Program-made: the position numbers and the translations under genes | The notes under the pieces: model-generated | Told to the model about the DNA's origin: nothing | Database searches by the model: none | The model's input: the letters and a program-made list of their open reading frames with translations, nothing else | In this document: positions 1 to 39,785 of the stretch, one piece after another | How the letters are laid out: each line of letters begins with the position of its first letter | Numbering within the stretch: the stretch's first letter is position 1 | NCBI GenBank assembly: GCA_964468965.1 | Contig: CAYXXA010000005.1 | Coordinates: 1 to 39,785, forward strand | Length of the DNA stretch: 39,785 bases | Direction: 5' to 3' | From: an uncultured Candidatus Peribacteria bacterium | Lineage (GTDB): Bacteria > Patescibacteriota > Gracilibacteria > UBA4473

Positions 1-313
1 TTCGAATTTCTGTTTTAATATCAGAACTCAAGTCAAAAGTCTTTGGAGCAAGATACAAATAATCTCGAACAAGTGGCACTTCATTGCTCTTCCCTTTTAC
101 TACCATTGACTTTCGCATAAAAGGAACACTAATAATGGGACCTGAAAATATTTGTGCCTGTCCCCATTTTTCACTGATTTCTGATTTTACTTCATCCTGG
201 CGATTTTCTCTCTCTCGAACTAAACCCTGAATCATGATTTTAGGAATCAGAAGTAATAAAACAAGGAAGGCAATAAAAATTACTTTTGCCGTAACCGTTT
301 GAAGAAATCCCAT
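1..313 (-). CDS. creD: Inner membrane protein CreD, N-terminal part (runs off the left edge)
   Basis: Not in the ORF track. Manual translation from ATG 313: MGFLQTVTAKVIFIAFLVLLLLIPKIMIQGLVRERENRQDEVKSEISEKWGQAQIFSGPIISVPF...YLAPKTFDLSSDIKTEIR, matching the CreD N-terminal pattern (LLIP..MI..L..ER..R..EV...I...WG..Q...GP). Overlaps the upstream gene end by 34 bp. Confidence 0.85.
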   Translation of the reverse strand, partial: MGFLQTVTAKVIFIAFLVLLLLIPKIMIQGLVRERENRQDEVKSEISEKWGQAQIFSGPIISVPFMRKSMVVKGKSNEVPLVRDYLYLAPKTFDLSSDIKTEIR

Positions 314-966
314 ATTTTTTTAATTATTTTTCGACTAAAAATGTACCAAACATATTGACTTAAGTCTATTATTTTTTCCCTTAAAAGAAAATAACCTATC
401 CAACAAAATAAAATCTCCCACTTAAAATACCAAGCAATCCCTAAAATCTCGCGAAATATAAAATATGGCTCTTTTATATATCGTCCATAATGATAAGTCA
501 CGGGATAAAATTGAGCCTTATGTAATCCATATCGCCAAGCAAATAATTTTATCCGAGCCAGATGGAAATCATTGGACACAAAAATATACGATTTATCCTT
601 TTCTAGATGTTTAATAGTCGCTCGAGTATTGATGCCATTATAATCGAGGATCATCTTTGATGCTGGAATATGCACCTCTCGCATCAATTTTTTCATCACA
701 TCTACTTCATGTTTTCCATAAATTGACGGTCCACCAGAAAGCACAAGACAATTTACTTTTTTTTGCTGATAAAGTTCTATTCCCCCTAAAATACGATCAT
801 AAAGTGGATACGATGGGACATCATCACGCCACACGGCCGCCCCAAAAATAACCGCACAGTCAGCCGGTTTTTGCACCCTGTCAAAATAATTAATACCAAT
901 AAAACTCGTGATAACAAACACACTCAAAATAGGAATTCCGAGTCCATACTTAAATAACTTCTTCAT
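280..966 (-). CDS. YdcF/SanA/ElyC (DUF218) family membrane-anchored protein
   Basis: N-terminal TM, AVIFGAAV, R...GIELY, LSGG, EVDVM, NTRAT, VSNDFHLAR and FREILG motifs of DUF218. Confidence 0.85.
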   Translation of the reverse strand: MKKLFKYGLGIPILSVFVITSFIGINYFDRVQKPADCAVIFGAAVWRDDVPSYPLYDRILGGIELYQQKKVNCLVLSGGPSIYGKHEVDVMKKLMREVHIPASKMILDYNGINTRATIKHLEKDKSYIFVSNDFHLARIKLFAWRYGLHKAQFYPVTYHYGRYIKEPYFIFREILGIAWYFKWEILFCWIGYFLLREKIIDLSQYVWYIFSRKIIKKIWDFFKRLRQK

Positions 967-1011
967 AATCAGAGTCTAAAGTTTTTATCTGAAATACGAA
1001 AACAAAAAAGC

Positions 1012-1728
1012 CTAATCAAACTTTCCCCAATCAATAGGTGTTACTCCCTTTTCTAGTAAATATTGATTAGTTCTACTAAAAGGTTTACTTCCAAAAAAAC
1101 CAGTATGAACGGAAAACGGACTTGGATGTGCTGATTTTATAATGAAATGTTTATTCGTATCAATTAAAGATACCTTTGATTGAGCAAATCTTCCCCATAG
1201 AATAAAAACTAGGTTTTCTTTATATTCTGATAGCGACCGAATAATCTGATCGGTAAAATACTGCCAACCAATTTTACTATGTGAATTTGCTTCGTGAGCT
1301 CGAACGGTTAGCGTTGCATTTAACATTAAAACACCTTGCTTTGCCCATGACTCTAAATTTCCATGATTCGGGAAAACAAAATGCCCTGCACCGATATCGG
1401 TTTCTAACTCCTTATAAATATTTTGTAATGACGGTGGTATTTTCTTGTTTTTCTTGGGTATGGAAAAAGATAATCCATGAGCGTGTGGACTCATTTTCCC
1501 ATTAACTAATTCGGTTGAATGGTAGGGATCTTGTCCAAGAATAACCACCTTTACCTTATCCCAAGGGCAAAGATTAAGCGCTTGAAAAATCAATTTAGGC
1601 GGAGGAAAAAATTGATGACCAGCGGCTATTTCTGATTTCAAAAACGTTTTAATCTCTTTGAAATAAGGTTTATCCGACTCCATCTGCAAAATATTTTGCC
1701 ACCCTGATTCTAGTTGAAGTTTTGCCAT
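1012..1728 (-). CDS. ung: Uracil-DNA glycosylase (family 1)
   Basis: KVVILGQDPYH, AHGLSFS, PPSLQNIYKEL, GVLMLNATLTV, HPSPFS motifs. Confidence 0.97.
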   Translation of the reverse strand: MAKLQLESGWQNILQMESDKPYFKEIKTFLKSEIAAGHQFFPPPKLIFQALNLCPWDKVKVVILGQDPYHSTELVNGKMSPHAHGLSFSIPKKNKKIPPSLQNIYKELETDIGAGHFVFPNHGNLESWAKQGVLMLNATLTVRAHEANSHSKIGWQYFTDQIIRSLSEYKENLVFILWGRFAQSKVSLIDTNKHFIIKSAHPSPFSVHTGFFGSKPFSRTNQYLLEKGVTPIDWGKFD

Positions 1729-2064
1729 CTATTTTTTAAAAATATAAATCCAAGTACCGACGGCCGAAAACCAAAGAAGGTAAACCAAAGCGATATTCAT
1801 CCAGTACCGATCAGAATATTGACTAAGCCAATAAAGTCCCAAAATGGAAGTGACAAAGAAAGCAATTCCCCAAAACCCACCTTCAAGAAAGAGTCGTATT
1901 TTTTCTGGACTTTTAGTATCCACGGTCACAAAAATGAAAGAAAGAATAAAGATCATTGGAACCGCGGAAATAACCCCTGCTAATTTTTCACCAAATAGCT
2001 TTGATGTCAGTAACACCAATCCGATAATAAAGCCACCAAATATACTTTTTAATAAAATTTCCAT
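1729..2064 (-). CDS. Small 4-TM membrane protein (DUF3147/GlpM-like)
   Basis: 111 aa with four hydrophobic segments and the K...GG...AGVISAVP pattern; abuts ung. Confidence 0.6.
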   Translation of the reverse strand: MEILLKSIFGGFIIGLVLLTSKLFGEKLAGVISAVPMIFILSFIFVTVDTKSPEKIRLFLEGGFWGIAFFVTSILGLYWLSQYSDRYWMNIALVYLLWFSAVGTWIYIFKK

Positions 2065-2067
2065 ACA

Positions 2068-2415
2068 CTAGGAAACGAGTGCTGAAATACCAACGGTAAG
2101 CAACATAATCACTAGAGCAATCACAATAATAACGCCATAAAGCATCAACGTTCCTACAAAGTTATATCCCAAAACAGCAAAACATCGTTTCACAAAACTA
2201 TCAGAGTTTAACCATCCTTTATACGAATACGTTTCCCCACTTGGCGGTACATTTATCGGAAACTCCATCACAGGTTCTGTTGTCTTTTTAGTAACTTTTT
2301 TAGGCGCAACTTTTCTTTTAGCTGTCACTTTTTTTGACGTTATTGTTTTTTTAGAAATAGCTTTTTTCACTACCTTTTTCGCTTTTGTTGTTGCCGATTT
2401 CTTTTTTTCTGCCAT
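2068..2415 (-). CDS. Hypothetical membrane protein with Lys/Ala/Thr-rich (histone H1-like) N-terminus
   Basis: AEKKKSATTKAKKVVKKAISKK... followed by WLNSDSFVKRCFAVLGY and a C-terminal TM; in the secDF operon. Confidence 0.7.
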   Translation of the reverse strand: MAEKKKSATTKAKKVVKKAISKKTITSKKVTAKRKVAPKKVTKKTTEPVMEFPINVPPSGETYSYKGWLNSDSFVKRCFAVLGYNFVGTLMLYGVIIVIALVIMLLTVGISALVS

Positions 2416-2451
2416 GTTATTTAAGGGATTACTATAAAGTAATTGTAATCA

Positions 2452-3357
2452 TTAATTTCGAGCATCAGACCAATTTTTCCAGGTTACAAGTGCTGGTGCC
2501 GCGATAAATATTGACGAATAAGTCCCTACTACAATACCTAAAGTTAAGGCTAAAATAAAGTAGAAAATAGACTCAGCACCATAAAAGAGCAAACCAAGTA
2601 GTGGAAGAAGGGTTGATATTGACGTAAACAACGATCGTCTAAGTGTCTGTTGTATTGATTTTTCTACCGTGTCCTCAAAGGTTTCAGATCCTTTCTGTAA
2701 TCGAATATTTTCTCTTACTCTGTCCAGTATAACGATGGTATCATTGATAGAAAACCCAAGTGTTGCTAGTAGTGCTGTAATAAATGGCAGATCGAGTTCT
2801 ATTCCTGAAACAGCGCCAAGTACGGTGAAAATACCCAAAACAATAATAATATCGTGGAAAAGAGCAATAATCGCCACGCCTCCAAATCGCCATGGATTGA
2901 TAGCCGCTGGCACTTTACGAAAAGCAAAAGCGACAAATAGAATCATCCCAAGTAACGCAATCCCGATCGCCCAAAAGGCTTTTTCTTTAAAACTTGCCCC
3001 AATATTTGAATCTACTTTTCTAAATGATTTTTCTGTAAAATCACCAACCGTGTTTTTTAGATCTGAGGCAATTGATTGAATAACCTTATCATCAAGATCT
3101 TCTATGGTAATCAAATAGGTACTATCATCTGATTTTTGAATTTGAACGCCTTGAGTAAGAGTTGATTGTTGTGCAAAGAAGTCTTTTAAATCCTTTGTTG
3201 TTATCGTTTTATCCTGAAATTGAATATCCCATCTTGTTCCTCCTGTGAAATCCAATCCAAGATTTAATCCAAAAGTTACTATCGCTAATAAGCTAGCCAA
3301 AACCAACGTTATAGAGATAGTAAACCAAAGTTTTCGAGTTTTTGTAATATTGATCAT
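2452..3357 (-). CDS. secF: Protein translocase subunit SecF
   Basis: GLNLGLDFTGG, ALFHD, LGFSINDTIVILDRVREN, GTYSSIFIA. Confidence 0.97.
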   Translation of the reverse strand: MINITKTRKLWFTISITLVLASLLAIVTFGLNLGLDFTGGTRWDIQFQDKTITTKDLKDFFAQQSTLTQGVQIQKSDDSTYLITIEDLDDKVIQSIASDLKNTVGDFTEKSFRKVDSNIGASFKEKAFWAIGIALLGMILFVAFAFRKVPAAINPWRFGGVAIIALFHDIIIVLGIFTVLGAVSGIELDLPFITALLATLGFSINDTIVILDRVRENIRLQKGSETFEDTVEKSIQQTLRRSLFTSISTLLPLLGLLFYGAESIFYFILALTLGIVVGTYSSIFIAAPALVTWKNWSDARN

Positions 3358-3374
3358 GAGTATTAAATTATCTA

Positions 3375-5573
3375 TTATTTTTTAGCTTTTCTTTTACGAA
3401 CTTTCGCTCCAGCAACCTTTTTCCCAATCTCTGATTCAGCAACTCCAAAAAGTGCTGGTTTTTGTAATGGTTTAAAGAGAAGGAGAAATCGTAGTAAATT
3501 TCGTGAAACAATAATTGCGGTAAACATAGAAAGTAGTGTTCCAACGATAAGAGTAACCGCAAACCCTTTGATAACGGAACTCCCTAGAAAGAAAAGAATC
3601 ACACAAATAAGTAATGTCGTGGAATTTGAGTCTCGGATAGCCGTCCATGCTCGCTCAAAGCCAAGATCAATTGATTGCGAAAGCGTTCGTCCTTTTCTGA
3701 GTTCTTCTTTCATTCTTTCAAAGATAAGGATATTTCCATCAACCGCTAACCCTATGGAAAGCGCGATTCCAGCCGCTCCTGCTAAAGAAAGAACGATTGG
3801 TCCACCAAAGGCTTCTGGCCAAACTTTTAAAATAGCGATAAAGAGAACCGTATAAATAACAAGGGCAATCGAAGCAATTAGTCCAGGAAATCGGTAGAAC
3901 AAAATCATAAAAATCATCGTGGCAAATAAACCAAGAGCTCCAGCCTTTAAACTTTTTTCCAACTGATCTTTTCCTAGTTGTGCCTGAATAGTTGTCTGCC
4001 CTGAAAGCTTCACCGGTGCATCAATCGCCCCAAGATTCAAACGGTCAGCTAAATCATGGGCTGAATTAAAGTCAAAGCTTCCTGTGATTTGTGCGTCACG
4101 TCCAATAATTTGCTCTCGCACTGTGGGTTGAGTTATCCAATTCCCTCCAACTTTAATCCCTAGTCTACATGGCTGTTTTTGATCTTCACTTCCCCCACAA
4201 CTTCGACTCGCTACATGTTTCGTCAATTCCGCAAACATATCACCCCCCTCTTTATCAAATCTCAAATTCACTAAAGGTTGCCCTACTTGATCATATCCAA
4301 CCGTTGCTAGTTCTAATTGAGATCCGCCAAGTGGTGTTTTTACCCAGCTTACATTTGATTTATCCCAAACGATCATATCGTAAGTATACTTCGGTTCTGT
4401 AACCGTTTTTTTCTCTTCTTTGGTAACTCCCGTAACCTCAATAACATGAAAACCAAAATCAGTTTCAACTACATGATCGATCAACTGAGGGGCATCAACC
4501 GCAAATACGGCTTCTTCAAACGGTGGCACCATTTGCCCTTTCCCAAATTCTCCAAGCTCACCATAACTTCGTTGAGCCGCTCCCTCCGTACTTAATTCTT
4601 TTGCTAAATCACTAAATTCTTCCGTTCCTTCTTCTTTCAATTTTGCAAGTATTTCTTCTGCCTTAGCCTTTGCCTCTTCTTTTGTTTTGTATTTTACATC
4701 CTCACCCGCCTTCATTGCCCCTGTGTAACCAAATAGAATATGTCGTGCCTTTCGTTTCGCTTCTACATTTTTTTCTCGTTCAACCGATTCGACTTTCGTT
4801 ACCTTTGCCAACGCGAAAACATCTCGTGCATAGGGCAACCCATCAAACTCTATTTTCCCATCCTCTGTTACTTTGTACTCTGGTTGAATCGTCGTTTCAA
4901 TAACCTGTGGAACAATATTCCCTTCCCCTGTTTTTGTGATTAGTTCCGCTAATTTTATATCTGATATTTCATCGCTAAAGGTCGGTCTAAATGATTCATA
5001 GGTAACCAAATCATCTTCTTTGGCTAGTTCTTTCCCCTTCGGTGTAAAAGTTTCTGGTGTTAGATTTTTGAGAATAGCGGCTATTTTAAATTTAAGTTTT
5101 TTAACTAAATCTGGATTTTCTTCAAAAAACTCTAGTCGATTATCTTGTTCTGCATCCCTTTTGGCTTTTTCTACATCCGTATTTGGAGGCATTTGAATCA
5201 ATACATGCTCTTCTTTCTCATTATTAACAAAAACAGAAGATCGTTTTACCACGATTTCACCAACCCCAGCTGGATTCACTCTTTTCTCCAAAGCATCACG
5301 AACTGACTCTACAATTTGATTAACATTGACATCATTTTGTGGATCATCATCACTATTTTGAGCTTTGATTTCTGTTAAATCCACACGATAATCCAATTCC
5401 GTCCCCCCTTGAAGGTCGAGCCCAAGGGCGATTTTAAATTTTTCTAAGGTTTTGGTGATTGAACTTTCTGGTCCAAATTGCTGACGATAGAAAGAGGCTG
5501 GTGCTGCCAAAATAGCAGCTATCAATGTAATAGCCACCACTATAATAAAACGATTGATAATCTGTTGTTTCAT
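3375..5573 (-). CDS. secD: Protein translocase subunit SecD with inserted parvulin-type PPIase domain
   Basis: LGLDLQGG, GLAVDGNILIFERMKEE, AIRDSN.TT, KGFAVTL. Internal ARHILF...GELG.F.KGQMVPPFEEAVF...ETDFGFHVIEV at about 4431-4760. Confidence 0.95.
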   Translation of the reverse strand: MKQQIINRFIIVVAITLIAAILAAPASFYRQQFGPESSITKTLEKFKIALGLDLQGGTELDYRVDLTEIKAQNSDDDPQNDVNVNQIVESVRDALEKRVNPAGVGEIVVKRSSVFVNNEKEEHVLIQMPPNTDVEKAKRDAEQDNRLEFFEENPDLVKKLKFKIAAILKNLTPETFTPKGKELAKEDDLVTYESFRPTFSDEISDIKLAELITKTGEGNIVPQVIETTIQPEYKVTEDGKIEFDGLPYARDVFALAKVTKVESVEREKNVEAKRKARHILFGYTGAMKAGEDVKYKTKEEAKAKAEEILAKLKEEGTEEFSDLAKELSTEGAAQRSYGELGEFGKGQMVPPFEEAVFAVDAPQLIDHVVETDFGFHVIEVTGVTKEEKKTVTEPKYTYDMIVWDKSNVSWVKTPLGGSQLELATVGYDQVGQPLVNLRFDKEGGDMFAELTKHVASRSCGGSEDQKQPCRLGIKVGGNWITQPTVREQIIGRDAQITGSFDFNSAHDLADRLNLGAIDAPVKLSGQTTIQAQLGKDQLEKSLKAGALGLFATMIFMILFYRFPGLIASIALVIYTVLFIAILKVWPEAFGGPIVLSLAGAAGIALSIGLAVDGNILIFERMKEELRKGRTLSQSIDLGFERAWTAIRDSNSTTLLICVILFFLGSSVIKGFAVTLIVGTLLSMFTAIIVSRNLLRFLLLFKPLQKPALFGVAESEIGKKVAGAKVRKRKAKK

Positions 5574-5782
5574 GTCTTTTATGAGGAAAAATTAAGGATT
5601 CTGCTGGATTTTAGAATATTTTTAGTGGTCGTCAAATTGAAAAAGCAAAGTTCTTTCATTTTCTACTTATTCGTATTCTTTTTCTAAAAAATTAGAGTTA
5701 TTTCTCCATATTTTATTTTTTATATTATTATCTTGGCACGATAAAAATTTATCAGTAAAATCCAAATAACCCCATAAATTAA

Positions 5783-8332
5783 ATGTCCCAACCTTTTGTA
5801 AATCTTCATACACATTCTTTTTACTCTATCCTCCAGAGCATGATGTCTCCACAGGATATTTTGGAAAAAGCAAAAACATTACAGTGTCCCGCCGTAGCAC
5901 TTACCGACAACGGTGTTGGATACGGACTGATTGACTTTTATAAAAAAGCCGAAAAGGTAGGTAACATAAAACCTATCCTTGGTGTAGAGCTCGCTATCGC
6001 TAAAGATTCTCGATTTGAGAAACGAACAGGAATTGATGGAAACGAGGGATATTTAGTTTTGATAGCACAAAACTTTAAAGGTTATGAAAATCTACTAAAA
6101 CTTATTTCCATTGCCCAGCTTGAAGGCCTTTTTCAGCAACCAAGAATTGATTGGGAATGCCTATCACAAAATCAGGAAGGGCTTATCGCTCTTAGTGGTG
6201 GAACAAACGGACTCTTAGGAAAAGAACTTCAAAATAATAACCCAGATCGAGCTGAAACTTATCTAAAAAAGTGTATTGAAATCTTTGGCCAGAAAAACTT
6301 TTATCTTGAATGTGTTGCTAAGCCTGGAGAATCACAAAAAAATCTAAATCTATGGAATCTAATACAGGCTCAAAAAAATAATTTAGAAATTGTCGTCAGT
6401 TCTGATGCTCGATTTGCCGATACAGATGATGAAGAAGCCGCTGACACCCTCTACTGTATTGGAAAAAACTATACCTTATCTGATCCCCATCGTGAAAAAA
6501 TAATGCATCAAGGACATTTCAAATCATGGCAAGAAATATCCCAAGAACTTGATTATATAGAAGCCGATATTTTAGAAAAAGCCCGTCAGAATTCTCTTGA
6601 TATTGCCAAAGACATTGATCTGAAATTGGAATTTAACCAATCCCTCCTCCCTCATTTTGAAGTGGAAAAAGGTGAAACTGAAGCTTCACAGCTAGAAAAA
6701 AATTGCCAGGCTGGATTTATAAAACGAGGATTTAATAAAATCCTTTCCGCCAAACAACAACAAACCTATCAAGACCGACTTAAATACGAACTTCAAATTA
6801 TCGGAAGAATGGGATTTGATGCTTATTTTTTGATCGTTGAGGACTTTATGAAATTTGCGAAGGAAAGCGGTATTGCGGTTGGACCAGGCCGTGGATCTGC
6901 TGCAGGTTCACTGGTTTCTTATCTTTTGGAAATTACTAATATTGATCCTATTGAATACGATCTACTCTTCGAACGATTTTTAAATCCAGAACGAATCTCA
7001 ATGCCTGATATCGATATTGATTTTTCTGATGAAAGACGAGATGAGGTTATGAATTACGTTATTGAAAAATACGGTATCGAAAAAGTTTCTAAAGTCTGTA
7101 CCTTTGGAACACTAGCCGCGAAAGCCGCTCTCAAGGATGTTGGTCGGGCTCAAGGTGTAGATTTTAGCGAAATGAATGCCATGACCAAAGTCATGCCCAA
7201 TACACCTGGATTTAAACTAAAAGACGCTGAAGAACTTTCTGAATTTAAAGATTTATTAAAAAAGAAACCACATCTTAACAAAGTCCTAGCCATTGCCAAA
7301 AAATTAGAAGGCTGTGTTCGACATGTTTCCGTTCACGCCTGTGCGGTAATTATTGGCGCTGATGATCTGAGTAAGTTTTGCCCGATCCAGTGGGCACCTG
7401 GGGCTGAAGAATTAAAAATAACACAATACCCTTATGAACAATTAGAGTCTATCGGCCTTCTAAAAATGGATTTTCTTGGACTTCGAAACCTTTCTATTAT
7501 CGAAAAGACCGTTAATAATATTCGTCATAGTACTGGCCAAGATATTGACCTCAATACGATTCCCATTAATGACAAAAAAACATTCGAAACGACCTTTGCC
7601 GCGGGCGAAACAACAGGTGTTTTTCAGTTTGAATCAGCTGGAATGCGACGATATCTTAAAGAACTTAAACCAACAGAATTTGAGGATTTAGTCGCTATGA
7701 ATGCCCTCTATCGTCCCGGTCCGATGGAGTACATTCCGCAATACATTGAAGGAAAACATGACCCCAAAAAGGTAAAATACATGCATCCTGCACTTGAGCC
7801 TATTCTGAATAAAACCTATGGGATTGCGGTTTATCAAGAACAAGTTCTCCGAATTGCACGAGATTTTGCTGGTTTTTCCCTTGGCGAGGCCGATATCCTT
7901 CGAAAAGCAATTGGAAAAAAAATTGCGTCAATTCTGAACGAACAACGACAAAAAATAATCGATGGAGCGTTTAATAAGGGGTTTGATAAAAAAACCGCGG
8001 CTAAAATATTTGATGAAATCATCGTTCCCTTTTCTGGATATGGTTTCAACCGAAGCCACGCTGTTTGCTATGCTCGAATTGCCTATGAAACCGCTTACCT
8101 TCGTGCCAATTATCCCGTGGAATTCATGGCCGCCATGATGACCACCGACCGAAATAATACCGATCGAATTGTTCTTGAAATGAATGAATGCCAGGCGATG
8201 GGAATTGATGTTTTACCACCTAGTATCAACGAATCGGGAAGCTACTTTACCGTCATTTGTGATAATCATGACCAGTTAACAATTTCCTCCGAAAAACCTG
8301 ATTTGGAAGCCGTAAAAGGTTCAGGAAAATAA
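5783..8332 (+). CDS. dnaE: DNA polymerase III alpha subunit, C-terminally truncated or split (PHP + catalytic core)
   Basis: GPGRGSAAGSLV, FERFLNPER.SMPDIDIDF, KMDFLGL, GVFQFES, ALYRPGP, YGFNRSHA. Stops at aa 849, shortly after LPPSINES..FTV. Confidence 0.93.
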   Translation: MSQPFVNLHTHSFYSILQSMMSPQDILEKAKTLQCPAVALTDNGVGYGLIDFYKKAEKVGNIKPILGVELAIAKDSRFEKRTGIDGNEGYLVLIAQNFKGYENLLKLISIAQLEGLFQQPRIDWECLSQNQEGLIALSGGTNGLLGKELQNNNPDRAETYLKKCIEIFGQKNFYLECVAKPGESQKNLNLWNLIQAQKNNLEIVVSSDARFADTDDEEAADTLYCIGKNYTLSDPHREKIMHQGHFKSWQEISQELDYIEADILEKARQNSLDIAKDIDLKLEFNQSLLPHFEVEKGETEASQLEKNCQAGFIKRGFNKILSAKQQQTYQDRLKYELQIIGRMGFDAYFLIVEDFMKFAKESGIAVGPGRGSAAGSLVSYLLEITNIDPIEYDLLFERFLNPERISMPDIDIDFSDERRDEVMNYVIEKYGIEKVSKVCTFGTLAAKAALKDVGRAQGVDFSEMNAMTKVMPNTPGFKLKDAEELSEFKDLLKKKPHLNKVLAIAKKLEGCVRHVSVHACAVIIGADDLSKFCPIQWAPGAEELKITQYPYEQLESIGLLKMDFLGLRNLSIIEKTVNNIRHSTGQDIDLNTIPINDKKTFETTFAAGETTGVFQFESAGMRRYLKELKPTEFEDLVAMNALYRPGPMEYIPQYIEGKHDPKKVKYMHPALEPILNKTYGIAVYQEQVLRIARDFAGFSLGEADILRKAIGKKIASILNEQRQKIIDGAFNKGFDKKTAAKIFDEIIVPFSGYGFNRSHAVCYARIAYETAYLRANYPVEFMAAMMTTDRNNTDRIVLEMNECQAMGIDVLPPSINESGSYFTVICDNHDQLTISSEKPDLEAVKGSGK

Positions 8333-8408
8333 ATATTATTTATCTTTTTTTAAAGAAGTATCGTACTTTTTGGATTTTTTATAAATTTTCATTTAAACTG
8401 TACCCTGC

Positions 8409-9491
8409 ATGAAAAAATACAGTATTCTACTCCTTATTATCATTGGTTTGACCTTTACCGCACAAGCACGTGAAGCTTTACGTGCTGATGATGTCATCAA
8501 GGTTCGAGATGGTAAAGTCGTGGACACAGGAATCTTGAGTGACGAAAAAGGAACCATCTTCCTCGAGTTTATTAAAGGTGATTTTGTAAACTATGCGAAA
8601 GATAAACAACCCTTTACAGGAGAAATTCTTCCCCCTGCCATTATTGATAAACCCTTAAAACTACCACGATACCGAATGCGTGAAATCCTAAGTTTTGAAC
8701 TCTTAACCGATAACGTTGAAACCGTTACGTTTGTTGATCGGTATTCCCTTATGCACCCAAAAGAATATCTTCGAACAACGTTGGCTAACCCAGATGGACT
8801 AATCCATGGAAGCGGTATAAAATTTCTCACACGAATCTACGATGAAGACAAGTTTGGACTTCCTACACTTTGGGTACTAGAAACCGAAAAAGAAAGCGTT
8901 CTAAAAACAGAACGAAAAAAGTATTGGAAAAAAATTGGAGGAAAGCTTGTTGAAACCGAAGAGAGTGGCGTAAAAGTTTTCTCGGCTGTACTAAATCGAA
9001 CAGGTGTTTATGGTTTATTTGATGAAGATCCAACCCCCTACTATAGTCCAAACACACCTCTAGAAACGGTTCAAAAAGTAGAAGCCTCACCTTATCCTAG
9101 TGTTGTGCCTCAAGCTCCAGCACTACCTATTACTCCACCACAAACCAATACGTCTCAAGCCACTGACGAAGATTTCTACTTTGACGAAAATGACAACCTT
9201 CAACTCGTTCCCGCTGTCAACGAACGTAAAAATAATGTACCAGTTATCGATAACCGAATCATTCCGGCTATTCAAACCCCTATTGAAGTAGTCCCCGCGG
9301 TCGATACGCCGAAAGTCCCACCCGTAAGTGAGTTTCAAAATTTACAATCTAATAATCCTAATATCAAAACTCTTCCAGTTACAGGAGCTAGTTTAACACA
9401 AACACCATCTTCTCATTTTCCTTTTGTTCTACTGCTTGCTTTTGGACTACTTGGCGGAAGTTTTTATTTGGCCTTTAAAAAACAATATTAG
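8409..9491 (+). CDS. Secreted surface protein with LPxTG-type sorting signal
   Basis: Signal peptide (MKKYSILL...AQA), Pro/Thr/Val-rich linker, LPVTG (9372-9386), hydrophobic helix, KKQY tail. Confidence 0.8.
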   Translation: MKKYSILLLIIIGLTFTAQAREALRADDVIKVRDGKVVDTGILSDEKGTIFLEFIKGDFVNYAKDKQPFTGEILPPAIIDKPLKLPRYRMREILSFELLTDNVETVTFVDRYSLMHPKEYLRTTLANPDGLIHGSGIKFLTRIYDEDKFGLPTLWVLETEKESVLKTERKKYWKKIGGKLVETEESGVKVFSAVLNRTGVYGLFDEDPTPYYSPNTPLETVQKVEASPYPSVVPQAPALPITPPQTNTSQATDEDFYFDENDNLQLVPAVNERKNNVPVIDNRIIPAIQTPIEVVPAVDTPKVPPVSEFQNLQSNNPNIKTLPVTGASLTQTPSSHFPFVLLLAFGLLGGSFYLAFKKQY

Positions 9492-9535
9492 GCATAAACT
9501 TGCTTTAAATCATGTTTTAATGTAGAAAGCAAGTA

Positions 9536-10501
9536 ATGAATAATAAACGAGACTTTAAAACTTTTATAAATCACTGTCTTCATAAGCCAGAAACAAGAGT
9601 CGCTAAATTTGTAAATGGATCGCTGGTATTTCTTATTATTTTTTCTATCGCGGTTATTCCACTTCACTTCCTACCAGAAATGTCATGGGCTAAATCTTAT
9701 CTTATAACCTTTGATAAAATTACCATCACGGTTTTTACGATTGAATACTTCTTGCGAATTTGGGCAGCCGACCGAAAAGCAGCCTATGTATTTTCCTGGT
9801 GGGGTCTTATTGATCTTCTTGCTATACTTCCTTTCTATCTAGCAAAAATAGGACTTATTAGTCGTCCAGAAATCTTTATGGCGCTTCGAATACTTCGAAT
9901 ACTCAAGCTTGGGAAAATTTATGAAATCGAACGAAATGCTATTTCTGAGTGTGCGACTAATGAACATGGCGAATTTCGTGTACTTGACGATGAGAATATT
10001 GAACGCGTTGTCCAAAAGCACCCATTAGTTTTCATGGCAAAACTCATTATGCCACTTGTCATGACCACTGTTGGGTTAACGATCATTGTTTTTTTTCAGG
10101 GTATGTTTATCGCTACAATCATTGCTATCTTTTTCTTTATTTTTGCCGCCATCTTTTTCTTTAAAGCCTGGTTAGATTTTAATTATGATGTTATTTATAT
10201 CACTAATAGACGGGTCATTCTCCAAAACAGAGAGCTTTTTGGAGCTATTACCAATGACATTACCTATGAATCCATAACCAATGTCAAACCAAGTAATATT
10301 GGTATTTGGCATTTTCTTTTTGGATTTGGAAGTGTTTGTATTGAAACCGCCTCAGTAGATGGGGCACTCCATTTTCATGAGGCCCCAAATCCTCATGAAA
10401 TTGTCCGACATATTACGAAAAACAGACAACTGGTTCTTGAAAGACGTAAAGTTGATAACATTCAATTTCCATCAACTAAAAACGATAAAAAAACTAGCTA
10501 A
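9536..10501 (+). CDS. Voltage-sensor (S1-S4) domain fused to 2-TM + bacterial PH domain; no pore
   Basis: S2 VFTIEYFLRIW, S3 IDLLAILPFY, S4 LRILRILKLGK; then DDENIERVVQKHP, two TMs, YITNRRVI...ITYESITNV...FGFGSVCIETAS (bPH_2-like). Confidence 0.8.
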   Translation: MNNKRDFKTFINHCLHKPETRVAKFVNGSLVFLIIFSIAVIPLHFLPEMSWAKSYLITFDKITITVFTIEYFLRIWAADRKAAYVFSWWGLIDLLAILPFYLAKIGLISRPEIFMALRILRILKLGKIYEIERNAISECATNEHGEFRVLDDENIERVVQKHPLVFMAKLIMPLVMTTVGLTIIVFFQGMFIATIIAIFFFIFAAIFFFKAWLDFNYDVIYITNRRVILQNRELFGAITNDITYESITNVKPSNIGIWHFLFGFGSVCIETASVDGALHFHEAPNPHEIVRHITKNRQLVLERRKVDNIQFPSTKNDKKTS

Positions 10502-12023
10502 TATTTCTTCGTACAAAATTCATTAACTTTATTTGTTCTGGTGACATTTTTTCCATGACAGACTGTTTTGCATAAGATTTCAAAAGCGGATTATATTTTT
10601 CCCAGAACATAGACGCTGCATTATCACCAAGTAAAAACAATGCCAAAAAGATACTCTCCTTTCCGAGAAGGTATTTTCTCGCTGATGCTGGCATTTTTTT
10701 AACATAGTTTTTGAAGCTCATCCTCGGAATTGTTTTCAGTGTTTTCTTCATGACACCAGACCCTATCATTTTCTTAGCACCACCTTTTATGGCTGCCTTA
10801 GCCGTAACTCGTGCTGCCGCTAATGGTGCCGCTGCCGATCCAGCGGAAAAGAAAGTTCCGGCAGCCCAAATCACATCCATTACCACACTCGTTCCCGCAA
10901 ATAAAGCTCTTGTTCCAAATGAGTATTCTGATTCATCATTGAAAAGTTCCTTTATATCACGGTAGGAGCCCGTTATAGGGGCAACATCCAATGCAATATT
11001 ACCAGCGGTTTCTATAAAACTTTCCTGTTGTTTTTCAGGATGAAATATCCAATCAAAAATTCGAGCAAACGCCTCTGTTTTACGAGCCTTACTTGCCAGT
11101 CCTTTGAGTGGCATTCCTAAATCTTTAAAAATTTTTTGCCCATCTTTTGGGTATTTTGTCACAAAATTCACAATCGCAGACCTGTTTTTTTTAGTCGGTA
11201 GCGTAATAAACTTTTTAATAAATTCTAAACCAATTAGATACAATCCAGCCGTATGAATTTTCGCCTCTTTTTTGGCATTAAGTCCCAATTTGACCTTATC
11301 GGTAGTCGTTTCAACTTTTTCAATCACATTCTTTATTTCATCTTCATATTTATTTTTAAGTTCGATTCCAGCATTATAAGATTCAATTCCTCGTTTAACC
11401 GCTTTATACGCAAAGAAGTCCTTAAAAGATCTTCCAATAAAACTAAAAAAGCCTTCACGATTATTCCAGTTTTCTTTTATAACTTCACTAAAAGTTTTTA
11501 TTTTTCGACGTCCAGAATTAGAATTTTCGGCTTCTACTTTTGTATAATGTTCAATAAAATTTTTAAACTTTTTCTTCCGCTCCTCTAATGTTAAATATTC
11601 AATATCATGATTACCATCAAAATATCTCTCTAACGCTTCCGCCTCTTTATTGAGATTCTTTAACTTTTCATCATCCTCTAAAACAGCCGTTACATTTTCA
11701 ATTTCATTTGAAACAACTAAAATAGGACGGTTTGTTCCGTTCTTCTTGGCAATTTCCATCGCCAGTTTTTCTTTTTCCGTATCCACACGAAAGTGTTCCG
11801 CCGTTTGATCTTCTAATTCATTCAGTGGAACCACATTATTCGCATATTTTTTACGTTCAATTTTAGAATGATGTTTCAGTATCCCTTTCTCCAAACGCTC
11901 TTCTACGCTATCATCACTTTCTACTTCTTTTCCATAATTCAAACCCCATTCCAATCCTCTTTTCAAAAAATCTGGCACAACCGTCACTTCTTCTTTCTCC
12001 ACTTTCTGTTTTACAACCGCCAT
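10494..12023 (-). CDS. Hypothetical coiled-coil protein with pre-toxin-TG-like segment
   Basis: Charged helical N-terminal half; ALDVAPITGSYRDIKELF...SFGTR motif and Ala/Gly-rich hydrophobic hairpin near the C-terminus. Confidence 0.6.
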   Translation of the reverse strand: MAVVKQKVEKEEVTVVPDFLKRGLEWGLNYGKEVESDDSVEERLEKGILKHHSKIERKKYANNVVPLNELEDQTAEHFRVDTEKEKLAMEIAKKNGTNRPILVVSNEIENVTAVLEDDEKLKNLNKEAEALERYFDGNHDIEYLTLEERKKKFKNFIEHYTKVEAENSNSGRRKIKTFSEVIKENWNNREGFFSFIGRSFKDFFAYKAVKRGIESYNAGIELKNKYEDEIKNVIEKVETTTDKVKLGLNAKKEAKIHTAGLYLIGLEFIKKFITLPTKKNRSAIVNFVTKYPKDGQKIFKDLGMPLKGLASKARKTEAFARIFDWIFHPEKQQESFIETAGNIALDVAPITGSYRDIKELFNDESEYSFGTRALFAGTSVVMDVIWAAGTFFSAGSAAAPLAAARVTAKAAIKGGAKKMIGSGVMKKTLKTIPRMSFKNYVKKMPASARKYLLGKESIFLALFLLGDNAASMFWEKYNPLLKSYAKQSVMEKMSPEQIKLMNFVRRNIS

Positions 12024-12128
12024 TGTCTGAGTGAATTAATATCAAAGCATTATACCCTAAAAAAGCGAAAAACACAACTCTAAAGAGGTTGTAATTATCA
12101 CTCTGATAATAGAAATGAAAGAGACTTT

Positions 12129-12998
12129 TTATTTCCCCACCCACGATGTTTTCCATTTCGCCCACCATTTCATTTTTGGAAAAAAGATCCCTAAAACGGA
12201 AGCTATAAAAATTAGGACCTTTAACACTATTCGTTTCCCTCCTCGTGGTAAAATTTTAATTTCAGGATGAAGTTGTTCAAAAACTAGTGCATTTTTTCGA
12301 GCTGAAAGGGTTTTTAGTAGCACAGAATCAAGATCAGGTACATCCAGTCGGTAAATAATAGAACGTTCGTTATAGGATAATTTAAAACCTTTTTGTGCCA
12401 ATCGATACCCAAATTCAGCATCTTCAAATCCCCAACCTTTGAAATTATTATCAAATTTTAACATAAGTTCTTCGCTCCCCTTCTTCCCTTTCCCTATTTT
12501 TAGAAATGATTTCTTCAGACTGATATTACTCGTATAAAAATGTCGCCAATCCGCTCCATTTTTTTTAATTTTTGAGTAGTCAAACTGTGGTCCATTTTCT
12601 AGAAATTGAGTAAAATCAGTTTGACACTTCCAGATTACTTTTCCTAGTAATCCCCTGTTGGGTGACTTATTTTTCTCATGAAATTCAACAATTTGTTTCA
12701 GCCAATCCTTATCTGGAATGCCATTATCTCCTATAAAAATAAGAATGTTGCCTATTGATTTTTCAATACCAACGTTTCTTGCTCCTCCCGCATAAACCTG
12801 ATGATCTGTTGCGTACAAACGCAACCCTTTAATATACTTTGAAAGTTTCGTATCAACTGGTCTTCCGTCAAAAATTACCAGTATTTCTGGCTTTATATTC
12901 TTAAATCCCTCACACTCGGAAATTCCTTTCAAAACCGTTTTCAGGCTCTCCCTTCCAAGCGTAGGAATGATGATTGAATACTTCATTTTCTTATTCAC
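12129..12998 (-). CDS. Glycosyltransferase family 2
   Basis: YSIIIPT.GR, ARNVG, FIGDN, TSNISLKK, GWGFEDAEFGYRL. Start may be ATG 12986. Confidence 0.9.
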   Translation of the reverse strand: MNKKMKYSIIIPTLGRESLKTVLKGISECEGFKNIKPEILVIFDGRPVDTKLSKYIKGLRLYATDHQVYAGGARNVGIEKSIGNILIFIGDNGIPDKDWLKQIVEFHEKNKSPNRGLLGKVIWKCQTDFTQFLENGPQFDYSKIKKNGADWRHFYTSNISLKKSFLKIGKGKKGSEELMLKFDNNFKGWGFEDAEFGYRLAQKGFKLSYNERSIIYRLDVPDLDSVLLKTLSARKNALVFEQLHPEIKILPRGGKRIVLKVLIFIASVLGIFFPKMKWWAKWKTSWVGK

Positions 12999-13731
12999 TC
13001 AGAATTGATTCATCGACCTCAAATCCACCAAAAACATCATCCACATCCTCTGCTTCCTCTAATTTTTCAATAAATGATTCTACTTTTTCAAGTGTTTCTT
13101 TGTCAGTAATCATAATCGGATCTTTTGCTCGGTATTCCGGATGAAATTTTTTAATCGTTACCACCTTTTCTAGTCTATCACGTACCTTTCCAAGTTGATC
13201 AAAAGCCGTAATAACTTCTGATACCCCTTGCTCGTAATGAAAGTCATCAGCACCTGCCTCAATAACTATTTCAAACAAAGCTTCTTCATCCTTATCGCCA
13301 TTCTCAATGAGAATAACCCCAAGATGATTAAAAAGAAACTTAACCGCCCCCGCACTTCCAATTTTTCCACCATTCTTTTCAAAGGCCACTCGAACACTCG
13401 GAAAAGTTCTATTTGGATTATCGGTTAGAGCTCCTACTAAAAACGGAATTCCCGCTGGCCCATAACCTTCGTATAACTGTTCTGAATACTGTACCCCATC
13501 TTTATCCGCTCCTGATAGTTTTTTCAAAATCTTCTCAATATTACTTTTGGGCACCCCATCTGATTTGGCATTCGATATAGCATTTTTGAGTGGCGTGTTG
13601 GTTTCTGGATTTGGATCGTTTTGCCCAATAACCATCAAAATCTTACTGTGTTTTGTTAGTACTTTCCCACGAGCCGCATCATTAGCTGCTTTTTTGTGAC
13701 GAATTGAATGCCATTTACTATGTCCGGACAT
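12991..13731 (-). CDS. yebC: YebC/PmpR family protein
   Basis: MSGHSKWHSIRHKK, YEGYGPAG, TDNPNRT. Confidence 0.96.
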   Translation of the reverse strand: MSGHSKWHSIRHKKAANDAARGKVLTKHSKILMVIGQNDPNPETNTPLKNAISNAKSDGVPKSNIEKILKKLSGADKDGVQYSEQLYEGYGPAGIPFLVGALTDNPNRTFPSVRVAFEKNGGKIGSAGAVKFLFNHLGVILIENGDKDEEALFEIVIEAGADDFHYEQGVSEVITAFDQLGKVRDRLEKVVTIKKFHPEYRAKDPIMITDKETLEKVESFIEKLEEAEDVDDVFGGFEVDESILSE

Positions 13732-13815
13732 TTTAGATAAAAGATAAAAAATTTAAAAACATTCCCCTATAATACTACAATATTCAAAAAAATTATAAAA
13801 ACTTTTCTACTTTAT

Positions 13816-13846
13816 AAAAAGCCCACATAACTTATGTAGGCTTTTT
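13816..13846 (-). terminator. Intrinsic terminator after 13867..14541
   Basis: Minus strand AAAAAGCCTACATAAGTTATGTGGGCTTTTT: hairpin with one G-U pair, ending in a U tract. Confidence 0.75.
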
Positions 13847-13866
13847 ACTTCTTATTTAAGTTTTTT

Positions 13867-14541
13867 CTAATTGTGTGACCGCTTATTAAAAATACCAATG
13901 GCAATAAAACCAAGCACTAGAGCTATTGTCATATACCACATCATTAGACTACCTGGTCCAGATTGAGCAAGTTCACAATCAAGCCGAACCGATGTCTGCT
14001 CTCCCGTATTACTTGTTGATACCATTTGAGTATTAGGGGTACATTTATTTACACGGACAAAGAACGTAAAAACTTTTTTACAAGGAGCTTGTTGCGTAAA
14101 ACTTGGAAAAGTAATGGTTCCCCCATTAACATTTCCTAATCCTGCATCAATGATATCGGCATTCTGTAAAATCTGACTAATATCTAAACTCGCTACAAAA
14201 TTTACCACATCCTCTTGCTCTGAATTAATCACATACTCATAACGCAATACATCTCCAGTTCTTGCCCCTACACTCTGAGCATCTGCATTATTTTGGGAAA
14301 CATTTATTACCCCATAGGTATACTGCGCAGGTGCTAATAACTCCGCTGTACTTTGTAGTAAAGGATCAGAATCACTACTTGCAGCAACATCATCTACAAA
14401 TACATCATCTGTCGCATCTGCCGCATATACTGGATCCATAGAACCAGAAGATCCATCTGTCGGCTCAAGTGGCGCCTGCGCCATAACCGTAAAAATAAAT
14501 AAAAATGATGATAGACCGATTGCGATAAATTTATTTTTCAT
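13867..14541 (-). CDS. Acidic secreted surface protein (DUF11/Ig-like) with LAQSGP + TM + basic tail
   Basis: Signal peptide, Asp-rich linker, ARTGDVLRYEYVINS (DUF11-like strand), C-terminal LAQSGPG-hydrophobic-KR. Confidence 0.7.
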   Translation of the reverse strand: MKNKFIAIGLSSFLFIFTVMAQAPLEPTDGSSGSMDPVYAADATDDVFVDDVAASSDSDPLLQSTAELLAPAQYTYGVINVSQNNADAQSVGARTGDVLRYEYVINSEQEDVVNFVASLDISQILQNADIIDAGLGNVNGGTITFPSFTQQAPCKKVFTFFVRVNKCTPNTQMVSTSNTGEQTSVRLDCELAQSGPGSLMMWYMTIALVLGFIAIGIFNKRSHN

Positions 14542-14562
14542 GTTTGTATAAAAATTGTATCC

Positions 14563-15285
14563 TTATTTTTTCAAATTTTCAACTAAAGTCAAACTTTTTA
14601 TTTCCTTTTCCCCCAAAACGCGATATTTCCCTACCTTTAGCTCTCCCAAATAACAGTTCCCAATGCGTATTCGCAATAGATCTTTTACCTTAAACCCTAG
14701 TGCTTCACACATTCTTCGAATCTGCCTGTTTTTCCCTTCTGTTAAGATAATTCTAAAAATATGATCTTCTATCTTCTCAATAGTACACGGACTTGTGGTG
14801 AATTTTTTTTGTCTTAAAAATACCCCTTTAGACATTTGTGCTAAAAAAATACTTGTTATCGGTTTATTCACAACAACTAAATATTCTTTCTCTTTTTTAT
14901 ATTTCGGATGCATTAGCCGGTTTGATAGTTCTCCATCATTCGTGAGTAATAATAGCCCATGTGAATTTTTATCTAACCGTCCTATAGGGAAAACACGTCC
15001 CTTAAAGTCAAAATCAGCTAAGGTCTTTGATTCATAATTAGCCTTCAAAGTTGATTCCACCCCTATGGGTTTATAAAAAGCCAATACCCTTTTTTTAATA
15101 CTTTTCTTGATCTCAAGCGCCTCTCCATCTAACCAGATAACATCCTCATCATTAACACGATCACCAAGAACAGCTAATTCCCCATTAATAGCTATTCGTT
15201 TTGACCGAATATATCTCTCGCATTCACGACGAGAAAATAATCCTTTTTGAGAAAGATACTTTTGAATTCTAGTTTTCTCTGTCAT
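14563..15285 (-). CDS. RsuA/RluB/RluF-family pseudouridine synthase
   Basis: S4 domain (RIQKYLS..G..SRRE), GRLDKNSHGLLLLTNDG, EGKNRQIRRM. Confidence 0.93.
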   Translation of the reverse strand: MTEKTRIQKYLSQKGLFSRRECERYIRSKRIAINGELAVLGDRVNDEDVIWLDGEALEIKKSIKKRVLAFYKPIGVESTLKANYESKTLADFDFKGRVFPIGRLDKNSHGLLLLTNDGELSNRLMHPKYKKEKEYLVVVNKPITSIFLAQMSKGVFLRQKKFTTSPCTIEKIEDHIFRIILTEGKNRQIRRMCEALGFKVKDLLRIRIGNCYLGELKVGKYRVLGEKEIKSLTLVENLKK

Positions 15286-15288
15286 TGA

Positions 15289-16512
15289 TTAAGCTTTCTT
15301 TCGTCCAAACACAAAGAACAACGTTACTAATACGAAAGCCCCACCAAATAGGTAAATGGTAGCTGGTCCAGCTTTCGTAAGACTAGTAGAAAAATTTAGA
15401 ATAACACCATTTGACTCATTACCTGAACGATCAACGGTCACTAAACGAATTCTGTAGTTTTCATTCTTTTTAACGGTAATCGTTTCGGTACGAATATTTC
15501 TTCCAAGTGAATACCCATTATCCCAATTTTTAGTTCCCTCTTTGATATAGAGCTTTTGGTCAACTATATCTCCATCCCTATCAAAGGCCGGCTCCCACGA
15601 AAGAACGACCGTTCCATTTTTTGCCAATTTATCCGTATTAATCTTTAAGGAAGTCGCATCACCTGGTGGTAAGCGATCAACTTCGGTTGCCGCTCCATGA
15701 CCAACACCATAATCATCCGTTGGTATATCAAGTATCCCCCCTGACGTATCCTCATCATCAACAAAAAAATCATCATTAACATCAACTATAGGCTCCTCAT
15801 CTACAGTTTCATCCGATGATGAAGAACCCGCTGTAAAACTAACGGTATCGGTAATACCTGAACTAACAGGATTACCAGAAAGATCTTCCACTGCCGAAGT
15901 AGCGGTTACATTATAAACATTCCCTACCTGCAAAGACCCTGGTGAAACCGTAATGTAGACATAAGTCCCTTCCACTTCAATATCTTCAACGGAAACTTCT
16001 GTTAAGCTCCCCTCATCCATTATCTGAAAGGCCTGAGTCACACTCTTAACAACAACTGGTTTTGACATAACGACTTCTATTTCTGTATCTGAAATTTGAC
16101 GAGCAGAGATAACTGATGGCGTATCAATCATTTCAGAACTTGGAGTAACCGAAACCTCATTAGAATAAGATTCAGACTCTGTCTCTTCTTCGTCTAGTGC
16201 GGTTACTGCAAAATAGTACGTAACCCCATTTGAAAGCCCCTCAACGGTATAATTTGTGTCCGATGAGTCCGTTAAAACTTCTTCACTATAATATTCATCT
16301 TCCCCCATATCTTCTATAGAAGTTGTCCCGTAGTATACTTTATAGCCTAATATCACGCCATCATCTTCGGCGGCATCCCACGTCAAATCAACCGATCCAT
16401 CCCCTGCCGTACCACTAAGATTCTGTACATCACTTGGTGGTGTTGCAAAAACCATAAAAGGTATAATTAAGAATGAGAACAAAGATGCTTTTGGAAATGT
16501 AAAATGACGCAT
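15289..16512 (-). CDS. Acidic fibronectin type III / Ig-like surface protein with LTKAGP + TM + basic tail
   Basis: Fn3 (VDLTW...GYKVYYG...GLSNGVTYYFAVTA), Ig-like (VEDLSGN), second Fn3, C-terminal LTKAGPAT-hydrophobic-RKKA. Confidence 0.85.
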   Translation of the reverse strand: MRHFTFPKASLFSFLIIPFMVFATPPSDVQNLSGTAGDGSVDLTWDAAEDDGVILGYKVYYGTTSIEDMGEDEYYSEEVLTDSSDTNYTVEGLSNGVTYYFAVTALDEEETESESYSNEVSVTPSSEMIDTPSVISARQISDTEIEVVMSKPVVVKSVTQAFQIMDEGSLTEVSVEDIEVEGTYVYITVSPGSLQVGNVYNVTATSAVEDLSGNPVSSGITDTVSFTAGSSSSDETVDEEPIVDVNDDFFVDDEDTSGGILDIPTDDYGVGHGAATEVDRLPPGDATSLKINTDKLAKNGTVVLSWEPAFDRDGDIVDQKLYIKEGTKNWDNGYSLGRNIRTETITVKKNENYRIRLVTVDRSGNESNGVILNFSTSLTKAGPATIYLFGGAFVLVTLFFVFGRKKA

Positions 16513-16657
16513 TTTTTATATTTTTTGAATAATATTTTTACTCTACTTTCAATTCTATAACAAAGTCGATTTACCTGCAAATTTTTTTGTATACTATTTT
16601 TAAATAGAATAAGAATTAACAAGTTATTCGCCCTAATAAACACAACCGATAAAGAAA

Positions 16658-17065
16658 TTACAACCGTTCTTTCATGAACTTGGATGACTTAAAAAAATTA
16701 GCAAAATAAGGTTTTCCTCTTCTTATTACAAGATTAGGAAGTACTTTTTGTATAGAAACAACATCTGCTTGTTGATCATAGCCCAACTGTAGATGTGTTG
16801 GGAATTCCTCCTGAATAGTTTTTAAAAAATTTGTGTTAAGATTACCAAGTCGAATTTTCACATTACGATAGGCTGAAAACTCTAACTTAAGACGATCAAC
16901 TCGCTGGTGTTCTGTATGAAGGGGTAGCCGTTTTTTTATCCGTTTTACCGTCTTGTCTCGAGCAACAACAATAACCATCTCAACATCCTTTCTATAAACT
17001 GACCAGCAAAGATATTGATGCCCAACATGAAAGTTATCAAACGTTCCCGCTATAAAAATTTTCAT
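16658..17065 (-). CDS. HxGH cytidylyltransferase-family protein, RibL-like FAD synthase candidate
   Basis: GTFDNFHVGH, VVARD, LGYDQ, KSS; 135 aa single domain. Confidence 0.75.
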   Translation of the reverse strand: MKIFIAGTFDNFHVGHQYLCWSVYRKDVEMVIVVARDKTVKRIKKRLPLHTEHQRVDRLKLEFSAYRNVKIRLGNLNTNFLKTIQEEFPTHLQLGYDQQADVVSIQKVLPNLVIRRGKPYFANFFKSSKFMKERL

Positions 17066-17135
17066 TTATTTGCAGCACTACCCTAGTTCTGATTAAAAAC
17101 AAAAACTACACAATACGCTTAATCCGCCATTAGAT

Positions 17136-17633
17136 CTATTGCGCCGTTTCGGTTTCAACGGTACTCACCTCATCTGCTAACCCTAAAATTTCTTTAAGTG
17201 ATCGCACCTTATCCCCTTCTTTTCGTTTCTTATTTGATTCGCAAACGATACCATCTTTATCTCGATCAAGTCCATGAATATCATTTTCTACACCACCACA
17301 GGCATCAAAAAGAGCTTGTGCCTCATCCTGATATTTAAAATTATCACAATTAAAATTTGACTTTGATTTACACTCATCGATAAGCCAGTGTCCATTTTCA
17401 GTTACCTTAACTCTTGATTCCGAGAAAGATCCCGTCTCTATTAGTTTTTGGACATCAAAATCATTATCACTTACTTCCATTCCCAAGGCGACTAAAATAA
17501 CCGCCATCAAGCCTAAAATCCAAATACGAAACTTTTCATAGGTAAAATACATCACCGCCAGAATAGCAAGGAGAATAACCATCAAAATAAGTCGAAAATT
17601 TTTACTTCGTCGGATTTGTGCTACTGATTTCAT
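17136..17633 (-). CDS. Membrane protein with Excalibur-like Ca-binding domain
   Basis: Two N-terminal TMs; NCDNF..Q.EAQ...D.HGLDRDKDGIVCES (DxDxDG loop flanked by Cys). Confidence 0.75.
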   Translation of the reverse strand: MKSVAQIRRSKNFRLILMVILLAILAVMYFTYEKFRIWILGLMAVILVALGMEVSDNDFDVQKLIETGSFSESRVKVTENGHWLIDECKSKSNFNCDNFKYQDEAQALFDACGGVENDIHGLDRDKDGIVCESNKKRKEGDKVRSLKEILGLADEVSTVETETAQ

Positions 17634-17812
17634 GTATAAATGGAGATTTATAAGTTTTAATACCCAAATAATAATTTAGATTATTTTTTTGTCAAAAGGC
17701 AATCTAAAGAAAATTATTTTCTCACTTTAGTAATAGGGCAAAAATTGATGAATTCACTTTATTTTTTCACCATTGTATGATACAATTCTTAGATTTTTTG
17801 GACACCAACATT

Positions 17813-19930
17813 ATGAAAAAATACCTCAAGAGCTTCAAAAAAATAGGTCAATTGTGTTCAAGTGATATCAAACCGATACTATTTTTACTAATTGCCATTG
17901 TGGGAATTGGGCTACTTGATCCAACCACAGTTACCTTTGCAAGCGCTTCTGGAAACATTGGCGGTGGGTATAGCCAGCAAACACAAGATACACTTAAGAG
18001 CCTTGGTGAACTACTTAGCCTTATCATTAAGATGTTCACGTTCCTCGCAATGTTCATCATCTCTGTTGGAGGTGAGCTATTGGGAACTGACATCCTTCTC
18101 AATGATTCCGCACAAGAAGGGATTAAATTTCTCTGGCAGTATATGCGAAATATTACAAATATAGGATTTGTACTTATTCTCCTTTACCTTGCCTTTGCCA
18201 ACTTATTTTCATTTGGCGATAGTGGTGGTGGCTGGACAATTAAAGAAAAATTACCAAAAGTCATCATCGCGATTATAGCAGTAAATTTCTCACTATTGGC
18301 ATTTAAAGTAGTAATTCAAGCCGTTGAGGTTGGGACAGTCGCGATTCTTTCTATTGCGGATACCGCTTTGGAGGAAAAACAAGCTGGATCACTTGTTGAC
18401 CTTTTAAACACAAAGGTTCCCAATGGCGAGGGAAAAGATGAAGCCTTTTACAAGGTTTTTAATAAGACAATGAACTGTGCAGACGGAGGGAAGTCTATTA
18501 CCGCCACAAAGGATAATCCAAAACCAAGTTGTATGTTTTACATTGATATTAGTAAAGCCAAAGACAATGCTACTAAAAATATCATGGTGGCCTTTGCTGT
18601 CCACTTCTTACACCTACAACAACTCCCAACACTAGCCGCTGGAACATCCAATCTGACACAAGTCATTGATAATGTCTTGTTTTCAACAATTCTTTCACTG
18701 GCATATATTGTCGCCTTGGTGGCAATGTTCATCGTCATGATCATTCGAGTCGCTGCACTATGGCTCTTTATGGCGGTTTCACCGATTCTAATGGCGGCTG
18801 GTATCTTAGGATTCGGTGGATCTGGAGGCGACATTGGTTCGAAAATAATCACCTATCTCATTGTACCACTTAAAATATCGGCTGTATTTGCTTTTACCTT
18901 CGTCATGATGACTGCTTTAGATAGCTACCAGAGTGTTTCATCTGGATGGCTAATTCCAGGTATAGCCCTCAATACAACCCTTTTCGAGATTCTCTGGAAA
19001 GTGATGATTGTTCTTATTTTCTGGCGAGGGGCCTTCTGGGCCCTCAATGGAACAGAAGCCGATGAAGTTGTTAACCATATAAAAAGTGGTGCCGAAAAAG
19101 TCGGTGGATTCGCCCTCCAGAGTGCTACCGTCGATCGTCCGATCTTCAAAATGGGAAGTATGAAACAAGGGGTTGGGCTTAGTACGATGGCCAGTATTCC
19201 AAATCTTCTTCAGAATCAACGAGCTAATACCCTGCAGAAACAAAGAACTGAGATGATGGGCTTACTCGGTGGAAATCAAGCTGCGATTGATGCCACTAAG
19301 GCACTTACGAAGGCGTTAAAAGATAAATCTGGACGAGCTCAAAGTCAGGAACTTGTCAATGATGTACTGTCTCAATTAACAGAATCTGATCTACAAAACT
19401 TGGGATCCGATGACCTTGCCAAACTAACACGTTATCTTGCTGAAAATCAAAGTAAAGAAGCCCCACTTCGAAAAGCTTTTGATGCTTATAAACACAGTCC
19501 AAATGAAGGAACACTGAGGAACTTAAAGAAAGCTATTGCGGATAGTAACAGCGCTGTAAAATCGTGGCAAGCGGTTAACATTGGAGGGAATGCTAAAGTC
19601 AAATCACCTACCGAGACCGAAGCACCTAAGGGTGCCAATATGGGAAGTGTTTCCATTACCAGTAATGGCAAGAACACCGTTATAAACTATAATATTGATG
19701 AACTTATGAACAACCCAACAGAACTAAGAGGTGCAGATGTGAATAAGCTAGCTAATATCATACAACAATCAATGGGACAGAATTTAACAGGTGTCGACGT
19801 AAACCACGCTAGCGAAATTGCTAAAGATATAACAGGTACACTACAACCTAAAGGCATTACAGATATCAATCAGACCACCCTCGAACAAGCTATAAAAAAA
19901 GTTATCCAAGCACAAAACACTCCATCGTAA
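17813..19930 (+). CDS. TrbL/VirB6-like polytopic membrane protein
   Basis: WQYMRNITNIGFVLILLYLAF...LPKVIIAIIAVNFSL, IIRVAALWLFMAVSPI; soluble C-terminal tail. ATG 17813 preferred over 17777, which overlaps a TG-TATGAT -10-like element. Confidence 0.65.
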   Translation: MKKYLKSFKKIGQLCSSDIKPILFLLIAIVGIGLLDPTTVTFASASGNIGGGYSQQTQDTLKSLGELLSLIIKMFTFLAMFIISVGGELLGTDILLNDSAQEGIKFLWQYMRNITNIGFVLILLYLAFANLFSFGDSGGGWTIKEKLPKVIIAIIAVNFSLLAFKVVIQAVEVGTVAILSIADTALEEKQAGSLVDLLNTKVPNGEGKDEAFYKVFNKTMNCADGGKSITATKDNPKPSCMFYIDISKAKDNATKNIMVAFAVHFLHLQQLPTLAAGTSNLTQVIDNVLFSTILSLAYIVALVAMFIVMIIRVAALWLFMAVSPILMAAGILGFGGSGGDIGSKIITYLIVPLKISAVFAFTFVMMTALDSYQSVSSGWLIPGIALNTTLFEILWKVMIVLIFWRGAFWALNGTEADEVVNHIKSGAEKVGGFALQSATVDRPIFKMGSMKQGVGLSTMASIPNLLQNQRANTLQKQRTEMMGLLGGNQAAIDATKALTKALKDKSGRAQSQELVNDVLSQLTESDLQNLGSDDLAKLTRYLAENQSKEAPLRKAFDAYKHSPNEGTLRNLKKAIADSNSAVKSWQAVNIGGNAKVKSPTETEAPKGANMGSVSITSNGKNTVINYNIDELMNNPTELRGADVNKLANIIQQSMGQNLTGVDVNHASEIAKDITGTLQPKGITDINQTTLEQAIKKVIQAQNTPS

Positions 19931-19949
19931 GATCACTATAATATTTATA

Positions 19950-19975
19950 CCAGTATCGGGAGACACCCGATCTGG
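19950..19975. terminator. Hairpin between convergent genes
   Basis: CCAG-T-ATCGGG-AGACA-CCCGAT-CTGG; U tracts weak. Confidence 0.45.
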
Positions 19976-19995
19976 CATTTATATTTTAAACAAAA

Positions 19996-20832
19996 CTACC
20001 GATCCAAGTCGAGATCAAATCCACCCGTATCGTCCAGTTCTTTCTCCACCTCAATCTCTCGATATCGCTGTTCTTTTTTAACGATCTTTTTGGGAACTAA
20101 CTTTTCAAAGAAGGAAGCTTCCTTTTGCTTTCTGGCCTCCACGACTTCCTGTTCGGCTTCTTCTAAATGATAAAAATCCTTGGTCTTTAGTCGAAATCGT
20201 TCGGTCTCCCGAGTCGGTTGTCCATGTTCATCCACATGATGCTGAACCATCTGTGACAAGAGATTTTTCAAAGCCGATTCTTCCGTGAAATTTTTCGCGT
20301 CTAGGATCTTTTCTCGATATCGTTCAATCGTTCGAGATGTCCACATGGGTCGATTTATACGATGCACAAGCACCTTTGATCCACCATTTACTTTTTCAAA
20401 TCGCAAATCCCCATAGTTTAGCAGAAACGACCGAATCCCCCGTTTTTCTACCTCAATCTCGTCTAAATTATGAAAATCAATCCTCGAGAAATTTCGATGA
20501 AAAAACTTTTTCCAATCGACAAAAATAAGGCTTTCATTCGTCATAACAATTCCATTGTAGTACCAATACCCAAGTGCTCCCAGAACCTTATACAAAGTCA
20601 ACAAAGCAAAGAAACCCCAGACCATGGTCAAGTCATAAGAGTGAATCACTCCAGACGATGACTTAAAATCATACGTCGGATACAAGAAATAAAAAACATA
20701 GGTCAGTCCTCCCCATAATAAAACATGAATAAACATCCGAGGAAGGACAAAGATAAAAGGATGCCGAAAAACACGAAGCACTTTTTCATCCTCTTCTATA
20801 AAGTATCCGAAACCAAATTTGAGAAAAGTCAC
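19996..20832 (-). CDS. Membrane-anchored bacterial PH-domain protein (bPH_2-like)
   Basis: EEDEKVLRVFRHP, two TMs, VMTNESLIFVD...IDFHNLDEIEVEK.G...LLNYGDLRFE; GTG start. Confidence 0.75.
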   Translation of the reverse strand: MTFLKFGFGYFIEEDEKVLRVFRHPFIFVLPRMFIHVLLWGGLTYVFYFLYPTYDFKSSSGVIHSYDLTMVWGFFALLTLYKVLGALGYWYYNGIVMTNESLIFVDWKKFFHRNFSRIDFHNLDEIEVEKRGIRSFLLNYGDLRFEKVNGGSKVLVHRINRPMWTSRTIERYREKILDAKNFTEESALKNLLSQMVQHHVDEHGQPTRETERFRLKTKDFYHLEEAEQEVVEARKQKEASFFEKLVPKKIVKKEQRYREIEVEKELDDTGGFDLDLDR

Positions 20833-20837
20833 AGACT

Positions 20838-20872
20838 AAGTTTAAAGCTTTAAATTTAAAGTTTAAAGTTTT
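20838..20872. repeat. Degenerate heptamer tandem repeat (AAGTTTA x5)
   Basis: AAGTTTA AAGCTTT AAATTTA AAGTTTA AAGTTTT. Confidence 0.7.
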
Positions 20873-20959
20873 TTGCTTTTATTTTTAAAACGATTCCTTA
20901 ACATGCCATAGCACTCAAGGCACATTGAAGCCTAGAACTTAAAATTTAGAACTGAAATC

Positions 20960-21628
20960 ATGGGATTTTTTAAAGACGAAAAACAAAGCTGGAAAAGTTT
21001 TTTCCTTGAACTGGGACTACTCCTACTCGTTGTTCTCTTTATTCGATTTTATATTTTTCAGTTTTTTCAGGTGTCGGGTCCATCCATGTGTCCAACGCTA
21101 AATTTTTTAAAAAACTACTGTGAACGAGATAAAGGAGAGTTTATTTTTGTGAATGAAGCCCTTTACAACTTTATCCGTAATCCAAAACGAGGAGAGGTTG
21201 TCGTTTTCAAGGCTCCTTACGCTGCCAAAGGACGAGATATTTATATCAAACGAGTTATTGGGGTTGCCGGTGATACGATTGAAGTTAAAAAAGGAAAAGT
21301 CTTCCTCAGTAATGATGAAGTACAGGATTTTCCACTTCCCGAAACCTATCTTTCCCCTCGAAACCAAGGACAAACTCGATCCACTAAATCCAAATTTGTC
21401 GTTCCCGAAGGTCATATTTTAGTTTTTGGAGACAATCGAGACATGAGTGCAGATGCACGACAATGTTTTTCAAGTGGATGTTATGGAGACAAATCCCCTT
21501 ACATCGCTATTAATAAAGTCATTGGAAAAGCTACGTTTGTGATTTGGCCATTCTGGAAAACCAGCAACGAGAACTCCGGATTTCGATTTCTTAAAAATGA
21601 GTTTGACGAAATCCTACCGCAAAAGTAG
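20960..21628 (+). CDS. lepB: Signal peptidase I
   Basis: N-terminal TM, VSGPSMCPTL (catalytic Ser), YIKRVIG (catalytic Lys), GDNRDMSADAR. Confidence 0.95.
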   Translation: MGFFKDEKQSWKSFFLELGLLLLVVLFIRFYIFQFFQVSGPSMCPTLNFLKNYCERDKGEFIFVNEALYNFIRNPKRGEVVVFKAPYAAKGRDIYIKRVIGVAGDTIEVKKGKVFLSNDEVQDFPLPETYLSPRNQGQTRSTKSKFVVPEGHILVFGDNRDMSADARQCFSSGCYGDKSPYIAINKVIGKATFVIWPFWKTSNENSGFRFLKNEFDEILPQK

Positions 21629-21669
21629 TCTTTTTAAGAACATTAAATTTCTTAAAAAAACAAAAAAAC

Positions 21670-22770
21670 ATGAATCGCTTAATGCTACAATTTGGACTTG
21701 TGCTTTCTTTTTTAGTTGTTCCTACTCTTTCTTTTGCGACCGCTTTGACGGGACTCAAGGCTACACCAATGATAGAGACCGGACAACTACAAATACAGTG
21801 GACCGCTCCCGATAGTTCTACTACGGCTCAAAGCGATGGTTATGCTATTCAGTGGTCCGATACCCGATCTGATATTCATATCCAAAAACCCGTTCGACTT
21901 TATACGAATAATACAAGTAAAGATGTTCGACTGAGAACCTTTGATCGTGGAACCGATTACTTTTTCCGTGTTTACACCTATACTAAAGATGGACGGAAAT
22001 ACACCTTAAGTAATGGTTCAAAAATTCTTAAATGGCGACGGATCTCTGGTAACAAAACGGAAACTTCTGAAATAGCGATCACAGATCCTGTTATTGCCAA
22101 TAATTCTACTAATAACAATTCATCCAGTGAATCGACCTTTGAATTTGGAAAACTTAGATCACTCGCCCTTGATACCTTTGTAGACCTAAACTGGTCTCGT
22201 CCTTCAAAGATGGCAAAAAGTGATTATGATGGTTTTTACATTACTCTCTCAAAAAATGCTAATATGGACAGCCCTATCAAAAGTTTTAAGGTTGACCGAG
22301 ACCACATAAAAGCGAGGATCAAAGGTCTTGAACCCAAAACACAGTATTATGCACAGGGAGCTTTTTATAAAGAAAAAAACAAACAAACTGATGTCTTTGG
22401 TAAAAGTCCTGTCAAGTCCTTTGTAACCGTTGAAGCGATTGACCGAACCGTTAATTCACGTCAATCTCGAAATCTTGCCAAGATTGAAAAACAAAATTAC
22501 TTTACCGTTAGCCTTGATGAAAACGAAACATCAACAACTAAAACAAAATCTTCTAAAAAGAAGACTTCTCCAAATACTGATAGTAAAAGCTCACTACGAA
22601 CCCGGATTGCTAACCTAAAACGAAAGATAGCAGAACTCCAACAGGAACTCCGAACTTTAGAAGCCCAGCTTTCAGGAAAATCAAAAAACGTTACTCACGT
22701 GAAAACAAGAACCCGTTCAAAAAGTTTACGTGAACGATTACGAGAACGACTTGCCAAAAGACGTCGATAA
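21670..22770 (+). CDS. Secreted protein with two Fn3-like domains and a basic coiled-coil tail
   Basis: Signal peptide; IQWTAP..DGYAIQW..YFFRVYTY; LNWSRP..DGFYI..IKGLEPKTQYY; tail LRTRIANLKRKIAELQQELRTLEAQL...RERLRERLAKRRR. Confidence 0.8.
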   Translation: MNRLMLQFGLVLSFLVVPTLSFATALTGLKATPMIETGQLQIQWTAPDSSTTAQSDGYAIQWSDTRSDIHIQKPVRLYTNNTSKDVRLRTFDRGTDYFFRVYTYTKDGRKYTLSNGSKILKWRRISGNKTETSEIAITDPVIANNSTNNNSSSESTFEFGKLRSLALDTFVDLNWSRPSKMAKSDYDGFYITLSKNANMDSPIKSFKVDRDHIKARIKGLEPKTQYYAQGAFYKEKNKQTDVFGKSPVKSFVTVEAIDRTVNSRQSRNLAKIEKQNYFTVSLDENETSTTKTKSSKKKTSPNTDSKSSLRTRIANLKRKIAELQQELRTLEAQLSGKSKNVTHVKTRTRSKSLRERLRERLAKRRR

Positions 22771-22812
22771 TCTTAGTATCCTTTTACACTATCAAATAAA
22801 TCACAAACAAAT

Positions 22813-23553
22813 ATGAAAAAGTTACTATTACTGGTGCCATTCTTACTCTTAAATACTGGACATGCCCAATCAGAAGGAACTTCTTGTATTCAGGTTATTC
22901 AATCGGCCATAAGCCCTACCGGACAATGTCAGACTTTTCCGACACCTTGTGACGTGCCAAGTGATTACAAGGTTGTACCTTCTTGTAATATCGTAAAAGA
23001 TAAGAACTTTGGACGAAAACTTGAAGACCGAATGAATCATCGATCTTTACGAGTAAGAAAAACCCGAAGGCCTAAAAATATTCAAAAGAGACACCGTAGT
23101 TTTGGACGAAGTGCAGGTGCCGGTTCTCGACGAGATCGAATAACTCGTACAAGAGCCGATTATAATAAAAGAGGTACTCGAAAAACCTCAACTCGAAAAA
23201 ACTACTCAGCGGCCGCTCGAAACCGAATAAAATACCTTAACCGAAATCTACGAGGTGGATACCAACATCCAGATAAGCCCTCTCGTGAGGAACGGCTAGC
23301 TCGACGTCAAACTGTTCACAAAATACGAAGTCGTGTTCAAAAGAACCTACATCAAAAGCTATCTAATACCCCTTCTTGGTCATCAGAAATAAACCGACGA
23401 TCTAGAGCGGTAAGACCACTTAGAAGTTGGAATAACTCCCATCTCAGTGAAAAACGAAGAAAGATGAGAAGTGCCCGAAAGAAACGAATTTACGAAGGTA
23501 TAAAACTTCGAAAAACTTGGAAAGGTCAACGAATTGAAGGTTCTTTAGAGTAA
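22813..23553 (+). CDS. Secreted protein: small Cys-rich domain plus very Arg/Lys-rich tail
   Basis: Signal peptide (MKKLLLL...HAQ), CIQVIQSAISPTGQCQTFPTPCDVP..C, then about 180 aa with roughly one third R/K (hand count). Confidence 0.7.
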   Translation: MKKLLLLVPFLLLNTGHAQSEGTSCIQVIQSAISPTGQCQTFPTPCDVPSDYKVVPSCNIVKDKNFGRKLEDRMNHRSLRVRKTRRPKNIQKRHRSFGRSAGAGSRRDRITRTRADYNKRGTRKTSTRKNYSAAARNRIKYLNRNLRGGYQHPDKPSREERLARRQTVHKIRSRVQKNLHQKLSNTPSWSSEINRRSRAVRPLRSWNNSHLSEKRRKMRSARKKRIYEGIKLRKTWKGQRIEGSLE

Positions 23554-23885
23554 AAACCAAAAAGAGGCATGTAACATTTTCGGAGCGCCAAAAGCAGGTT
23601 TTATATAGTCTAGAAGAGGGATAATATGATGTTTTTTTAAGATGTTTAAAAAAATACCCAAAATGTAGTAAAAATAGTACGTCAAAATAGGAAGATTTTT
23701 TAAAGAAAAAAAGTCGATAAACTACTAAAAAATGCTATTTCACACACAAACAACTACAGACTACTTTTTTTAGAATTCAAAAAAATTTAGAGCTACTTTT
23801 TACTTACTAATTTCATTCCAAAATCATTGAAATACCAAACACAACAAATACCATTGACGGATATTTTTTCTTTATGAATTCCTAC

Positions 23886-23909
23886 AGTCCCCTTTTTTCA
23901 AAGGGGACT
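23886..23909. repeat. Perfect inverted repeat (terminator or REP-like hairpin)
   Basis: AGTCCCCTTT-TTTC-AAAGGGGACT downstream of the aldolase gene. Confidence 0.6.
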
Positions 23910-23947
23910 AAAATTCGGAGTTATATTTTTTAATTTTCACCTTTATT

Positions 23948-24841
23948 CTACGTATTTGATGCTTTGAAAATCGCATCAATTGAAGCCCCTAAAGTTTCGC
24001 TAAATTCTTCATCTGATTGATCAACCGAAAGCCCTTCAGTTAACGCTCGTGAAAAGCTCGCAACCATACCATTATTTTCACCTAATCGATCATTGGCTTC
24101 TTCCCGAGAATATCCACCCGAAAGAGCCACCACACGCAATACATTCGGATGATCTACACACTCTTTGTAAAGATTTTTCTGCTCTGGTAAGGTTAGCTTG
24201 AGCATTACTTTTTGATCTGCCTCTAAATCATCCAACGCCGCCATGAGATCTAGTTTTAAAATCGTTTCGGCTTCTTCTTTTGTTGCTGAATGAATATCCA
24301 CTTCTGGTTCAATAATAGGGACTAATCCATGAGCTATAATTTGTTTTCCAATTTCAAATTGCTGATCAACAATCTCCGAAATCCCCGCTTCATCCGCAGA
24401 ATGAATAACCGACCGCATCTTTGTCCCAAAAATGCCCTTTTCTTTTGCTCGTTCAAGAAGTTTGTCGATATCTGGCATAGGCTTCATTAATTGCACACCA
24501 TTGGCTTCTTCCTCAAGTCCTTTATCAACCTTTAGAAAAGGAACAATATGTTTTTCTTCCCATAAATACTGAGCCGTTGGTTTCCCCTCAACTTCTCGAT
24601 CCATAGTCATTTCAAAAAGAATAGCCCCAAGAATTTTTTCACCATTAAAATGTTCATTCGTCATGATTCGTGTTCGCATTTCGTGAACCTTATCAAACAT
24701 TTCAGCCTCTCCATCATACTGATCCTCTAGAATACCGTATAATCTAAGCGCCTTTGGAGTACTCCCTCCACTTTGATCAAGGGCCGCGATAAAACCTGGA
24801 TCATTTTTTACTTTTGCAAACTGTTCATCAAATACAGACAT
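23948..24841 (-). CDS. fda: Fructose-bisphosphate aldolase class I (bacterial type)
   Basis: [53 protein letters not shown]. Confidence 0.96.
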
Positions 24842-24919
24842 GATAATTTTGGGTTAATTTTTTCAGATAAATTTTGGCGGAATATAAAAATGAAATCAAA
24901 TTATTTAGTTAAAATTAAG

Positions 24920-24947
24920 TTGCACCAGCTTTATTATTTCATAATAT
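24920..24947 (+). promoter_or_regulatory. Putative sigma70 promoter of tRNA-Leu
   Basis: TTGCAC-N16-TAATAT, 12 nt before the tRNA. Confidence 0.45.
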
Positions 24948-24959
24948 TCCTATCGGTTA

Positions 24960-25044
24960 GCCGGGGTGGCGGAATTGGTAGACGCGCGCGACTCAAAATC
25001 GCGTTCCGCAAGGAGTGAGGGTTCGATTCCCTCCCTCGGCACCA
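24960..25044 (+). tRNA. tRNA-Leu (anticodon CAA)
   Basis: GCCGGGG/CCTCGGC acceptor stem, GGCGGAATTGGTAGACGC D arm, CGCGA-CTCAAAA-TCGCG anticodon arm, long variable arm, GGTTCGATTCC T arm, encoded CCA. Confidence 0.97.
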
Positions 25045-25047
25045 TCG

Positions 25048-25080
25048 AAAAAGACATGAATCCATGCGGACTCATTTTTT
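25048..25080. terminator. Bidirectional terminator between tRNA-Leu and trhP
   Basis: ATGAATCC-ATGC-GGACTCAT hairpin with A and T tracts on the flanks. Confidence 0.65.
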
Positions 25081-25103
25081 GTCGTTCCCCAAATAATCGT
25101 TTT

Positions 25104-26462
25104 CTACTTCACCTGTGCTGGATTCTTTGTCTTTTGACGGATAAAAGTACCCACTGGAACTTCTCTTTCACACTTAATCGAGGCTTCTTCGTTATCATTT
25201 CCTCCATGAAGTACTGTAACGGACTTGTCGCCAAATTTCATATCCTCAGCCTTAATGATAAAATCATCCTCGATTTTCGGCATCACAAACTCAATGTCTG
25301 TCCCTTGTTCAACTCTATTTTTTATCTGAACCATTACTCGTCCATTTTTCCAGCCTCGAACGACACCACAAAATTCTTTATCAGACGTCGAACGATTCGC
25401 TTCGTACTGCATTGAGCCTTCTTGTGGTTTCCCATTAAGAAAACCTGGAAAAAATCCACGATTAGCGGTCGCATGAACCTCATCCCAACATTTTGAATCA
25501 AACGGTTTCCCCTCCGCCAAATCATCCAAAGCCTTCCGATACGCTCTTGCAATCGTTGCGGCATAATATGCCGTCTTATTTCGCCCTTCCACCTTCAAGG
25601 AACAAACCCCCGCATCACGGATAGCTTCCAGATCTTCAATCATACACATATCCTTCGATGACATGATGTGTGTCCCGTGGAAATCCTCCTCCATAGGAAT
25701 CATTTCGCCTTTTCGAGTTTCTTCTTCTACTATCTTTGTTTGTTCAAAATCACGAATAGATTTTGCCACCCCCTCTCCACAACCATTATCATCCCCTTTT
25801 TCGTAATGATCTTTTATGTTTACCTCTCGCCCATCTTCGTCATAAACTTTGTAATTCCATCGACAGGTATGATTACACGCACCACGATTCGCATCTCGAC
25901 CACCCGTAAAATTAGAAAGCAAACATCGACCAGAATACGCCATACATACCGCTCCGTGAACAAAATATTCCAATTCCATATCAGGAATTAACTTATGAAT
26001 TTGTGCCACTTCCTTAATGGCCATTTCTCGAGCGAGAATAATTCGTTCAACTCCAAGACTTTTCCAGAGATTTATCGCTGGAGCATTCACCGTTGAAGTC
26101 TGCACTGACAAATGTTTTGGCACACTCGGCGCAAATTCATTCGCCAAGCTCAAAACACCTAAGTCTGCAAAAATAATCCCATCAGGTTTTAGCTCTTCGA
26201 GCAGTTTAAAGTGTTTTTCATACAGTGGAATCAAATATTGATGAGGGAAAGCATTGGTCGTGACATATACTTTTTTGCCGTGTTTATGGGCGTAGGGAAT
26301 AATTTCTGCCAAATCTTTATCCGTAAAAATATTTTCTCGTGTCCGAAGAGAAAACATCGGCACTCCACAATAAATCGCATCCGCTCCATACCGAAACACC
26401 GCATAGGCTTTTTCTAGATCCCCCGCGGGCATGAGTAGTTCTGGTAGTTCGTTTTTATTCAT
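25104..26462 (-). CDS. trhP: Peptidase U32 family tRNA hydroxylation protein (TrhP/YegQ)
   Basis: ELLMPAG, GADAIYCG, HLSVQ, HGAVCMAYSGRC...NRGACNHTCR Fe-S cysteines, SLKVEGR, C-terminal U32 domain. Alternative TTG start at 26498. Confidence 0.9.
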   Translation of the reverse strand: MNKNELPELLMPAGDLEKAYAVFRYGADAIYCGVPMFSLRTRENIFTDKDLAEIIPYAHKHGKKVYVTTNAFPHQYLIPLYEKHFKLLEELKPDGIIFADLGVLSLANEFAPSVPKHLSVQTSTVNAPAINLWKSLGVERIILAREMAIKEVAQIHKLIPDMELEYFVHGAVCMAYSGRCLLSNFTGGRDANRGACNHTCRWNYKVYDEDGREVNIKDHYEKGDDNGCGEGVAKSIRDFEQTKIVEEETRKGEMIPMEEDFHGTHIMSSKDMCMIEDLEAIRDAGVCSLKVEGRNKTAYYAATIARAYRKALDDLAEGKPFDSKCWDEVHATANRGFFPGFLNGKPQEGSMQYEANRSTSDKEFCGVVRGWKNGRVMVQIKNRVEQGTDIEFVMPKIEDDFIIKAEDMKFGDKSVTVLHGGNDNEEASIKCEREVPVGTFIRQKTKNPAQVK

Positions 26463-26519
26463 CGCCGATGAGTGTAGAGGAACAACTTTTTTTGGCAAAC
26501 TGAGGATTTTATTTTTACA

Positions 26520-27152
26520 CTAAATAACTTTCTTTCTAAAAAAATGAGTACCATTTTCAGATTCACAAGATAGCTCACACACTACGCCATTTGTCTTAAA
26601 TACAACTGGCAACGTAATGGGGAAGTTTGTGTCATGGTTTCGTGCAATCATAGTACCACCATCTGCTAACAAATTAAAGGCCTCATTAAATAAATAATGT
26701 GGTAACAATTCAGGGTTCTCTAATCCGAGTGTCTCTAAAACCTTATTATCCCTTGCTACCCAATGTGCTAAGTGCTTCTCAAATATATCAAATGCCAAAA
26801 TAACATTAGGACTCCTTCCATCAAACTCCGATAATATTAGGTCTTGCACTTCCTTTTTTAAAAAGTTTCCTAAGATAAGTGGAATATTTGCTTGTCCGAA
26901 TAAGTTACTTTCAGACGCCGTTATATCTGTTGCAACAAATTTACAACCATCACACCGCTCTTTTAACGCAGTGATAACCGAGTAACCTTCTGAGTTTTCC
27001 ATTGGAGTTGCTCCCAATTCTAAAACTAAACGATCACCTTTTGAAATTGCATTTATTCTATTTTCTGCATGCAAAGTAAAAGCTTCCAAAGATTCTCTCT
27101 TCGGAGGTAACTCTTCGTAACCAAAATCAATAAACTGTACGACTTCTTTCAT
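26520..27152 (-). CDS. Hypothetical protein, class I SAM-methyltransferase-like fold
   Basis: LVLELGA (motif I-like), FVATDI, GNF, LLADGGTMI. Confidence 0.5.
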   Translation of the reverse strand: MKEVVQFIDFGYEELPPKRESLEAFTLHAENRINAISKGDRLVLELGATPMENSEGYSVITALKERCDGCKFVATDITASESNLFGQANIPLILGNFLKKEVQDLILSEFDGRSPNVILAFDIFEKHLAHWVARDNKVLETLGLENPELLPHYLFNEAFNLLADGGTMIARNHDTNFPITLPVVFKTNGVVCELSCESENGTHFFRKKVI

Positions 27153-27212
27153 TTAAAACTTAACCAAGATTAAATAACACCTTATTAGTAAATTTTGCGA
27201 ATAAGTCAACTA

Positions 27213-27713
27213 TTACATAAAAACCTTCCGCCACAACATCGGAAATCGTGAGTTTTTACAGACAAAACCCTGCCGATCACCTTCTCTTTTCCGGCAATAA
27301 TCACGAAATTTCGGAAAATTGAGCCAAAAAAAGTCAGCATGTTTATCTTCTGACTTTCCTATGTTATTGATCGAAATTGAAGGATTATCATGCAGAATGG
27401 TGTAAAAATTATAGATAATCGTTACCTCACCTGTTGCCGAATTTTTATATTTTCGTTCACCTAGGTAATGAATATCGGAACATTTGATCCTTAAGCCTGT
27501 CTCCTCCCGCATTTCCCGTTTTATCTGATAACACTGAAACAATCGCTTTAGTGGTAAGTACTTATAAAAAAATGCCTGATAACGATGATCAAACATTTTT
27601 CCTCCAGGAAACTCTAACGCATTTGGATTTTTAGACGTTTCGTCTTTTTTCAGCATCAAGACTTCATGATGTTGCTTTTTATTTCGGAAGATGGCACAAC
27701 GCACGGTTTCCAT
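27213..27713 (-). CDS. NUDIX hydrolase with interrupted Nudix box
   Basis: VLMLKK...LEFPGGK...REMREETGL, HADFFWL. Confidence 0.8.
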   Translation of the reverse strand: METVRCAIFRNKKQHHEVLMLKKDETSKNPNALEFPGGKMFDHRYQAFFYKYLPLKRLFQCYQIKREMREETGLRIKCSDIHYLGERKYKNSATGEVTIIYNFYTILHDNPSISINNIGKSEDKHADFFWLNFPKFRDYCRKREGDRQGFVCKNSRFPMLWRKVFM

Positions 27714-28053
27714 AGTCTTTCAGGTTAGATCTGATCAAGTTTAAAGTCCTTGATTCCAAGACTTAAAATATTAAATCTTTTAATTATAGCATGTTTTGCA
27801 TTGTTTTTCCAGCTATCAAATCCTCTTCCCCCTATCTACCAAGTAAAATAGTATACAAAAAGTGATCATGTGCAATTTTTTTATACATAACAGGCTTGTA
27901 TTCTTCTGAACCAGAATTTCAAGGCCAAAAAGCAAAGGATTTCATATTTGAAAAATCAGTTTATCGACTATCTAAGCACCGACATGATAGATTCTTTCTT
28001 TCATTTCCTCTCATATTTTAACCTCGTTCAGAATAAAATCATGCTAATAAGGA

Positions 28054-28950
28054 TTAGGCTTCTTGAGCAAAACCCATCCTTGGCTGTAAATTTCCATACT
28101 TCATCTCTCCTAGCCCTAGAAATCGACCATCGGACAAAACCATAAACTTATCTTTAATTTCACTTTCAAAGGGAAAAGCTCGACCTTGTAAGAAATCAGC
28201 AATTCGTCCTGCCTCAATTTCCACCTGAGGAAGTTTTAAAAGTTTTTCTGGTGAAATCAAATTTTCAGCGGTAACCGAGTCAAGGTTTTTAACGATTTCC
28301 AACCCATTCGTCATTCGTAATTCGTTATTCGTCATTTTCACCGCTCCAACCCCTATCCTCCTCAACTGTTGACAAATCCCTCCCCCCAATCCTAACGCTT
28401 CCCCCAAATCTCGTGCAAAACTTCGTACATAAAACCCCGCCGCTACCTCCAATCGGATTCTAACTACAGGAAACTTAAGTGATAAAACTTCTACTTTAAT
28501 AACCTCCGTCTGTCGAGGTTGAATTTCAAATGCTTCCCCCTTTCTCGCCATATCACACATCTTTTTTCCTCCAATTTTCAAGGCTGAATATTTTGGTGGA
28601 ATCTGCTCAATCTTACCCGTAAATCTTTCTTTTAACACGGCTTCAATATCCTTCTTTTTCACTTCGACACTCGGTATTTGACACTCGGAAATTTCCGACT
28701 CCGTATCTAATGTTTCTGATGTATGCCCCAATAAAATTTCTGTCTCATAGATTTTTTTGTCTTTTTCAAAAAAAGGAATCAGCTTCGTTGCTTTCCCTAC
28801 CGCTACTATTAAAAGTCCTGTCGCAAAAGGATCAAGCGTTCCCGTATGTCCGATTTTTTTTGTTTTCAACTGTTTTCTCAACTTCGCACACACATCAAAA
28901 CTCGTCCACCCAACAGGCTTATCAATAAGAAGAAATCCAAAATTTTTCAT
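28054..28950 (-). CDS. truB: tRNA pseudouridine(55) synthase
   Basis: DKPVGWTSFDV, KIGHTGTLDPFATGLL, QIPPKYSALK, GFYVRSFARDLG. Confidence 0.96.
   Translation of the reverse strand: MKNFGFLLIDKPVGWTSFDVCAKLRKQLKTKKIGHTGTLDPFATGLLIVAVGKATKLIPFFEKDKKIYETEILLGHTSETLDTESEISECQIPSVEVKKKDIEAVLKERFTGKIEQIPPKYSALKIGGKKMCDMARKGEAFEIQPRQTEVIKVEVLSLKFPVVRIRLEVAAGFYVRSFARDLGEALGLGGGICQQLRRIGVGAVKMTNNELRMTNGLEIVKNLDSVTAENLISPEKLLKLPQVEIEAGRIADFLQGRAFPFESEIKDKFMVLSDGRFLGLGEMKYGNLQPRMGFAQEA
28305..28332. repeat. Heptamer tandem repeat (NATTCGT x4) inside truB
   Basis: CATTCGT CATTCGT AATTCGT TATTCGT; encodes part of MTNNELRMTN. Confidence 0.85.
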
Positions 28951-28984
28951 TAGAGAAATGGGATAAATAACGTATAGAAACAGT

Positions 28985-29012
28985 ACAAAATATAACCGCC
29001 ATTATGTTAAGA
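28985..29012 (+). other. dif-like XerC/XerD site candidate
   Basis: ACAAAATATAA-CCGCCA-TTATGTTAAGA; right arm is 9/11 identical to the XerD arm TTATGTTAAAT; intergenic. Confidence 0.35.
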
Positions 29013-29067
29013 AGAAAAAAATAGATAACAATCTTTTATAAATTCAAAAAAGCTCTTTCGCTTTCCC

Positions 29068-29970
29068 CTAAATCGTCATACTTCCCCACCCAAGTTTATT
29101 TCTCAATGTTTTAAAGTAATGCGCTTCTCGCATTCGGATAAAATTAGCTCGTCGAGTCGCTGTCTGAATCGACACTTCATCGGTCGATTTGAGTGAAAAA
29201 TGAATCTGTCCGTCAACCGTCATGGAAATAGAATCCACTCGTGAATCAAACCCCATATGAATAATTCGTTTTCCGGGTAAAACAATAGGACGATGCGTAA
29301 GTGTATGCGGTGCCACTGGCGTGATAAGTATCGCTGAAAGAGACGGTTCGACAATCGGCCCACCAGCACTCATAGAATACGCGGTTGATCCGGTTGGGGT
29401 TGAAAAAATAAGCCCGTCACTTCGATACGTCGAAAGCAATCGTCGTCCAACTTTTACATTAAAATTGGTGAGCCGTGCCAACCCTCCATGCCCAAAAACT
29501 ACTTCATTCAATGCATAAGCACGAAAGATTCGTTCACGTTTTCCTCTACTATTTTTCCGATAGATAAAAACTTTAACAAGACTTCGTGTATCTAAGTGAT
29601 ACTCACCTTTAAATATTTTTTTCAGTTCTTTGATCGCATTGTCTGGACGAAGCTCAGACAAAAAACCAAGAGTTCCAAAATTGATACCTAAAAATAAACC
29701 ATCCTTTTTCTGTAAGGTTCTCATCATTTTGAGCAGTGTTCCGTCACCGCCTAAACCAATTTTGAGATCATATTTTTTCTCGTCATTGATCAGTGGAATC
29801 GTATTCTTGAGCATCGAAACCGTCCGAATATCACCCGCAATATGCTTAACCCCTTTTGAGTGAAAAAATCGAAGCATTTCACGAATAAAACGAACCTCTT
29901 CTTTTTCTTTTTGTGGTTTATTGTGACAATAAATCGCCACCGAGCGAAACTTTTTCAACTGATTCCCCAT
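29068..29970 (-). CDS. nadK: NAD(+) kinase
   Basis: GGDGTLL, GINFGTLGFL, ALNEV, DGLIFSTPTGSTAYSMSAGGP, DG, KLGWG. Confidence 0.96.
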   Translation of the reverse strand: MGNQLKKFRSVAIYCHNKPQKEKEEVRFIREMLRFFHSKGVKHIAGDIRTVSMLKNTIPLINDEKKYDLKIGLGGDGTLLKMMRTLQKKDGLFLGINFGTLGFLSELRPDNAIKELKKIFKGEYHLDTRSLVKVFIYRKNSRGKRERIFRAYALNEVVFGHGGLARLTNFNVKVGRRLLSTYRSDGLIFSTPTGSTAYSMSAGGPIVEPSLSAILITPVAPHTLTHRPIVLPGKRIIHMGFDSRVDSISMTVDGQIHFSLKSTDEVSIQTATRRANFIRMREAHYFKTLRNKLGWGSMTI

Positions 29971-30021
29971 CACTTTGATTGTGGAGAAAATACCAAATCC
30001 GTCAATTAAATAGCCCTATAA

Positions 30022-31197
30022 TCACGAATCCATAATATGAGGATTCTTTTTGAGAATAATCCTAAAAATAAACGGAAAAATAACCGTTGTCGCAATCGCC
30101 ATAAAAACAATCGCGGAATACAAATCTTTTGAGATAATCCCTGCCGACAACGCAATATGGGCAATCACCAGTTCCATCACGCCACGAGAATTCATCCCCC
30201 ATCCAATGAGATGTAACTGCTGCCACGAAAGATCGGTAAAAGGCTTAACCAAAAACGTCCCCAATAATTTCCCAACAATGGCGGTTACCAAAACAATAAT
30301 CGTTAATATCGGTGCGTTTAAAAAAACATGATAATCAAAACTCAGACCAATGTTAACAAAGAAAAAAGGAACAATAAACGCAAAAATAAAAAGACGTAGA
30401 TTTCGAGATTCTATTTCTCGATTTTCTTCTTTAAAAAATGATTTCTGCAAAATAATCCCCGCAATAAAAGCACCTAACAGTGACCCCAACCCTACAAATT
30501 CTGAGAAAATAGAAATCGCAAGTCCGATAATAATCATCGCACTCAAGAGGGGAATCTGTCCCTCATTTTTTTGAATTTTCTGAATCAACTGGGGAATGAA
30601 AATAAAAGAAAGAAGTAAAAATAAAATAAATAAAACCATCCTTATTCCAAAAGTAGCGAGTCCAACCTCCCCCATAGATTGATGAGCAAAAAACAAAATC
30701 ACACTCAAAAATATAATCTCAAAGACATCATCAAAAATACCAGCTCCCAAAATAATGCTCGCCAACTTGGTCTTCATTTTCTTCATTTCGAGGAGTAATG
30801 CCACCGTTGTCCCCTCAGCCGTAACGGACAAACACGCACCTAAAACCACCGATCCCTTCCACGACATCCCCAAAAAATATCCCAAAACAAGTCCAATCAC
30901 AAAAGGAACAACCGCAGCCGACATCGCTATCAAAAAGGCTGTTTTTTTATTTTTTTTCAGCTCATTAAGATTGAGTTCAAATCCTGTCAGTAGGAGTAAA
31001 AAAATGACCCCCAACCCCGAAAAAGTATCAATAACCGTTAGGCTTTCTCCCGTAAATAAGTGACTTAATAAAGGAATTGTCAACAATAAACTAATCGTTA
31101 ATTGCCCGATTACTCGTGGATAGTGAAACTTTCGTCCGATTTCTGCACCGATAAAAGTTAATAACAACGCAATTGTAATACTCGAAAGTGTATCCAT
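30022..31197 (-). CDS. Cation:proton antiporter (CPA2/NapA-like)
   Basis: About 12 TMs, LGVIFLLLLTGFE, SVTA, GAGIFDD, GAFIAG, PFFFVNIG, GMNSRG; TGA stop. Confidence 0.92.
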   Translation of the reverse strand: MDTLSSITIALLLTFIGAEIGRKFHYPRVIGQLTISLLLTIPLLSHLFTGESLTVIDTFSGLGVIFLLLLTGFELNLNELKKNKKTAFLIAMSAAVVPFVIGLVLGYFLGMSWKGSVVLGACLSVTAEGTTVALLLEMKKMKTKLASIILGAGIFDDVFEIIFLSVILFFAHQSMGEVGLATFGIRMVLFILFLLLSFIFIPQLIQKIQKNEGQIPLLSAMIIIGLAISIFSEFVGLGSLLGAFIAGIILQKSFFKEENREIESRNLRLFIFAFIVPFFFVNIGLSFDYHVFLNAPILTIIVLVTAIVGKLLGTFLVKPFTDLSWQQLHLIGWGMNSRGVMELVIAHIALSAGIISKDLYSAIVFMAIATTVIFPFIFRIILKKNPHIMDS

Positions 31198-31241
31198 TAT
31201 ATTCGTCTTAGAATCCGATTATTATAGCACAAATAGAGATC

Positions 31242-32228
31242 TTATTCAACCTCCCCATTAACCTTTGTGTTCCTCCGAACCAGTTTACAATTCAGATCTA
31301 CTCCTTCAAAATGACAATCCTCATCAATAACCGTGTTGGAAATACGACAGTTGATAAGTTTTGTCCCAGGATAAATAATAGAATCTACAATAACCGAATT
31401 TTCAACCAAAGCCCCTTCCCCGATATAGATACTCCCGACTAACTCAGAATTTCTTACACGACCTCTAATAACAGGTTCTTTTGATTTTTGAAGTACCTTA
31501 TGCGCTGACAGATAAGTCTCAAAACTTCCCACATCGAACCACTCCCCCCCAACTGAAATGGCTAAAACTTCTTTCCCAGCTTCTAATAGTGTCGGGAAAA
31601 TACCGCCAAGCGCATCTGGTTCTTTTTTTGAAAAATCCTGAAGAATTGGCAGCAGTTCTCGCCCAAAGCTCATAAATCCAGTGGAAACCAATGTTGATTT
31701 TGGCTTCGCTGGCTTCTCTTCGAAATCCACAATTCGCTGTTCCTTTGGCTTTGAATTTAACTCTTTAAACTCAGAACTTTTGATTCCCACCACCCCAAAC
31801 TTTCTAGCTTCATACAAGTCCTCAACATCTCTTACGGCTAATTTTGCATTATCAGGACGACACACCAAGGCAGAGAATTTTAAATCTGGCAAAAGGTTAT
31901 CCCCTGCCAACACCATAATATCTTCCCGTATAGTATAATGATCAATTGCCGCTGAAATAGCCCCAAGAGCCCCTAATTTTTCTCCGTCAGAAACCGCATC
32001 CTCAAGAAAAATTTCCACATTTCTCCGTCCCAATCGCTGTAATTCTAAAATAAAATCAGACCTAAACCGTTGGTTCGTTAGTAATATTATCTCAATATCC
32101 TGTGGTATTTTCTCTAAAATATGAGCCAATATCGTCTTTCCATTCAAGAGTAAAAGTGGCTTAGCACGACGCTCTGTCAACGGCCAAAGTCGCGTCGCAA
32201 ATCCACCAGCAAGAATTAGTACTTTCAT
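31242..32228 (-). CDS. Sugar-phosphate nucleotidyltransferase with C-terminal beta-helix
   Basis: LILAGGFATRLWPLT..AKPLL, AGDNL, FEEKP, WFDVGS, hexapeptide-like tail. Confidence 0.9.
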   Translation of the reverse strand: MKVLILAGGFATRLWPLTERRAKPLLLLNGKTILAHILEKIPQDIEIILLTNQRFRSDFILELQRLGRRNVEIFLEDAVSDGEKLGALGAISAAIDHYTIREDIMVLAGDNLLPDLKFSALVCRPDNAKLAVRDVEDLYEARKFGVVGIKSSEFKELNSKPKEQRIVDFEEKPAKPKSTLVSTGFMSFGRELLPILQDFSKKEPDALGGIFPTLLEAGKEVLAISVGGEWFDVGSFETYLSAHKVLQKSKEPVIRGRVRNSELVGSIYIGEGALVENSVIVDSIIYPGTKLINCRISNTVIDEDCHFEGVDLNCKLVRRNTKVNGEVE

Positions 32229-32304
32229 TTTTTTGGTTCTAGGTTTTGAGTTTCAGATGCCAAGATCATACCACTTATAAGCTTACCTTTTTTAGTAAAT
32301 AAAA

Positions 32305-32325
32305 AAACTTTAAACTTCAAACTCA
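32305..32325. repeat. Heptamer repeat (AAACTTN-like x3)
   Basis: AAACTTT AAACTTC AAACTCA. Confidence 0.5.
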
Positions 32326-32696
32326 AAAAAATTAAGTCATTTTCTGGGTATTTGGCAAAAGGACGTAAGAAGCACTTAATTATTTCGCGAAACTTCTTCT
32401 CCGAAATTTAAGAACCATAGTCCTATTTATTTTTCATTTCACTGATTAGCTTAACTGATTTTTGTTTCCTATTAAATTATCTTGAATCTTATCCTTCATA
32501 CCCTAACCATCCTAAGTATTTACGTCTAACCATATCTCTAGAGAAACGAAAAGATGGATTACACTTCCTATTAAAATCAATAAGTTTATTTGAATTTTTA
32601 TCTAGAAAATACTGAGCAATGAATAATCTTAATCATAATATTCCAAGCATAAAAACATCCAATCCTTCATTTCTCCTAAAATAGAAGTTTTTTGTT

Positions 32697-32724
32697 TTGA
32701 CATATCATCAATTGCTTCTAAAAT
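32697..32724 (+). promoter_or_regulatory. Sigma70-type promoter of V-ATPase subunit B gene
   Basis: TTGACA-N16-TAAAAT, 25 nt upstream of ATG 32750. Confidence 0.7.
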
Positions 32725-32749
32725 CTCGTCGAATTTTTAACCCGAAAAG

Positions 32750-34129
32750 ATGCAAAAAGCGTATCAAAATATCGAATCCATTGCCGGACCAATCCTTGTC
32801 GTAGAAGGCGTTGAAGGCGTAAAATACGAAGAACTTGTCGAAGTAAAAACCCAAGACGGTTCTGTTAAGATGGGGAAAGTACTTACCATTGACGGATCAC
32901 GAGCCCTTGTTCAGATGTTTGAATCGACACAAGGACTTTCTACTTCAGGACTAGAAGCTAAGTTCCTTGGGAAGATCGCAACTCTTGGGGTATCACCTGA
33001 TATGCTTGGACGAGTTTTCAATGGAGCTGGAAAACCACTTGATGGTGGAGCTGAAATTTTACCAGAAAAAGAAATCGATATTTCTGGGCAAGCCATCAAT
33101 CCCTACTCACGAAACTTCCCTTCTGATTTCATTCAGACTGGAATTTCAACAATTGATGTGATGAACACACTCGTTCGAGGTCAGAAGCTTCCTGTGTTTT
33201 CAGGATCAGGACTCCCTCATGCTGAACTCGCAACACAAATCGCTCGGCAAGCCAAAGTGAATGACGGATCAGAATTTGCCGTTGTCTTTGGCGCAATGGG
33301 AGTAACTTTTGAAGAAGCGATGTTCTTCCAAAAAGAATTTGAACGAACCGGAGCGATCGAAAACGCAACACTCTTTATCAATACCGCAGCCGATCCAGTA
33401 GTGGAACGAATTGCCGTACCACGAATGGCACTTTCTTTTGCGGAATACCTAGCTTTCGAAAAAGATAAACACGTTTTGGTTATCCTTACCGATATGACCA
33501 ACTACGCTGAAGCCCTACGAGAAGTATCCGCTTCACGAAAAGAAGTTCCTGGTCGACGAGGTTACCCTGGATACCTCTATACCGATCTTGCGACTATCTA
33601 TGAACGAGCTGGACGAATCAAAGGACGAGATGGATCGGTAACACAAGTACCAATTCTTTCGATGCCAGAAGACGATATTACACACCCAATCCCAGATCTA
33701 ACAGGATATATTACAGAAGGACAGTTTGTACTGGACAGAGGTCTTCATCAAAAACAAATTGCCCCTCCCGTTGACGTACTAAAATCTCTTTCTCGACTTG
33801 CTGGTGCGGGTATGGGAGAAGGAAAAACGCGAGAAGACCACAGTAAGCTCAAAGATCAACTCTTTGCCTGCTATGCTCGAGGAAAAGATGTACGAGAACT
33901 AGCTGTTGTGCTTGGAGAAAGCTCGCTTTCTGATGTTGATAAAATCTACCTTGCCTTTGCGGATAAATTTGAAAAAGAATTTGTAGGACAAGGCTTTGAT
34001 AAAAATCGAGACATTATCGAGTCACTTGAACTTGGATGGGAATTACTACGACCATTCCCAATAACAGAACTAAAACGAATCAATCAAAAAACTATTGATA
34101 AATTCCACCCTGATCACAAAAAATCATAA
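32750..34129 (+). CDS. atpB: V/A-type ATP synthase subunit B (stand-alone)
   Basis: [94 protein letters not shown]; no Walker A, as expected for V/A subunit B (NtpB). Confidence 0.96.
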
Positions 34130-34143
34130 GTAAAAAATAAAAT

Positions 34144-34179
34144 AAAAAAAAGACACCCAGATGGGGTGTCTTTTTTTTT
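34144..34179. terminator. Bidirectional intrinsic terminator (atpB / glnA)
   Basis: AAAAAAAAGACACCC-AGATG-GGGTGTCTTTTTTTTT. Confidence 0.9.
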
Positions 34180-34189
34180 ATGAGTTTCT

Positions 34190-35521
34190 TTATTTCAAGT
34201 AATGTAGTTTCATCGAGTGTGTATTTGCATATGGCTGACAACTATCGATTTCTGTCAAAAGTATTTCTCCAAACGATTCATGTATAAATTCACCAAGCTT
34301 CGACTTTAAAATCTCGTTTTTATCAAATTCACGATAGGCCTCCCAAAGATTTCGAGGAAGAAGCGTATAACCTTTCGCTTCAACTTCCTTAAGAGAAAGA
34401 GCAAAGAGATTTTCATCACAAAATCCCGTAAACTTGGTTAATTTTTCAATACCAGATAATCCCGTAGCTATAAAGCCCGCAGCAAGAAGATATGGATTAG
34501 CCATAGGATCAGGGAAACGAAACTCTGTCCGAATAGCTACTTTCCGCGTAGCCTCATCCGCAATAGCGGGAATACGACAAGCCGCACTTCGATTACGATC
34601 ACCAATAGCAACAATACAGGGTGCTTCATAACCAGGAACAAGTCGAGAAAATGAAACCTCCGTTGGATTTGCAATAGCGGATAGACCACGAACGTTTTCT
34701 AAAATCCCAGCTAAAAAGTGACGAGCTGTTTCTGAAAAATATCGTTGATCTTTTGCCGAAGCATCATAATACAAATTTGCAGAATCATTCGCCACCGATA
34801 AATGACAGTGCATCCCTGAACCATTCCGTTCGGCATAAGGTTTCGGAAGGAACGTAACATCGTAACCAAAATTTCGAGCAACTTTATGAGCCACAATTTT
34901 ATAAATTTGTATCTGATCAGCTGTTCTTTCCGCTTTATCATAACGCCAATTTACTTCAAATTGATCCTCTCCAACTTCTGTATGAGCTCGCTCAATTTCA
35001 AAGCCCATTTCTCCAAGTACATTTCCAATCTCAGCAATAATCATAGATTTAGGATCTTTCGGATTAAAGTAATTAGTATTTACACCATTCACAACTCCAA
35101 CATTTTCACGTTTTTCTAGAAAATAAGCCTCTGGTTCGGCACCCATATAAAGATTTCCTCCGTCCCATGCTTCTGCTAACTTTGATTGAAGTTCAACGAG
35201 CTTACTCCGCGCACAATTTGAATGAGGTTTTCCATCAACATCGTAAATATCACAAATAATCCAATACTCGTCCTTATCTGTATCCGCTATCGACGTTGGC
35301 ACTCGAACTAAGGACTCTTCAACTCCATGCAAGATGGAATCAGAAGCATTAATGGCATTAATTCCCTGAAAACTTGAACCATCATAGGCTATCCCAGACC
35401 CTAAAACTTCCTTTAGTGCCGAAATCGGAAAAATAATCTCCTTAAATCCACCAGCTAAATCTGTTACTAACGTTTTTAAGATAGCATCTTCTTGCGTAAT
35501 CGCATCTACCGAAATTTCCAT
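34190..35521 (-). CDS. glnA: Glutamine synthetase type I
   Basis: YDGSS, GAEPEAY, HTEVGEDQFE, FLPKP...NGSGMHCHLS, RLVPGYEAP, NRSAACRIP, RTEFRFPDP.ANPYL. Confidence 0.93.
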   Translation of the reverse strand: MEISVDAITQEDAILKTLVTDLAGGFKEIIFPISALKEVLGSGIAYDGSSFQGINAINASDSILHGVEESLVRVPTSIADTDKDEYWIICDIYDVDGKPHSNCARSKLVELQSKLAEAWDGGNLYMGAEPEAYFLEKRENVGVVNGVNTNYFNPKDPKSMIIAEIGNVLGEMGFEIERAHTEVGEDQFEVNWRYDKAERTADQIQIYKIVAHKVARNFGYDVTFLPKPYAERNGSGMHCHLSVANDSANLYYDASAKDQRYFSETARHFLAGILENVRGLSAIANPTEVSFSRLVPGYEAPCIVAIGDRNRSAACRIPAIADEATRKVAIRTEFRFPDPMANPYLLAAGFIATGLSGIEKLTKFTGFCDENLFALSLKEVEAKGYTLLPRNLWEAYREFDKNEILKSKLGEFIHESFGEILLTEIDSCQPYANTHSMKLHYLK

Positions 35522-35610
35522 TTTTGAATAAGGGTTAAAAAATTAAGAACAGATTAATTATTGTGCAGCAGAACCGCTAAGTCAATTATACAATAAAGCT
35601 AACTCTATAC

Positions 35611-35694
35611 TGTAGAAAAAAATTACAACAATTTTAATTGAAAAATAAAAACAAAAGTATTCAATAGTCGGTGAATATGTTTCATAATATTACA
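35611..35694. promoter_or_regulatory. Two TGT-N11-ACA operator-like boxes (35611-35627, 35678-35694)
   Basis: TGTAGAAAAAAATTACA and TGTTTCATAATATTACA, both followed by AC, in the divergent glnA/regulator spacer. Confidence 0.5.
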
Positions 35695-35704
35695 ACTTGT
35701 AAAA

Positions 35705-36436
35705 ATGAAAAAAGATGTTATTATAAGTAATTTGGTAGGTTTTGGATACACTGCCACTGAAGCACGAATCTACCTAACGGCACTTGAATGTGGTACAGCT
35801 CCTGCTTCACAAATTGCGGAACACCTCAATCTCAATAGAGTTACAACCTATGGAACTTGTCAAAAACTTGTTAAAAAAGGACTTCTTTACAACTCTAAGA
35901 TAAAGGACACCAAACACTTTACCGCTATTGAACCTGAACTGTTTTTTGAAGAACAACGCCAAAAAATAAATATACTGGCCTCTTCCATCCCTTTTCTAAA
36001 AGAATTATCAACACAACATACTATTCGCCCAAAAGTACAACTTTTCGAAGGGATAGACGAACTCAAAAAGGCTTATAAAAAAACACTCTCCGCCAAAACT
36101 GAAATTTTAAATTATGCTAACTCTCGAAATATTCGAGATCACTGGCCAAACTACGATAAGGAATATGTTCGTCAACGAGCTAAACGAAAAATATTTCTTC
36201 GCGGTATCGCTCCAGATGACCACGCTGGACGAATGGTACAAAAATCCGACAAAGATTTTTATCGAGAAACTCGTCTATTCCCCAAAGATCTTTTCCGTGT
36301 TGAGAATGAAATTAATATCTTTGATGATAAGATTCTTATTGCCTCATTTGAACCTCGAAGTTTCGTAATCTTAATACAATCCTCTACCGTTGCAGAAACA
36401 CAACGGCAAATCTTCAACCTTGCGTGGCATCAATGA
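35705..36436 (+). CDS. TrmB-family transcriptional regulator (wHTH + PLD-like effector domain)
   Basis: GYTATEARIYLTALE.G...ASQIA..LNLNRVTTY...LVKKGL, FEG, EINIFDDKI, F..AW; TGA stop. Confidence 0.88.
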   Translation: MKKDVIISNLVGFGYTATEARIYLTALECGTAPASQIAEHLNLNRVTTYGTCQKLVKKGLLYNSKIKDTKHFTAIEPELFFEEQRQKINILASSIPFLKELSTQHTIRPKVQLFEGIDELKKAYKKTLSAKTEILNYANSRNIRDHWPNYDKEYVRQRAKRKIFLRGIAPDDHAGRMVQKSDKDFYRETRLFPKDLFRVENEINIFDDKILIASFEPRSFVILIQSSTVAETQRQIFNLAWHQ

Positions 36437-36458
36437 GCTAGTCAAAATAAAAAACCTC

Positions 36459-38219
36459 TTATAAACTACTTTGGGGTTCTGTCTTCTCTTCAAGATCTGA
36501 TCCATTTGGCTCCATAGATACCGCTTCTTCTTTTATTGGTTTTAAAGGTGAAATATCAAGAGAAAAATAGGGAAAAATCCTTGATTTAACCACTATATCT
36601 TCCTTGTTAAACGTTGTGATAAAGGCATTTACCTTTTTATTAAAGAGTTGCAAATCCTCTTCCGTAATGTGTTCTGGCACCATAAGATCAAAGTTTACAA
36701 AAACTCGTTTCTGTCCTTCTTCCGATGTCCATCGAATATCCAAATTTTCTATTGAAAATTTATCACTAGTATTATCCTCAAAAAATTGAGCCCACCGTTG
36801 TTCAATTTCAGAAAACCAAATTTCATCCTCCGTTGGTTTTTTGGGAATAGTCGGTAACTCTCGTGTAGGCAGATCACCCCAAATAAATTTAATTTCTTTC
36901 TGAGGAAAAGCCTGCCGAACATTCTGCTCAATAAAATCTTGAGTTTTTTTATCCATAAAAACTCCTTTCTTTAGGGTATAAACGGTCTTAACCGACCATT
37001 TATTTTTTAATAATTCTAGAGCTTCCTGAGTAACAATCAGACCTTCTGGGAATTTTTGCTTAAAGAAAAACCTCGTTTTCTTGATCAGTTGATCATCCAT
37101 TTGAGGGGCGTTAGTATCACTCTGAATACTCGCGACTCGATCAATACTCAGATCAAGTCCAACCGATTTCCCTAGATGAGTGGAAAGTACTTCAGCTAAT
37201 TGATCTATTTTATCACGATAAAAAGGAATATTTTCTGGTAATTGCACATTACCCGTTAGTTTTATTTTTTGAGACTTAACCGTTCCCTTTACCATCAAAT
37301 TTGTAAGTTTAGCCGAGGGGATACTTTGACTGAGTTCATCAGTTACTAAATGGTTAATTTCCTTTTTAAAATCAAGATTATCTCGAATTTGTTGGAGACT
37401 TTTTCCCAACGTAAACATCAAAACAATCACAATCGAAATAAGCACCAGCAAACTCCTGACTGTTTCTTTCGTATTTACCTCATGGGGATTGAATCCATAA
37501 AAAATAAACATCAAAGCCCCTACCATCAAGATAGACGCAAGATTCGTAAACAGGAGAATAAAAGCCCCCCATGCCGCCATAAAATTCCCTAAAAACAATT
37601 CAATCCCAATAACCGAAATTGGTGGCATCAACGCTGTTGCCATCGCCACACCAGCGACACTCGCGTAAAGTCTTTTATTGGATAAAGCTAAAAACGCAAT
37701 CATCGCCGAAGCCACAGCAATAAAAAAATCAAGAAGATTGGGCTTTGTTCGTGATAAAATCTCTGTATTTTCAATCACAATCGGTAGGTAAAAACTCAAG
37801 ACAAAGCCAAGTAGTGCTCCTAGAGAAATACTCAAGAATAACACCTTAAACGATCGCCAAAATAAACCATGTCGCCCATTGGCAATCGCAAAGGCCATAG
37901 CTTGAATCGGACGTAATAGAGGCGCAATCAGCATGGCTCCAATAATCACCGCCACCGATCCCTGAATCAACCCAAAGGTCGCAATAATACTCGAAAGAAT
38001 CACTTCCATCCAATAAAGTCGTCCAGTCCGAACGCCCTCAACAACAAGTTTTGAAATCTCCGTCTTTCCCTCATCGGGTTGCTTGAGCCACGCGATTTTG
38101 GTAAACAACTGATCAATGACCCATGACCACTCCGCATCCAATGGAGCATCCAATTTACGACGAAAAAACTCCAAAAGTTTATAGTTTTTACGACGCAGAT
38201 AATCTTTTATTTTAGACAT
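36459..38219 (-). CDS. DUF389 / TIGR00341-family membrane protein with long extracytoplasmic extension
   Basis: IATFGL..SVAVIIGAMLIAPL, EILSRTKPNLLD..IAVAS, GVAMATALMPP, LFTNL. Confidence 0.88.
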   Translation of the reverse strand: MSKIKDYLRRKNYKLLEFFRRKLDAPLDAEWSWVIDQLFTKIAWLKQPDEGKTEISKLVVEGVRTGRLYWMEVILSSIIATFGLIQGSVAVIIGAMLIAPLLRPIQAMAFAIANGRHGLFWRSFKVLFLSISLGALLGFVLSFYLPIVIENTEILSRTKPNLLDFFIAVASAMIAFLALSNKRLYASVAGVAMATALMPPISVIGIELFLGNFMAAWGAFILLFTNLASILMVGALMFIFYGFNPHEVNTKETVRSLLVLISIVIVLMFTLGKSLQQIRDNLDFKKEINHLVTDELSQSIPSAKLTNLMVKGTVKSQKIKLTGNVQLPENIPFYRDKIDQLAEVLSTHLGKSVGLDLSIDRVASIQSDTNAPQMDDQLIKKTRFFFKQKFPEGLIVTQEALELLKNKWSVKTVYTLKKGVFMDKKTQDFIEQNVRQAFPQKEIKFIWGDLPTRELPTIPKKPTEDEIWFSEIEQRWAQFFEDNTSDKFSIENLDIRWTSEEGQKRVFVNFDLMVPEHITEEDLQLFNKKVNAFITTFNKEDIVVKSRIFPYFSLDISPLKPIKEEAVSMEPNGSDLEEKTEPQSSL

Positions 38220-38388
38220 AAAAGGTGGCTATTGGTATTAAAAAAAAGGTCCTCAATTTCCAGTTTAGACGAATTGAGAACAGATTTCTAATTTTATCTC
38301 ATTAAAATAGCTTTATCCGCTTGGTTGCCTTAACGATATTTCATGAATCACGAAAGTAAAAGGGTTAATAAATAATTCTTATATTTGA

Positions 38389-39519
38389 TTACAAAACTGA
38401 TTCTAAAACCTTCATCGTCCTCTCAATTTCTTTTCTCGTCGTATCTCGACCAAATGAAATCCGAACGCCTCGTTCGGACTCCTCATCAGAAAACCCAATT
38501 GCCTTCAATACTTTTGATCCACCAACACTTCCACTACTACACGCCGAACCAGAGGAGAGCGCTACCCCTTTTAGATCACACTGCTGAACAAAAACCGAAC
38601 CTTTTTCCTGAGGCAGGATAAAATGAAAAATATGAGACATTTTATTGTCTTGAGGTGTTGTGATTCTAATATTTTTAAAGTTTTGAATAAAAAAGTTGTT
38701 CAGTATTTCATAAAACTCGTTCCATTGCTCTACTAATATGTTTCTTTCTTGGGTGTGCTGTTTCAATGCCTCTGCCATCGCCCAGATGCCCACGACATTC
38801 TCAGTTCCTCCTCGATACCCAAACTCCTGACTACCACCGATCAACGGTTTTATTTCAAAACTCGTATCGCTTATCAAAACCCCACTCCCCTTTAGTCCAC
38901 CAAACTTTTCCGCTGATAATACCAACGCATCACAAACCTGATGATCCAGTGAAATATCCGTATCCACCACTGACGCCGCCGTATCCACGACAAAAACAGG
39001 TCGATCTCCTTCTATTCGACGAATCATTTTCCCCAGCTTTGCCACAGGCTGCAGTAGTCCAACTTCTGAGTTTCCATGCTCACAAATCACCATATCCGAA
39101 GATAGTAGATCGGAGGCTGAAATATCAGACAAATCGATAAACCCCTTTGCCTCAAGCGGTAAATAGGTAATCGAAACGTTAAAATGATATTGTAAAAAAT
39201 TCACCGCTTCAAAAACCGCCGAGTGCATAATAGGCGACATTAAAATATTAAACGGCTTAGTCCCCTGCCTTCTCGCCAGATAGTTTCCAATAATCGCCAA
39301 ATGAAGCGCCTCCGTTGCCCCAGAGGTGAAAATAATATTTTCTAGTTTAGCTCGTAAAATCTTTCCCATATCATAACGAGCCTGATCAATAATCGATCGT
39401 GCCTCAATACCTGCTTGATGAACCGAACTCGGATTAGCGGATAATGTTGCTTTACCCGAAAGCCCCTTCACAATAGAAGGGAAAACTGTTGTGCTTGCCG
39501 CATGGTCTAGGTAAATCAT
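38389..39519 (-). CDS. iscS: Cysteine desulfurase (IscS/NifS type)
   Basis: IYLDHAAST, ANPSSVH, FTSGATEA, NSEVG..QP, PLP Lys in SAEKFGG.KG, RGGTEN, SSGSACSSG, RISFG. Confidence 0.9.
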   Translation of the reverse strand: MIYLDHAASTTVFPSIVKGLSGKATLSANPSSVHQAGIEARSIIDQARYDMGKILRAKLENIIFTSGATEALHLAIIGNYLARRQGTKPFNILMSPIMHSAVFEAVNFLQYHFNVSITYLPLEAKGFIDLSDISASDLLSSDMVICEHGNSEVGLLQPVAKLGKMIRRIEGDRPVFVVDTAASVVDTDISLDHQVCDALVLSAEKFGGLKGSGVLISDTSFEIKPLIGGSQEFGYRGGTENVVGIWAMAEALKQHTQERNILVEQWNEFYEILNNFFIQNFKNIRITTPQDNKMSHIFHFILPQEKGSVFVQQCDLKGVALSSGSACSSGSVGGSKVLKAIGFSDEESERGVRISFGRDTTRKEIERTMKVLESVL

Positions 39520-39695
39520 AGGCTCATATTTTCAATTGGGATTTTCATATTTTCAAGGAAATACTGATAAATTCAGCCAATAAAAAAATTATAGTATCTT
39601 TGAGAAAATTTCAACGAATAAGTTTTTTCTGAATAATTCATTCTTTAAAAACATATCAATTAACTCGTAATCAACGTACATATTACGAACTATAT

Positions 39696-39724
39696 TTGCA
39701 AATTTTAAAAAAGTTCCGTATATT
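39696..39724 (+). promoter_or_regulatory. Putative sigma70 promoter of a gene starting at the right edge
   Basis: TTGCAA-N17-TATATT. Confidence 0.5.
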
Positions 39725-39740
39725 GTAAGTGTTGTTCACC

Positions 39741-39785
39741 ATGTCGCTTCGTCATATTGGCTTCTTTTTTCATAAACAGAAAAAG
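39741..39785 (+). CDS. Probable N-terminus of a gene running off the window (MSLRHIGFFFHKQKK...)
   Basis: ATG just downstream of the promoter, open to the end of the window; too short to assign. Confidence 0.35.
   Translation, partial: MSLRHIGFFFHKQKK

What the first reader, a model, noticed from the sequence alone, without database searches (positions are those of the whole stretch)
4330..5110. SecD with a built-in parvulin foldase inserted in its P1 head
Seen: between LEFFEE and the resumption of the SecD head (WVKTPLGGSQLE) lie about 250 extra residues. They include a complete parvulin (about 4431-4760: ARHILF, F..LAKELS.E, GELG, MVPPFEEAVF, TDFGFHVI) preceded by a possible degenerate second copy (ELAKE...GEGNIVPQVIET...FALAKVTKV). 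Known: SecDF pulls substrates through SecYEG, and PpiD/PrsA/SurA parvulins are normally separate chaperones; PpiD acts at the E. coli translocon. Inference: a fused pull-and-fold translocon subunit, suited to a reduced genome exporting Pro-rich Fn3/Ig surface proteins. I do not know of a description of this fusion.
Basis: partly seen in the sequence, partly recalled or inferred. Interest (0 to 1): 0.82.

Follow-up and report, generated by a model that had tools for sequence, protein, structure and literature searches.

The report
SecD carrying built-in parvulin foldase domains
The SecD subunit of this small-genome bacterium's protein-export machine has two proline-isomerase (parvulin) domains built into its outer moving part, a conserved design I found described in no paper, which would let one protein both pull and help fold exported proteins.

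Summary
The minus-strand ORF 3375..5573 (732 aa) is a bona fide SecD with secF directly downstream. About 250 residues (aa 153-404) are inserted between the last P1-base strand (LEFFEE) and the first P1-head strand (W..T.LGG).

The insert holds two parvulin-fold domains. The distal one (aa 273-384) is a complete Rotamase domain (E 1.6e-25). Both catalytic His and the Leu/Met/Phe pocket are invariant in 84 of 84 homologues.

This is the only parvulin in the 97%-complete genome. The architecture is not a chimera and not rare. It occurs across Gracilibacteria/Peregrinibacteria and many other Patescibacteria (CPR) lineages, as single, double and SecDF-fused forms. Databases name all of them simply "SecD".

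The single forms are circularly permuted parvulins. The double form is probably a canonical parvulin nested inside a permuted one.

Nine full-text searches found no description. The likely function is a translocon-tethered PrsA/PpiD/SurA-like foldase acting on chains as SecDF pulls them out; this is untested. The genome also encodes a lipoprotein cyclophilin.

The parts
3375..5573 (-). secD ORF, 732 aa plus stop
   Evidence: TIGR01129 320 bits (cut-off 244). The AF2 model (pLDDT 89.5) aligns to SecDF 5yhf with Z 23.2, rmsd 4.2, 400 residues.
5118..5573 (-). aa 1-152: N-terminal TM helix, GG motif and N-terminal half of the P1 base, ending in strand LEFFEE
   Evidence: Helix aa 2-23 and strand 147-152 in the model. 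SecD_1st aa 89-151 and Sec_GG 50-65, both sub-threshold. L147 and F149 are invariant in 84 of 84.
4800..5117 (-). aa 153-258: proximal, degenerate parvulin-fold domain (unit 1) that starts at helix alpha1, has no N-terminal beta1 and no catalytic His, and carries an extra beta-hairpin
   Evidence: hhalign 86% / E 4.7e-6 to unit 2. VIA-align top 20 rows are all parvulin domains, Z 9.2-5.1, with reference chains aligned from their alpha1 onwards. Pfam finds nothing. Foldseek finds nothing at E<=0.001.
4758..4799 (-). aa 259-272: ascending linker, predicted as the continuation of a long beta-strand (250-270)
   Evidence: DSSP of the full-length model. Pairing with the descending linker is inferred, not seen, because no coordinates were available.
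4422..4757 (-). aa 273-384: distal, complete canonical parvulin (unit 2). H278 is codon 4740-4742 and H376 is codon 4446-4448. Other key residues: S328-T329-E330, L340, M348, F352, T371.
   Evidence: Rotamase_3 E 1.6e-25. H278, H376, L340, M348, F352, G338, G341, F343, F373 and G374 are present in 84 of 84; S328 in 83 of 84; T371 is T in 71 and S in 13. E330 aligns with Asp of C. symbiosum PinA (2m1i), Cys of Pin1At (1j6y) and Asp of Listeria PrsA1 (5htf).
4362..4421 (-). aa 385-404: descending linker plus closing strand YTYDMIVW. It is aligned with the His-bearing 'xHILI' strand that follows beta4 in single-parvulin SecDs, and is probably the displaced beta1 of unit 1.
   Evidence: Strand 387-404 in the model. 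Alignments. Permutation test. The assignment to unit 1 is inferred.
4014..4361 (-). aa 405-520: P1 head subdomain and return to the base
   Evidence: SecDF_P1_head aa 413-518, E 1.4e-18. W410, L415 and G417 are invariant.
3375..4013 (-). aa 521-732: TM2-TM6, with D612 aligned to T. thermophilus SecDF D340
   Evidence: SecD_SecF_C aa 525-697. phmmer alignment to 3aqp_A. D612 is invariant in 84 of 84.
2452..3357 (-). secF, 301 aa, 17 nt downstream of secD on the same strand
   Evidence: SecD_SecF_C E 7.3e-53, Sec_GG E 2.1e-8.

Best explanation
This is a functional SecD whose extracytoplasmic P1 domain carries a two-domain parvulin module spliced into the linker that joins the P1 base to the mobile P1 head.

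Shown:
- the architecture and the insertion site;
- the parvulin fold of both units;
- conservation of the catalytic-type residues in the distal unit only;
- that this is the sole parvulin of the genome;
- that the design is conserved across many CPR lineages.

Inferred:
- The module lies outside the membrane, by SecD topology.
- The distal unit is an active, non-phospho-specific PPIase of the PrsA/Par10 kind.
- The proximal His-less unit acts as a peptide-binding or scaffold domain, like SurA P1 or the PpiD parvulin.
- The module rides on or next to the head, which captures the emerging chain and swings under proton-motive force. Exported proteins would therefore meet a holdase/prolyl isomerase as they leave SecYEG.

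In effect a PrsA/PpiD/SurA-type helper has been hard-wired into the translocon motor. Topologically, the double form is most likely a canonical parvulin nested in the beta4-beta1' hairpin of a circularly permuted parvulin, with the two joined by a two-stranded beta-ribbon.
For: Architecture:
- Pfam and NCBIfam domain calls.
- Insertion site against insert-free SecDs.
- High-confidence full-length model, pLDDT 89.5, that superposes on SecDF over 400 residues.

Catalytic competence of unit 2:
- Both His, Leu, Met and Phe are invariant in 84 of 84.
- An acidic residue occupies the Cys/Asp position in the window and in 59 of 84.

Unit 1 as a parvulin fold.

Sole parvulin in the genome:
- PF13616, PF00639 and PF13145 each hit only this locus in the 1.06-Mb, 97%-complete genome.
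- SurA_N_3 gives no hit and SurA_N_2 only 13.7 bits.

Conservation:
- 90 of the 120 listed homologues carry Rotamase plus SecD families.
- 120 of 120 do so when a single-parvulin form is the query.
- At least 43 of 401 sampled Patescibacteria genomes have the parvulin in a 551-1088-aa frame. 18 of these were checked by Pfam and all 18 are SecD or SecDF.
- 12 of 12 genomes of the window's own family have exactly one Rotamase_3 hit, in a 705-814-aa frame.

Not an assembly artefact: an independent Logan contig of 5,287 nt covers 3300-5525 with no difference. The gene also occurs in single-contig genomes (G214).

Permutation: in 7 of 7 single forms the canonical profile matches positions ~25-116 and then positions 2-13 after them. 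It matches end to end only when the insert is doubled.

Nested topology:
- Strands 250-281 (32 aa) and 374-404 (31 aa) are of equal length in the model.
- H278 and H376 are co-invariant.
- Ascending and descending linker lengths go together in 13 of 15 double forms: 22/25, 19/21, 15-16/18.

Functional logic from the literature:
- SurA's two parvulin domains are predicted to dock on the SecDF P1 head (PMC9987972, passages read).
- PrsA-like PPIase proteins sit on SecYEG-SecDF in Mycoplasma pneumoniae (bioRxiv 10.1101/2025.04.25.650208 and 10.1101/2024.09.05.611430, passages read).
Against: - No activity, localisation or expression data exist.
- The Cys/Asp position is Glu here, which is unusual. 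In 25 of 84 homologues the loop reads S-T/N-G-P with no acidic residue.
- One double-form SecDF (L031, G165) has Arg and Asn in place of both His, so catalysis is dispensable in at least one lineage.
- The genome has a lipoprotein cyclophilin that could supply extracytoplasmic PPIase activity.
- 37 of 121 genomes of the class have no Rotamase_3 hit, and most sampled Patescibacteria (259 of 401) gave no hit with the insert. The module is therefore not essential for CPR SecD function.
- The nested topology and the position of the module relative to the SecY exit rest on secondary-structure strings and conservation. I could not inspect coordinates.
- Foldseek alone did not recognise unit 1.
- Spearman rho for the linker lengths over all 15 forms is only 0.50, p 0.058, and the forms fall into about three related groups.
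Confidence: 0.68

Rival explanations
1. The parvulin domains are non-catalytic. They enlarge or stiffen the P1 head/hinge and serve only as a substrate-binding (holdase) surface or lever arm, like the inactive parvulin of PpiD or SurA P1. The conserved His pair is kept for fold stability.
For: Unit 1 has lost both His in every lineage examined. L031 has lost both His in unit 2 as well. 25 of 84 homologues lack an acidic or Cys residue in the catalytic loop. A lipoprotein cyclophilin is available for PPIase activity. VIA-align ranks the PpiD and SurA P1 domains among the best structural matches of unit 1.
Against: Unit 2 keeps both His, the Leu/Met/Phe proline pocket and Ser/Thr in 84 of 84 sequences that are as little as 34% identical overall. 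14 of 15 diverse double forms keep both His. Such invariance is what is seen in active parvulins; this last point is recalled, not tested.
Confidence: 0.22
2. The module is a docking adaptor for something other than Sec substrates, for example the sortase/cell-wall machinery, YidC, or a host-contact structure of these episymbiotic bacteria.
For: The genome has a sortase and an LPXTG-type protein 3 kb away (window 8409..9491). CPR bacteria are host-attached (recalled). Parvulin folds are used as protein-protein modules elsewhere.
Against: Nothing links the insert to these partners: no conserved extra neighbour gene was seen, and the insert varies (none, one or two units) among lineages that all have Sec. 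The conserved residues are those of the proline-binding site, not a new surface.
Confidence: 0.07
3. Assembly chimera or mis-called ORF that joins a parvulin gene to secD.
For: The source is a metagenome-assembled genome of 77 contigs.
Against: One uninterrupted frame. An independent contig spans both junctions with 0 differences. The same architecture is found in hundreds of independently assembled sequences, including closed single-contig genomes. The model is high-confidence and contiguous.
Confidence: 0.01

Closest known systems
Canonical SecDF (Thermus thermophilus 3AQP/5YHF, Deinococcus radiodurans 5XAN/5XAP)
   Same: The TM core, the P1 base and the P1 head align over about 400 residues (Z 23). 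The TM4 Asp (D612 = Tt D340) is conserved. secF is the neighbour.
   Different: About 250 extra residues (two parvulin-fold domains) sit in the base-to-head linker. That linker is only 10-25 residues in insert-free Patescibacteria SecDs. SecD and SecF are separate genes here.
SurA (E. coli): chaperone with two parvulin domains, P1 inactive and peptide-binding, P2 active
   Same: A tandem of one degenerate and one catalytic-type parvulin. SurA P1 (2pv1, Z 7.9) and P2 (4g2p, Z 7.0) are structural matches of unit 1. SurA's parvulins are predicted to contact the SecDF P1 head (PMC9987972).
   Different: No SurA N/C chaperone core. The module is covalently embedded in SecD rather than soluble. Unit 1 lacks an N-terminal beta1 (permuted or nested). 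The organism is probably monoderm-like and has no BAM pathway; that point was not tested here.
PpiD-YfgM at the SecYEG lateral gate or exit (E. coli)
   Same: A membrane-tethered parvulin-containing chaperone that acts at the translocon on emerging chains (PMC9643414, abstract seen in listings). PpiD (8zht) is the second-best structural match of unit 1 (Z 8.8).
   Different: PpiD is a separate protein with its own TM anchor and SurA-like chaperone domains. Its single parvulin is inactive (recalled). Here the anchor is SecD itself, and one unit keeps the catalytic residues.
PrsA lipoprotein foldase of Firmicutes
   Same: An extracytoplasmic parvulin foldase for secreted proteins in bacteria with sortase/LPXTG surfaces. 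Unit 2 has the same S-T-(D/E) catalytic-loop type as Listeria PrsA1. NCBIfam PrsA models give weak hits over aa 210-395.
   Different: Scores are far below the PrsA cut-offs (45.9 against 360 bits). There is no NC dimerisation/chaperone domain and no lipobox. It is not a separate gene.
Mycoplasma pneumoniae 'dome' translocation-folding complex (Mdp444/436/489 on SecYEG-SecDF)
   Same: Another genome-reduced, wall-less or thin-walled lineage in which PrsA-like parvulin domains are held stably over the Sec exit next to SecDF, with only one catalytically intact copy (bioRxiv 10.1101/2025.04.25.650208 and 10.1101/2024.09.05.611430, passages read).
   Different: There the association is non-covalent, with giant lipoproteins forming a chamber. 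Here it is a gene-level insertion into SecD. Neither preprint mentions such a fusion in the passages returned (term counts: 'fusion' 0, 'Patescibacteria' 0).

Membership tests
SecD (TIGR01129 / PF21760 + PF22599 + PF02355) | Sequence model score above the curated cut-off | tested here: met
   TIGR01129 320.3 bits against a cut-off of 244.4. P1_head 67.3 against 27. SecD_SecF_C 52.7 against 20.5. SecD_1st only 18.9 against 27.
SecD (TIGR01129 / PF21760 + PF22599 + PF02355) | Topology: one N-terminal TM helix, a large P1 domain, five further TM helices, RND-like fold | tested here: met
   Model helices 2-23 and 533-697. Z 23.2, rmsd 4.2, 400 residues aligned to SecDF 5yhf.
SecD (TIGR01129 / PF21760 + PF22599 + PF02355) | Conserved TM4 aspartate of the proton path (T. 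thermophilus D340; its role is recalled) | tested here: met
   D612 aligns with D340 of 3aqp_A and is invariant in 84 of 84.
SecD (TIGR01129 / PF21760 + PF22599 + PF02355) | Partner SecF encoded alongside | tested here: met
   ORF 2452..3357 (-), SecD_SecF_C E 7.3e-53.
SecD (TIGR01129 / PF21760 + PF22599 + PF02355) | PMF-dependent stimulation of translocation | not testable with these tools
   Needs biochemistry.
Parvulin PPIase (PF00639 / PF13616), unit 2, aa 273-384 | Profile match above the gathering score over the whole domain | tested here: met
   Rotamase_3 90.3 bits, profile 7-114 of 116. Rotamase 69.7 bits, profile 1-96 of 97.
Parvulin PPIase (PF00639 / PF13616), unit 2, aa 273-384 | His...His pair, Cys/Asp-position residue, Ser/Thr, and Leu/Met/Phe proline pocket (Pin1 H59, C113, S154/T152, H157, L122, M130, F134; the numbering is partly recalled and partly) | tested here: met
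   H278, H376, L340, M348 and F352 in 84 of 84. T371 is T or S in 84 of 84. E330 sits at the Cys/Asp position in 59 of 84, with no acidic residue in 25 of 84.
Parvulin PPIase (PF00639 / PF13616), unit 2, aa 273-384 | Prolyl cis/trans isomerase activity | not testable with these tools
   Needs an enzyme assay.
Parvulin fold, unit 1, aa 153-258 (+395-404) | Profile match above the gathering score | tested here: not met
   0 Pfam families at E<=1 for aa 143-272. Orthologous segments of other lineages do pass: L010, L020, L021 and L016.
Parvulin fold, unit 1, aa 153-258 (+395-404) | Four-stranded sheet with four helices, superposable on solved parvulins | tested here: met
   The top 20 VIA-align rows are all parvulin domains, Z 9.2-5.1, 73-96 residues aligned. 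Foldseek found none at E<=0.001. hhalign 86%.
Parvulin fold, unit 1, aa 153-258 (+395-404) | Catalytic His pair | tested here: not met
   The positions aligned with the His of beta4 are Ala/Val/Asn etc.. The closing strand has Asp-Met in place of His-Ile.
PrsA / SurA / PpiD chaperones | SurA-N / trigger-factor-like chaperone domain flanking the parvulin | tested here: not met
   No PF13624, PF13623 or PF09312 hit in the protein at E<=0.1. The best PrsA model scores 45.9 bits against a cut-off of 360.
PrsA / SurA / PpiD chaperones | Independent polypeptide with its own signal, lipobox or TM anchor | tested here: not met
   The domains lie inside the SecD reading frame, between SecD segments.

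The most novel reading that the evidence does not exclude
CPR bacteria have repeatedly elaborated a circularly permuted parvulin that is spliced into the hinge linker of SecD. In the double form a canonical, catalytically intact parvulin is nested inside the permuted one on a rigid beta-ribbon. The proton-driven swing of the P1 head would therefore physically carry a prolyl isomerase/holdase to and from the SecYEG exit, giving a mechanically coupled pull-and-fold machine. As a natural 'Rosetta-stone' fusion, it would also show that the SecDF head is the physiological docking site of the separate parvulin chaperones (SurA, PpiD, PrsA) in other bacteria.
Probability: 0.35. Interest if true: 0.8.

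Novelty: new variant of a known kind. Interest (0 to 1): 0.62.

Why it matters
How proteins that leave SecYEG are handed to folding helpers is still argued. The E. coli evidence that SurA and PpiD work at SecDF/SecYEG is indirect, and the Mycoplasma 'dome' complex has only recently been described.

A conserved gene fusion of SecD with parvulin domains, present in many CPR lineages, is independent evolutionary evidence that prolyl-isomerase chaperones act at the SecDF P1 head. It also gives a compact single-polypeptide system in which the coupling could be studied by structure and mutagenesis.

The fusion shows two protein-architecture oddities. One is a circularly permuted parvulin; one full-text search for 'parvulin' plus 'circular permutation' returned nothing. 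The other is a probable domain-in-domain-in-domain nesting.

For annotation, thousands of database entries called just 'SecD' hide a PPIase. Surveys that score CPR genomes for 'PrsA' may be counting or missing this.

Tried and rejected
- **Foldseek on unit 1.** The search of the isolated unit 1 model against the PDB gave no match at E<=0.001. The fold was recognised only by VIA-align wide.
- **Origin of unit 2.** A maximum-likelihood tree of 30 parvulin cores (88 columns) was meant to decide whether unit 2 arose by internal duplication or by capture of a stand-alone PrsA-type gene. It was unresolved: 13 of 27 inner branches were open and unit 1 rows sat on very long branches. No conclusion is drawn.
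- **Family size.** phmmer of the insert against 1.84 billion representatives gave 16,602 hits at E<=0.001, 1,833 at 1e-10 and 27 at 1e-30. Most of the 150 listed are 170-490-aa multi-parvulin proteins. Only P0246, P0079 and P0331 match the query end to end in 722-752-aa proteins, plus P0063 (820 aa) in three stretches. At 50% clustering this says little about the number of fusions.
- **Expression.** No RNA holder was listed for the gene. The only holder is one DNA run of a hydrothermal-vent metagenome, probably the source sample. Its contig is an independent assembly, not independent data.
- **Nested versus tandem-permuted topology.** The isolated unit 1 model loses strand 190-199, which does not discriminate between the two topologies.
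- **Range outside Patescibacteria.** Not tested.
- **Complex prediction.** Not used, because no inter-protein binding claim is made.
- **Other explanations considered.** Assembly chimera is rejected.
- **Supplements.** Supplementary files of the papers were not opened. The homology tables of the two Mycoplasma preprints could in principle list SecD-parvulin fusions among their hits.
Full report
**What is in the window**

On the minus strand, ORF 3375..5573 encodes 732 aa. It is followed 17 nt downstream by a 301-aa ORF, 2452..3357. The second ORF is SecF (SecD_SecF_C E 7.3e-53). The first is SecD: NCBIfam TIGR01129 scores 320 bits against a cut-off of 244. The match is split in two, and the second stretch (aa 395-694) starts at profile position 114 of 397.

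Pfam places SecD_1st at aa 89-151 (weak), SecDF_P1_head at 413-518 and SecD_SecF_C at 525-697. Between them lies a PPIC-type rotamase: Rotamase_3 at aa 265-382, E 1.6e-25, and Rotamase at 278-381, E 4.2e-19.

The organism reads TGA as sense. A Na+/H+ exchanger frame (30016..31197) matches its Pfam profile end to end only when one in-frame TGA is read through under table 25. secD itself has no TGA. Homologues that carry names are from 'Candidatus Gracilibacteria'.

**The insertion site**

Three Patescibacteria SecDs without any insert (449-468 aa; L034-L036) run from the base strand 'L.F.E' to the head strand 'F..T.L.G' in 10-25 residues. The window protein has about 250 residues there, aa 153-404. 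The module therefore replaces the variable linker between the P1 base and the P1 head. It does not sit inside the head.

A full-length AlphaFold2 model built on 84 homologues is confident: mean pLDDT 89.5, with no segment below 50. It superposes on solved SecDF structures over about 400 residues (5yhf Z 23.2, rmsd 4.2; 5xan Z 23.3; 3aqp Z 19.1). That is the whole SecD part minus the insert. The TM4 aspartate that aligns with T. thermophilus D340 is D612, invariant in 84 of 84. Its role in the proton path is recalled, not tested.

**The distal unit is a complete parvulin with catalytic-type residues**

In the 84-sequence alignment (34-82% identity to the window protein), these residues are present in 84 of 84: H278, H376, L340, M348, F352, G338, G341, F343, F373 and G374. 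S328 is present in 83 of 84, and position 371 is Thr in 71 and Ser in 13.

phmmer alignments to solved parvulins put E330 opposite three known catalytic-loop residues:
- the Asp of Cenarchaeum PinA (2m1i, 'SID');
- the Cys of Arabidopsis Pin1At (1j6y, 'SDC');
- the Asp of Listeria PrsA1 (5htf, 'STD').

The loop is S-T-E in 59 of 84 sequences and S-T/N-G-P, with no acidic residue, in 25 of 84. There is no Pin1-like basic phosphate loop, so the domain looks like the non-phospho-specific PrsA/Par10 type. That classification is recalled.

**The proximal unit is a degenerate parvulin**

Pfam sees nothing in aa 143-272. Four other lines of evidence agree that the unit has the parvulin fold:
- The family profile of this segment aligns to the family profile of the distal unit with 86% probability, E 4.7e-6, over 93 columns, helix to helix and strand to strand.
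- It aligns to the equivalent segment of other lineages with 81% probability, E 1.2e-5.
- In those other lineages the segment is a Pfam-significant Rotamase: L021 9.2e-14, L020 4.2e-11, L010 5.9e-12, L016 5.1e-5. L022 and L017 are sub-threshold, and L012 and L009 give none.
- An AlphaFold2 model of aa 143-272 alone (pLDDT 86.7) found nothing with Foldseek. VIA-align against 48,161 PDB representatives gave parvulin-type PPIase domains in all of the top 20 rows: LIC12922 Z 9.2, PpiD 8.8, SurA P1 7.9, SurA P2 7.0, PrsA 7.2 and 6.3, Par10 5.4, PpiD parvulin 5.1. Unrelated folds begin at Z 4.2.

The reference chains are aligned from their first helix onwards (for example Par10 residues 13-92), so unit 1 has no N-terminal beta1. 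It has neither catalytic His in any lineage I looked at.

**Circular permutation and probable nesting**

Besides the double form, sampled Patescibacteria have SecDs of 547-581 aa with a single parvulin at the same site. All 7 tested by Pfam show SecD_1st, then Rotamase starting at profile position 7-19, then P1_head.

Their sequences read: base strand, alpha1 ... 'FG(Y/W)HII' (beta4, with His), a 10-14-residue loop, '(A/S)xHIL(I/F)' (a beta1-type strand with the other His), then the head. A profile of the canonical unit (117 positions) matches each of the 7 inserts at positions about 25-116, and then separately at positions 2-13/18 after that. When the insert is doubled, one match runs from position 2-8 to 113-116 across the joint, in 7 of 7. 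That is the signature of a circular permutation in which beta1 follows beta4.

In the double forms the order is:
1. unit 1 (alpha1 to beta4, no His);
2. a His-bearing beta1 ('ARHILF', H278);
3. unit 2 (alpha1 to beta4 'FGFHVIEV', H376);
4. a closing strand ('YTYDMIVW', aa 396-403) that aligns with the post-beta4 strand of the single forms.

Two topologies fit this order: two tandem permuted units, or a canonical unit 2 nested between beta4 and the displaced beta1 of a permuted unit 1. I favour nesting, for three reasons:
- H278 and H376 are both invariant, which makes sense only if they share one active site.
- The model has two long strands of equal length, 250-281 (32 aa, with a two-residue kink) and 374-404 (31 aa). 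This is as expected for one continuous antiparallel ladder running through unit 1, a ribbon and unit 2.
- The ascending and descending linkers change length together in 13 of 15 double forms: 22/25, 19/21 and 15-16/18. The two outliers are L012 and L019. Spearman rho over all 15 is 0.50, p 0.058, and the forms fall into about three related groups.

I could not inspect coordinates, so this is inference.

**Distribution**

*Protein searches.* With the insert region as query, 380 proteins reached E<=0.001. Of the 120 listed, 90 carry both Rotamase and SecD Pfam families, and 81 of them cover the whole insert. With a single-parvulin SecD as query, 120 of 120 listed do. The named ones come from Kuenenbacteria, Uhrbacteria, Buchananbacteria, Parcubacteria and 'Patescibacteria group'. 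ESM-Atlas clusters with SecD plus Rotamase are labelled Peregrinibacteriota, Magasanikiibacteriota, Falkowiibacteriota and Moraniibacteriota. Every source name is just 'protein translocase subunit SecD'.

*Phylum sample.* In 401 genomes of the phylum, 142 had a hit to the insert. By my hand count of the 150 listed matches (13 more were not listed), 35 genomes have it in a 668-1088-aa frame and 8 in a 551-616-aa frame. The rest are 250-480-aa stand-alone proteins. I checked 18 of these 43 by Pfam, and all 18 are SecD or SecDF with the rotamase between SecD_1st and P1_head. The 1,018-1,080-aa forms are SecD-SecF fusions that carry the module.

*Class sample.* In 121 genomes of the window's class, 84 have a Rotamase_3 hit. 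79 of those 84 have it in an open frame of at least 625 aa. I did not run Pfam on all of those frames. In the window's own family, 12 of 12 genomes have exactly one hit, in a 705-814-aa frame. 37 of 121 have none. Of four such genomes looked at:
- G165 turned out to have the module (L031, two Rotamase stretches).
- G199 has a weak trace.
- G127 has a 558-aa SecD with an unrecognisable insert.
- G031 gave no P1-head match.

*Other lineages.* Several genomes outside the class have both a fused and a stand-alone parvulin, for example G373, G253 and G281.

**Genome context**

In the window's genome (1.06 Mb, 77 contigs, 97% complete) PF13616, PF00639 and PF13145 each hit only this locus. SurA_N_3 gives nothing, and SurA_N_2 gives only a 13.7-bit sub-threshold hit.

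Other PPIases are present:
- a trigger-factor-like 419-aa FKBP protein;
- a 193-aa cyclophilin whose N-terminus is a lipoprotein signal with a Cys lipobox.

The SecD parvulin is therefore the only parvulin, but not the only likely extracytoplasmic PPIase. The genome has a sortase. ORF 8409..9491 in the window ends in LPVTG, a hydrophobic stretch and a basic tail. The organism thus displays sortase-anchored surface proteins, the setting in which PrsA works in Firmicutes (recalled).

**Artefact check**

The frame is uninterrupted. Logan's independent assembly of the one DNA run that holds the stretch has a 5,287-nt contig covering 3300-5525 with no differences at depth 12.6. That run is probably the source sample. 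The architecture also recurs in closed genomes and in hundreds of independent assemblies. A chimera is excluded.

**Mechanism**

SecDF is thought to use the proton-motive force to swing its P1 head between two forms, catching the chain that emerges from SecYEG and pulling it out. This is recalled; it is summarised in the passages.

The parvulin module is spliced into one of the two connections between the base and that head. The best-supported reading is that exported chains meet, at the motor itself, a peptide-binding parvulin (unit 1, like SurA P1 or the PpiD parvulin) and a prolyl isomerase (unit 2). The job done elsewhere by separate PrsA, PpiD or SurA would then be built in.

The literature gives the logic but not this fusion:
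- SurA binds the holotranslocon, and AlphaFold places both of its parvulin domains on the SecDF P1 head (PMC9987972, passages).
- PpiD-YfgM works at SecYEG (PMC9643414, abstract in listings).
- In Mycoplasma pneumoniae, PrsA-like proteins with one catalytically intact PPIC domain form a dome over SecYEG-SecDF (bioRxiv 10.1101/2025.04.25.650208 and 10.1101/2024.09.05.611430, passages).

Several findings count against a strictly catalytic role. One SecDF (L031) has Arg/Asn for both His. A quarter of homologues lack the acidic loop residue. The cyclophilin exists. Many CPR SecDs do without the insert. A holdase or lever-arm role without catalysis is the main rival, at about 0.2.

**Novelty**

Nine full-text searches returned no paper that describes a SecD-parvulin fusion or a permuted parvulin. 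The term sets were:
- SecD + parvulin;
- SecD / peptidyl-prolyl / fusion / Gracilibacteria;
- SecDF + P1 head + hinge;
- SecD + rotamase;
- SecDF + PPIase domain;
- parvulin + circular permutation;
- Patescibacteria + SecD + peptidyl-prolyl;
- CPR / SecDF / SecD / parvulin / PpiC / PrsA;
- SecD with CPR phylum names.

One CPR survey lists Sec components and PrsA separately (PMC9166423, one passage).

The parts are known families and the sequences are public, so I rate it a new variant of a known kind. It is of real interest to people working on translocation-coupled folding and on CPR cell envelopes.

Noticed in passing
window 30016-31197 (-), 12129-13046 (-), 35705-36517 (+): Three otherwise intact genes (Na+/H+ exchanger, GT2 glycosyltransferase, TrmB-like regulator) each need one in-frame TGA read as sense. 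The exchanger matches its Pfam profile 3-375 of 375 under table 25, so the organism uses the Gracilibacteria/SR1 code.
   Followed up: partly
window 5783-8332 (+): The dnaE-like ORF has only 849 aa (PHP, NTPase and finger domains) and ends at a TAA/TAG stop without the usual C-terminal parts. The next ORF (8409-9491) is unrelated.
   Followed up: no
window 8409-9491 (+): A 360-aa Pro-rich protein with an N-terminal signal-like segment and a C-terminal LPVTG + hydrophobic stretch + KKQY, i.e. a sortase sorting signal. It has no Pfam family. A sortase gene is present elsewhere in the genome (G000:C4:30686-31105).
   Followed up: partly
L003 1492-2073 (-) = G000:C3: The only cyclophilin of the genome is a 193-aa protein with a lipoprotein signal peptide (Cys lipobox), so it is a likely surface-tethered PPIase besides the SecD parvulin.
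   Followed up: partly
L023-L030 (G334, G267, G077, G295, G298, G376, G175, G321): These SecDs of 547-581 aa carry a single parvulin at the same site that is circularly permuted: the beta1 strand with its His follows beta4. The permutation test was positive in 7 of 7; L028 was not run through Pfam.
   Followed up: yes
L031 (G165:C6), SecDF of at least 1,007 aa: This double-parvulin SecDF has Arg and Asn in place of both catalytic His of unit 2. L018 (G379), of the same family f6, keeps His/His.
   Followed up: no
L009 850-3213 (+) (G273), protein aa ~400-510: This SecD has a further insert of about 110 aa inside the P1 head, with two long hydrophobic stretches that look like transmembrane helices. 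That is odd for a periplasmic subdomain.
   Followed up: no
L008 (G314) and P0057, P0063, P0067-P0069, P0071, P0075, P0076: Some Gracilibacteria-type SecDs have 70-100 extra, Glu/Lys-rich residues inside unit 2 (parvulin segment of 187-222 aa instead of 118).
   Followed up: no

Follow-up and report, generated by a model that had tools for sequence, protein, structure and literature searches.

Introduction

In cyanobacteria, the DnaE (alpha) subunit of the replicative polymerase is encoded by two unlinked genes whose products a split intein splices together (Caspi et al. 2003, cited in PMC3919608). The DnaE of the Peribacteria genome described here is likewise encoded by two unlinked genes, but its pieces carry no intein halves and the cut lies elsewhere. 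In its account of alpha, the 2014 survey (PMC3919608) presents the subunit as a single chain, with the cyanobacterial intein split as the sole exception named there, and reports that fragmented sequences were rebuilt; a 2026 survey (PMC12926913), in the corresponding account, also presents a single chain and discarded truncated sequences. No paper on an intein-free split DnaE in bacteria was found in our literature search.

Three further systems invite comparison. Single-chain enzymes of the DnaE1 type (Escherichia coli, 2HNH and 5FKU; Thermus aquaticus, 2HPI and 4IQJ; Mycobacterium tuberculosis, 7PU7) have the same domains in the same order, whereas here the subunit consists of two polypeptides from unlinked genes, cut in a loop insertion that the solved enzymes lack. 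DnaE3 forms whose chain lacks both OB fold and C-terminal domain have been described (Timinskas et al. 2014, PMC3919608). In that survey's account of them the C-terminal module is missing, whereas here it persists in a gene of its own that also encodes the HhH region and clamp motif. Finally, the "fractured genes" (Dassa et al. 2009, as summarized in PMC2677866) likewise include a polymerase gene in pieces; in the present case, by contrast, the gene belongs to a cellular chromosome, its pieces are far apart, and no endonuclease or cassette lies between them.

Results

The window, i.e., the whole stretch of 39,785 nucleotides that was analyzed, contains an intact dnaE reading frame, hereafter the N piece (Table 1), which comprises the PHP domain, palm, thumb, fingers and the first hairpin strand before the HhH region. 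The motifs PDIDID, KMDFLGL and GFNRSHA are all present in its translation, and residues D409, D411 and D563 are invariant across 22 aligned sequences. Residues 3-848 match positions 4-835 (3-837 at the widest) in the 1146-position NCBIfam model NF004226, leaving ∼310 model positions without a counterpart, and the N piece alone scores 1006.3 bits, just reaching the equivalog cut-off of 1002. This ORF lacks the HhH region, clamp motif, OB fold and C-terminal domain; no Pfam match to an OB fold was found in it, and its match to Pfam HHH_6 covers just model positions 1-20 of 90. A preliminary description of the window had proposed that DnaE ends some 300 aa early with its catalytic core intact, and the ORF, the motifs and the NF004226 coverage agree on this. 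Exactly 25 residues separate LPPSINESGSYFTV from the end of the N piece. The 360-aa ORF downstream of the spacer is unrelated and has no Pfam match, and the same downstream genes follow the N piece in a related genome (G001).

Table 1. Features of the two dnaE pieces (window positions unless a contig is named)
Feature	Position	Strand	Description and basis
dnaE N piece	5783..8332	+	849 aa, ATG start, TAA 8330-8332 included; ORF, NF004226 and Pfam
PHP domain	5804..6313	+	residues 8-177; PF02811, E 2.1e-42
Palm/NTPase domain	6719..7480	+	residues 313-566, catalytic aspartates of PDIDID and KMDFLGL; PF07733, E 1.6e-97
Finger domain	7487..7978	+	residues 569-732; PF17657, E 1.1e-62
YFTV	8243..8254	+	residues 821-824, with no conserved element after it in the N piece; alignments with full-length relatives
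Tail, part 1	8255..8284	+	residues 825-834, I-C-D-N-H-D-Q-L-T-I; aligns with full-length loops and other N-piece tails
Tail, part 2	8285..8329	+	residues 835-849; stop-loss extension, this genome only
AT-rich spacer	8333-8408		76 nt, separates the N piece from an unrelated 360-aa gene
dnaE C piece	G000:C6:29611-30615	-	335 aa; NF004226 match, E 4e-55

The end of the N piece was checked against independently assembled sequence. A separately assembled 5368-nt contig of run X1, possibly the source sample, covers positions 8035-8900 with 0 differences, and positions 8311-8461 are covered by a 151-nt contig of X2, another sample from that study, which shows 1 difference, in the spacer (T>C at 8343). 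Since contigs of both samples span the stop codon and the spacer, the junction is not an assembly artefact. Two further species of the genus also have their stop at this point.

The preliminary description reported no frameshifted continuation, and indeed the continuation sits on another contig. A separate C-terminal ORF, for which it advised a search of the genome, was found there (the C piece). This ORF has its own ATG, with an in-frame TAA immediately before it, and begins M-N-Q-V-T-K-K-IRFGLTAIKGLGE, so that its start lies 7 residues ahead of IRFGL. Encoded in it are the HhH region, the OB fold, the C-terminal domain and a clamp motif, QIGLF, and its match to NF004226 (positions 819-1110) abuts that of the N piece. 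Pfam HHH_6 is divided between the two: the N piece accounts for positions 1-20 and the C piece for 19/21-88. Alignments of the C piece's structural model to the Pol III alpha chains 4IQJ, 2HPI and 5FKU extend over 335-345 columns and fall in their C-terminal third, and QIGLF aligns with the internal clamp motif; it is the sole clamp motif found, the N piece having none of its own. Judged from this model, the C piece is a complete C-terminal third of Pol III alpha. When the C piece was modeled alone, pLDDT was below 50 at residues 1-8 and DSSP assigned no strand over IRFGL (residues 8-12).

No second dnaE and no polC were found in the draft genome (G000, 77 contigs), in which DnaX and DnaN are present; the full-length dnaE elsewhere that had been considered at the outset was not found. 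The N and C pieces are not co-transcribed: they sit on two different contigs, with 5.7 kb or more between either piece and the nearest contig end. The genes flanking the two pieces encode a SecD-like protein, a membrane protein, a T2SSE ATPase and an FtsX-like protein. We rejected the idea that the C piece marks the ancestral dnaE locus, the ATPase upstream being a 560-aa paralogue of the PilB/GspE type. The gene order in relatives is PilT-PilT-dnaE; in G000, what comes after the PilT pair (start of contig C15 and end of contig C35) is a methyltransferase, a tRNA and purF, and no dnaE remnant was found there. Promoter and terminator scans returned counts no higher than in shuffled sequence, and with overall counts at that level a 10-of-12 site was seen at 5733-5761 ahead of the N piece and none ahead of the C piece.

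The cut corresponds to about residues 827/830 of E. coli alpha and lies inside a lineage-specific loop insertion of a beta-hairpin, which is predicted to be disordered. YFTV, which aligns to about residues 822-827 of E. coli alpha, is the first strand of this hairpin, and the partner strand, IRFGL, stands at the start of the C piece. A full-length relative, when modeled, has the loop between strands 828-830 and 851-854, and its pLDDT is below 50 at residues 833-848. The loop is 5 aa long in distant relatives, with a median of 22 aa and a maximum of 193 aa in 96 full-length proteins. From this length range (5-193 aa) and the low pLDDT we conclude that the loop is permissive.

The tail that follows YFTV has two parts. 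By its alignment, the first is what is left of the opening half of the loop insertion seen in this family. At its end, G001 reads ACAATT-TAA and this genome ACAATT-TCC, and the N pieces of the nearest relatives end 14-15 residues earlier, with the stop after Q-[LM]-x-[ILM]. The second part, which probably has no function, contains LEAVKGSGK, in which the preliminary description saw a faint echo of the HhH motif. This was not borne out: since relatives stop 14-15 residues earlier and the TAA of G001 is TCC here, these residues are stop-loss read-through of the former 3′ flank. Across relatives, N-piece tails are 2-25 aa long and variable, and C-piece heads are 3-9 aa long. No conserved complementary ends or clasp were found at the cut, the ends varying among relatives; because these ends are short, variable and not obviously complementary, nothing has been added to hold the pieces together.

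A comparison with relatives, also suggested at the start, located the same breakpoint in members of the genus and in metagenomic proteins. Both pieces are held by two of the three species of the genus. In G002 they are on other contigs and have different neighbors, and G001 has an N piece with its stop at the same place, while no C piece was found in that genome (88% complete). In metagenomes, N pieces of 813-869 aa made up 9 of 119 other proteins among the matches listed, and stand-alone C pieces made up 14 of the 31 other proteins found; for the C-piece count, 18 of 32 proteins were inspected individually. One stand-alone C piece (P0013) is on a 1.3-kb contig that shows the end of an unrelated gene and a 60-nt spacer upstream. 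Two distant proteins, P0266 and P0219, might also be stand-alone C pieces. Candidate splits in G032, which belongs to another family, and in G029 were rejected, their breaks being at contig ends, as were the short frames of G048, G054 and G056, which are contig-edge fragments or include the fingers. Many of the best 150 proteins in a search of representatives were short and started with MGIxVLPP; these are probably partial gene calls.

Split forms fall in two clades, A (with this genome) and B. Clade-B pieces of both kinds were located on contigs of 10,847 and 587,375 nt. AU tests against a single split clade gave p 0.041 for the N region and p 0.226 for the C region, so that the trees favor, only marginally, a second, independent fission at the same loop. 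A different split of the same enzyme, between PHP and palm at model position about 293/300, was found throughout a TGA-recoded family of the same class; it too is intein-free, has its pieces at separate loci and is fixed in its lineage.

We also compared substitution patterns in the two pieces. For the N piece pN was 0.142 and pS 0.717, and for the C piece pN was 0.221 and pS 0.756, with pS saturated in both. With pN so far under pS, purifying selection acts on both pieces, and the relaxed selection that had been considered at the outset is seen in neither. Identities of the N and C regions were 78.3 and 68.5% for the split proteins, compared to 78.7 and 69.6% and 77.8 and 62.9% for pairs of full-length proteins. 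The split has persisted long enough for synonymous sites to saturate.

Discussion

Both dnaE genes are intact, they are the only parts of a C-family polymerase in the genome, the cut is recurrent, and intein parts are absent. Of the three explanations offered in the preliminary description, the two-piece DnaE is the right one, rather than a minimal paralogue or a rearrangement or misassembly. We put at roughly 80% the probability that this Peregrinibacteria/Peribacteria-like CPR bacterium produces its sole replicative DnaE from unlinked genes as two polypeptides, which reassemble non-covalently. The gene was cut inside the disordered loop insertion, between the hairpin strand ending in YFTV and the one beginning with IRFGL, and the products may reassemble through the native intradomain interface. 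By homology with single-chain enzymes, the YFTV strand of the N piece would pair in trans with the IRFGL strand of the C piece. The C piece would then be the catalytic core's only link to clamp, DNA and clamp-loader; in studied enzymes, the C-terminal domain binds tau. Weighing against this reading, the ends at the cut show no obvious complementarity, and no C piece turned up in G001.

An unlikely alternative is that no stable enzyme forms, the N piece working by itself as a minimal polymerase and the C piece serving as a separate accessory for clamp, DNA and tau, with only transient contact at the fork. E. coli alpha crystal constructs ending at 910-917 do exist as folded proteins, the cut bears no docking tags, and DnaE3 forms without the OB fold and C-terminal domain appear in the pages of PMC3919608 devoted to them. 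However, the cut runs through a single Pfam domain (HHH_6) and a single hairpin, both strands of which are conserved in all split forms, the N piece lacks a clamp motif of its own, and the rate at which each piece evolves is that of its counterpart region in single-chain relatives.

It is far less probable that the halves are covalently joined after expression by protein or RNA trans-splicing. The cyanobacterial DnaE, with its split intein, provides a precedent, at least in the terms in which PMC3919608 describes it, but neither piece has a match to Hint or intein families in Pfam at E ≤ 0.01, and the tails (2-25 aa) differ among relatives, that of G002 ending 3 residues past YFTV, with heads of 3-9 aa. 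As stated in the preliminary description, the break also differs from the cyanobacterial one, which we take to lie just before the C-F-N-K-S-H motif of the fingers: GFNRSHA (residues 754-760) is whole inside the N piece, and the cut follows ∼65 residues later, after YFTV at residue 824. Such tails and heads are far shorter than the shortest known split-intein halves. Least probable of all is an assembly artefact, or a decaying gene whose function has passed to another polymerase, since, although the genome is a draft of 77 contigs, contigs of two samples cross the stop and spacer, the cut recurs across three species and in many metagenomic proteins, both pieces have a pN far under their pS, and no other C-family polymerase is present.

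Taken together, these data indicate that a bacterial replicase tolerates a cut at a particular surface loop, and that an essential, sole replicase can come from two unlinked genes whose products nothing joins up again. More tentatively, and at odds somewhat below even, the loop before the HhH region may be a recurrent natural fission point, in which case one CPR class would have cut DnaE at least three times without inteins (twice at the loop, in clades A and B, and once between PHP and palm, fixed in a family), and the replicase may be modular enough to run as separate subunits. Annotation pipelines, and checks of completeness or marker genes, will label such genes "partial" or fragmented where they expect a protein of ∼1150 aa. 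The split offers a natural experiment on which intradomain interface suffices to hold the core to the clamp, the DNA and the tau tether, on whether the tether can act as its own subunit, and on how a disordered loop insertion primes a gene for fission. If the reading of a recurrent fission point and a modular replicase is true, a free C piece could stay on the clamp while catalytic cores exchange, and such polymerase switching would be a mode closed to a single-chain alpha.

A DnaE divided between two contigs

The source assembly is a draft of 1.06 Mb in 77 contigs, 97% complete, and the window is the entire contig C5. It carries an 849-aa open reading frame (the N piece), whose opening residues resemble the start of relatives' DnaE and in which Pfam places the PHP, pol III alpha palm/NTPase and finger domains. 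Against the NCBIfam model NF004226, residues 3-848 correspond to positions 4-835 of 1146, with 1006.3 bits (cut-off 1002). Between LPPSINESGSYFTV and the stop stand 25 residues; the 76-nt spacer beyond it leads to a 360-aa ORF in which Pfam recognizes no family. Wherever it can be checked, the preliminary description of a DnaE ending about 300 aa early was correct.

A whole-genome search with NF004226 gave three matches: the N piece (positions 3-837), a stretch of contig C6 inside a 335-aa open frame (the C piece; positions 819-1110, E 4e-55) and an OB-fold at 12.9 bits, judged irrelevant. A separate C-terminal DnaE frame, which had been proposed as something to look for, is therefore present. 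An in-frame TAA lies immediately 5′ of its ATG, and Pfam finds an OB fold and HHH_6; since HHH_6 positions 1-20 lie on the N piece and 19/21-88 on the C piece (Pfam's own match spans 21-88), the cut divides this domain. QIGLF, at residues 96-100, aligns to the internal clamp-binding motif in alpha chains of known structure. The AlphaFold model of the C piece (mean pLDDT 79.8) aligned with the C-terminal third of 4IQJ, 2HPI and 5FKU over 335-345 columns, the last beta-alpha-beta-beta-alpha domain included.

As for further polymerase copies, PolC is absent: the PolC-model search of the genome matched only the N piece and an exonuclease-like domain in a 753-aa frame, and the NF004226 search yielded no additional dnaE. 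DnaX and DnaN were both found. Because each piece lies at least 5.7 kb from its contig ends, with other genes on either side, the two cannot form one operon.

Location of the DnaE pieces in this genome and in G034, a genome of a TGA-recoded family of the same class
Feature	Location	Strand	Description
dnaE N piece	window 5783..8332	+	ORF, 849 aa; starts MSQPFVNLHTHS; TAA 8330-8332
dnaE C piece	G000 (this genome), contig C6, NF004226 match 29680-30609	-	335-aa ORF; start MNQVTKK-IRFGLTAIKGLGE
G034 PHP piece	locus L056, 1882..2820	-	~312 aa
G034 palm-to-OB piece	locus L057, 1770..4670	+	~966 aa

Other genes of the window were also recorded. A 732-aa SecD-like protein (3375..5573, minus strand) contains, ahead of its P1 head, an inserted peptidyl-prolyl isomerase (rotamase) domain of the PPIC type and is followed by SecF (2452..3357). 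In a 321-aa protein (9536..10501, plus strand), the first half of an ion-transport (voltage-sensor-like) domain is fused with a bacterial PH domain; this protein is conserved in G001, another species of the genus, beside that species' own N piece. At 32750..34129 (plus strand) lies a gene of the ATP-synthase alpha/beta family whose C-terminal domain is of the V/A type; it stands alone, with no other ATP-synthase subunit among the ORFs scanned beside it.

The cut falls in a variable loop

The F-T-V and I-R-F-G-L strands are 4-5 residues apart in full-length DnaE from the class's other families, and in full-length DnaE from this organism's own family an insertion of variable size separates them (median 22 aa, maximum 193 aa, n=96). 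In the model of the full-length DnaE of comparison genome G006 (1177 residues, mean pLDDT 84.4), the insertion occupies residues 833-848 at pLDDT < 50, flanked by strands 828-830 and 851-854. The N-piece tail (I-C-D-N-H-D-Q-L-T-I..) aligns to its first half and the C-piece head (..T-K-K) to its last residues, with ~6-8 middle residues missing between them. Compared with solved structures, YFTVIC of the N piece corresponds to E. coli alpha ~822-827, and the C piece's K7 falls on residue 830 of that protein; the equivalent T. aquaticus positions are ~883-886.

Ten other N pieces (that of G001 and nine more, including that of G002, the third species of the genus) end 2-18 residues past the I/V/T after the F-T-V/I strand in tails unrelated to one another, G002's terminating ..YFTVITQ, and C pieces begin 3-9 residues ahead of IRFGL. 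The longest tail is that of this genome; the N pieces of its closest relatives terminate in Q-[LM]-x-[ILM]. Since ACAATT-TAA in G001 aligns with ACAATT-TCC here, the final 15 codons extend the frame, by loss of the stop, into what was once flanking sequence. The LEAVKGSGK of this extension had been read as a faint echo of the HhH motif, a likeness that is best taken as chance.

The same cut in relatives and metagenomes

The first comparison covered 41 genomes: this one, two of its genus, 22 of the family and 16 of other families. Among the family members of other genera, 21 of 22 gave one long DnaE match; in G015 the match is broken by a contig end. The breakpoint, which the preliminary description had suggested seeking in relatives, is present in both other species of the genus as well as in metagenomic N and C pieces. 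In G002, the N piece covers model positions 4-823 before its stop, and a second contig carries a C piece with its own ATG (positions 821-1120). G001 has the N piece with its stop, and no C piece was found in this 88% complete genome. Across all 43 family genomes (25 genera), a stand-alone C piece occurs only in this genome and G002; three other short frames proved to be contig-edge fragments. Class-wide (401 genomes), there was no further clear split among the 150 matches listed, beyond which lie 242 more.

Stand-alone C pieces account for 14 of the 31 other metagenomic proteins of 184-587 aa (47-86% identity; 18 of 32 sequences read for this count), some on contigs as long as 475 kb, and N pieces of 813-869 aa for 9 of 119 other proteins among the matches listed for the N piece. 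Equal nucleotide sizes, rather than coordinates, suggest that N and C pieces share one contig in three cases (248,758, 587,375 and 10,847 nt). Upstream of the C piece P0013 lie the end of an unrelated gene and then a 60-nt spacer. Two full-length DnaE proteins of relatives, P0046 (1382 aa) and P0062 (1389 aa), carry extra AAA/kinase-type families in precomputed Pfam annotation (PF13671, PF13207, PF13238) and may be fusions with a neighboring kinase-like gene.

In an N-region tree (832 columns, LG+G4, quick search), this genome, G002 and the metagenomic proteins P0034 and P0036-38 formed one clade (SH-aLRT 100), joined by P0059 (94), with full-length P0039-41 as sister (98). P0128, P0043 and P0076 formed another (95), nested within a different full-length clade (95). 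Constraining all ten N pieces to one clade cost 48.5 log-likelihood units (p-AU 0.041). In C-region trees (337-339 columns), P0011 and P0016, which pair with N pieces of the second clade by equal-sized contigs, stood apart from the core clade, and a single clade of all 15 C pieces was not rejected (p-AU 0.226). From these two results, two fissions at the same loop are favored, short of shown. The second split clade comprises N pieces P0043/P0161, P0076/P0157 and P0128 and C pieces P0011 and P0016/P0155, placed by equal sizes on common contigs of 10,847 and 587,375 nt; it may represent an independent, perhaps still adjacent, fission.

A different split in a TGA-recoded family

DnaE of a TGA-recoded family in this class (read under table 25) is cut elsewhere, again without an intein: one locus encodes a PHP piece and another a larger piece comprising core, HhH region and OB fold. 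Both were separate matches in 39 of 41 sampled genomes (30 genera; G034 and 40 further), none of which had a match across model positions ~293-300. The distance between the two pieces in single-contig genomes runs from ~4 kb to 335 kb. In two sister recoded families, the DnaE frame is contiguous (13/13 and 12/13 genomes).

How the two products may work together

We infer that the two products reassemble through the interface shared in single-chain enzymes, with the hairpin completed in trans, because both of its strands are conserved in all split forms, because the IRFGL strand is absent from the C piece modeled alone (residues 1-8 at pLDDT < 50; DSSP assigns no strand over this stretch) and because the only clamp motif, OB fold and presumed tau-binding domain reside on the C piece. 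For this last reason, processive, coupled synthesis would need both pieces. The main rival, a looser, transient partnership, has a small probability beside such reassembly. Covalent joining is unlikely; no Hint or intein family matched either piece (E <= 0.01).

Selection, gene order and assembly

Decay of dnaE is likewise unlikely. Between this genome and G002, pN and pS were 0.142 and 0.717 for the N piece (827 codons) and 0.221 and 0.756 for the C piece (331 codons); as synonymous sites are saturated, omega is only bounded at roughly <= 0.1. N/C identities were 78.3/68.5%, compared to 78.7/69.6 and 77.8/62.9 in full-length pairs at equal divergence.

Neither piece has the same neighbors here as in G002, and the genes downstream of the N piece are common to this genome and G001. 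The relatives' conserved PilT-PilT-dnaE order is broken here: where they have dnaE after the PilT pair, locus L059 (contig C35) has an 830-nt stretch without long ORFs (6599-7426), which contains a tRNA-like sequence and in which tblastn found no dnaE remnant. An assembly artefact, with reads failing to span the junction, is unlikely, as contigs of two runs of one study span the stop and spacer; one run is possibly the source of the assembly and so not independent support. A further contig of run X1 (record 4; window 8167-8221, depth 2, 5 differences) departs from the window sequence at 8221 and probably represents a related organism of that sample.

A two-gene variant of a known enzyme

Two intact, selected genes jointly hold every alpha domain, with nothing to splice them. 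This DnaE would work like canonical DnaE1 but lacks its single-chain architecture, and it is neither a split-intein DnaE nor a fractured gene. Split archaeal family-B polymerases are a distant precedent.

We found no account of an intein-free split bacterial DnaE in the main-text portions of the literature covered. The portion of a 2014 survey covered (PMC3919608) mentions no cases beyond frameshift fragments, which were "reconstructed", and the intein split of cyanobacteria; Patescibacteria go unmentioned in the main-text portion of a 2026 survey (PMC12926913), and the portion of PMC8080830 covered holds no relevant passage. Taken together, the DnaE of this organism, a new form of a known enzyme, is a real, conserved, intein-free two-gene replicative polymerase whose pieces would assemble with one another.

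Follow-up and report, generated by a model that had tools for sequence, protein, structure and literature searches.

What does a cell do with a Kv-type voltage sensor that is followed by something other than a pore? The question is raised by one gene in the window, the whole stretch of 39,785 nucleotides of uncultured Candidatus Peribacteria DNA analysed here. A sequence-only reading of the window had proposed that this gene encodes a pore-less voltage sensor fused to a bacterial PH (bPH) domain. The reading frame is open from an ATG start to a TAA stop, and its product is a six-TM inner-membrane protein of 321 aa, built from two complete modules (Table 1). The first, residues ~21-127, is a voltage-sensor domain (VSD) like those of the Shab/Shal Kv channels. 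The second, residues ~150-308, is a YdbS-type unit in which an E..HP strand and a TM hairpin precede a cytoplasmic bPH_2 domain, and this unit takes the place of the S5-P-loop-S6 pore after S1-S4. We note that the names of relatives point to a possible reading of TGA as Gly, and that 2 of the 32 ORFs of at least 150 aa end in TGA. Since the fusion gene has 0 in-frame TGA codons, the genetic code is without effect on the finding.

The division into two modules is seen in the Pfam matches and in the structure model. Ion_trans covers residues 26-128 (E 4.5e-13; 49.4 bits, cut-off 25) with profile positions 4-108 of 241, which is S1-S4 only, and bPH_2 (PF03703) covers residues 221-293 (24.5 bits, cut-off 22; 27 bits in the genome scan). 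At E<=1 the Pfam scan found no match to Ion_trans_2, to other pore or channel families, or to phosphatase families. In the AlphaFold2 model of the 321-aa protein (pLDDT 92.4, pTM 0.86) the VSD helices run from 21-39/41-44, 50-77, 81-85/88-104 and 113-139, and are followed by a strand at 155-160, helices at 163-186 and 191-217, a beta-sandwich (strands 219-284) and a C-terminal helix at 286-308. Thus the protein modelled alone has a 2TM-bPH unit after S4 and no real pore domain, as the sequence-only reading had supposed.

How closely does the S1-S4 unit resemble a known voltage sensor? The family profile finds Kv4.3 in the PDB at E 8.2e-20 over query residues 5-129, and VIA superposes the VSD on Kv4.2 (Z 14.0, rmsd 2.5 A, 124 residues) and on Kv2.1 (Z 13.1, rmsd 1.9 A, 115 residues). 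The pre-S1 helix and S1-S4 are plainly homologous to those of Kv2, Kv4 and the prokaryotic 6TM Kv channels (Z 13-14, rmsd 1.9-2.6 A), and common to the fusion and Kv2/Kv4 are the S2 pattern F..E...R, the S3 motif IDLLAILP(F/Y)Y and the inner S4 half R..R..K. The residues that the sequence-only reading had picked out as Kv-like, F67..E70...R74 in S2, D93 in S3 and R118..R121..K124..K127 in S4, are found as described in the translation. The charge-transfer centre (F67, E70 and D93) falls in the same columns as in Kv2.1 and Kv4.3, and the outer acidic residue D60 is also present.

Conservation of these residues was counted over 145 full-length family members. Position 60 is acidic in 142 members, F67 is kept in 143, E70 in 144 and R74 in 139. 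In S4, R118 is kept in 140, R121 in 143 and K124 in 136, with Arg in 7 more, so that the S4 charges on which the sequence-only reading leaned are indeed conserved; position 127 is basic in 80 of the 145, and in most members three or more basic residues fall in register at R3-K5. S3 and S4, with mean entropies of 1.47 and 1.59 bits, are among the best conserved segments of the protein. The near-invariance of F67, E70, D93, R118, R121 and K124 is what one would expect of an electrostatic sensor, and not of a mere four-helix anchor.

The S4 helix is nonetheless a weaker sensor than had been implied. The four basic residues counted earlier are all there, but alignment with Kv2.1 puts them in the R3, R4, K5 and R6 register, with E112 at the R1 position and M115 at R2. 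The outer charges R1 and R2 of Kv channels are missing in most fusion members: position 112 is Glu in 83 and position 115 is Arg in 20 of the 145, with members of the Peribacteria branch among those that keep R2, and the charge patterns over R1-R6 include '-o++++' (48 members), '-o+++o' (32) and 'oo++++' (24). With R1 and R2 mostly missing, no more than about two charges could cross, which would make for a shallow sensor. From the residues we infer that the fusion protein may depend on voltage. The hallmarks of Hv1 are an S1 Asp selectivity residue and the S4 motif RxWRxxR; in the fusion, S4 reads LRILRILK, with no Trp, and the conserved polar residues of S1 are N27 (127/145) and S37 (141/145), not Asp, in agreement with the earlier remark that the Hv1 hallmarks are absent.

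Table 1. Features of the fusion gene, its product and two further genes, by position in the window
Feature	Position	Strand	Basis or remarks
Whole gene	9536..10501	+	VSD + YdbS-type 2TM-bPH module, 321 aa
Pre-S1 amphipathic helix, aa 2-16	9539..9583	+	Model helix; aligns with Kv4/Kv2 pre-S1; profile alignment from query position 5
VSD S1-S4, aa 21-127	9596..9916	+	Ion_trans 26-128; Kv4.3 profile match; VIA Z 14.0 to Kv4.2
S2 set D60 (outer acidic), F67 (charge-transfer Phe), E70, R74	9713..9757	+	Conservation in 145 members
S3 Asp D93, in IDLLAILPFY motif common to Kv2/Kv4	9812..9814	+	D in 141/145; Kv2.1 and Kv4.3 alignment
S4, aa 113-127: R118 (R3), R121 (R4), K124 (K5), K127 (R6)	9872..9916	+	Kv2.1 alignment register
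S4 cytoplasmic extension and linker, aa 128-154	9917..9997	+	S4 helix to residue 139 in model; poorly conserved
E153........H162-P163 motif with strand 155-160, YdbS-type N-terminal signature	9992..10024	+	E153 145/145, H162 143/145
TM5-TM6 hairpin, aa 163-209	10022..10162	+	Model helices 163-186, 191-217; 4-residue outer loop; no re-entrant P-loop
Juxtamembrane collar K210-A-W-L-D-F-N-Y-D218	10163..10189	+	Most conserved segment of the protein
Cytoplasmic bacterial PH domain and C-terminal helix, aa 219-308	10190..10459	+	bPH_2 221-293; Foldseek 3dcx, 3hsa; PH-like folds Z up to 11.9
509-aa protein, family unassigned	10494..12023	-	Convergent; overlaps fusion stop codon
Stand-alone paralogue, 278 aa	19996..20832	-	E..HP motif, 2TM, bPH, long charged tail

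What has replaced the pore? The E..HP motif, two TM segments and bPH domain expected after S4 are borne out by E153 and H162-P163, by the model helices and by the bPH_2 match. The stand-alone protein at 19996..20832 had been taken to be of the same type as the C-terminal unit of the fusion, and hhalign agrees (probability 94.7%, E 6e-8, 160 columns): the alignment spans the E..HP motif, the TM hairpin and the PH part, pairs the two E..HP motifs, and sets TM5-TM6 against the hairpin of the YdbS-type paralogue and not against S5-S6. As all three parts are covered by this alignment, the C-terminal half is a complete unit of the YdbS type and not the remnant of a pore. In Pfam the paralogue has only a bPH_3 match, below threshold at 17 bits (cut-off 23); its gene lies 10 kb from the fusion gene and is not syntenic with it, and besides it the source genome encodes four further YdbS-type bPH_2 proteins, with ORFs on contigs C22, C20 and C1. 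Within the unit, TM5 and TM6 are very hydrophobic and Phe-rich and rank with the least conserved of the ordered segments (entropy 2.16 and 2.30 bits; 0 of 43 columns conserved at >=90%), which argues against a selective pore. The collar that follows, residues 210-218, has a mean entropy of 0.95 bits and 4 of 9 columns conserved at >=90%, with W212 in 142, D214 in 134 and D218 in 143 of the 145 members.

Residues 140-300 superpose on PH-like folds in VIA, and the PH domain matches the fold of the soluble PHb proteins 3dcx and 3hsa (PF08000; Foldseek TM 0.51-0.52 on target, rmsd 2.6-2.9 A, 86 columns). These two are soluble pentameric rings, according to the available part of PMC2817789, whereas the PH domain of the fusion is membrane-tethered. 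A phmmer search of the PDB with residues 140-321 gave no solved membrane bPH_2 structure below E 0.4, and phmmer and structure superposition searches together found no solved structure resembling the membrane part. Prediction of a complex of four copies of residues 140-312, run without controls, scored 0.01 against a mark of 0.42, a result that counts neither way on assembly. Close known systems of the same build are B. subtilis YdbST and E. faecalis DdE/DdF, in which the E..HP strand and TM hairpin likewise lead into a cytoplasmic PH domain closed by a C-terminal helix, though the known members of the YdbS/YdbT type (DUF304) are without a voltage sensor. The available text of PMC3498285 places ydbST in the sigma-W envelope-stress regulon, and that of PMC8657885 describes DdE/DdF, a YdbS/YdbT-like pair, as needed for leaderless bacteriocin transport or export. 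The roles reported for YdbS-type proteins come from Firmicutes, not from the clade of the fusion.

A fusion of this kind might have been a singleton or an assembly chimera, and it is neither. There are at least 95 near-full-length homologues, with coverage of at least 86% of the query among the 120 listed, and 41 clusters at 50% identity with E<=1e-30. Matches at E<=1e-20 occur in 39 of 40 sampled genomes of the source bacterium's family and in 19 of 60 genomes of three other families; at the same threshold there were 0 among 200 other genomes of the class, and outside the class a full-length match was not found. The gene is nearly always present in one copy per genome, in genomes of 0.7-2 Mb. 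The fusion is therefore a conserved, single-copy gene of a CPR clade, and the homologues, the clusters and the 39 family genomes suggest that it has been kept by selection. In the ESM Atlas the only cluster found was of the protein's own kind, with 60 members, Ion_trans in 100%, bPH_2 in 12% and Peregrinibacteriota as the commonest taxon.

Did the fusion arise more than once? In a quick VSD tree of 110 columns and 46 rows, a rare second fusion group (P0236, P0266 and P0267) is placed together with ordinary Kv channels (SH-aLRT 94). However, an AU test, with four long or odd rows left out (KV_P0226, KV_ownGenome, FUS3_P0170 and FUS3_P0174), did not reject a single clade uniting the 20 fusion VSDs (p 0.306), so that convergent fusion, and with it an independent origin for the second group, cannot be claimed. 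Several other candidates were set aside. A family of stand-alone VSDs with Ion_trans only (P0182, P0187, P0203 and P0215) was rejected; P0182, P0187 and P0215 have low-quality tails, such as a truncation or frameshift in a channel would leave, and P0203 ends inside its channel match. The candidates for longer fused forms were ten long matches, nine with two matched stretches and one with three, and these carry Ion_trans_2 pores, except for one 264-aa protein with Ion_trans only. A mobile origin was likewise rejected: all 53 confirmed IMG/VR loci match within residues 1-172 only, as VSDs of other proteins, and 0 of the 53 hold a full-length fusion. For an origin in defence there were 0 PADLOC matches for the gene, for the paralogue or for either neighbour.

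The neighbourhood says little about output. The only widely conserved neighbour in the fusion's branch is the 509-aa protein, a homologue of which lies directly downstream and convergent in 23 of the 63 loci compared (22 related loci and the source locus); it has no Pfam or PADLOC match, and its ESM Atlas leads are all below 0.9. The neighbours differ by branch, comprising DnaK, an HD phosphohydrolase, an M23 peptidase and the 509-aa protein, which are housekeeping or unassigned, and among the 63 loci no pathway was found that supports any output. A promoter and terminator scan gave 8 promoter-like sites, against 11.0 expected. Among sequencing runs, no RNA run holding the sequence was listed, and one DNA run may be its source, which bears neither way on expression. 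The source genome also encodes, on another contig, an ordinary Kv channel of 286 aa with a TVGYG filter (Ion_trans 2-233 of 241; Ion_trans_2 56.6 bits). As this pore-bearing channel is kept in the genome, the fusion is not the decayed remnant of a sole channel.

How does the fusion compare with other voltage sensors that are coupled to something other than a pore? In the available part of a review (PMC13095418) such couplings are all eukaryotic (VSP, Hv1, TMEM266 and SLC9C1), and the bacterial examples are channels. The likeness is one of concept, on the description in that part of the review: a single VSD is tied to a partner that is not a P-loop pore, and its long S4 helix continues into a module in the cytoplasm. 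The differences are that the host of the fusion is bacterial and that the partner is a 2TM plus bacterial PH module. The phosphatase, coiled coil, exchanger and CNBD of the eukaryotic VSD proteins are absent from the fusion in Pfam, and where VSP has a PTEN-like phosphatase domain after S4, the fusion has 2TM and bPH. Its best VSD matches are Kv channels, with SpSLC9C1 at Z 10.5 (VIA). Kv channels, in turn, have S5-P-loop-S6 with a TVGYG-type filter, whereas the fusion has no GYG, no Ion_trans_2 and no Ion_trans match past position 108 of 241. We found no paper describing the VSD-bPH architecture in a literature search that left subscription journals and supplements outside its scope.

What, then, might the protein do? 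Our preferred reading, which we put forward tentatively, is that the VSD works as a voltage sensor, though one with little charge, and sets the conformation, or the assembly, of the bPH module in the cytoplasm. A change in membrane potential would shift S4 one or two charge steps, and this motion would reach the E..HP strand through the cytoplasmic extension of S4, through contact with the collar KAWLDxNYD, or through both. The strand, which pairs with the PH sheet, would receive the motion, and the bPH module at the inner membrane face would change its conformation or its oligomeric assembly. Such a protein would be a sensor of membrane potential (of energy or of membrane integrity) that drives a YdbS-like envelope module, not a P-loop ion channel. 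The sequence-only reading went further, to PH-mediated assembly as the output, perhaps together with the paralogue, and to sensing at host contact; these steps are speculative. One might expect a dedicated coupling element to be well conserved; the S4 extension and linker, with mean entropies of 3.0 and 2.6 bits and 1 of 27 columns conserved at >=90%, do not look like one.

It may be asked whether a path through the membrane is formed in some other way. In the model, the VSD followed by 2TM mirrors the subunit of a 6TM channel, and one can imagine a bPH-ring oligomer in which TM5 and TM6 line a voltage-gated path for ions, small solutes or peptides, with the VSDs as peripheral gates. The available part of PMC2817789 offers a precedent in soluble PHb domains, which assemble into C5 and C12 rings around a central hole, and there Xu et al. 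propose that membrane PHb families face the cytoplasm and act as pores or transporters; the same text knows ring-like oligomerisation only for soluble PHb proteins. The requirement for DdE/DdF in bacteriocin export points the same way. Against such a conduit, the hydrophobic, Phe-rich and poorly conserved TM5/TM6 (2.2-2.3 bits) and an outer loop of four residues only are untypical of a selective permeation path, and neither a channel family in Pfam nor a solved structure resembles this part of the protein, so that we consider the conduit unlikely. The claim that the protein lacks a P-loop pore stands, but the word pore-less was too strong, given that a conduit of this oligomeric sort needs no P-loop; the description 'candidate membrane-potential sensor without a canonical pore' still holds for the sequence and the model. 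A second path would be the VSD itself, as an Hv1-like proton pathway or an omega-type leak, with bPH serving assembly or regulation. The available part of PMC13095418 notes that Hv1 conducts through a VSD only and that gating-pore currents can arise in channels whose S4 arginines are replaced, and R1 and R2 are indeed replaced here. The residues that stand in for them are not small, however: Glu occupies R1, and Leu or Met, both bulky and hydrophobic, R2. With the Hv1 hallmarks also absent we find permeation through the VSD very improbable.

Is the VSD needed for sensing at all? It could be a voltage-insensitive scaffold, a structural or lipid-facing anchor like the charge-poor S1-S4 of other channels, in a protein that works as any YdbS-type protein does. 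The loss of R1 and R2 in most members and the poorly conserved linker fit this, as does a distant branch (P0170 and P0174) in which the architecture is kept although the S2 Phe/Glu and S4 are degenerate, from which it follows that the fold can persist without the charges. On the other hand, the six core residues are each present in 136-144 of the 145 members, in sequences down to ~33% identity, charged residues buried in the membrane are costly unless used, and S3 and S4 rank with the best conserved parts of the protein; a mere scaffold therefore seems doubtful to us. Finally, the protein might have no output of its own and modulate, as an accessory subunit, the canonical Kv channel of the genome or some other membrane complex. 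That the 286-aa channel is present in the same genome would allow for this, but its gene is on another contig and no Kv gene is among the conserved neighbours of the fusion in the 63 loci, and we think an accessory role most improbable.

What would a voltage sensor of this kind mean for its hosts? VSD-bPH is an arrangement that could let a cell read its own membrane voltage. If the preferred reading of a sensor driving the bPH module is true, the modular reuse of a VSD with a non-pore partner also arose in bacteria, and a small, single-VSD protein of 321 aa, probably a tractable one, would be at hand for the study of how S4 is coupled to something other than a channel. It would also give a first functional handle on the YdbS/YdbT (bPH_2) membrane proteins, which are widespread but obscure. 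On a further and rather unlikely reading, the protein would be the first prokaryotic one to join the class of voltage sensors with a partner other than a P-loop pore, and in the boldest form of this reading a new kind of voltage-gated conduit, with a bPH ring and its TM hairpins as the path and Kv-type sensors as the gates; ultra-small CPR cells would then use membrane potential (energy state, membrane damage or contact with a host) to steer transport or the remodelling of the envelope. The fusion is also relevant to the way in which CPR bacteria, whose reduced genomes of ~1 Mb still hold this gene, may monitor their membrane potential.

The VSD-bPH protein, an S1-S4 voltage-sensor domain (VSD) followed by a bacterial PH domain, belongs to both the VSD superfamily and the bPH_2 family, in agreement with the sequence-only reading of a Kv-like S1-S4 that lacks S5-pore-S6 and runs into a bPH module. 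The Pfam Ion_trans match (residues 26-128; E 4.5e-13, 49.4 bits) covers profile positions 4-108 of 241, the S1-S4 part only, and the pore family Ion_trans_2 is absent from the protein even at E<=1. The control for pore-family detection was the genome's ordinary Kv channel, encoded on a different contig, in which Ion_trans (positions 2-233) and Ion_trans_2 both score. That channel ends in a zinc-ribbon-like CxxC...CxxC; in precomputed annotations, PF13248 (zf-ribbon_3) is carried by several prokaryotic Kv relatives. The bPH_2 match (residues 221-293) scores 24.5 bits against a cut-off of 22. A confident AlphaFold2 model, made with 58 homologues as input (pLDDT 92.4, pTM 0.86), was compared with 48,161 PDB representatives by VIA-align. 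The best matches are Kv voltage sensors, Kv4.2 over residues 3-126 (Z 14.0, rmsd 2.5 A, 124 residues) and Kv2.1 (Z 13.1, rmsd 1.9 A, 115 residues), and PH-like folds match residues 140-300, e.g. Lam6 at Z 11.9. The family profile likewise finds Kv4.3 (E 8.2e-20, query positions 5-129), and the bacterial PH structures 3dcx and 3hsa are among the Foldseek matches; Foldseek alignments that extend through TM5-TM6 (about 250-276 columns) have rmsd values of mostly 12-21 A.

Features of the VSD-bPH locus, of the predicted protein and of related genes in the same genome (G000)
Feature	Position	Strand	Remarks
VSD-bPH ORF	9536..10501	+	321 aa; ATG start, TAA stop
Pre-S1 helix	aa 2-16		AlphaFold2 model
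S1 to S4	S4, aa 113-139		four TM helices, S4 a single long helix; AlphaFold2 model
Strand	aa 155-160		AlphaFold2 model
TM5 and TM6	aa 163-186 and 191-217		four-residue connecting loop; AlphaFold2 model
Beta-sandwich, then C-terminal helix	helix, aa 286-308		AlphaFold2 model
DnaE-like DNA polymerase III alpha	5783..8332	+	849 aa; TAA end
Putative surface protein	8409..9491	+	360 aa; 44 nt upstream of VSD-bPH gene
Convergent neighbour	10494..12023	-	509 aa; overlaps VSD-bPH stop by a few bases
Multi-TM protein	17777..19930	+	717 aa; no Pfam match; just upstream of and convergent with stand-alone paralogue
Stand-alone bPH paralogue	19996..20832	-	278 aa
Further bPH-type ORFs	contigs C22, C20, C1 (L076-L078, L080)		in addition to stand-alone paralogue
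Canonical Kv channel	L002 1075..1935 (contig C15)	-	286 aa; TVGYG filter

Where do TM5 and TM6 come from? The alignment of the family with the stand-alone paralogue (hhalign probability 94.7%, E 6e-8, 160 columns) extends from the E..HP motif across the TM hairpin into the PH domain, as expected if the two modules are of the same type, and therefore TM5 and TM6 derive from the hairpin of the bPH family and not from S5-S6. The C-terminal half makes up a complete YdbS-type unit: E..HP strand, TM hairpin and cytoplasmic bPH_2 domain. Four additional bPH_2 ORFs occur in the genome. Counting the stand-alone paralogue, bPH-type membrane ORFs besides the VSD-bPH gene number at least five, among them one of 356 aa with a pair of bPH_2 domains and open frames of 151 and 177 aa, a large complement for a genome of 1.06 Mb.

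The fusion is no singleton. A word-indexed protein search returned 1657 proteins at E<=0.001, and at least 95 of the 120 matches listed align over 86% or more of its length, with identities of 41-100% to the query; an exhaustive search of 1.84 billion representatives gave 41 cluster representatives at E<=1e-30. In sampled genomes (E<=1e-20, with a few partial matches at contig ends counted), a match occurs in 39 of 40 from the window's family, nearly always single-copy, in 6/8, 6/12 and 7/40 from three other families of the class, and in none of the 200 remaining genomes of the class. Among 401 genomes sampled across the phylum, full-length matches were confined to the same class, and the two hits outside it cover the bPH half only. 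A pattern scanned against a single genome from each of 185,579 species yielded 62 loci, 58 titled Gracilibacteria/Altimarinota, Peribacteria or Peregrinibacteria, one 'Patescibacteria group' and three unclassified bacterium; the pattern is family-specific, so the scan could miss other fusions. The same Pfam architecture recurs in a second, rare group (P0236, P0266, P0267) whose VSD is nearer ordinary Kv channels, and one origin of both groups is not rejected by the AU test (p 0.306). No full-length copy was found on viral contigs. Public annotations, where present, read 'ion transporter', 'hypothetical protein' or 'membrane protein YdbS with pleckstrin-like domain'; our literature searches found no description of a VSD-bPH protein.

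The neighbours of the gene vary by branch among 63 loci, the 62 related ones and the window. DnaK lies divergent and upstream in 24, and an unknown 460-660-aa protein, convergent and downstream and overlapping the stop codon, in 23 including the window. The window's copy is of no known family, with no match in Pfam or PADLOC; most of it is charged and helical, and hydrophobic segments rich in Gly and Ala lie close to its C-terminus. The Peribacteria branch has an HD/HD_assoc phosphohydrolase just upstream on the same strand (a cluster of 23 loci, the target gene being called in 19) and an M23 peptidase downstream. None of these neighbours suggests a pathway, and PADLOC gave zero matches for the gene, its paralogue or either neighbour. 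The 360-aa upstream protein, which has no Pfam match, starts with a hydrophobic signal-like segment and ends in LPVTG, a hydrophobic stretch and KKQY, which we take to resemble a sortase-anchored surface protein; the two genes are also adjacent in one locus of the same genus (L003), and in 10/63 loci by clustering. The DnaE-like ORF is short, with PHP, DNA_pol3_alpha and finger domains and nothing beyond residue 732 in Pfam, which did not detect the HhH and OB fold, usual C-terminal parts of DNA polymerase III alpha. The VSD-bPH ORF has no in-frame TGA. Stops of the 32 window ORFs of at least 150 aa are TGA in 2, TAA in 19 and TAG in 11; with TGA read as Gly, the two TGA-ended ORFs gain 2 and 27 codons, and ORF 12129..12998 gains 16 through an upstream start. 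The window (37.5% GC) would be compatible with either code 11 or code 25.

Is the voltage sensor a working one? Conservation was scored over 145 full-length members of 280-400 aa (from P0001-P0119 and P0121-P0156, shorter and longer rows left out). The S2 F..E...R and S3 Asp of the sequence-only reading prove to be family traits (F67 in 143, E70 in 144, R74 in 139, D93 in 141), position 60, the outer S2 acidic residue, is D or E in 142, and the S4 charges, whose variability would have told against a sensor, are kept as well: R118 in 140, R121 in 143, and at 124 Lys in 136 and Arg in 7 more. With the hallmark residues near-invariant, the charge-transfer centre is therefore complete and strongly constrained. 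In the register of Kv2.1, residues 118, 121, 124 and 127 are R3, R4, K5 and R6. Position 127 is basic in 80/145. At the R2 position (115) Leu is the commonest residue (81), followed by Arg (just 20) and Met (19), and at the R1 position (112) it is Glu (83). Compared with a Shaker-type S4, the sensor carries just the inner half. Such an S4 would let one or two charges cross, with shallow voltage dependence.

Conservation is weak in the S4 extension and linker (residues 128-154; 3.0 and 2.6 bits), and a distant branch of the same architecture, P0170 and P0174, has a degenerate S2 and S4. Both count against the likelihood of a working sensor, and a voltage-insensitive scaffold, which they would suit, is unlikely in view of the constraint on the hallmark residues. 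These two metagenomic proteins have lost Phe and Glu of S2 together with most of the charges of S4, which reads like HLLHMLRILLLFELTR; the branch may serve as a natural 'sensor-dead' comparison set. The Hv1 hallmarks are an S4 Trp motif and an S1 Asp. Neither is present, as had been read from the sequence, and conduction through the VSD itself seems quite improbable. Tested against three known systems, the protein falls outside each: it differs from Kv channels in lacking a pore, from VSPs in lacking a phosphatase, and from Hv1 in those hallmarks. That it is an accessory subunit we consider more improbable still than conduction through the VSD.

No column of TM5 or TM6 is conserved at 90% or more in the 145-member alignment, and mean entropy is 2.16 and 2.30 bits there versus 1.47 in S3 and 1.59 in S4. 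The best conserved stretch of the entire protein (0.95 bits) is the juxtamembrane collar, K210-AWLDxNYD-218, which with E153 and H162 lies at the cytoplasmic membrane face, adjoining the end of S4. Transfer of a signal on the inner side of the membrane agrees with this pattern better than selective permeation does. A wide conduit built by an oligomer is compatible with it, and a voltage-gated conduit of non-P-loop type is, like the scaffold, unlikely.

In Firmicutes relatives the PH domain sits in envelope-stress and peptide-transport proteins: the sigma-W regulon includes YdbST (PMC3498285), and enterocin DD14 transport needs DdE/DdF (PMC8657885). Soluble PH relatives form rings (PMC2817789). 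In concept the protein would resemble the eukaryotic VSD proteins that lack a P-loop pore (reviewed in PMC13095418). We favor, tentatively and at somewhat under even odds, a bPH module driven by a voltage sensor, of which we infer everything past architecture and conservation. The membrane potential would move S4, S4 would act on the E..HP strand and collar at the inner membrane face, and the PH domain would in turn change its conformation or its assembly.
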